Positions 1 through 34,331 of a stretch of DNA of 34,331 bases are shown piece after piece; the stretch's first letter is position 1, and each line of letters starts with the position of its first letter. The stretch spans positions 1 to 34,331 of the IMG/VR virus record IMGVR_UViG_3300020045_001687, one strand, 5' to 3'. Made by a program: the position numbers and the translations under genes. The notes under the pieces are model-generated. The model was not told the origin of the DNA, ran no database searches, and saw only the letters and a program-made list of their open reading frames with translations. This DNA comes from a virus (taxonomy: Duplodnaviria; Caudoviricetes).

Positions 1-119
1 TTGTAACATAAAGCCTTTATCAGTATGTTGTAATCCTTCCTCTTCAGGTCATAAGGCTAGCAGTATCGACGCTAGCTAACACTACTAAGCTTTTATGTCA
101 CGATGCCATTATAGCACAA
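1..119. repeat. Left arm of 119-bp inverted repeat (partner 393-511)
   Basis: Reverse complement of 1-119 matches 393-511 with one mismatch (position 34). The arm runs to the window edge. Confidence 0.95.
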
Positions 120-133
120 CTAAAGAACACATC

Positions 134-346
134 ATGAGAGCTAGTGATTTTCCGATAGGGTCAACGCACCCTGCACTGTGTGAAAACTTTTACGGCGTAT
201 ATGAAGTGATAGCAGAGGTTCGTAAAGGCTATGACGGACTACGCTTTTATTTCAGCATACCTATGGTAAGAGGTAAATCGGGTAAAGAATCCTATAATGT
301 ATGCGGTTTCGTAAAAGAGGAACACAGCGGATTTGTTCTTATTTGA
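134..346 (+). CDS. Small hypothetical early protein (70 aa)
   Basis: ORF inside the loop of the inverted repeat. ATG 134 is preferred over 95 because 95 lies within the repeat arm. Followed by hairpin atggaca/tgtccat (361-383). Confidence 0.55.
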   Translation: MRASDFPIGSTHPALCENFYGVYEVIAEVRKGYDGLRFYFSIPMVRGKSGKESYNVCGFVKEEHSGFVLI

Positions 347-392
347 AACAGTTTAAATTGATGGACATTACATTAGTGTCCATTGATGTAAT

Positions 393-511
393 TTGTGCTA
401 TAATGGCATCGTGACATAAAAGCTTAGTAGTGTTAGCTAGCGTCGATACTGCTAGCCTTATGACCTGAAGAGGAAGGGTTACAACATACTGATAAAGGCT
501 TTATGTTACAA
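393..511. repeat. Right arm of 119-bp inverted repeat
   Basis: Reverse complement of 1-119, one mismatch. Confidence 0.95.
394..404 (+). promoter_or_regulatory. Putative sigma70 extended -10 promoter
   Basis: TGTGCTATAAT is TGnTATAAT consensus upstream of the non-coding leader. No clear -35. Confidence 0.55.
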
Positions 512-547
512 TGTCAGCTTCGCTAGTCTCATCGTAGACTAGTCCCT

Positions 548-564
548 TGTTCTTTAACAATTTA
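548..564 (+). promoter_or_regulatory. boxA-like antitermination element 1
   Basis: TGTTCTTTAACAATTTA versus E. coli rrn boxA context TGCTCTTTAACAATTTA. Confidence 0.7.
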
Positions 565-790
565 TTAATGGTTAGACGTGAAGATGTTCACGCTATGCCT
601 CATTGTCCCTTTAGTACCATAGACTGTTAGCGTCGCGGTATGGATTAGCACGCCCTAGCATACTAGACTGTTAAAACGTATCCTCCTACAGTAAGCGGGA
701 ATAGATCAATGTGGAATAACGTAGCGTGAATGTATGTCCGTCAGAAAACATAAGACTAGGTTTTATGTCTAATTACAGCCATTAATTAAT

Positions 791-807
791 CGTTCATTAA
801 CAATTTA
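791..807 (+). promoter_or_regulatory. boxA-like antitermination element 2
   Basis: CGTTCATTAACAATTTA, a second degenerate copy. Confidence 0.6.
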
Positions 808-1078
808 TATCCATAAGCCTATACAAGCGAAAGCCGCTAACAATGGCCCATATGAAACATGATAGCGTATCCCTAGTATGCTAGACACGTTAGATTGTTT
901 CCTATCCCTATTGTTATGCTTACCCGCTAGATTTGCCATCATGTCTAGTCTTATGGTTGTTTTAATCTATGCTAGAATCAACCCTAGCGAACGTAGATAA
1001 CAAACGGCTACACTGTGACAGAGTGTAGTAATGTGTTATCTAACACAATCGGCCCTTTAATTAACTGGAGAATATACT

Positions 1079-1639
1079 ATGAATGTCAATTTTGATAAAG
1101 AACAATTTGCAATTACTTTTGCCACTGCTTTGGAAACCCTAGCAGGTAGTGAGAAAATCACTAAAGACATGCTTAGGGGTTTGTCTCGCTCAGTACTGGA
1201 GGCACATCACGCTACTGAGGATGTCCAATACATCAACAGGCTTTTGCCTACATTGTCACCTATCAATCATCGTGCAATGGTTGAATTTTTTAAGGCTTTT
1301 GGCGGGTTTATGTTTGATGAAACTGAAAAGCGTTTCACCAAAAAGCATAAGAAAACCTATGATGCCAAGCATATATTGTCTCTTGCGTTTCTTGAGAATC
1401 CAATGAACAATATTTGGTCGTGGAGCGAACGTCATTTGAATGTTGAAAAGAAACCTGAGCGCTCTCTAACTGACCGTATCAAGGATGACGTTAGCAAATG
1501 GCTTGCAAAAGCTGCAAAAGATAAGGTTAGTCAGGCTTCAATCTTAGAAGCTGTATTCAGTGCAGGTATTGAGCCTGATGCAGTTATGGTTGCATTTGAA
1601 CACATGGGACTGGAATTTGCAACAACTGAGCAGGAATAA
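1079..1639 (+). CDS. Hypothetical early phage protein (186 aa)
   Basis: GGAG RBS upstream of ATG. No recognised motif. Confidence 0.85.
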   Translation: MNVNFDKEQFAITFATALETLAGSEKITKDMLRGLSRSVLEAHHATEDVQYINRLLPTLSPINHRAMVEFFKAFGGFMFDETEKRFTKKHKKTYDAKHILSLAFLENPMNNIWSWSERHLNVEKKPERSLTDRIKDDVSKWLAKAAKDKVSQASILEAVFSAGIEPDAVMVAFEHMGLEFATTEQE

Positions 1640-1642
1640 ATT

Positions 1643-1846
1643 ATGAAAACATTCAAACGCTACACCACAATGACCGAAGCCTTTATTGATGCCATGATAA
1701 AGAACAGGTTTAAAAACGACAAAGGCTTTCTAAGCGAGTTTGTCGAAAAGGTTTACAAGGGGATTGGCACTGTAAAAGAACGCGAGTTTAATTACAATGT
1801 GTCAGCTAAGACAGTTAAACTTTTGCGAAACATGGGAGCTATTTAA
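1643..1846 (+). CDS. Hypothetical protein (67 aa)
   Basis: AGGA RBS, tightly coupled to the upstream gene. Confidence 0.75.
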   Translation: MKTFKRYTTMTEAFIDAMIKNRFKNDKGFLSEFVEKVYKGIGTVKEREFNYNVSAKTVKLLRNMGAI

Positions 1847-1869
1847 ACAATAGCTCTATAAATAAAAAT

Positions 1870-1902
1870 AGCCCTACAGTGTAAAAGCTGTAGGGCTTTT
1901 TC
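1870..1902 (+). terminator. Rho-independent terminator
   Basis: Stem agccctacag/ctgtagggct followed by a T run, with an A-rich 5' side. Confidence 0.85.
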
Positions 1903-1927
1903 TCGTCCTTAATTTGGAGAATATGCT

Positions 1928-2311
1928 GTGCAATCTTTAACTTTAATTCGTGGGTTGCCCGGAAGTGGAAAATCTACGTTAGCTAAAAAACTATGCCTCG
2001 ATTCAGATACTGTTCACTTTGAAGCTGATATGTATTTCATTAATGATAGCGGGACATATATATTTGATGCATCTAAGATTAAAGATGCACACGACTGGTG
2101 TCAACACGGAGTAAGAAAATCCTTGGATAAAGGATACAGTGTTGTAGTATCAAATACATTTGTGAAACTGTGGGAAATGAAATACTATATTTCATTATCG
2201 AATGAATTAAATATCCCTTTACAGGTTATTATTTGTAAAGGTACATTTAATAATGTGCACAATGTTCCTTTAATAAAGATCGAACAAATGGAAAAAAACT
2301 GGGAGAGTTAA
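1928..2311 (+). CDS. P-loop kinase/ATPase (AAA_33-like)
   Basis: Walker A GLPGSGKST plus EADMYF, AHDWCQ and VVVSNTF motifs. GTG start with GGAG RBS. Confidence 0.85.
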   Translation: MQSLTLIRGLPGSGKSTLAKKLCLDSDTVHFEADMYFINDSGTYIFDASKIKDAHDWCQHGVRKSLDKGYSVVVSNTFVKLWEMKYYISLSNELNIPLQVIICKGTFNNVHNVPLIKIEQMEKNWES

Positions 2312-2471
2312 TATGCATCATTACCATGTCACAATCTTGGATACTCTTATACGTGAAGCTTGGTTTAATCAAGGAAGGTTTGGATTGTCTAATGCTTTGT
2401 TCACATCGGCCAGGATGAAACGTCATGATAGCTGTGGCCTGATGAACGTTCTGGCCTGACTAGGGTTTCTT

Positions 2472-2690
2472 ATGGCAACTTTACAAGAGATAAGAGACAG
2501 TGTGCTTTATAAAAAGATAGAGCAAAAAGAACAAGACGATGTTATTTTGTCAGAGCTTGAGAAATTAGCAGGTAATGACAAGATACAGTATGATGTTACT
2601 GATGGTTCAGTTGGTATGGCTTTCACCTGGGTATACTCACCACAGGGTATTGCCTTTTGGTCTTATCTAGATAGGTTAAAAAGATACTAA
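2472..2690 (+). CDS. Hypothetical protein, paralog 1 (FxWxxSPQGxxFW motif)
   Basis: 72 aa, visibly similar to the next ORF. Confidence 0.8.
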   Translation: MATLQEIRDSVLYKKIEQKEQDDVILSELEKLAGNDKIQYDVTDGSVGMAFTWVYSPQGIAFWSYLDRLKRY

Positions 2691-2691
2691 C

Positions 2692-2910
2692 ATGGATACA
2701 TTTAAAGACATATCTAAGGAAGATATTAGAAAACTTCCTGTGTATGAACAATTAGAAGACAGATGTGATGACAGTGTATTGTTTCAGTTGGAGCTATTGG
2801 CTGGAACAGATACAAAAAGTTTTAGCATTCGATCTAGATTGTTCTATTGTTTTGATTGGGAATCAAGTCCACAAGGGTATGGTTATTGGAAGGAAATAGA
2901 TAATCTTTAG
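2692..2910 (+). CDS. Hypothetical protein, paralog 2 (FxWxxSPQGxxYW motif)
   Basis: 72 aa, shares DD..L..LE.LAG.D and F.W..SPQG...W with the previous ORF. Confidence 0.8.
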   Translation: MDTFKDISKEDIRKLPVYEQLEDRCDDSVLFQLELLAGTDTKSFSIRSRLFYCFDWESSPQGYGYWKEIDNL

Positions 2911-3035
2911 TATTTATTACTCATTCGTTTCACTCATCCGTTCACTTCGTTCACTAGAGTAATATACACACTAGTAACGGGGTACGTGTACTACCCCAAA
3001 TTTTGCTGTTTCTCGACTCATTTAGGAGAGTTTTC

Positions 3036-4220
3036 ATGGAAGAAGTTGTTTTTAATGTAGGTGATGTTGTTCGTATGAGAGAATTCTTGGCTGATGGTTC
3101 AGCTAACCTTCGTTATAAAGAACACAAAGCTAATGTTTTCACTGTGATCTCTTGTGAGGGAGGTCTTACTGATGTGTCTTATAACGATGGACAGAAAAAG
3201 AACGTGTTCTTTTCCTATCGTTTAGAGCTTGTTGTTGCTGTCAAGCCCAAGGAACTAGCTGCTGGTGACTATGTTGTGTGTACATCTGATAAGTTTAAGT
3301 CAGCTGTACATGGTGGTGTTTATCTTATTGAACGTCTAGCAGGTGACAGGCTGAAGCTCAAAGGTGTAAGTAACACTCTCCCTTCTTCTTCGTTCACACT
3401 TTATACAGGCAAACCTATTGTCGAAGACGTTGGTAATGAACTCCTTAAGGAACTTGCTGTAAAAGTAGGTAATGATCCAGGTGTGTGTTCTTACGCTATC
3501 ATGTCAAAAGATAATAAAAAGATTTGGCACATCAAGGATATTTGTCATGCTCGTATTGCTTGTGATGTCAAGGAGGTTACACACGTAGCTCTTAATTTCT
3601 CTGGTCATTACAAAAGATATGATGACCAAATGAAAGAAGACTATAAAGTTTTTCTTAATTACATTGTCAACGAGAGTCCTTTGAAAGAATGTTTCATTAG
3701 TCGTCCTGTAGATGACATGGTTAAAGATGGTGTTCTTATGAACGTAGATAAGACACTCTCTGAGGTATTTACTGCGGCTATTGCTACACGTCATTTCACA
3801 GAGTTCCCTGAGAAACGTGAGCTATTCAGTAAGATTATGAATCTTGGATTTGATGGAAATACAGCTATGTTCGTTTCCACATTCTTTGATGAAGATGATG
3901 GCCTAGTGTTTAATGGTTTCTATGGCTCTCATCATTTTCTTGCAAGTTCTCAGAAAGCAGAGGAGCTTTTCAAATTCTTCAAAGAAGGTATTAAGGATGT
4001 AGAAGGTAAGCCTTATCGTACAAAACCTAATGGTTTAAAGAAAGTTCTTGATACTGTTGCTCCTCCTGACGCTTATGGAGGAACAAACATCACAGGTTTT
4101 GTTAAGACAATTAAAGGGATGAAGGAAGCCCCTGGGGATTGGGGGAGTATCTCATACAAGATGGAAGGTGATAAGTCCCTTGTGAAAGTGTGTGCTAAGA
4201 TTTGTTCGTTAGTTAATTAA
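3036..4220 (+). CDS. Hypothetical protein with two N-terminal SH3/KOW-like repeats
   Basis: Long ORF. AGGAGAG RBS before ATG 3036. FNVGDVVR and LAAGDYVV repeats. Confidence 0.8.
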   Translation: MEEVVFNVGDVVRMREFLADGSANLRYKEHKANVFTVISCEGGLTDVSYNDGQKKNVFFSYRLELVVAVKPKELAAGDYVVCTSDKFKSAVHGGVYLIERLAGDRLKLKGVSNTLPSSSFTLYTGKPIVEDVGNELLKELAVKVGNDPGVCSYAIMSKDNKKIWHIKDICHARIACDVKEVTHVALNFSGHYKRYDDQMKEDYKVFLNYIVNESPLKECFISRPVDDMVKDGVLMNVDKTLSEVFTAAIATRHFTEFPEKRELFSKIMNLGFDGNTAMFVSTFFDEDDGLVFNGFYGSHHFLASSQKAEELFKFFKEGIKDVEGKPYRTKPNGLKKVLDTVAPPDAYGGTNITGFVKTIKGMKEAPGDWGSISYKMEGDKSLVKVCAKICSLVN

Positions 4221-4229
4221 GGAAATATT

Positions 4230-4847
4230 ATGAAACGAGTAGCTATTATCAACAGTGATGTCAACTACGACAAGCTGTTTCTAGACCTTGGGTATGCCAT
4301 TGCAGATACTTGGCATACATCAGACTTCATTTGTTTCACAGGTGGCAGCGATGTCTCTCCTTCCTATTATGGTCATAGTAAACATGCTACGACATTCAGT
4401 AATATTCAACGTGATGAAAAAGAGTCAGCTGTTTTCCGGGAGGCATTAGCTATCACAATTCCTATGTGCGGAATCTGTAGAGGCGGACAGCTCCTTAATG
4501 TTCTCTCTGGTGGTACTATGTACCAAGATGTATCTAATCACTGTCAGTCACACACCATCATGGATGTTGATACAGGCGAGATGATCTGGGCTACATCTAC
4601 ACACCATCAGATGATGAAGCCTTCTGATGATGCTGCTCTCGTTGCTATTGCAGGACTTGCTGGATATCGTGAGTACTGGGATGGACGTAAGTTTGTACGA
4701 GAGACTTCCGAAGAAGACATTGAAGCTGTGTATTATGCACATACTCGTTCTCTTTGTTTCCAGCCTCATCCTGAGTTCTATGGAATTGACTATAAGGAGC
4801 TTAAAGCTTATTTTGGTAGATTGTTGAATAAATATCTAGGGGTTTAA
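4230..4847 (+). CDS. Class I glutamine amidotransferase / peptidase C26-like
   Basis: FTGGSDV, nucleophile elbow GICRGGQ, and QPHPE triad motif. Confidence 0.9.
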   Translation: MKRVAIINSDVNYDKLFLDLGYAIADTWHTSDFICFTGGSDVSPSYYGHSKHATTFSNIQRDEKESAVFREALAITIPMCGICRGGQLLNVLSGGTMYQDVSNHCQSHTIMDVDTGEMIWATSTHHQMMKPSDDAALVAIAGLAGYREYWDGRKFVRETSEEDIEAVYYAHTRSLCFQPHPEFYGIDYKELKAYFGRLLNKYLGV

Positions 4848-4848
4848 A

Positions 4849-5163
4849 ATGAAGCCACACATTCACGCAGAGGTTATTAAAGCATGGGCTGATGGTGCTA
4901 AGATTGAGTTTCTTGAACTAATGTCGGGACATTGGTTCTATACTAGTAATCCAGATTGGCATATTGAACAGCAATATCGCGTCAAACCTGTTACAAAACC
5001 TGATGTTGTTAGGTATGTAAATTATTATGGTGGAAGTTTTGGAATACTTTTCTCTTCTTCGGAAGAGATAAATTCATTCAAAGTGAAAAGACAAGATGCT
5101 CAAACACTTGAGCTGATTTGTGATGGTGAAACAAGGGCTCTCAAATCAATTAAAATGATTTAG
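4849..5163 (+). CDS. Hypothetical phage protein
   Basis: N-terminus KPHIHAEVIKAWADGAKIE is typical of a small phage protein family. Confidence 0.8.
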   Translation: MKPHIHAEVIKAWADGAKIEFLELMSGHWFYTSNPDWHIEQQYRVKPVTKPDVVRYVNYYGGSFGILFSSSEEINSFKVKRQDAQTLELICDGETRALKSIKMI

Positions 5164-5273
5164 GCTACGCTGGTATCAACTGAAATAAATAAACGATTGT
5201 AGGCCCTTCTAGGGGCCTTCTTGCCCTATTGTCATAGTATTACTTACGTAATACGGAATCTGGAGAATTTATT

Positions 5274-6581
5274 ATTTGTGGACTTATTGGGTGTGCCGGT
5301 AAACTTACCGTAAAAGAAGAACGTATTGCTAAAGAACTCCTCATTGTAGATTCTCTACGAGGAACTGACAGCACAGGTCTTGCCATTATCCCTAAACAAG
5401 GAGATGTCAAAGTTGTTAAACAAGTTGGTGATCCTTATCAACTATTGGACATGCCAGCTACAGACAAGGCTTTTACAGGCTTTCAACGAGCTATTATTGG
5501 ACATAATCGCTTTGGTACAACAGGAGGTATTAGTAAGCGTACTGCTCATCCTTTTGATTTTGACTCTCTTGTAGGTGTACACAATGGAACACTGACAACG
5601 AAGTGGAAACTTGAGAATGGTAACGAGTTCAAGGTTGATTCTGAAGCTTTATTTAATCATATGGAAGTACACGGATTGTCCCATCTGATGCAACATATGG
5701 GTGGTGCATGGGCTTTGGTATGGTGGGATAAGGCTGAGGAGACTCTTAACTTTCTTCGTAATAAGGAACGTCCTTTGTGGATTGCATTCACTAATGATAA
5801 TGACACTCTCTTTTGGGCATCAGAGTTGTGGATGTTGGAAGGTGTTCTCCGTCGTAATGGAGTAGGTTATAAGGAACCTTTCTCACTTGGTCAGGATGTA
5901 CACCTGTCACTGGCTATTGATGACAAAGGTAGTATTTCAGGTATTAAATCTAATCCAATGCCTTCTACTTATGTTCCTTTTGTGGCAACACATCCATACG
6001 TAGCAGGCGGCTATCATAAACCTGCTCTTACACTGACACCTGAAGTAAAAAAACTGGGGGTGGTTCCCTCACAGCCAAGTTATCTAAAAGACTGCTACGC
6101 CTCATCAGTTGATGTAGTGCTGGAAGTTTTGTCACTTGTTGACAGGGATGATTATGGGAGTGCCTATCTTGCTTGCTATGACCATTTGACACCACATGCT
6201 TCAATTCGTTGGTATTTCAATAGGTCTGTTGATCCTATGGAAGCTATTGGACAAGAAATTGTTGCAGACATTGGGGGTAAGGTTGAACGGGGAAGTGATG
6301 CAACTTACTATAAAGTGTCGGCTTCTTCTGTTAAATTCGTTGAAGTTTCTGTAGGTATTGAAGAAGAAGAGGTTTTGTACGAAGATTTTCGTGGAAAGAT
6401 GTTGTCTTATAATGACTGGACAGCTAAGCATGGAGAGTGTGCATGGTGTGGACAGGTGATTCTTCCTACTGATAAACATGCTATGAGTAGTTCTGGTCAG
6501 ACATTTTGTGATTGTTGTATGGATAATAAGGATGTAAAGTACACAGTGTCTCTTACTAAGTTTGTTGAAAAAGCTATTTAA
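5274..6581 (+). CDS. Class II (Ntn) glutamine amidotransferase with C-terminal extension and Cys cluster; probable ATT start
   Basis: The frame extends upstream of 5445 to ATT-TGT-GGA-CTT-ATT-GGG (x-C-G-L-I-G). RGTDSTG, GHNRFGT, AHPF, VHNG and VDSE motifs. GGAGA RBS 7 nt before ATT 5274. C-terminal CAWC...CDCC. Confidence 0.88.
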   Translation: MCGLIGCAGKLTVKEERIAKELLIVDSLRGTDSTGLAIIPKQGDVKVVKQVGDPYQLLDMPATDKAFTGFQRAIIGHNRFGTTGGISKRTAHPFDFDSLVGVHNGTLTTKWKLENGNEFKVDSEALFNHMEVHGLSHLMQHMGGAWALVWWDKAEETLNFLRNKERPLWIAFTNDNDTLFWASELWMLEGVLRRNGVGYKEPFSLGQDVHLSLAIDDKGSISGIKSNPMPSTYVPFVATHPYVAGGYHKPALTLTPEVKKLGVVPSQPSYLKDCYASSVDVVLEVLSLVDRDDYGSAYLACYDHLTPHASIRWYFNRSVDPMEAIGQEIVADIGGKVERGSDATYYKVSASSVKFVEVSVGIEEEEVLYEDFRGKMLSYNDWTAKHGECAWCGQVILPTDKHAMSSSGQTFCDCCMDNKDVKYTVSLTKFVEKAI

Positions 6582-6601
6582 TTTAACCAAGGAGTATTGA
6601 A

Positions 6602-7393
6602 ATGAATTTTCTTATCGGATGTGACCCAGAAGTATTTGTCAAAAAGAATGGTGTGTTCCACTCAGCACATGGATTGATTCAAGGAGACAAGAAAAATCCT
6701 CAAAAGATTCGTAGTGGTGCTGTCCAAGTGGATGGTATGGCGCTGGAATTTAACATTGATCCAGCTAATAGCGAAGATGAATTTGCTTTCAATGTACAGG
6801 ACGTATATACACAGATGTGTCTTATGGTTCCTGAGTTTGAGGTTGTAGCTACTCCAGTAGCTCATTTCACACTCGAATATATTCGTGCTCAACCAGCAGC
6901 AGCTAAAGAACTTGGGTGTGACCCTGATTTCAATGCTTGGTTTAACGAAGTGAACAACAAACCTGATGGAGAACGTCCTATGCGTACTGCCGCTGGACAC
7001 ATTCACATTGGGTGGACTAACGATCAGGACATTAACAACCCTATGCATCAAGGGATGGCTAAAGAAGCTGTTAAACAAATGGATTTCTATTTGGGACTAC
7101 CTAGCTTGGAGTATGATGATGATAAGCTTCGTCGAGAAATGTATGGAAAGGCTGGATGCTTCCGTCCTAAGTCTTACGGAGTTGAGTATCGTACTCTCTC
7201 CAATGCTTGGCTTAAGAGTGAATCTCTTATTCGCTGGGCTTATCGTAGTGCTGTGAAGGGTATGACAGACCTATCTAATGGTGTCAATCTCTCTCGGAAG
7301 TATGGTGATATTCAGGACATCATTAACAATAGTGATAAGACTGAGGCAAGGAAAATTATTCAAGCTGAAGGGCTGGAGGTTTGCTATGGATGA
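6602..7393 (+). CDS. phiEco32-like COOH.NH2 ligase type 2
   Basis: IGCDPEVF, QVDGMALEFN, GCDPDFNAW, GHIHIG, RREMYGKAG and GVEYRTLSN motifs. Confidence 0.88.
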   Translation: MNFLIGCDPEVFVKKNGVFHSAHGLIQGDKKNPQKIRSGAVQVDGMALEFNIDPANSEDEFAFNVQDVYTQMCLMVPEFEVVATPVAHFTLEYIRAQPAAAKELGCDPDFNAWFNEVNNKPDGERPMRTAAGHIHIGWTNDQDINNPMHQGMAKEAVKQMDFYLGLPSLEYDDDKLRREMYGKAGCFRPKSYGVEYRTLSNAWLKSESLIRWAYRSAVKGMTDLSNGVNLSRKYGDIQDIINNSDKTEARKIIQAEGLEVCYG

Positions 7394-8009
7394 GATTTCA
7401 GTATCAGATATTCGTACTCTCTTTGTTAATTCCCTTTGTACATATAAAGGAACGCCTGTTAAAGTGTTGGAGTGTACTTATGATAAACAAGTAACTCTGT
7501 ATTACTTAGAGAATGCACACAAAGCTGTTGTTATTTTCAATCTGGATGACTTTGGTGCTCCTGTTGGACGTATTGGGTATGTAAATCATGGTAATCATGC
7601 TTTCTACTTCTCTCGTAAGCCCTTACGTCAATACGCAGTAGGTGTTAAACGAGATAATACAGACGTAAGGGCATGTCCTTGTCTCACGGATAATGATCCT
7701 ATGCATTTCTTGTATCAGCTTAATAAGATGGAGCACAAGGCAATAGCAAAAGCTATGCGTAATATCTATCCAAAGTTTGAAAAGGCTTTGGAACAAGCTA
7801 TTAAAAAGCGAGGGGTGTATGCTTTTGATAAGCAATTTGCTGTTGATTTTCATAGGAGAGTCTGGTATAAAAACAAACCTGTAGGGAACATTCCTGAAGG
7901 GTGTACAACAGTTGATGCTATCATCCTTTTTCCTGAGTATACTTATTTAGACCTTCCTCTCACACAGTCTTATGAAAAAACCATCAAAACATTTAGTCAA
8001 AGTAGCTAA
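7386..8009 (+). CDS. Hypothetical protein in ligase cluster
   Basis: GGAGG RBS before ATG 7386, overlapping the previous stop. Confidence 0.8.
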   Translation: MDEISVSDIRTLFVNSLCTYKGTPVKVLECTYDKQVTLYYLENAHKAVVIFNLDDFGAPVGRIGYVNHGNHAFYFSRKPLRQYAVGVKRDNTDVRACPCLTDNDPMHFLYQLNKMEHKAIAKAMRNIYPKFEKALEQAIKKRGVYAFDKQFAVDFHRRVWYKNKPVGNIPEGCTTVDAIILFPEYTYLDLPLTQSYEKTIKTFSQSS

Positions 8010-8018
8010 GGAACTAAC

Positions 8019-8945
8019 ATGAAAAAACTTATTGATATTTTCCCTGGTCTTATTGAAATTGCTGGCACATTCGGTGTAGAAATTGAATGTGAAGGCCAGA
8101 ATCTTAAAGAGATGGACACAGTGTTCTGGAAAACAGTGGATGATGGTTCTCTTCGTGGAAAGTTTCCTCACAGCAGGGCTGAGTGGGTGTTTAAGAAACC
8201 TCTTTCCTTTTCTAATGCTGTAAAAGCACTAAACAGTCTTGCTCTCACTCAGAAAAAGAATGAGGCTATCCTTAACTTTTCCTATCGTACTAGTGCTCAT
8301 GTACACATTAACGTGCAAGACCTGACAGAGGATCAGATTCTTAACCTCATCTATACGTATGTACTTATTGAGGAAGTTCTCATTAGATTCTGTGGCCCTT
8401 CTCGTAAGGCTAATAGGTTCTGTCTGAGTGTATGTGATGGAGAGGGTACGCTAGACTATCTACATCATATGTTCCGGCTTGGTGTGTCAACAGTTAAGAA
8501 TTTCCACGAGAACGAAGTGAGGTATGCAGCCCTTAATATTGCAAGTATTCGTAAGTACGGGAGCATTGAAATCAGGAGTATGCGTGGAACTCTTGACATT
8601 GATGTACTCACAACATGGCTATGTGCTCTAGGTAATCTTCGTGCATTCGCTATGGAACGTACTAACGTACATGAGATTCATGACTTGTTCGTAAGCAATA
8701 CACCAGAGAGTTTTATTCGTACGGTATTGGATGACGTGTATGAAGATTTTGCTTATGAAGGAATGATTCAAGATGTTCGTAAGAATTTTAGTATTTCTTT
8801 GGAACTTCCTCACGCTTATCAGATCAAAGAAGAACCTGTCGTTAAGAAAGAGACAGCAGTGGGTGTGATTGATAGTCTTTTGAAAGCAAAAGAGGAGAAA
8901 ATAGGTGGTTTAAAATATGACTACATAATGATTGATGATCTTTAA
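8019..8945 (+). CDS. Putative amidoligase
   Basis: FGVEIECEG, WKTVDDGSL, SAHVHIN, RYAALN and GSIEIR motifs. Confidence 0.88.
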   Translation: MKKLIDIFPGLIEIAGTFGVEIECEGQNLKEMDTVFWKTVDDGSLRGKFPHSRAEWVFKKPLSFSNAVKALNSLALTQKKNEAILNFSYRTSAHVHINVQDLTEDQILNLIYTYVLIEEVLIRFCGPSRKANRFCLSVCDGEGTLDYLHHMFRLGVSTVKNFHENEVRYAALNIASIRKYGSIEIRSMRGTLDIDVLTTWLCALGNLRAFAMERTNVHEIHDLFVSNTPESFIRTVLDDVYEDFAYEGMIQDVRKNFSISLELPHAYQIKEEPVVKKETAVGVIDSLLKAKEEKIGGLKYDYIMIDDL

Positions 8946-8997
8946 CCTCCTATTAAGAAAGTTGTACGTAAACCCATAGTAATAGAATTTTAAACAT

Positions 8998-9732
8998 ATG
9001 AAACTCTATCCATATAATCCAGCATCTGAGAGTGCTAAGCTTCTCTCTAAAGCTCTTGGTATTAAACATATCAAGCATACAGGTAAGAAACTCTTATGTC
9101 GTAAAGGGGTGCTTAACTGGGGCTCTTCCTTCTTTAAACGTAACATTACACATGCTGGTGTGTTTAATACTCCAGATTGTGTAGCTGTTGCTTCAAACAA
9201 GCTAGAATCGTTTAAAGCACTGCAAGGCCACACTAGTGTCCCCGAGTGGACAGAAGAGCTTGTAGAGGCTAATAGGTGGCTTACTGAGGGTATTGCAGTT
9301 GTAGCTCGTACTGTTCTTAATGGACACAGCGGACAAGGCATTATTATGTATAATAAAGGAGATGAAATTAAGGAAGCTCCTCTATATGTAAAATATATTC
9401 CTAAGAAAGAGGAATATCGTCTACACGTATTTCGTGACAAAGTGTTCTTCATTCAACGTAAAGCTAGAAATAAAGGGGTAGAGAATGTTAATTGGCAAAT
9501 CCGCAATCACAAGAACGGCTTCATCTTTGCTAATCAAAATGTGGATGTCAAAGAAGCAGCTAAAGAAGCAGCTATCACAGCTGTTAAAACTTTAGGTTTG
9601 GATTTCGGTGCGGTAGACATTATCTATAATGAAGATAAAGATATGTATTATGTTCTTGAAGTCAATACCGCGCCAGGTCTGGCTGGGTCTACGTTAGCAG
9701 CTTATGTTGAGCAATTCAAGGAGTTTGTATGA
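8998..9732 (+). CDS. ATP-grasp peptide ligase (RimK-like)
   Basis: GHSGQGI, EYRLHV, LGLDFGAVDI and VLEVNTAPG motifs. Confidence 0.9.
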   Translation: MKLYPYNPASESAKLLSKALGIKHIKHTGKKLLCRKGVLNWGSSFFKRNITHAGVFNTPDCVAVASNKLESFKALQGHTSVPEWTEELVEANRWLTEGIAVVARTVLNGHSGQGIIMYNKGDEIKEAPLYVKYIPKKEEYRLHVFRDKVFFIQRKARNKGVENVNWQIRNHKNGFIFANQNVDVKEAAKEAAITAVKTLGLDFGAVDIIYNEDKDMYYVLEVNTAPGLAGSTLAAYVEQFKEFV

Positions 9733-9941
9733 GCATTGTTAATATTACAGATAGAGAAAGAGACCTTACAATTTCTCTGAAGAAGATTACGGCAGAGCGC
9801 GATGCTCTGAAAGTTGATGCGAAGCGGTATCAGTGGCTGCGCAATCCAGACAATTTTGATGCTTCAGAAGTGATCGAGCAGTACGACGGGGAGAACCTCG
9901 ATTCTGCCATCGACGCAGCAATGAATGGAGAGCAAGCATGA
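9729..9941 (+). CDS. Hypothetical protein (AT-rich 5' end, GC-rich 3' part)
   Basis: AERDAL...DAKRYQWLR...LDSAIDAAM motif common in temperate-phage accessory proteins. Confidence 0.75.
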   Translation: MSIVNITDRERDLTISLKKITAERDALKVDAKRYQWLRNPDNFDASEVIEQYDGENLDSAIDAAMNGEQA

Positions 9942-10923
9942 GCAATATCAAAACGTGGCAGGAAAGGATGGATTCACATGTTATCGGCCCATACCCGGGA
10001 GAGCGCGATTGCATGTGGGCTGAAATAAAAGATCTCCGCGCAGCCCTTGAGAAAGCAGAGCAGGAGCGCGACACACTGCAGGCCATAATTCTGAAAGCAG
10101 CAGGAGAACGGTTGGAGCTATTGGAAGAGCTTGACAGGATAAACACTGCAAGTAGAAAGCATGTTTCTGAGCGCCATGAACTGCAAGCCAAGCTGTCCGA
10201 GCGCGACACTATGATTTCTCAGGACCGCATGATCATTGACGCGGCTGCCGCAGATGTTGATGCGTTGGAAGCCAAGCTCGCGGCGCTGGAGGTGGCGAAA
10301 TGAGTGAGTTTTTCAGCCCGAAAGACTGGCGCTGCTCGCATGGATTTCTGCGCGGCGAGCAATGCGAAACCTGCGCAAAGATCAAGAGCCTTGAGGCTGA
10401 AATCGAGCGCCTGACAGCAGAGCGCGATGCTGCGCTGGTGGATGCGTGGAGAGAGTTTGCCCGCGCAATCGAAGCCAAGTGCAAGTGTGAGCACTGGCAG
10501 AGCTGTGTGGAATGTCATCCTACTGCTCACGCAGCACTGGCGCGGCTTGCGAAGCGCTCGAAAGAATGTGGTGAGCAAGCGGCGAAGCTCGCAGCACTGG
10601 AAGCGCAGGAGCCTATTGGCTGGATGGATTCGGAAGGGACAACTATCTGGACAACCCGCGATATCAGCAACTTTTCATCCAGTGCTCGCACAGAATATCC
10701 TATCCCGCTCTACGCAGCCGCTGGTGCAGCACCTGTGCCAGAAAGCTATCAGCTTGTGCCAGTGGAGCCGACGCCGGAGATGTGCAATCAAGGCGCACAG
10801 GCGATTGTGTCGTGGGAAAACGGCGCAACTTGGCCTGATTCTTGGGGAGTCTTGAAAGCCAATCGGCACCGCAAAGACTGCCGCAAAGCGTACGTTGCAA
10901 TGCTGGCCGCAGCAAAGGGGCCA
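9791..10923. mobile_element. GC-rich foreign accessory segment
   Basis: Abrupt change in composition and codon usage relative to the flanks. Three overlapping ORFs resembling temperate-phage ea/ead-type genes. Confidence 0.7.
9938..10303 (+). CDS. Coiled-coil hypothetical protein
   Basis: ATGA overlaps at both ends and GGAG RBS. Confidence 0.75.
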   Translation: MSNIKTWQERMDSHVIGPYPGERDCMWAEIKDLRAALEKAEQERDTLQAIILKAAGERLELLEELDRINTASRKHVSERHELQAKLSERDTMISQDRMIIDAAAADVDALEAKLAALEVAK

Positions 10924-10926
10924 TAA
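10300..10926 (+). CDS. Mosaic Eaa/Ead-like accessory protein
   Basis: QEPIGW, PIPLY, LVPVEPTPEM and YVAMLAAA motifs. GGAGG RBS. Confidence 0.75.
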   Translation: MSEFFSPKDWRCSHGFLRGEQCETCAKIKSLEAEIERLTAERDAALVDAWREFARAIEAKCKCEHWQSCVECHPTAHAALARLAKRSKECGEQAAKLAALEAQEPIGWMDSEGTTIWTTRDISNFSSSARTEYPIPLYAAAGAAPVPESYQLVPVEPTPEMCNQGAQAIVSWENGATWPDSWGVLKANRHRKDCRKAYVAMLAAAKGP

Positions 10927-11180
10927 TGAGACCTCTTACAAAAACTCTAGGAATGTTTGGAAGTGAAACAGACGAGGAATTCAATGAGAGCGCTCCCCTG
11001 TCTTATGAGATTTCTCGTTGTCGTGGCTCTTACAAACCTGTTCCATTTGGAAGTGAGTTATATAAAGAATGTATAGCATGTCTAAGGAGAAAAGTGACTG
11101 GAAATCCTCTGAGACAATCTTATATTATTTCTGGTGATACAAAAGGTGCTTGTCAATATTTTATTAAGGAATCAAAATGA
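10926..11180 (+). CDS. Small Cys-containing hypothetical protein
   Basis: TAATG overlap gives ATG 10926. Return to AT-rich codons. Confidence 0.65.
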   Translation: MRPLTKTLGMFGSETDEEFNESAPLSYEISRCRGSYKPVPFGSELYKECIACLRRKVTGNPLRQSYIISGDTKGACQYFIKESK

Positions 11181-11359
11181 CTCAATTTGTTGATGAAAAA
11201 GATTGGGATGGTGTTGATTTTAAAAAGATTTATGACGTTCTTGAAGATGGTACTTATCTTAACGAAAGAATGTACATGTGGGATTTCATTAATCAAGTGG
11301 AACTTATTCATAAAAAACAGGTCAAACAAGTACCTAGTTTATTGAAAGGGGATAAGTGA
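11177..11359 (+). CDS. Hypothetical protein (60 aa)
   Basis: AAGGA RBS, overlapping start and stop codons. Confidence 0.7.
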   Translation: MTQFVDEKDWDGVDFKKIYDVLEDGTYLNERMYMWDFINQVELIHKKQVKQVPSLLKGDK

Positions 11360-13881
11360 GTACAAAATGTATCGAGAAGCTTCCACATAGAACAGATAAA
11401 TGTAACTCTAGCTCAGGATTACAAGTCTTTGCTAAGGAAGGAGGCGGGTATGATGGATATTGCTTTGCATGTGGAGAGTATATCCCGAATCCATACGGTG
11501 ACAAGCCTGAAGGATATAAACCCAAAGTATCTATTAAGTCTGATGAAGAAATCCAAGCAGAACTAGACGAAGTAGAAGAATACCAAACTGTTGACCTACC
11601 CAAACGAAAGCTTAGGAAAGAGTCATTAGAATACTTTGGTATTAAGATTGGATTGTCAGAAACTGATGGAACTACTCCACATAGTCATTATTATCCTTAT
11701 TACAAGGGGGGTAAACTTATCGGATATAAGGTTAGACTTATTGAAGATAAGCGAATGTGGGCTATTGGTTCTACGAAGGAAGCTGATTTCTTTGGGTGGA
11801 ATCAAGCTGTATTAGCTGGTGGTAAGAAGCTCTTTATCACCGAAGGGGAATGTTTTACACCTGATACTCAAGTCCTTACTCCTAACGGATGGGTACGCTT
11901 AGATGAATGGGATGGTCAATATGTGATGACAGGATCAGGTGAGTATGAACTCCCTTCATGGCAGGTCAAAAAACACTATGAAGGGAATCTTGTAGAATAT
12001 TCCAGCGGTTCATATAAATCTTCCATGACACCAGAGCATAACATGCTACGTGTTAAAGATGGAAAATGGATTAAGGTTAAAGCTGGTGATTCTAAAAAGA
12101 AATATTTACCTGTACCTCGTACTGTTGATTACAATTCATATGCAAATACTCTTGCTACACGTGCTCAAGTGATGCTTAGTGCAGACTTTACATTCCGTAA
12201 AGAAGGTGATCTGTATGGTGCTTTTAAGAAAACACGCAAGGTAGAAAGAGCCAAGGAAATTCTTGATGAACTTGGTGTACGGTATGTGATAAATAAAGTA
12301 AAAGGAGGATATTACTCTATATTTATCCATCGTGAACATGGTTTAGATGTTTCTAAACTATTTTCTTATAGTAGAGATTTGAGAAGTGCACGTACTGTTA
12401 TTAATGAGATTGTTCATTGGGATGGTAACAGTGTACCTGATCGTGATCAAATAGAATATGCAACTAAAGAGCTTCACAACGCTGAGTTTGTACAAACGTG
12501 TGCTCACCTATGCGGATATGTGTCTACAATTATTCGTCGATCTAATAAATATGGTAATTGGTATAAAGTATCTATCCTATTCGGAAAGCAAACTTCTAGC
12601 ACACAGAAAGGTTTTAAAGAAATTCCATATAAAGGGGAAGTGTATTGCCTGACTGTACCTAGTGGAACTCTGCTTGTTAAGTATAAAGAAAGTATTTCAG
12701 TATCTGGGAATTGTGATGCTGTAGCCTTGTTTCAAATCTTCAAGGATAAGAACAAGGCTACTCAATATGCTGATATGAATCCAGCTATTGTATCTGTCTC
12801 TAATGGAGCCGGTGGAGCTGCTAAGCAAATCTCTAGAATGCTTCCTGAAATTAGAAAACAGTTTAAGGAAGTTATTCTAGTATTTGATAATGATGAGCCG
12901 GGTAAAAAAGCTGTAGAAGATGTATTAAAGATTCTTCCAGATGCATTAGTGGCTTCTATTCCGTCTAAGGATGCTAACCAAGCATTGATTGATGGACGTA
13001 GTATTGCTACGTATAATGCTTGTCAGTTTAATGCTCAGAAGCCTAAGAATACTCGTCTAATTTATGCCTCTTCCTTACATGAAGCTGCTAAAGAACGCCC
13101 TAAGATGGGATTTAGTTGGCCTTGGTCACATTTAACCAAAGCAACACGTGGTCTTAGATTTGGGGAGACAATCTACTTAGGTGCTCCTCAGAAAATGGGT
13201 AAGTCGGATGTAGTCAATACACTTGCTGCTCATTTTATTAAAGAACATGGTTGGAAAGTGTTCCTTATTAAGCCTGAGGAGGAGAACAAAAGAACTTATA
13301 AAATGGTTGCTGGTAAGCTTGTGGGTAAGTTTTTCCACGATCCTAATAAAGAGTTTGATGAGGATTCGTTTGAAGAAGCTGGTGCTATCATACAAGATAA
13401 CCTCATTCTATTGAATTTGTACCAAGCAGTTGATTGGGAGACTACAAAAACAGATATACGAGCTGCTGTAGCAGAGGGAGTAAAAGCTGTATTCCTTGAC
13501 CCATTAACTAATTATTCAAATGGAATGTCTGCTGCGGATGCTAATGTGCTTCTGCAAAAAATAGCACAAGAAGCCGCTGCTCTAGCTCTCGATCTTAACA
13601 TTGTAATGTTCTTAACTTGTCACGTTAGAAACCCTGAATCAGGTATACCTCATGAACTAGGGGGTCACGTTCTAAGCAATCAAATGGCTGGGAGTAGGGC
13701 TATGGCTCGCTCGTGTCACCTTCTTCTCGGGCTTGAGGGTAATCGTGATCCTAATCTACCCGCTGAAGAGCGGAATATGAGGCAGATTGTAATTTTGGAA
13801 GACAGAAACTTCGGCGAGAACGGTCGTTTCAAACTGTACTGGGACAATAATACAGGTCTTTTCCAAGAAATCAACCATTAG
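11356..13881 (+). CDS. T7 gp4-like primase/helicase containing an intein
   Basis: N-terminal Zn-finger (YCFAC), TOPRIM ITEGE|CDA and FDNDEPG, helicase Walker A GAPQKMGKS, FLDPL and EDRNFG. Confidence 0.93.
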   Translation: MSTKCIEKLPHRTDKCNSSSGLQVFAKEGGGYDGYCFACGEYIPNPYGDKPEGYKPKVSIKSDEEIQAELDEVEEYQTVDLPKRKLRKESLEYFGIKIGLSETDGTTPHSHYYPYYKGGKLIGYKVRLIEDKRMWAIGSTKEADFFGWNQAVLAGGKKLFITEGECFTPDTQVLTPNGWVRLDEWDGQYVMTGSGEYELPSWQVKKHYEGNLVEYSSGSYKSSMTPEHNMLRVKDGKWIKVKAGDSKKKYLPVPRTVDYNSYANTLATRAQVMLSADFTFRKEGDLYGAFKKTRKVERAKEILDELGVRYVINKVKGGYYSIFIHREHGLDVSKLFSYSRDLRSARTVINEIVHWDGNSVPDRDQIEYATKELHNAEFVQTCAHLCGYVSTIIRRSNKYGNWYKVSILFGKQTSSTQKGFKEIPYKGEVYCLTVPSGTLLVKYKESISVSGNCDAVALFQIFKDKNKATQYADMNPAIVSVSNGAGGAAKQISRMLPEIRKQFKEVILVFDNDEPGKKAVEDVLKILPDALVASIPSKDANQALIDGRSIATYNACQFNAQKPKNTRLIYASSLHEAAKERPKMGFSWPWSHLTKATRGLRFGETIYLGAPQKMGKSDVVNTLAAHFIKEHGWKVFLIKPEEENKRTYKMVAGKLVGKFFHDPNKEFDEDSFEEAGAIIQDNLILLNLYQAVDWETTKTDIRAAVAEGVKAVFLDPLTNYSNGMSAADANVLLQKIAQEAAALALDLNIVMFLTCHVRNPESGIPHELGGHVLSNQMAGSRAMARSCHLLLGLEGNRDPNLPAEERNMRQIVILEDRNFGENGRFKLYWDNNTGLFQEINH
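11851..12711 (+). mobile_element. Intein (287 aa) with LAGLIDADG-like central domain
   Basis: Starts CFTPDTQVLTPNGW. Block B MTPEHNM, block F VYCLTVPSG, ends SGN followed by extein Cys. Removal restores EGECDA. Confidence 0.93.
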
Positions 13882-13913
13882 TGTCGAATATTGCCTTCGT
13901 GGAGAGTATAGTA

Positions 13914-14423
13914 ATGTTTAAGGATATTATGATTACTCAAGACAGACTGAAAGAACTTGTTAACTATGATGAAAACACAGGGATTTTTATATGGAAAGCT
14001 AAAGCAGCTAATCGTGTAAAAATTGGATCAGTGATTGGTTCTAAACACCATACCGGATATTTAACCGTATTTCTTGACAGAAAAAGCTATAAACTTCACA
14101 AGATAGCTCTTCTATATACAGATGGTGTTTATCCTAACGAAATAGTAGACCACATAAACGGGATCAGAGATGACAACAGAAGGGTTAACTTACGGCTTGC
14201 AACGAATAGTGAAAATACACGTAACTCAAAAATCAGGTCTGACAATCGTTCTGGTATTAAGGGCGTCAACTACAGAAACAAATCAGGTGGTCAATGGGTT
14301 TGTCGAATACACACTAATGAAGGAAGAAAGTACCTTGGGTGTTACAAAACACAAGAGGAAGCTGAAAAAGTCATGAAAGAAGCCCGTATAAAGTACCACG
14401 GTGATTATGCAAGACATCAGTAA
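13914..14423 (+). CDS. HNH homing endonuclease with AP2 DNA-binding domain
   Basis: VDHINGIRDDNRRVNLR..T..EN..N, then NRSGIKGV...YLG...EEA. GGAG RBS. Confidence 0.92.
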   Translation: MFKDIMITQDRLKELVNYDENTGIFIWKAKAANRVKIGSVIGSKHHTGYLTVFLDRKSYKLHKIALLYTDGVYPNEIVDHINGIRDDNRRVNLRLATNSENTRNSKIRSDNRSGIKGVNYRNKSGGQWVCRIHTNEGRKYLGCYKTQEEAEKVMKEARIKYHGDYARHQ

Positions 14424-14464
14424 ATTTTATAATAAATTGTCGAGAACATATAGAAAGGAAGGTA

Positions 14465-14935
14465 ATGCAAGTCCCTGACATAGCTAAGCACTATGAGAAG
14501 AACTTCTCTAGGTTTGTGAAGAAGATGAGGTTTCGAGCTGGAACCCTTGAAGCTGGTGAGGATGTTGTACAAACAGCATATGAGAGAGCCCTTCGTTACC
14601 ATCGAAGCTGTGACCCAACTCGCTTTGATCAATGGTTTTCTATGCTTCTAAACAACGCTCTTCGTGACTATAAAAACTCTGAAAAGGGTTATGTACATAT
14701 GGAGGAAGATGAGAATGAAGGAACTATTGAGTGTTCTTCTTATCCCAATCATGTCATTAGAGAAATTTATGAGCTAATTGACACTAAGAGTGAGATTCAA
14801 ATTGAAGTGTTGATGCTTCATTTGAAACAAGGGTACTCAGCTATTGATATTAGCAGGCAGATTGATTGTTCTTATGCTAAGGCTCATCAAATTATTCAAC
14901 GGTTTAAGAATGAATTAAAAGAACTCTACTCATGA
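14465..14935 (+). CDS. ECF/sigma70-like RNA polymerase sigma factor
   Basis: Region 2-like GEDVVQTAYERAL...FDQWF...NALRDY and region 4-like HTH GYSAIDISRQI. Confidence 0.82.
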   Translation: MQVPDIAKHYEKNFSRFVKKMRFRAGTLEAGEDVVQTAYERALRYHRSCDPTRFDQWFSMLLNNALRDYKNSEKGYVHMEEDENEGTIECSSYPNHVIREIYELIDTKSEIQIEVLMLHLKQGYSAIDISRQIDCSYAKAHQIIQRFKNELKELYS

Positions 14936-16815
14936 AAATTGGACTCTTTGATCTTGAGGCAAATGGACTATTACGACAAGCTACTAAAGTACATTGTGGA
15001 GCTGTAAAGGAATATAAATCTGGCGTAATTAAGAAGTTTCGTCCCCATCAGATTAAAGAACTTCTTGAAGAACTAGAATCCTATGATGTTCTTATTGCTC
15101 ATAACGGAATTGGATATGACTTTCCTCTTCTGAAGAAACTACATAGTTGGGAATTCAAAGGTAAGAAAGTTGATACTCTGTTGATGAGTAGGTTGTTAAA
15201 TCCTAAGCGTCTTGTTCCGTACGATTGTCCAGATAGAGGACTCCCACCTCATGGATTAGCATCTTGGGGTTATCGTGTAGGACGAGGTAAGCCAGAACAT
15301 AACGACTGGGAAAACTTCTCAGAAGATATGATGCATAGGTGTTCAGAAGACACTGAAATTCTAGAGCTTGTGTATGAAGAGCTTCTTAAAGAATCTAAAG
15401 GAGGTAAATGGCGTAATGCTTTCCTCCTCACGTTTGAACTCTTTGAACATTTACAGAAGCAAGAAGAATATGGATGGCTTGTTGACAGACAACACATGGA
15501 AAGTTGTGTTAAGCAGCTTACTAGGTGGATTGGTTTAATTGACAGAGCTGTTGTCCCTAGGCTCCCTAAGATTTTAGAAATAGAAGAAACTAAGAAAGAC
15601 GGTGAATACAATTACATACGAAAACCCTTCCTCAAAAGCGGGAATTATTCCCAAAGCGTGCTTGATTGGTGCTCTAGGGTTGGCCTTAGCAGCAGCGACA
15701 AGCCCGTTCTGGGTTGCTTTAGTCGTATTAATTTTCGGCCCACAGACATAAACTCTTCATATGAAACTAAAGACTACCTTCTCTCCCTCGGATGGGAGCC
15801 TCTTGAGTGGAACACAGATGATAAAGGGAACAGAACAAGCCCTAAATTATCGAAAGATGACCCTTTTGAGGGAATTGAAGACAAACTTGGGCACATTGTT
15901 GCACGACGAGTCCAATGTAGACAAAGGCGTGGAATTATTGAGGGTTTATTTGGACTTATTCGGGAAGATGGAAGAATTGCAAGTGTTGTCAATACTCTCG
16001 CAGTCACGGGTAGAGCAACTCATCGTAACATCGTCAATATCCCAAAAGCAGGAAGCTTCTACGGAAAGCAAATGCGAAGCATCTTTACCAGCAAGCCAGG
16101 TTTTGTACTTGTTGGAACCGATTCAGCAGGAAATCAACTTCGCCAATTAGCTGCACGAATGGGGAGCCCTGTATATACAAAGGCTCTAATTGAAGGACGA
16201 AAAGAAGATGGTACAGATAATCACTCTCTTACGAGGGACATTGGTGAGCTTGAAAGCAGAGACATTGCTAAGAATGTCATCTATTGTCTCTTATTCGGAG
16301 GAGGAGATGCTAAACTGGCAAAGACTGCTAAGAAATCTATTGGTAGTGGTGCTGATTTGCGAAGTAAGCTGTATCGTGGGTTGGACGGCCTTGGTGCTCT
16401 TGTTGAACGAATAACTAAGGAATGGAGAGAAACAGCTAGACAGAGATTCAATCCTAAGTTCAATAAGATGGAGTATTATGATGGGTACATAACTGGTTTA
16501 GATGGTAGACCTATTAGAGTTCCATCAGAGCATCAGTTACTCGTATACCTCCTACAGTCGGATGAAAGTATCCATATGGCATTGTCTTATTGTTTACTTT
16601 GTCGAAGGCTTGCTGAGAAATACACATGGGGTGTTGATTACGGTGTCGTATGCTGGTACCATGATGAATATACAATTGAATGCAAGGAAGAAATCAAAGA
16701 AGACGTAAAGAAAATCTCTGAAGACTGCATTAGAGATGCAGGTGTTATGTTAAACATCTCTTGTCCACATGCAGGAGAAGGGGCTATTGGGAAGAACTGG
16801 TTCTCTATTCACTAA
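14932..16815 (+). CDS. Family A (T7-like) DNA polymerase with 3'-5' exonuclease
   Basis: FDLEANGL, HNGIGYD, TGRATH, motif A GTDSAGNQLR, motif B RDIAKNVIY, motif C YHDE. Confidence 0.95.
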   Translation: MKIGLFDLEANGLLRQATKVHCGAVKEYKSGVIKKFRPHQIKELLEELESYDVLIAHNGIGYDFPLLKKLHSWEFKGKKVDTLLMSRLLNPKRLVPYDCPDRGLPPHGLASWGYRVGRGKPEHNDWENFSEDMMHRCSEDTEILELVYEELLKESKGGKWRNAFLLTFELFEHLQKQEEYGWLVDRQHMESCVKQLTRWIGLIDRAVVPRLPKILEIEETKKDGEYNYIRKPFLKSGNYSQSVLDWCSRVGLSSSDKPVLGCFSRINFRPTDINSSYETKDYLLSLGWEPLEWNTDDKGNRTSPKLSKDDPFEGIEDKLGHIVARRVQCRQRRGIIEGLFGLIREDGRIASVVNTLAVTGRATHRNIVNIPKAGSFYGKQMRSIFTSKPGFVLVGTDSAGNQLRQLAARMGSPVYTKALIEGRKEDGTDNHSLTRDIGELESRDIAKNVIYCLLFGGGDAKLAKTAKKSIGSGADLRSKLYRGLDGLGALVERITKEWRETARQRFNPKFNKMEYYDGYITGLDGRPIRVPSEHQLLVYLLQSDESIHMALSYCLLCRRLAEKYTWGVDYGVVCWYHDEYTIECKEEIKEDVKKISEDCIRDAGVMLNISCPHAGEGAIGKNWFSIH

Positions 16816-16822
16816 GGAAAAT

Positions 16823-17002
16823 ATGGAAGAAGCTACACAGAAAATTGAAATTTACTTTCGAGGAGTTCCAGAATCGAAAGTGTTCTATGACATTATTGGC
16901 TACCAACTAGGTAGTGGTTTTATTGGAGTTCAGATGAAGAATGGTGTTATGTACATCTATCCATCTGATCGCGTTGACGAAGTTATTTTTACACAGGAAT
17001 AA
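16823..17002 (+). CDS. Hypothetical protein (59 aa)
   Basis: AAGGA RBS before ATG 16823. Confidence 0.7.
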   Translation: MEEATQKIEIYFRGVPESKVFYDIIGYQLGSGFIGVQMKNGVMYIYPSDRVDEVIFTQE

Positions 17003-17006
17003 ATAT

Positions 17007-17681
17007 ATGGCATTAGTAGCTCCTAAAGGTGCCCCCAAGGGCAATTTCATCCCTCAAGCTAACATTGAGCCTGGAACCTATCCAGCTCGTCTTGTTCAAA
17101 TTCTAGACCTTGGACTCCAAGCACAGCGTCCATATCAAGGTAAAGATAAGCCTCCGGCTCGTGAGATTATGCTCACCTATGAACTCGTAGACTGTTTCAT
17201 GCTTGACGAGAAAGGTGAGGAACTAGAAGACAAACCTCGTTGGATTTCAGAAACTCTTCCCTTCTTTGGCTTGTATGCTGACAAGGCTAAGAGCACTCAA
17301 CGATATAAAGCTTTTGATCCTACAGAAGAGCACGGTGGTGACTTCGCAGCTCTCATTGAGTCTCCTATTAACGTCACAATCGTTAATAACGCTGTAGGTG
17401 AGAAAGTGTATGACAATGTAGCTACAATTTCTCCTATGCGTCCTAAGGACGTTGATAAGTGCCCTCCTCTAAAGAATCCTCCTAAGTTGTTTGATTTGGA
17501 TAAGCCTAGCATTGACGTGTTTAACGCTCTTCCTGAATGGCTTCGTGACAAGATTAAAGCCAATCTAGAGTTCAAAGGAAGTTCTCTTGATAAGCTTCTT
17601 GGTGGTAAGGATGAGCCAGCTAAGCCTCTTAAAGTTACACGAGTAGTTAAAGAAGAGGTTGACGAAGACGCTCCATATTAA
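17007..17681 (+). CDS. Putative single-stranded DNA-binding protein
   Basis: PGTYPARLVQILDLG N-terminus, acidic C-tail ending DEDAPY, located between polymerase and exonuclease. Confidence 0.65.
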   Translation: MALVAPKGAPKGNFIPQANIEPGTYPARLVQILDLGLQAQRPYQGKDKPPAREIMLTYELVDCFMLDEKGEELEDKPRWISETLPFFGLYADKAKSTQRYKAFDPTEEHGGDFAALIESPINVTIVNNAVGEKVYDNVATISPMRPKDVDKCPPLKNPPKLFDLDKPSIDVFNALPEWLRDKIKANLEFKGSSLDKLLGGKDEPAKPLKVTRVVKEEVDEDAPY

Positions 17682-17683
17682 GT

Positions 17684-18466
17684 ATGCAGCCTCTTTTAGA
17701 TGGAGATATTTTACGCTACGAATGTGGTTATGCCGCTGAAGCCGGGTGGCAACACCCTGGCTTCCCTCCTTGGGAATATGTACAGGAGCTTTTGACAAAT
17801 AAGATTAACCACATATGTGCTATCACAAATGCTACAGAACCCCCAATACTTTTCCTTACAGGAAAGAGCAATTTCCGCAATGACATTGCTAAACGCCAGC
17901 CGTATAAAACAAGAGCTGGAAAAAAGCCTTGGCACTTCAAGAATCTCACAGCCTACATGCAAGCAGTGTATGACGTGCGAATGCAAGAAGGACTTGAAGC
18001 AGATGACCTCATGTCAATTGAGCAAACCAAACGAGGAACAGAAACAGTCATTTGTACAAGAGACAAAGATTTGCGAAGTGTTTCGGGCTGGCAGTTTGGA
18101 TGGGAGCTGGGTAATCAGCCTCAGTATGGTCCGTTGGTTGTGGACGAAACTGGAGCCATCCGATTGTCTAGTGACAGAAAATCCATCAAAGGTGAGGGTT
18201 TACTGTTTTTCTGTTCCCAGCTACTTACGGGTGATCAGACAGATTCGATCCTTGGACTGGAAGGAACAGGGGCTGTAGGAGCCTTTAAAATCTTAGAAGG
18301 TAGTAGGACATACCTAGAGGCTTTTAATCGTGTCAGAGAGGCTTACAAGGGCCTCTACGGGGATTCTGGAGATGAATATCTTCTAGAGTCTGGTAGATTG
18401 TTATGGATGACTAGAGAGCTTAACGAAGACGGTTCTCCAGTATTGTGGAATTTTCCTAATGAATAA
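17684..18466 (+). CDS. 5'-3' exonuclease (T7 gp6-like)
   Basis: LLDGDIL, NFRN, YK.R, LEADD, RDKDL and TGD.TD.I.G motifs. Confidence 0.92.
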   Translation: MQPLLDGDILRYECGYAAEAGWQHPGFPPWEYVQELLTNKINHICAITNATEPPILFLTGKSNFRNDIAKRQPYKTRAGKKPWHFKNLTAYMQAVYDVRMQEGLEADDLMSIEQTKRGTETVICTRDKDLRSVSGWQFGWELGNQPQYGPLVVDETGAIRLSSDRKSIKGEGLLFFCSQLLTGDQTDSILGLEGTGAVGAFKILEGSRTYLEAFNRVREAYKGLYGDSGDEYLLESGRLLWMTRELNEDGSPVLWNFPNE

Positions 18467-18602
18467 ATACAACACATGGACTATTGATTTCTGGGGTGCT
18501 CTTATTATGAGTGCTTTAGTAGAAAACATCTGGATTAGCTTACTGTTTACTACAGCTGCTATTTTCTCTGGATGGATGGCTGTTAAAGATGAACTTGAAT
18601 GA
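18459..18602 (+). CDS. Small hydrophobic (membrane) protein, 47 aa
   Basis: MNKYNTWTIDFWGALIMSALVENIWISLLFTTAAIFSGWMAVKDELE. Fills the gap and overlaps both neighbours. Below the ORF-track cutoff. Confidence 0.65.
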   Translation: MNKYNTWTIDFWGALIMSALVENIWISLLFTTAAIFSGWMAVKDELE

Positions 18603-18955
18603 AACGTGAGGTATATAATGACTCTCAATGGACCCAAGGTAGGTTTAATAGCTTTATCACTAGTTTGCTTCGCTCTGGTAGTAGACGTTGGCCTCCTAAA
18701 TATCAAGCTCTGGCAAATGCAAGAACAGCTAAACGAGTTAACCCAGCTTCAGGCAGAATTGCCCAGCATTTTAAATGCAATCATTGCGGCGGTGAATTCG
18801 TTGCTAAGCTCGTCCAAGTCGATCATATAAAGCCTATGGGAAAGGATAGGACATGGGATGACTTCATTAACGAATTATTCTGTGAAATTGATAATCTACA
18901 AGTGCTCTGTGTTCCGTGTCATAAAATTAAAAGCCAACAAGAACGAAAGAATTAA
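18599..18955 (+). CDS. HNH endonuclease
   Basis: CNHC...VDHI...NLQVLCVPCH..K. Confidence 0.88.
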   Translation: MKREVYNDSQWTQGRFNSFITSLLRSGSRRWPPKYQALANARTAKRVNPASGRIAQHFKCNHCGGEFVAKLVQVDHIKPMGKDRTWDDFINELFCEIDNLQVLCVPCHKIKSQQERKN

Positions 18956-19218
18956 TGGAACAAAATACATACAAGGGTTACGTACTTTTTAATGATCAAG
19001 ACCCTATGCTTCGTTCCCGTAATCGAGGTGTAGTGTTGTCTAATATTGCTGAGGATCATCTGAATGATGACAAGAAAATTACACCTAAAGGAGCTGCTCT
19101 ATTGATGGGATACTTCTCTTGTATTCCTCCCCAAGAGCGTAAAGATGTTTCCATCCACTTTGTAAAATTTATGAATAATAAAGGATTTGCAATTGTTAAA
19201 CCAACCCAGCAGTCTTGA
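18955..19218 (+). CDS. Hypothetical protein
   Basis: TAATG coupling to the upstream gene. Confidence 0.75.
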   Translation: MEQNTYKGYVLFNDQDPMLRSRNRGVVLSNIAEDHLNDDKKITPKGAALLMGYFSCIPPQERKDVSIHFVKFMNNKGFAIVKPTQQS

Positions 19219-19501
19219 TGCTGCATATGAGAGGCACGCTATGGAACAAGGGCTTGTAACCACTCCTGTATTTCCTGAGAATAAGAAATGGGGGCAACCA
19301 GCCCCTGTTAGGAATACTCATCCTATTCTCTGGAATAAAGTACAAATTGATTTCATTGAGCGTAATCAAATGGGTGTAGAGAAATATGGAACACCTCTTC
19401 AGCCTTTCAATGGACGTGATGCATTGAAAGATGCTTATGAAGAAGCTCTAGACCTAGTTGTTTACCTTCGTCAAGCTATTTATGAACGGGATGGTAAGTA
19501 A
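19187..19501 (+). CDS. Putative all-alpha NTP pyrophosphohydrolase-like protein
   Basis: G.EKYGTPL...DAYEEALDLVVYL (EExxD). Start codon uncertain (TTG 19187 or ATG 19241). Confidence 0.6.
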   Translation: MQLLNQPSSLDAAYERHAMEQGLVTTPVFPENKKWGQPAPVRNTHPILWNKVQIDFIERNQMGVEKYGTPLQPFNGRDALKDAYEEALDLVVYLRQAIYERDGK

Positions 19502-20610
19502 TGAAAACCGCTAATATCAGCGTAGAGTGTATTGACTACTGTGGCTCTGATCTTTCCGTCGTCAATGCAGCAAGGGTTAGTTTCAATAAAGAGAGTGAAC
19601 GAGTAGACATTCCTAATGTGTTTAGTATTTCTAATAAGTGTCTTTCTGAAAAAGACATTAAACTTATTAACTATCTAGCTAAGCACAATCATAAATCTCC
19701 TTTCAACCATGCTTTTCTTTCCTTTCGTGTAAAGGCTCCGTTGTTCGTAGCTAGGCAGCTTGGGAAGCACGAGTACCTTCCTTGGAACGAAGTAAGTCGA
19801 AGATATGTAGACGAAGAAGTTGAGCTTTACTTTCCGGATTTTTGGAGGAAGAAAGCTGAAAATGTAAAACAAGGGTCTTCTAATTTAGAGATCAAACCAA
19901 ATACTTATGGTAATGGTATTTGTGTAAAATGTGGAAATGATGTCCCACGTAAATCAGCAGGACCACGAGGTAAATGGTGTAGTGATGCTTGTAGAGCTTC
20001 ATACAGAAAAGAGCACGATCCAGATCACCGTCTTCACACAGCGAAATTTAATGCACAAAAGAGAGCCCTCTCTTTTAATCTTAACAGAGGCGATATAGAA
20101 TGGGTGACACACTGCCCAATCCTTGGAATTGAATTAGAATATAATTCATACGAAAGCTCAAATGATAATTCTCCATCAATTGATCGTATCAATCCTTTAA
20201 TTGGTTACGAGAAAGATAATGTTTGGGTAATAAGCAACAAAGCTAATAGGATGAAGAATGATGCAAGTAAAGAAGATTTAGTTAAATTTGCACGATCTAT
20301 ATTGCTAACATTTAATGGTCAAATTGTACCAGAGAATGGTGATGTCTATAGCTCTTGTGAACATATGGTTAAGCACTATGAATGGCTTCTTAAAGAAGGA
20401 GTAGCTCCCGAGCAAGCTCGTATGGTGCTACCCCAGAACATGATGACCTCTTGGATTTGGAGTGGTACATTGTTTGCTTTCGTTAAGATGCTTAAACTTC
20501 GTCTTGATCCTCACACTCAACAAGAGACACAGGAAGTAGCTAAGCAAATTAGTAAATACGTAGAGATGTTTTTCCCGGCTTCTTATCAAGCACTAATGGA
20601 GAATAAATGA
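19501..20610 (+). CDS. thyX: FAD-dependent thymidylate synthase with in-frame Zn-ribbon/His-Me nuclease-like insertion
   Basis: GSDLSVVNAARVSF, HKSPF.H, ARQLGKH...NEVSRRY and KQGS, then a ~140-aa insert, then GVAPEQARMVLPQ and LRL..H.Q.E. Confidence 0.92.
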   Translation: MKTANISVECIDYCGSDLSVVNAARVSFNKESERVDIPNVFSISNKCLSEKDIKLINYLAKHNHKSPFNHAFLSFRVKAPLFVARQLGKHEYLPWNEVSRRYVDEEVELYFPDFWRKKAENVKQGSSNLEIKPNTYGNGICVKCGNDVPRKSAGPRGKWCSDACRASYRKEHDPDHRLHTAKFNAQKRALSFNLNRGDIEWVTHCPILGIELEYNSYESSNDNSPSIDRINPLIGYEKDNVWVISNKANRMKNDASKEDLVKFARSILLTFNGQIVPENGDVYSSCEHMVKHYEWLLKEGVAPEQARMVLPQNMMTSWIWSGTLFAFVKMLKLRLDPHTQQETQEVAKQISKYVEMFFPASYQALMENK

Positions 20611-20996
20611 AACTAATTGTAGCAGGAAGTAGATCAGGATTTACACAAGACCAAGTTTCTGGTGTTCTTGATGAACTAGTTGATCCTTTAGAAACTGAAG
20701 AAGTGGTTTCAGGAAGTGCTATTGGAGTTGATAAATATGGAGAACTTTGGGCTTATAGTAATAATATTGATGTTAAGCGGTTTCCTGCTGATTGGAAGGC
20801 GCTAGGTAAACGAGCAGGATTTAAACGTAATGCTGACATGGGTAAATATGCTGATGGACTTATTGCCTTCTGGGATGGCAAGTCTAAAGGAACACAGCAT
20901 ATGATTAACGTAATGTCAGACCTTAATAAAGAAACTGTCATTGTTACTCCTTATGTTCCTGAGGAAGATGATGATGAGGAAGAACAAGATGATTAA
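20607..20996 (+). CDS. SLOG/YspA-like (DUF2493-type) protein
   Basis: MKLIVAGSR, VSG.A.GVD, AG..RN..M and AFWDGKSKGT.HMI motifs. Confidence 0.82.
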   Translation: MKLIVAGSRSGFTQDQVSGVLDELVDPLETEEVVSGSAIGVDKYGELWAYSNNIDVKRFPADWKALGKRAGFKRNADMGKYADGLIAFWDGKSKGTQHMINVMSDLNKETVIVTPYVPEEDDDEEEQDD

Positions 20997-21014
20997 ATAC
21001 CTAAAGGAATTTAA

Positions 21015-21779
21015 ATGACTAAACACTTCGTCCTACCCGACGTACAAGCAAAGCCCGGAAACGACTTTACCTTCCTTAATAGGATCGGTCAATATATTGC
21101 AGATAAACAACCTGAAGTAATTGTATGTCTAGGGGATTTTGCAGATATGCCCTCTCTTAGTTCCTACGATGTAGGTAAGAGGCAATTTGAAGGACGTAGG
21201 TATGTAGATGATATTAAAGCTGCACATGATGCTATGTTCCAGCTTATGCTTCCTATTCATATTTATAACCGTCAACAAACTAAGAATAAGAAGAAAACAT
21301 ACAATCCTCGTATGGTGCTAACTCTTGGTAATCATGAAAACCGTATTCAACGAGCTATTGATAATGATCCTAAAATCGAAGGAGTAATTAGTGTTGAAGA
21401 TTTGGAATATGTTAAGTTTGGTTGGGAAGTCTATCCTTTCCTTGATGTCGTGGTTATTGATGACATTGCTTATAGTCACTATTTTACCACTGGTGTGGCT
21501 GGTAGGCCCGCTTCTTCAGCTAACGCTCAGCTTAGCAAGAAACACATGTCCTGTATTGCAGGCCATCAACAAGGACTCAAAATTGCAACAGATCACAGAG
21601 CGGACGGTAAACGCCTTACTTCCATAATTGCAGGGAGTTGCTACACTCATGATGAGGAATTTATGGGAGCACAAGGGAATAAACACTGGCGTGGATGCTT
21701 GATGCTTCACGAAGTGAATGATGGTCAATTTGACTTAATGCCGGTTTCATTGAATTACTTGGAAAAGAAATATGGATAA
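21015..21779 (+). CDS. Calcineurin-like metallophosphoesterase
   Basis: PD.Q, LGDFAD, GNHE, YSH and GH motifs. Confidence 0.88.
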   Translation: MTKHFVLPDVQAKPGNDFTFLNRIGQYIADKQPEVIVCLGDFADMPSLSSYDVGKRQFEGRRYVDDIKAAHDAMFQLMLPIHIYNRQQTKNKKKTYNPRMVLTLGNHENRIQRAIDNDPKIEGVISVEDLEYVKFGWEVYPFLDVVVIDDIAYSHYFTTGVAGRPASSANAQLSKKHMSCIAGHQQGLKIATDHRADGKRLTSIIAGSCYTHDEEFMGAQGNKHWRGCLMLHEVNDGQFDLMPVSLNYLEKKYG

Positions 21780-22107
21780 CAAATGGGGTATGGTGTATTT
21801 GCTGAATGATTATCAAGCGGCTGCAATGGGTGTGAGGCTTGACTCAGCAGATGAGCGTTACGCTCTAGATGGTTTGGTTGGTGAGGTGGGAGAGCTATTC
21901 TCTCTCCTTGCTAAGGCTCGTAGGGATGGTGAGAAACCTGATCATAGCTTGCTGCTTAAGAAAGAGCTAGGAGATGTATTTTGGTTTTTAGCAGCTATTG
22001 CAACAGATAACGGATGGACACTTTCAGACATTGCTAATAGTAATATTGTGAAACTTTATAAACGAAAAGAAAACAACACTTTGAGTGGATCGGGTGACTA
22101 TAGGTGA
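21772..22107 (+). CDS. mazG: MazG-like nucleotide pyrophosphohydrolase
   Basis: GLVGEVGE...KELGDVFW...N..KL..R...L.GSGD.R. Confidence 0.88.
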   Translation: MDNKWGMVYLLNDYQAAAMGVRLDSADERYALDGLVGEVGELFSLLAKARRDGEKPDHSLLLKKELGDVFWFLAAIATDNGWTLSDIANSNIVKLYKRKENNTLSGSGDYR

Positions 22108-22511
22108 GTTGTATAATTCCAAATACAGTTAGCGTAGATAAAGACGGATATCCTAGGCTAAAACACAATAAAAGGATTTGGAGGATGAATAGGTTAATGT
22201 GGACTTTGGTTTATGGGCCCATACCGGAAGGTTTAGTAGTGGGGCATTCCTGTAACAACAAAGGATGTATTAATACTAATCACATGTACCTCTGTACACC
22301 TGAAGCTAATTCCTCAGATGCTGCGAGAGACGGTCTGTATAAATCAGGGTTTGATCATTATAAATCTAAAGTATCAAAAGAAGACCAGGTAGCCATGTGG
22401 GAGATGTATCACACTGATATTATTTCCCAGGAAAAGATTGCAGAGTTGTTTAATATTTCACAATCTACAGTATCAGATCATATTAGGAAAGTTGAAAAGG
22501 ACTATCGGTAA
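22104..22511 (+). CDS. HNH homing endonuclease with C-terminal HTH
   Basis: GPIPEGLVVGHSCNNKGCIN.NH.....EANSSD and SQEKIAELFNISQSTVS. GTG start. Confidence 0.85.
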   Translation: MSCIIPNTVSVDKDGYPRLKHNKRIWRMNRLMWTLVYGPIPEGLVVGHSCNNKGCINTNHMYLCTPEANSSDAARDGLYKSGFDHYKSKVSKEDQVAMWEMYHTDIISQEKIAELFNISQSTVSDHIRKVEKDYR

Positions 22512-24188
22512 ATGACAAAAGAATTTAAAACATCACTAGCTGAAAATATTTTCAATCTTAAATACCGTCAAGGTGTTTCTGATTCATGGAGTAAACTTTC
22601 AGAACGTATTGTAGAAGATGTATGTGGATCACGGTGGGGTACACTTCCTAATCTAATGAGCCTATCTGAGCGTAAGCAATTGACAGAATACATCAAGAAT
22701 ATGAACTTTTTGCCAGGAGGACGGTATATCTACTATGCTGGTCGTCCTTTTAAAGGATTTAATAATTGTTTCATTGGAATTGCTAAAGAGGATACTCGTG
22801 AAGAGTGGGCTAATCTTGCACACTGGTCTATGTCCTGCCTTACTACAGGTGGAGGTATTGGAATTGATTACAGTGTATTCCGTCCTAAAGGTTCCGTACT
22901 GTCCCGTACAGGAGGTGTAGCTAGTGGGCCTATTCCTCTTATGCAATCTATTAACGAGATTGGTCGCAATGTACAGCAAGGGGGTAGCCGACGAAGTGCA
23001 ATCTATGCAAGTCTTAATTGGAAACACGGAGATATTAATGAGTTCTTAACAATTAAGAATTGGAGTGAACTCACTAAGCAGCAAAAGTCATCTGACTTTA
23101 ATTACCCAGCCACTCTAGACATGACTAACATCTCTGTTAATTACGACGACGAATCATTAGGTGGACATATTAAAGATGTTAATGGTAAAATTATTAGTAA
23201 CGAGCTTGCTGATAATCCTGTATTCAAACAGAATGTACGTCAAGCAATGGAGACAGGGGAGCCTGGGTTTAGTTTTAACTTTGGTGATAAACAAAACGAA
23301 ACAGGTCGGAACGCTTGCACCGAGGTAACTTCATCTGATCACGCTGACTGCTGTAATTTGGGGAGTATTAACTTAAGCTCAATCAAAACCATTGAAGAGT
23401 TTAAAAGTATTGTTAATCTCGCTTCTAAGTTTCTCGTATGTGGTACACTAAGAGCACACCTTCCTACAGAAGAGACTTACAAAATTCGAGAAAAGAATCG
23501 CCGTCTCGGTCTTGGTCTTACTGGTATGCATGAGTGGCTTATGCAACGAGGGAGTAAATACGAAGTAACAGAAGAGCTACACAAATGGCTTGAAGTATAC
23601 AAGACTGAAAGTGAGAAAGCTGCTAATGAGCACTGTGATCGATTCTACTTGAATCATCCGGCAGGTTATCGAGCGATTGCTCCAGCAGGTTCTCTTAGTA
23701 TTCTTGCAAGTACAACTTCTGGTATTGAACCCCTCTTCGCTGTCGCATACAAGCGACGATTTCTCACAGAAGGAACTAAATGGAAATATCAATATGTTGT
23801 TGATGGAACAGCTCAAACGCTAATTAGTCAATATGGAATTAAACCAGAGTCTATTGAAACAGCTCTTGACCTAAGTACAGATTATGAACGACGACTTAAA
23901 TTCCAAGCAGGGGTACAAGATTACGTTGATATGTCAATCTCATCAACCATCAACCTCCCTTCTTGGGGATCAGATGGAAACAATGAATCTAAAGTATCAG
24001 AGTTTACACGAACGCTTGCTAAATACGCTCCTCGTCTACGAGGGTTTACAGCTTATCCAGATGGAAGTCGAGGAGGTCAACCTTTGACATCTGTTCCTTA
24101 CGAAGAAGCTCTTGAGCATAAAGACACTGTGTATGACGAAGTAATGGACGTATGTTCACTAACTGGTGGTGGAACATGCGGGAGTTAG
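22512..24188 (+). CDS. nrdJ: Class II (adenosylcobalamin-dependent) ribonucleotide reductase
   Basis: NNCF, GGGIG, GGSRRSA, thiyl-loop NACTE, CNLG, IAPAG, SGIEP and C-terminal Cys pair. No small-subunit gene nearby. Confidence 0.9.
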   Translation: MTKEFKTSLAENIFNLKYRQGVSDSWSKLSERIVEDVCGSRWGTLPNLMSLSERKQLTEYIKNMNFLPGGRYIYYAGRPFKGFNNCFIGIAKEDTREEWANLAHWSMSCLTTGGGIGIDYSVFRPKGSVLSRTGGVASGPIPLMQSINEIGRNVQQGGSRRSAIYASLNWKHGDINEFLTIKNWSELTKQQKSSDFNYPATLDMTNISVNYDDESLGGHIKDVNGKIISNELADNPVFKQNVRQAMETGEPGFSFNFGDKQNETGRNACTEVTSSDHADCCNLGSINLSSIKTIEEFKSIVNLASKFLVCGTLRAHLPTEETYKIREKNRRLGLGLTGMHEWLMQRGSKYEVTEELHKWLEVYKTESEKAANEHCDRFYLNHPAGYRAIAPAGSLSILASTTSGIEPLFAVAYKRRFLTEGTKWKYQYVVDGTAQTLISQYGIKPESIETALDLSTDYERRLKFQAGVQDYVDMSISSTINLPSWGSDGNNESKVSEFTRTLAKYAPRLRGFTAYPDGSRGGQPLTSVPYEEALEHKDTVYDEVMDVCSLTGGGTCGS

Positions 24189-24361
24189 ATGTTGTAAAAT
24201 GGGGAGTATTTGATCTAAGTGAAGAAGATGGAACTGTTCATAGTGCCCCTGTTGTAAATGAACAACTGCTTACGCCTCATACACTTAGTGTCAGCTGCCC
24301 GTGTAACCCTGATATTGAGAAATGGAAACACCTATTTATTAATCACAATATGATTCAATAA
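24176..24361 (+). CDS. Small His/Cys-motif protein
   Basis: H...H....CPCNP...H pattern. ATG 24176. Confidence 0.6.
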   Translation: MRELDVVKWGVFDLSEEDGTVHSAPVVNEQLLTPHTLSVSCPCNPDIEKWKHLFINHNMIQ

Positions 24362-24373
24362 ATAATAGGCAAT

Positions 24374-24411
24374 AAAAAAGCCCTAGTACATCACTGTATT
24401 AGGGCTTTATT
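24374..24411. terminator. Bidirectional Rho-independent terminator between convergent arms
   Basis: aaagccctagtaca/tgtattagggcttt stem with A and T tracts at the point where gene orientation flips. Confidence 0.85.
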
Positions 24412-24416
24412 CATTT

Positions 24417-24539
24417 CTACTTCTTCTTTTTCTTACTAGAAGTTTTAGATTTATTCTCTATAGCGTAATAGACTTCCTTAGCCTTCTTAGCGCCATATTG
24501 CTTTTTCATAGCATCCATTTTAGACTTATTAACAGGCAC
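24417..24539 (-). CDS. Lysine-rich microprotein (40 aa)
   Basis: GTG start: MPVNKSKMDAMKKQYGAKKAKEVYYAIENK...KKKKK. Confidence 0.6.
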   Translation of the reverse strand: MPVNKSKMDAMKKQYGAKKAKEVYYAIENKSKTSSKKKKK

Positions 24540-24669
24540 CTTTTTTACCCATGCCTTTCTTCTCATCCTTTTTATAGGATTTAGTTTCTTTCTTCTCATG
24601 CATCTTAGAGCCAGACTTACCAGTCTTCTTCTCTTTCATGCCTTCTTTCATTGCTTTACTTGTTGCCAT
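24529..24669 (-). CDS. Lys/Met/Gly-rich microprotein (46 aa)
   Basis: MATSKAMKEGMKEKK...MHEKKETK...KKGAC. Starts 1 nt after the phoH stop. Confidence 0.65.
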   Translation of the reverse strand: MATSKAMKEGMKEKKTGKSGSKMHEKKETKSYKKDEKKGMGKKGAC

Positions 24670-24670
24670 A

Positions 24671-25342
24671 TTAACGCTCATACTCCATAATAATTTCTTT
24701 ACACAATCTACTACGAACAATGTCATGAGGAGTAAACTCCACTGTAAAGATTCCTGGAATCCTCTTCAATCGTTTAATCGTACTATCTAAACCTGAGTCA
24801 GGAATGTCTACCTGCCTGCTATCCCCAGAGAAGATTATTTTAGTCCCTTCTCCAACTCGTGTAAGAATAAGCTTAAACTCTCGTTCAGTCATATTCTGAC
24901 ATTCGTCTACAAGAACAATAGCATTATCAAATGTAGCTCCTCGCATAAAACCTAGAGGCTTAGGAGCAATTTGTCCTCGCTTCTTGAGTAGCTCGTACAT
25001 AGACTTACCAAAAGCTCTTTCAAACACTCCATCAAACGGCTCCAGATAAGGAGCATATTTCTCTTCAAGCTCACCGGGCAGAAACCCCATAGAACGTGAC
25101 GCCTCAACATTAGGTCTAGTAACAATTACTTGCCCTATCTCCCTGTAGAAAAGCTTCTCCGCTGCGTATGAAGCTGCAACATAGGTTTTCCCTGTGCCTG
25201 CACTACCAACACCAAACACTACATCATTCTCTTGAATAGCTTCAAGATAGAGCTGCTGAGCTAAATTCTTAGGCTCTACGCTTGTAAAGCCACGAATAGG
25301 TTCAACAACTTGACGTTGACGAGTTAGTTTAGAACTTGCCAT
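24671..25342 (-). CDS. phoH: PhoH-like ATPase
   Basis: GSAGTGKT, GFLPG.LEEK, FMRGATF, DECQN, GD..Q.D and DIVRS motifs. Confidence 0.95.
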   Translation of the reverse strand: MASSKLTRQRQVVEPIRGFTSVEPKNLAQQLYLEAIQENDVVFGVGSAGTGKTYVAASYAAEKLFYREIGQVIVTRPNVEASRSMGFLPGELEEKYAPYLEPFDGVFERAFGKSMYELLKKRGQIAPKPLGFMRGATFDNAIVLVDECQNMTEREFKLILTRVGEGTKIIFSGDSRQVDIPDSGLDSTIKRLKRIPGIFTVEFTPHDIVRSRLCKEIIMEYER

Positions 25343-25416
25343 CTAATTCCTTAAGAGTTAACCCACCTTGAAACAGACGGGTTGGTTTATAATCATCGTG
25401 CTGAGGGGATTGGGTT

Positions 25417-27114
25417 TTACTGCGGGGCTGCTGCTGTGATCTTGCGAAACACCGGCTTGCCAATCTTGACTGATGCCGCAACCGGCCCGATAGCGCCAAA
25501 TTGGATGCCAACACGAAAGGTGTTAGACACATCCCCTACGGCCAATGGCGCGACCAGCTTTGTTCTTAAAACACCACTGAATCCAGTGGAATCCATATCG
25601 TAGGCCGATCCAGTAGAGAACGTATTTGATGTATCGCACGAAAGGATAATTGATCGAAGATTGACACATCCCGGAGAAAGCTCTACATCGCACCACGCTT
25701 CATAGCCCTCACCAGCCACCCCGGTATAGCTGCACGTTGTCTGGAACCTTACAGCACTAGCTGCACCACTGGTTGTTCCTGCTATGTCAATTTGCTGCGC
25801 TTCTGCACCGTTGAGTGTTGCTTTCGAGCAGGTCGGTATAACCCCGGGACAATTGTTCGATACGCTCCATGAAGTAGCAACATCGCCTGTTGGAGCGCTC
25901 CCGGTACCTGCCGATTTAACTCCTGCAATACCTGTTAACTGAGGGTTGTTTGACGCTAGTAGCAAGTTGCTTCCACCAAGATACAGACCAGTAATAACAT
26001 CCGGTGTCGTGATGCTATCGAGAATCGGCGTAAGAATATTGGCCATCAATCGCACGCCAACCGCATTGGGGTGAACACCATCGGGCTGGTAGGTCGTAAG
26101 TGCTGCTGTCAAATCCCATGCCACCGCCGCATAGTCTGCAATTTTGATTCGAGTATCAAGGCTTGGTAGTGTGCGTATGCGGGTATTGAGTGCCAGCCTC
26201 GCCGTCTCCATTGCGCCTGACCAGCCTGTATCGACAACTGTGTTGTGCGGTATAACCGTGCCAACAATCACATACTTTGCACCTCCAGCAAAGTAGCCGC
26301 TGATGCAGGTCTGCAAGTCTGCAAAGATCAGGGCATCATTAATGTCGCTGTGGGCAATATCATTTGTGCCACCAAAGAAATGAACTATGTCAGGAGCTTG
26401 AGCAACAACAGCGGCGATCTGCCCAGCGTCTGCCATGTATGTCCCAGGAGAGTTTCCACGTGGGCCAATCTGTTGCCCACCGACTGCCAGGCACGCGCCG
26501 CTTGGGTAGTAAAGTTTTGCGCCCGATTGAATGTGTGCAAAATACTGAAAACTCATGGCCTGGGCGGTTTCAAACGCAGTGATCGAGTCACCCTCGTAAA
26601 CAATGCGTGACTCAAGAGCCAGCAAAACAGCAGTTGACGCGTTGATTGTTAGGCCAGTTGCTTTGTTTGCCAATCCCGTCGCCGTGCAACTAATCACCTT
26701 TGGTGTCGCGCCAAAGGCTGCAACATCGGCAGACTGAACTGTGTACGTTGCTGCGGTTGCGCCCGAGATGGCCACGCCATCACGCAGCCACTGATGGCTG
26801 GTTGCAGTCCAACCGCTGGCCAATGTCGCAGTCAATACAGAGCCAAGCGCGCCAGACCCCGTAATACTGACCACTGTTCCACCGCCAAGCTCCACCACTT
26901 CTCCACCAACCGTGGTTTCAAGCTTCCCGGTGACAGGATTAGGTCTACCCATCAACGGGACAGCCTCAAATTCAAACATGCCACTGGCCGCAAGCTGCGC
27001 GGCTTCGGCATCTGAGCGAAATTCAGATTGACCATCTTTCCAGATGGACTGCTTGCCGGTGTAGGCCAGTTCCGAGAAGTTGTCGGCGGTTCCGATGTAT
27101 TTGATTTTTGGCAT
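25417..27114 (-). CDS. Ig-like domain plus SGNH/GDSL hydrolase protein, probably virion-associated
   Basis: QWLRDGVAISGATAATYTV (Ig-like). Blocks GDSIT, GGTND and DGVHPN. Second gene downstream of the capsid gene. Confidence 0.85.
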   Translation of the reverse strand: MPKIKYIGTADNFSELAYTGKQSIWKDGQSEFRSDAEAAQLAASGMFEFEAVPLMGRPNPVTGKLETTVGGEVVELGGGTVVSITGSGALGSVLTATLASGWTATSHQWLRDGVAISGATAATYTVQSADVAAFGATPKVISCTATGLANKATGLTINASTAVLLALESRIVYEGDSITAFETAQAMSFQYFAHIQSGAKLYYPSGACLAVGGQQIGPRGNSPGTYMADAGQIAAVVAQAPDIVHFFGGTNDIAHSDINDALIFADLQTCISGYFAGGAKYVIVGTVIPHNTVVDTGWSGAMETARLALNTRIRTLPSLDTRIKIADYAAVAWDLTAALTTYQPDGVHPNAVGVRLMANILTPILDSITTPDVITGLYLGGSNLLLASNNPQLTGIAGVKSAGTGSAPTGDVATSWSVSNNCPGVIPTCSKATLNGAEAQQIDIAGTTSGAASAVRFQTTCSYTGVAGEGYEAWCDVELSPGCVNLRSIILSCDTSNTFSTGSAYDMDSTGFSGVLRTKLVAPLAVGDVSNTFRVGIQFGAIGPVAASVKIGKPVFRKITAAAPQ

Positions 27115-27159
27115 GGTCTGTCCTGAATTCGGGGTGCTTGATGCTGTGGGTTTTTACGG

Positions 27160-27378
27160 CTACACGACTAGCGGGTCTGCAGCGGGCTGGTCAGGCGCAG
27201 CCAGGTCTTGCTTGACTGAATCCACCGGGGCTTTGACTTCCTTGGCCCAGCCTTCTTCTGTCGAGACGCGGATCAGGTCCTTGTCGTCTGTCTCGATCAC
27301 TTCGCCGGCCGCATGATCTTTGATGTGGACGTTCTGATACGCCCAGCTGAAAGCCTTTTTGACTTTGAGAGTTACCAT
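27160..27378 (-). CDS. Small post-capsid protein (72 aa)
   Basis: GGAG RBS. Immediately downstream of the capsid terminator. 5' part repeated at 34268-34331. Confidence 0.75.
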   Translation of the reverse strand: MVTLKVKKAFSWAYQNVHIKDHAAGEVIETDDKDLIRVSTEEGWAKEVKAPVDSVKQDLAAPDQPAADPLVV

Positions 27379-27388
27379 TTTTTGCTCC

Positions 27389-27421
27389 AAAAAAAGCCCC
27401 TGAAATTTCTCTCAGGGGCTT
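27389..27421 (-). terminator. Rho-independent terminator after capsid allele A
   Basis: aagcccctga/tcaggggctt stem plus T7 on the minus strand. Confidence 0.88.
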
Positions 27422-27443
27422 GAGGGTTGATGTCGGCCAGGTG

Positions 27444-28694
27444 TTAGGACGCGGCGATTTTCAGCAGCTTGATGGCCTGGGTGTTGCGCAGCTTGCCACC
27501 GACGCGCTTGCGCACGTAGAACTTGACGAAGCCCGGCGAGGTGATTTCGTCACGGGTCATACGCATGCCGACGCGGTCGGCAATCAGGTAACCTTCCTTG
27601 AAGTCACCGAAGGCCAGCGGGAAGGCATTGGCGGCCACTGCCGGCATGTCTTCAGCTTCGGCAATGCCGTAACCCAGGAATGTGGCCGGCTGGCTTACCG
27701 ACAGCGACGGCTGCCACAGGTACTGATTGGTGGTGTCCTTGTACTTCCGCATGACGGCCAGCACCAGCTTGTTGGTGAGCCAGTTGGCATTGCGCCGATA
27801 CCGTGCGCGCACACCGTAAATCAGGTCATAAAACACGTCGGCGCTGGTCGGCATGGCGGCAGCTTGGCCGGAGGCGATGTACTGCAGCGTGCCAAAGGCG
27901 CGGGAGGCGTCGGCGGTCGACACCGGGGTGGGGCCAGCCAAGATGCCGGTGGGCTTTTTGGTGCCGTTGCCAGCGATAAAGGCGGCACCTTCTCCGCCGG
28001 CGATGGCTTCCACCGCGCTGTCAATCAGCCAACCTTCGACATCAAAGAAGAGGTCGTCCAACGACTCTTCCGTGGCCTGGGGCTTGGCGCTGGCCATGCC
28101 GAAGGTGGGCGCGATTTCAGCCATGTCAGGCGTGTTGGACTGGTTGCGGGTATCGCCCTCGCCAAGCCACTCAAAACCGGCGCCATTGATGTCGAACAGC
28201 TCTTTGTAATCGGAGCTGCCAACCAGGCGCACGGTAGCCAGCTGGCGGATGGGAGAAATGTCGACGGACAGCCGGGCGATGGTGCGCTCGATCACTTCGG
28301 GAAGTGCATAACCACCGGCCGAACCCGTGCTGGTGATGACCTGGGTCGACCGGGTTTCACGTGCGTCGGCGCGTTGCTTGGCTTCCAGGGCTTTGGCGGC
28401 CTGGCTGGTGCGCTGCTGAACCTCGCCGTTGCCCGGATTCCGCACCCAGTCGAAGAAGGCATTTTTGTAGGCCAGAGCTTCAGCGGATTCGCGCGACTCA
28501 CGGTCACCAGTGCCGGCCAGTACGCCCGGGCGGGCCAGCTTGGCTTCGAGCTTTTCGAGCTTGGCCTTGGCTTCAGTCATGCCGTCGATGTGCTCATCCA
28601 TGCGGGCCAGCTTGGCGTCCAGCTCGGCAGTGCCTTTGCCGGCCTTGACGGCTTCGATGCGGGCATCGTTGGTTTTCTTGTATTCATCGAACGC
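27444..28694 (-). pseudogene. 5'-truncated HK97-family major capsid protein (allele A)
   Basis: Open frame homologous to 32811-34202 but missing about the first 47 codons. About 38 substitutions in 385 aa by manual count. Confidence 0.85.
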
Positions 28695-29153
28695 GTCGAG
28701 ATCCCGTCACCGCCCAAGCACCTGGGCGTCGAGGCCCGGAAAGAATGGAAGCGCATTGCGCCGCTGCTGGAAGAGTTGGGCCTGATCAGCGGCCTGGATC
28801 GTGCCGCGCTGGCGCTTTACTGTCAGGCCGTTGGCCGCTTGTCCGAGCTGGAAATGGCATTCAACGGCAAGGTGCAGGGCCACGTTGACACTGGCATGAG
28901 CTACCCGGATGCCGTGTTTGCCGCCAGCCGCGTGGTCACCCCCAGCGGCTACGAGCAGCAAAGCGTGATCGTCAATCTGATCGCCGGCCACCGCCTGCAG
29001 GTGCACCGCCACCTGGCGCACTTTGGCCTGAGCCCATCAGCTCGCGCCCGCGTCCAGCCATCGAATTACGTGCAGCCCAGCCTGCCAGGCATTGAGCCGG
29101 CCCCGAATCAAAATGCTGCCAGCGGCTTCGCCAAGTTTTCCCTGGTCCAGTGA
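28695..29153 (+). pseudogene. terS: 5'-truncated terminase small subunit (P27-like)
   Basis: P.PPKHL...ARKEWKRIAPLL...LDRAALALYC...FGLSPSARAR directly upstream of terL. No start codon or RBS because the junction cuts it. Confidence 0.85.
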
Positions 29154-30817
29154 AGAACCACATTGACCAGGCGCACGGCTTTATGCGCGGTGTGCTGCAG
29201 GGTGATGTCCCGGCCTGCAAGTGGGTGAGGCTTACCGTCCAGCGCCAGGTAGACGACCTGGCAAGGGAGACATCAGACCAATGGCCGTGGGTATTTGACC
29301 CCGCTCGCGCTGTGCGGCCGTGCGAGTTCATCGAGCTGCTGCCGCACATCAAAGGCAAGTGGGCACGTGACCGCCGGCTGATCGATTTGGGTGCCTGGCA
29401 GTCGTTCATCTTGACCACTGTGTTTGGCTGGGTACATCGAGACACCGGCCTGCGCCGTTTTCGTGACGTGTATCTGGAGATCCCGCGCAAAAATGCCAAG
29501 TCAACCCTGTCCAGCGGCGTGGCCTTGTTCATGTTGACCGCTGACGGTGAGCCCGGCGCTGAAATCTACAGCGCCGCCACCACCAAGGATCAGGCCCGCA
29601 TCGTTTTTGATGATGCCAAGCAGATGGCCGAACGCACGCCAGACATGCGCACCTACCTGGGCTTGGCCATCCTGCAGCACAGCATCACGGTGGCCCACAC
29701 CGCCAGCAGCTTCAAGCCGCTGGCTGCGGAAGGCAGCACTCTGGACGGCTTGAACGTGCATTTCTGTGTACTGGACGAGCTGCACGCCCACAAAAGCCGG
29801 GCCGTCTATGACGTGATCGACACTGCCCGGGGTGCACGCGAGCAGTCCCTGCTTTGGAACATCACCACCGCGGGCACGGATCTGAGCGGCATCTGCTACG
29901 AGCGGCGCACCTATGCCTGCAAAGTGCTGGAGCGCGTCATTGACGACCACAGCACTTTCGGCATCATCTTTACGACCGATGAGGGAGACGACCCGTTCAT
30001 CGAATCGAGTTGGGCCAAGGCCAACCCGAATTGGCTGGTGTCGGTGCTGCGCGATGACATGGAAGCCGCCAGTCGCAATGCCGAAAACAGCGAGAGCTCG
30101 CGCAACAATTTCTTCACCAAGCGCCTGAATGTCTGGGTTAACGGTGAGTCGGCCTGGATGGACATGGTGGCCTGGTCCAAGTGCGCTGACACCAGCATGA
30201 GCCTGGGTGACTTTGCCGGTGAGAAATGCTGGATGGGCCTTGACCTGGCGCAGAAAAAAGACTTTGCCGCCCTGTGCCTGGTGTTTCAGCGCGACGACGT
30301 GTGGCATGTGTGCACACGTCTGTACTTGAATGAGTTGGCAGTTCAGGAGAGCGGCAATGCGCACCTGAGCGGATGGGCCAGGGCGGGGCATGTGATCGTG
30401 ACCGATGGCGACATCACCGACTTTGACGTGCTGGCCGAAGACATGCGCCGGTTTTGCAAGCAGTTTGACGTGCAGGAAATCGCGTTTGACCCAGCGCTGA
30501 GTATGTACTTTGCCGGCAAGCTTATCGAGGAAGGTCTGCCGCTGGTCGAGATCGCGCAACGCGCCATGTTTTTCACGCCGCCGCTGATCCAGGTCGAGAA
30601 CCTGGTGCATGAAAAAAAACTGAAGTTTGACGGTAACCCCGTTATGACGTGGATGGTCAGCAACCTGGTGGTCAAAGTCAGCAAATTCAACGAACTGCGT
30701 AGCCCAACCAAAGAACGGCCAGAAAACAAAATTGACGGACCCATGGCCATGCTGATGGCGCTGGGCCGGGCGCTGGTTGTTGAGCCAAAAGAAACCTCTT
30801 TCTGGGAAAACACTTGA
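29150..30817 (+). CDS. terL: Terminase large subunit
   Basis: Walker A IPRKNAKST, Walker B LDELH, ITTAG, GLDLA and KIDG. GTGA overlap with terS. Confidence 0.95.
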   Translation: MKNHIDQAHGFMRGVLQGDVPACKWVRLTVQRQVDDLARETSDQWPWVFDPARAVRPCEFIELLPHIKGKWARDRRLIDLGAWQSFILTTVFGWVHRDTGLRRFRDVYLEIPRKNAKSTLSSGVALFMLTADGEPGAEIYSAATTKDQARIVFDDAKQMAERTPDMRTYLGLAILQHSITVAHTASSFKPLAAEGSTLDGLNVHFCVLDELHAHKSRAVYDVIDTARGAREQSLLWNITTAGTDLSGICYERRTYACKVLERVIDDHSTFGIIFTTDEGDDPFIESSWAKANPNWLVSVLRDDMEAASRNAENSESSRNNFFTKRLNVWVNGESAWMDMVAWSKCADTSMSLGDFAGEKCWMGLDLAQKKDFAALCLVFQRDDVWHVCTRLYLNELAVQESGNAHLSGWARAGHVIVTDGDITDFDVLAEDMRRFCKQFDVQEIAFDPALSMYFAGKLIEEGLPLVEIAQRAMFFTPPLIQVENLVHEKKLKFDGNPVMTWMVSNLVVKVSKFNELRSPTKERPENKIDGPMAMLMALGRALVVEPKETSFWENT

Positions 30818-32046
30818 AACTTTTTGATCGACTGTTTGGCCGCAAGTCCACCCAGCTCACCTACGACCAAATTGCCGATCTGATTGACGGTAACGGCGGG
30901 CGCATGGTGGCCGGGGTGTATGTCACCCCAAAGACCGCCCTGCAAACTTCCACCGTGCTGGCCTGCGTCAAGGTCATCAGCGAAGGCTGCGCCACGCCCC
31001 GCCTGCAGGTCTATCGCGACCTCAAAGATGGCCGCCGCGAGCTGGCCACCAACATCCCGGAATACCGGCTGCTGTCTCGCCGCCCCAATGAGTGGCAGAC
31101 CTCGTTTGATTGGCGCCAGATGATGACGCTGCACGCCTGCTTGACAGGCTACGGCCTGTCCATCAAGGTCAAAAGCGACAACAACCGCATGCTGGAGTTC
31201 ATTCCGGTCGAGCCCGGCCAGTGGAGTGTGCGCCGCGTCAGTCGGTACGAGCTGATTTACACCTGCTGGGATGAATTCGGAAAGATCGGAGACTTCACCT
31301 CTGACCAGGTGTTTCTACTCAAGGGCATGCAGTGGGACTGGACCAAGCCGCTCAGCCCCGTCAGCCTGGCCCGCACCGCCATCGGCCTGGCTATGGCCAC
31401 CGAACAAAGCCAGGCTGCTATGCATGCCAACGGCCTGCGCCCCAGCGGCATGTATTCGGTGGACGATAAGCTGAGCCCTGAGCAGCATGAGCGCCTGGCC
31501 ACCTACCTTGAAAAGAAGGCTGGACCCTCAAAAACCGGCATCCCTTTGATCCTTGATCGTGCGGCCAAGTGGGTCAGCAACACCATGACCGGCGTCGATT
31601 CGCAGCATGTCGAGACTCGCCGCCTGCAGATCGAAGAGGTCTGCCGCAGCTGGGGTGTTTTCCCCATCATGATTGGCCACAGCGACAAGGCGGCCACCTT
31701 TGCCAGCTCTGAGGCCTTCTTTTCTGCCCACCTGATCCACACCCTGGCCCCTTGGCATACCCGCTGGACACAAGGGCTGGATGAGTTCGTGCTCGATGGA
31801 AGTGGCCCGCTGAGCGCCTGGTTTGACACCCGCTACATGCGCGCCGGATCCATCAAGGACCGTGCCGTCTACACCCGAACCATGATCGAAACCGGCGTTT
31901 TTAACGCCAATGAGGTGCGCGATGAAGAAGGAAAAGACCCACGCCCAGGGGGCGATGAATACCTCAAGCCTCTGAACATGACCACCGGATCACCTCCCAC
32001 AGGAACCCCCAATGATGACCCTGCCGACCCCAATGCAGCCGCGTGA
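30814..32046 (+). CDS. HK97-family portal protein
   Basis: ALQ.S.V.AC..VISE, RPNEWQT, NG.RPSG and NEVR..E. Follows terL. Confidence 0.93.
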   Translation: MKLFDRLFGRKSTQLTYDQIADLIDGNGGRMVAGVYVTPKTALQTSTVLACVKVISEGCATPRLQVYRDLKDGRRELATNIPEYRLLSRRPNEWQTSFDWRQMMTLHACLTGYGLSIKVKSDNNRMLEFIPVEPGQWSVRRVSRYELIYTCWDEFGKIGDFTSDQVFLLKGMQWDWTKPLSPVSLARTAIGLAMATEQSQAAMHANGLRPSGMYSVDDKLSPEQHERLATYLEKKAGPSKTGIPLILDRAAKWVSNTMTGVDSQHVETRRLQIEEVCRSWGVFPIMIGHSDKAATFASSEAFFSAHLIHTLAPWHTRWTQGLDEFVLDGSGPLSAWFDTRYMRAGSIKDRAVYTRTMIETGVFNANEVRDEEGKDPRPGGDEYLKPLNMTTGSPPTGTPNDDPADPNAAA

Positions 32047-32797
32047 CCGCAAAGACATGCCGGCGCCCGCCAAGGCCCAGCCCGCGCCTGTGCGTCTACC
32101 CCAGCACCTGGAGCGCAAAAGCCACCCGGTCGCTGCCGGCCAGCGCGAGACCCGCGCCTACGGCCTCAGCCTCAAGGCTGTGGGTGATGACGGCATCGTC
32201 GAAGGCTATGGCAGCGTCTTTGGTGTGCGCGACAACTACGACGACGTGATCGCCGCCGGCGCTTTCCTGGCATCTCTCAAGGACCACAAGGCTGCCGGCA
32301 CCATGCCCGCCATGCTCTGGCAGCACTCTTCCGATGAACCGATCGGAATCTGGACCGAAATGACGGAAGACGCCAAGGGCTTGCGCATCAAAGGCAGCCT
32401 GTGCCTCGACACCGAAAAAGGCAAAGAGGCCTATGCCTTGCTCAAGATGGGCGCCCTGAACGGCTTGTCTATCGGCTTCGTTTCGGTGCCTGGAACATCG
32501 GTCTACAAAGATGACGGTGTGCGTGTGCTGAACCAAATTGACCTGTGGGAAATTTCCCTGGTCACTTTTCCGGCCAACGAAAAAGCCCGGGTCACCAATG
32601 TCAAGTCCGCCACCGATATGGCGACCCCCAAAGATGCCGAGCGGATCCTGCGTGATGCAGGCTTCAGCAAAGCCGACGCGACGGCCCTCGTGTCGCGCGT
32701 CATGCGGATGGGAGAAGAGCGGAGTGATTCCGTCGATTCGACCGCCAAAGCCCTGACCGCAGCCAAAAAGCTGCTTGCCTCCCTCTCCACTTCCTGA
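32012..32797 (+). CDS. HK97-family prohead protease
   Basis: EGYGSVF, MLWQH, GLSIGF and EISLVTFPAN. Exact start uncertain. Confidence 0.92.
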   Translation: MMTLPTPMQPRDRKDMPAPAKAQPAPVRLPQHLERKSHPVAAGQRETRAYGLSLKAVGDDGIVEGYGSVFGVRDNYDDVIAAGAFLASLKDHKAAGTMPAMLWQHSSDEPIGIWTEMTEDAKGLRIKGSLCLDTEKGKEAYALLKMGALNGLSIGFVSVPGTSVYKDDGVRVLNQIDLWEISLVTFPANEKARVTNVKSATDMATPKDAERILRDAGFSKADATALVSRVMRMGEERSDSVDSTAKALTAAKKLLASLSTS

Positions 32798-32810
32798 AAG
32801 ATCCATCACC

Positions 32811-34202
32811 ATGAAAAAGTCCCTGACCATGCTGGCCGTTATGGCCCTGCACTTTGGCGCATTTGCCACCAAGTCTCAAGAGTTCGCTTACGAAAAGCGT
32901 GAAGACCCCACCATCAAATCCGTGGCCGATGCCCTGGACAAGATTGCCACCGCGTTCGATGAATACAAGAAAACCAACGATGCCCGCATCGAAGCCGTCA
33001 AGGCCGGCAAAGGCACTGCCGAGCTGGACGCCAAGCTGGCCCGCATGGATGAGCACATCGACGGCATGACTGAAGCCAAGTCAAAGCTCGAAAAGCTCGA
33101 AGCCAAGCTGGCCCGCCCGGGCGTGCTGGCCGGCACTGGTGACCGTGAGTCGCGCGAATCCGCTGAAGCTCTGGCCTACAAAAATGCCTTCTTCGACTGG
33201 GTGCGGAATCCTGGCGACGGTGAACGGCAGCAGCGTGCCAGCCAGGCTGCCAAGGCGCTGGAAGCCAAGCAAAAGGCCGATGCGCGCGAAACCCGGTCCA
33301 CTGCAGTGGTCACCAGCACCGGCGCGGCTGGCGGCTTTGCCCTGCCCGAAGTGATCGAGCGTGCCATTGCCCGCTTGTCGGTCGACATTTCCCCCATCCG
33401 CCAGTTGGCCACCGTGCGCACCGTCGGCAGCACCGACTACAAAGAGCTGTTTGACATCAATGGCGCCGGCTTTGAGTGGCTGGGTGAAACCGACACCCGC
33501 AACCAGACCAACACGCCTGACCTGGCCGAAGTGGCGCCTACCTTCGGAATGGCCAGCGCCAAGCCGCAGGCCTCTGAAGAGTCGCTGGATGACCTGTTTT
33601 TTGACGTCGAAGGCTGGCTGATCGACAGCGCCTCCGAAGCCATTGCGGCAGGCGAGGGCGCCGCCTTCATGTCCGGCAACGGCACCAAGAAGCCCACCGG
33701 CATCCTGGCTGGTCCCACCCCTGTGACCACGGTCGATGCCTCCCGCGCCTTTGGCACGCTGCAGTACATCGCCTCTGGCCAAGCAGCGGCCATGCCGACC
33801 AGCGCCGACATCTTTCTGGATCTGGTGTACGGTATTCGCGCCCGCTATCGCCGCAATGCCAACTGGCTCATGAACAAACTGGTTCTGTCTACCGTGCGTA
33901 AATACAAAGACACCACCGGCCAGTACCTGTGGCAGCCGTCGCTGTCTGCCAGCCAGCCCTCGACCTTTTTGGGCTACGGCATTGCCGAGGCAGAAGACAT
34001 GCCCGTGGTGGCGGCTAACGCCTTCCCGGTGGCCTTCGGCGACTTCAAAGAAGGCTACCTGATTGCCGACCGCGTTGGCATGCGCATGACCCGTGACGAA
34101 ATCACCAGCCCGGGCTATGTCAAGTTCTACGTCCGCAAGCGCACCGGTGGCAAGCTGCGCAACACCCAGGCCATCAAGCTGCTGAAAATCGCCGCGTCTT
34201 AA
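32811..34202 (+). CDS. HK97-family major capsid protein (allele B)
   Basis: Coiled-coil delta domain, GGFALP, GNGTKKPTG, YLWQP and FGDF..GY.I.DR. Confidence 0.95.
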   Translation: MKKSLTMLAVMALHFGAFATKSQEFAYEKREDPTIKSVADALDKIATAFDEYKKTNDARIEAVKAGKGTAELDAKLARMDEHIDGMTEAKSKLEKLEAKLARPGVLAGTGDRESRESAEALAYKNAFFDWVRNPGDGERQQRASQAAKALEAKQKADARETRSTAVVTSTGAAGGFALPEVIERAIARLSVDISPIRQLATVRTVGSTDYKELFDINGAGFEWLGETDTRNQTNTPDLAEVAPTFGMASAKPQASEESLDDLFFDVEGWLIDSASEAIAAGEGAAFMSGNGTKKPTGILAGPTPVTTVDASRAFGTLQYIASGQAAAMPTSADIFLDLVYGIRARYRRNANWLMNKLVLSTVRKYKDTTGQYLWQPSLSASQPSTFLGYGIAEAEDMPVVAANAFPVAFGDFKEGYLIADRVGMRMTRDEITSPGYVKFYVRKRTGGKLRNTQAIKLLKIAAS

Positions 34203-34224
34203 CGCCTGGTCGACATCAACCCTC

Positions 34225-34257
34225 AAGCCCCTGAGAGAAATTTCAGGGGCTTTTTTT
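34225..34257 (+). terminator. Rho-independent terminator after capsid allele B
   Basis: aagcccctga/tcaggggc stem plus T7. Confidence 0.88.
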
Positions 34258-34267
34258 GGAGCAAAAA

Positions 34268-34331
34268 ATGGTAACTCTCAAAGTCAAAAAGGCTTTCAGC
34301 TGGGCGTATCAGAACGTCCACATCAAAGATC
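34268..34331 (+). CDS. Small post-capsid protein (partial, runs off the window)
   Basis: Identical to the 5' end of 27160-27378. Confidence 0.75.
   Translation, partial: MVTLKVKKAFSWAYQNVHIKD

Follow-up and report, generated by a model that had tools for sequence, protein, structure and literature searches.

In a 34,331-nucleotide stretch of DNA from a caudovirus (IMG/VR record IMGVR_UViG_3300020045_001687; hereafter the window), a 369-residue open reading frame on the + strand at 19501–20610 encodes a phage ThyX that contains, in the same frame, a zinc finger and a nuclease domain. This in-frame fusion is real, widespread, and mobile. We favor, with moderate confidence, the reading that the insert belongs to a mobile, roughly 174-codon cassette that stays unspliced and would spread by cutting cassette-less thyX genes, the ensuing repair copying the cassette into them.

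Results

The fused gene and its empty sister alleles

The Pfam family Thy1 matches the frame above its cut-off in two separate stretches, and TIGR02170 scores 119.5 bits against a cut-off of 87.9. No other thyX match occurs in the gene's own record, whose completeness is 70%. Between the ThyX portions, the insert matches PHROG 3322, annotated "endonuclease" (1e-26), and PHROG 1035, annotated "endonuclease VII" (1e-15). The initial annotation had described a ThyX interrupted by an in-frame zinc finger and His-Me nuclease, and the open frame, the divided Thy1 match, and the PHROG matches bear that description out. The first 25 kb of the window forms a podovirus-like replication region, with genes for a primase-helicase, a family A polymerase, an exonuclease, and a class II ribonucleotide reductase.

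The limits of the cassette are apparent from two sister phages, L001 and L006, which have gene neighbors in common with the window at 86–92% nucleotide identity and lack the cassette. In blastn against L001, the closest insert-less allele, identity ends at 19874 and restarts at 20398, so the mobile unit is about 174 codons long and stands in place of 35 host codons of L001. Against L006, identity ends at 19829 and restarts at 20402. Upstream of the cassette, 19501–19874 is 82% identical in nucleotides to L001. The unit runs from a 5' linker through a finger with four Cys and the nuclease to a 3' linker, and it closes with the cassette's own version of the long ThyX helix found ahead of GVAPEQAR (Table 1). 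The span from SRRY to PEQAR measures 199–201 residues in all 19 carriers of the window's subfamily versus 53–88 in 116 insert-less alleles, and in 10 pairs of a carrier with its nearest empty allele, identity falls 1–6 codons past SRRY and recovers at GVxPEQ. The element has not simply been slotted in between codons of a conserved motif; its site is the most variable segment of ThyX, in agreement with an earlier proposal that a variable loop had been invaded.

Table 1. Parts of the fused thyX gene, numbered by position in the window
Feature	Position	Strand	Basis
thyX open reading frame with in-frame nuclease cassette, 369 residues (P0001)	19501..20610	+	Pfam Thy1, TIGR02170
N-terminal ThyX part, residues 1–125, with RQxxKH...NExSxRY and KQG	19501..19875	+	Alignments to 1kq4/3g4a
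Codons D104–Y110, left edge of converted tract and candidate nuclease target region (inferred)	19810..19830	+	PEF counts
Mobile cassette, 174 codons, residues 126–299	19876..20397	+	blastn breaks against L001 and L006
5' linker, residues 126–140 (...NTYGxG)	19876..19920	+	Alignment; low pLDDT in full-length model
Treble-clef-type zinc finger (C141, C144, C160, C164) and helix	19921..20028	+	Cys conservation; weak fold matches
Predicted PacI-like His-Me (beta-beta-alpha) nuclease domain, residues 177–270	20029..20310	+	Model; PacI fold match
3' linker (FNGQxVPE) and cassette's own ThyX long helix, residues 271–299	20311..20397	+	Alignments; full-length model
C-terminal ThyX part from GVAPEQAR, residues 300–369, with R334	20398..20610	+	92% nucleotide identity to L001

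Two details of the initial annotation stood only in part. Deletion of 141 codons had been said to restore an ordinary ThyX of 228 residues; the subtraction is right (369 − 141 = 228), and the boundary is wrong, since no natural allele fits that deletion. The hexamer AATGGT does occur at 19912, 20314, and 20335 as listed, along with an overlooked copy at 19973; its meaning as a repeat did not survive. We rejected it as a target-site duplication or as hop codons because the window holds 20 copies against 20.8 by chance, and as a feature of the element because L041 and L043, the two further carriers known from full DNA, have different bases there. Being at chance level and unconserved, the hexamers are therefore Asn-Gly codons and not target-site repeats.

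A family of ThyX fusions

Searching with the insert returned 33 matches among 70 candidates, comprising 17 ThyX fusions (the window's included) and 16 nucleases devoid of ThyX. Sixteen further ThyX proteins thus carry an insert that is 64–87% identical, at the same junctions, and the fusion is not unique to this assembly. A profile search recovered 77 fusions at the top of the best 120 of 7749 matches, followed by ordinary ThyX; beyond the 16 close carriers, 60 more ThyX proteins proved to have a more distant related insert. A library of 50% clusters contributed another 12 fusions with both anchor motifs and three identified by eye. Together with two contig-derived proteins, the profile-search fusions and the cluster-library additions amount to about 94 carriers. 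A comparison of ThyX alleles with and without the insert at one site had been suggested earlier, and both kinds exist: these carriers plus empty alleles.

In all 79 carriers analyzed together, 19 of the window's subfamily and 60 outside it, the insert is in frame, follows KQGS, and occupies the same site; 15 more carriers were seen. Full DNA sequences were at hand for the window and two other carriers (L041 and L043/L044), and a partial one for one more. Among 1051 cultured-phage records with a match, none covers 80% of the fusion, and the bacterial and archaeal genomes searched yielded a single relative, which is free-standing. None of 59 candidate proteins of 647–2000 residues contained the same nuclease, which is weak evidence.

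A predicted PacI-like nuclease with a swappable N-terminal module

A model of the insert built from a 38-row alignment has a pLDDT of 87.6. Its best fold match is PacI (3m7k; rmsd 3.0 over 83 aligned residues) at Z 7.2, a modest value within the range reached by unrelated models, and many HNH enzymes come next. Foldseek likewise matches PacI (3ldy; E 9e-3, prob 0.98). Structure prediction, proposed earlier as a check on the insert, therefore returned nuclease folds. A sequence search of the PDB with the insert gave no relevant match, and none to PacI at the sequence level.

Across the 79 carriers, R/K229, Y236, N240, and N249 are each present in all and D228 in 75, with D-to-N and K-to-L changes in some (4/79). 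By analogy with PacI, from which their roles are deduced, D228, R229, Y236, N240, and N249 form a putative active site. PacI belongs to group 20 of the His-Me enzymes, in which a loop Tyr is used in place of the missing catalytic His, according to the part of the survey that treats this group (Jablonska et al. 2017, PMC5714182). Like the members of that group as described there, the cassette nuclease has no catalytic His and has an invariant Tyr in the loop after its D-R motif. In the insert sequence, D-R stands in the His position and Y236 is invariant (79/79), and PacI is the top fold match, but at Z 7.2 and E 9e-3. The cassette nuclease is thus predicted to be a His-Me enzyme of the PacI/Tyr type lacking the catalytic His, in which Y236 would correspond to the Tyr of PacI. 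PacI itself is a bacterial restriction enzyme with no ThyX, and in structural alignments it is 15–20% identical to the phage insert. The motif had at first been likened to a free-standing, HNH-like phage family; the His-Me fold and the kinship with that family hold, and the predicted type is corrected to PacI/Tyr.

The four Cys residues of the finger are invariant in 17 of 17 sequences. A finger is present in 54 of the 79 carriers and differs by subfamily; it has weak fold matches to YacG and to FCS/MYND fingers, and Pfam DUF2116 reaches only E 0.07. It is likely a DNA-binding module. In other carrier subfamilies, the N-terminal module is swapped or absent. Phages often encode free-standing relatives of the nuclease, and some of these have two domains in tandem. 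In a comparison of nuclease cores, the 79 carriers fall on one side of a branch and 48 free-standing cores on the other (support 75), so one old invasion of thyX is possible, and the carriers' nuclease may have a single origin.

No hallmarks of splicing, introns, or translational bypass

A Pfam scan of 19885–20397 found no Intein or Hint match up to E 1. As positive controls, the same scan detected Intein_splicing in the ThyX proteins P0190 (1e-17) and P0207 (1e-16) and, weakly, in the window's primase (1e-3). The inteins of P0190 and P0207 sit at the ThyX active-site motif and not in the center. No Asn/Gln–Cys/Ser/Thr junction is shared among carriers, the best position having one in only 10 of 89. 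The Asn of FNGQ, a candidate terminal residue for cleavage or splicing, was rejected: invariant in the first 17 sequences, N272 is present in only 19 of 79 in the wider family, where it is followed by Gly, and G273 is kept in 77 of 79. The finger and nuclease fill the insert model and leave no room for a Hint domain.

Searching Rfam with 19300–20800 gave three matches at E up to 5, none of them an intron and all far below the gathering score. In the finger and nuclease, the three carriers with full DNA show saturated synonymous sites (pS 0.77–0.97, with pN 0.11–0.27), and no DNA run of 9 nt or more is common to all three. The insert RNA folds like its shuffles (z −0.69). A bypass of the T4 gene 60 type is marked by an in-frame stop after the take-off codon, a matched landing codon, and a hairpin. 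The insert has no in-frame stop, and the AATGGT copies that might have served as matched codons are those already set aside as unconserved and at chance frequency. There is no hidden out-of-frame gene, the other five frames having 7–29 stops and a longest open stretch of 56 codons, and no internal promoter or terminator was found on the + strand.

The absence of intein and intron hallmarks reported in the initial annotation was thereby confirmed with profile searches, synonymous saturation, and folding. By the features tested, the element is not an intein, an intron, or of the ShiLan type (see Discussion), and from its sequence the insert is likely retained unspliced, as an additional domain of the finished protein.

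ThyX integrity and a modeled dimer

All 79 carriers retain the ThyX motifs RQxxKH and NExSxRY, and 75 of them the R334 pattern. The catalytic S88 of the Thermotoga maritima enzyme has S99 as its counterpart in the alignment. The RHR part of the signature reads KHx in the window, as it does in insert-less phage alleles. In the three carriers with full DNA, pN in the ThyX flanks is 0.19–0.34 versus a saturated pS. In a full-length model, the ThyX fold is preserved (TM to target about 0.75) and the linkers are poorly placed. Judged by these motifs and the modeled fold, the fused protein looks intact as a ThyX with putative activity.

Modeled as two copies, the protein scores 0.62 versus 0.00 for the best of three controls, on a scale whose mark is attained by 20 of 30 solved pairs and by 1 of 23 single chains; because ThyX oligomers have already been solved, this pass may reflect memory. 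Separate runs agree in at least 96% of contacts, and pLDDT is at least 74. The contacts with the lowest predicted error involve insert residues 248–272 of both copies and adjoin the ThyX–ThyX contacts. The model predicts that the nucleases pair on the ThyX two-fold axis and that their C-terminal helices pair between subunits.

The cassette has moved between thyX lineages

In a tree of ThyX flanks, 17 changes account for 18 carriers among 134 rows; this quick tree omits P0006, which is partial, and six insert-less loci that lack anchor motifs. When 42 rows, namely carriers and the empty alleles nearest to them, were tested as a subset, a carrier clade was rejected (p-AU 5e-6). The larger tree, of 367 rows, has 54 changes for 88 carriers against a shuffled mean of 79, and 18 of the changes are forced by starred branches; its set excludes rows without anchors, short partials, and eight rows that were long or odd, including P0147 and the two intein-bearing ThyX proteins. 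Both topologies come from quick and FastTree methods. For 49 of the 88 carriers, the nearest flank belongs to an empty allele. The window's own flanks are 97% identical to the empty L001 and 68% identical to P0002, whose nuclease core is 87% identical to that of the window. The reverse case is provided by P0059 and P0078, which have 92% of flanks in common versus 41% of the cassette. Comparing phylogenies, as the initial annotation had recommended, thus shows a patchy and laterally moved distribution, with a carrier clade rejected and sisters lacking the cassette. The cassette has clearly moved between thyX lineages.

Is the spread driven by the nuclease?

The sequence P-E-F at residues 107–109 is found in 138 of 164 insert-less alleles versus 0 of 19 carriers of the window's subfamily. 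Within that subfamily, it was lost by two routes, one giving EPEV and the other EVEF in otherwise host-like tracts. On 10 independent pairs, loss of PEF and presence of the cassette go the same way in 7.5 and the opposite way in 0 (median p 0.008). The empty sisters L001 and L006 already read V-E-F, and a PEF target offers no simple explanation for them. Outside the window's subfamily, 48 of 60 carriers keep PEF, and we discarded its loss as a family-wide target signature; it is true of the window's subfamily only. Other subfamilies depart from the insert-less consensus elsewhere in the flanks, an unfair comparison because the insert-less set was seeded with the window's subfamily.

The center of ThyX is exchanged among insert-less alleles as well. 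Pairs of such alleles with at least 95% flank identity have unrelated centers in 64 of 85 cases, and pairs differing at less than 15% of synonymous sites in 6 of 12; patchiness alone is therefore no proof of nuclease-driven homing. Cassette and flank identity correlate among carriers (Spearman 0.54). Points in favor of nuclease-driven spread are an active site conserved over saturated synonymous time, the swapping of modules, and the flank signature. On balance, we lean toward nuclease homing as the driver of the spread.

Discussion

The proposed mechanism runs as follows. The whole frame would be translated as one chain, and ThyX would still fold thanks to the long helix that the cassette brings with it. 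With an insertion point that would fall on the two-fold axis of the ThyX pair, two nuclease domains could come together there, as nucleases of the PacI type need to. In a mixed infection, the fusion would cut a cassette-less thyX in its conserved flank, the P-E-F codons immediately past SRRY being a possible site for the window's subfamily, and recombination repair between the SRRY/KQG and GVxPEQAR blocks would copy the cassette together with the altered and now immune flank. Life without splicing would be possible because the center of ThyX, flanked by two conserved blocks for recombination, accepts nearly any sequence; the inteins of ThyX enter the active-site motif, where splicing would be needed.

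We weighed four other explanations. The most serious, which we think unlikely, holds that the unspliced domain is a domesticated passenger that entered thyX once long ago, was carried about by ordinary recombination of the thyX center, and was kept for some benefit, such as DNA binding, cutting of host or competitor DNA to feed dTMP synthesis, or stabilization of the ThyX pair. The center swaps between insert-less alleles at low synonymous distance, the possible single origin of the nuclease, its large share of the interface in the dimer model, and the V-E-F sisters that lack a cassette would all suit such a passenger. A beneficial domain would be expected to become fixed in clades, however, and the carriers are a small, scattered minority (77 among the best 120 of 7749 profile matches); in addition, changes in conserved flank codons outside the swappable center track with the cassette, and the shuffling of the N-terminal modules resembles that in selfish nucleases. 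That the fusion is instead an assembly chimera or a chance join confined to one contig has a negligible probability: the right end of the contig does look mis-joined, yet 16 independent proteins have a 64–87% identical insert at the same junctions, and the fusion is present in the DNA of three independent contigs. With these 16 close carriers and 60 more distant ones, the fusion is not an assembly artifact.

The remaining two explanations concern the protein product. An unrecognized process, be it a cryptic intron, hopping by the ribosome, or protein splicing or cleavage of an atypical kind, might remove or bypass the insert and yield a short ThyX. We regard this as improbable. Rfam can miss group I introns, and in 75 of 89 carriers the residue after KQGS is Ser; Ser is also the commonest residue at that point in insert-less alleles (45%), though, and there is neither a Hint domain nor space for one, nor a common C-terminal Asn/Gln with a nucleophile after it. 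Conservation at the DNA level and a stable fold are both lacking, the AATGGT repeats are unconserved, and the frame is open throughout in every carrier, which neither an intron nor a hop would need. Alternatively, the insertion might kill or cripple ThyX, so that the phage would depend on dTMP from its host, with the ThyX halves a mere vehicle for the nuclease. Phage thyX is perhaps dispensable in many hosts, and a 140-residue insert at the oligomer axis could hinder the tetramer. Against this very improbable outcome stand the motifs kept in 79 of 79 carriers, flank pN of 0.19–0.34 beside saturated pS, and a model that preserves both the ThyX fold (TM about 0.75) and the ThyX–ThyX contacts.

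Several known systems resemble the unspliced cassette in part. The ShiLan domain is an insertion in DNA methylases of actinobacteriophages (Arsenault, Gosselin, Gogarten 2025, PMC11855218). It too lies in a phage gene without stops, shows no detected intein or intron, and has a patchy distribution, read there as homing; it likewise combines a zinc finger with a His-Me nuclease, is predicted to loop out of the host protein, and rests on computational evidence. According to that report, its HNH has a start and a stop of its own in a different frame, the host frame yields no recognizable protein there, and the host methylase is non-essential. In the ThyX cassette, by contrast, the nuclease is the in-frame product, of the PacI/Tyr type by prediction, and the other frames are closed; the host is an oligomeric metabolic enzyme, some of whose codons have been replaced. 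A lone LAGLIDADG nuclease in the same methylase family comes closer in layout, being described as in the host frame, free of splicing elements, and predicted to form a domain of its own (Gosselin et al. 2023, PMC9957025). That study reports nine sequences in one clan and gives no evidence of transfer, compared with about 94 carriers and a rejected carrier clade for ThyX, and nuclease fold and host both differ. So far as these sources go, the published non-splicing cases are computational, sit in a methylase that is dispensable, and lack either a shared frame with the host or mobility.

Intronless homing in T4-type phages relies on free-standing endonucleases, exemplified by mobE in nrdA of Aeh1 and mobA in gene 60 of T4 (Edgell et al. 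2010, PMC2988022). As portrayed there, these enzymes parallel the ThyX cassette in their mobility without intron or intein and in targeting genes of nucleotide metabolism; they cut away from the insertion site and co-convert flanks, which we propose for the cassette as well. They are separate reading frames that lie between genes or split a host gene into two polypeptides (PMC2988022), whereas the ThyX cassette forms one frame with its host. Inteins with an HNH in ThyX (P0190, P0207) share with the cassette an in-frame nuclease inside a phage thyX, and inteins of thymidylate synthases are a subject of 10.1101/2025.01.02.630785. Those inteins have Hint domains and Cys...His-Asn ends and occupy the active-site motif; the cassette has none of these and lies in the variable center. 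We propose that it works like a homing endonuclease with co-conversion, for which a nuclease fold, conserved residues, occupied and empty alleles, and lateral spread are present.

Reviews place homing endonucleases in introns, in inteins, between genes, or splitting genes (PMC3943268, PMC2988022). The literature searched, mostly outside subscription journals, contains no description of a nuclease cassette in thyX. Such elements go unnoticed because the genes are annotated plainly as "thymidylate synthase ThyX". Tentatively, an active nuclease that is a permanent domain of a working enzyme could represent a third lifestyle of homing endonucleases beside introns and inteins, in which the ThyX axis would serve to assemble the cutting dimer, the replacement helix would maintain the host fold, and module swaps would permit retargeting.

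Because nature supplies about 94 in-frame fusions of one enzyme, empty alleles that are near twins, a delimited cassette, and a candidate target region, one can test directly whether a homing nuclease may persist unspliced as a domain of a working enzyme. The PacI-like phage nucleases are a large and uncharacterized family, and the ThyX fusions offer a route to its first biochemistry. If the third-lifestyle reading is true, pressure from the nuclease may explain the hypervariable middle of phage thyX.

Exchange of the thyX center and nucleases in or near the gene

The segment between the conserved KQG and GVxPEQAR blocks of ThyX is exchanged wholesale between close phage thyX alleles with no nuclease present, as seen in the insert-less pairs L008 and L011, L085 and L133, and L001 and L006, the last two being sister phages of the window. 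This segment is a hypervariable exchangeable module within a core enzyme.

The nuclease domain of the window's ThyX fusion also matches PHROG 1400 and 4592, with annotations of "Srd anti-sigma factor" (match at 5e-8) and "decoy of host sigma70" (match at 7e-5), hinting that the families so named may be PacI-like His-Me proteins. In one subfamily of proteins carrying a related insert (P0066, P0079, P0080, and P0094, and also P0141, P0146, P0151, and P0176), the putative active-site residue D228 is replaced by Asn and K252 by Leu. The nuclease of this subfamily is possibly dead or retuned, yet it is retained in frame.

Free-standing nucleases also occur near thyX on other contigs. At locus L137, an ORF for an EndoVII-type nuclease lies after thyX, along with a small gene, and beyond both the 3' end of thyX occurs a second time; the arrangement resembles a homing element of the free-standing kind, one that delivered a replacement 3' end. 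A two-domain, free-standing member of the PacI-like family overlaps the start of the insert-less thyX at L021, and another member lies ≈2.3 kb upstream of thyX at L055. Both are possible precursors of the ThyX fusion.

Coordinates of nuclease-related features, the GC island, and the inverted repeat
Feature	Location	Strand	Remark
Primase-helicase	window 11356-13881
Canonical-looking intein	window 11851-12714	+	within primase-helicase
HNH-AP2 gene	window 13881-14423		free-standing, after primase-helicase
ThyX insert with nuclease domain	window 19885-20340
HNH-HTH gene	window 22104-22511		free-standing, before ribonucleotide reductase
thyX region with nuclease ORF and duplicated 3' end	L137:1501-2920
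PacI-like family member	L021:2665-3594
Island of small ORFs	window ~10200-10930		55% GC
Inverted repeat	window 27315-28695 and 32951-34331		1381 nt, 88% complementary

GC content and integrity of the contig

The first 25 kb of the window has ≈39% GC, and the small-ORF island within it was probably acquired recently. The inverted repeat, which gives rise to two capsid genes, is set in a block of 58-63% GC with HK97-type terminase, portal, and protease genes. Past ≈25-27 kb, the contig is probably chimeric or misjoined.

Inteins and other interruptions

Two phage ThyX proteins, P0190 and P0207, contain classical HNH-bearing inteins, placed at the active-site motif. Relative to the window, the phosphoesterase gene of L001 is interrupted by ≈640 nt. 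The canonical-looking intein in the window's primase-helicase begins with CFTPDTQV and ends in SGN, with Cys next, and gives weak matches to Intein_splicing, LAGLIDADG_3, and Hint_2. With this intein and the thyX cassette in one window, the same phage harbors both a splicing and a nonsplicing parasite.
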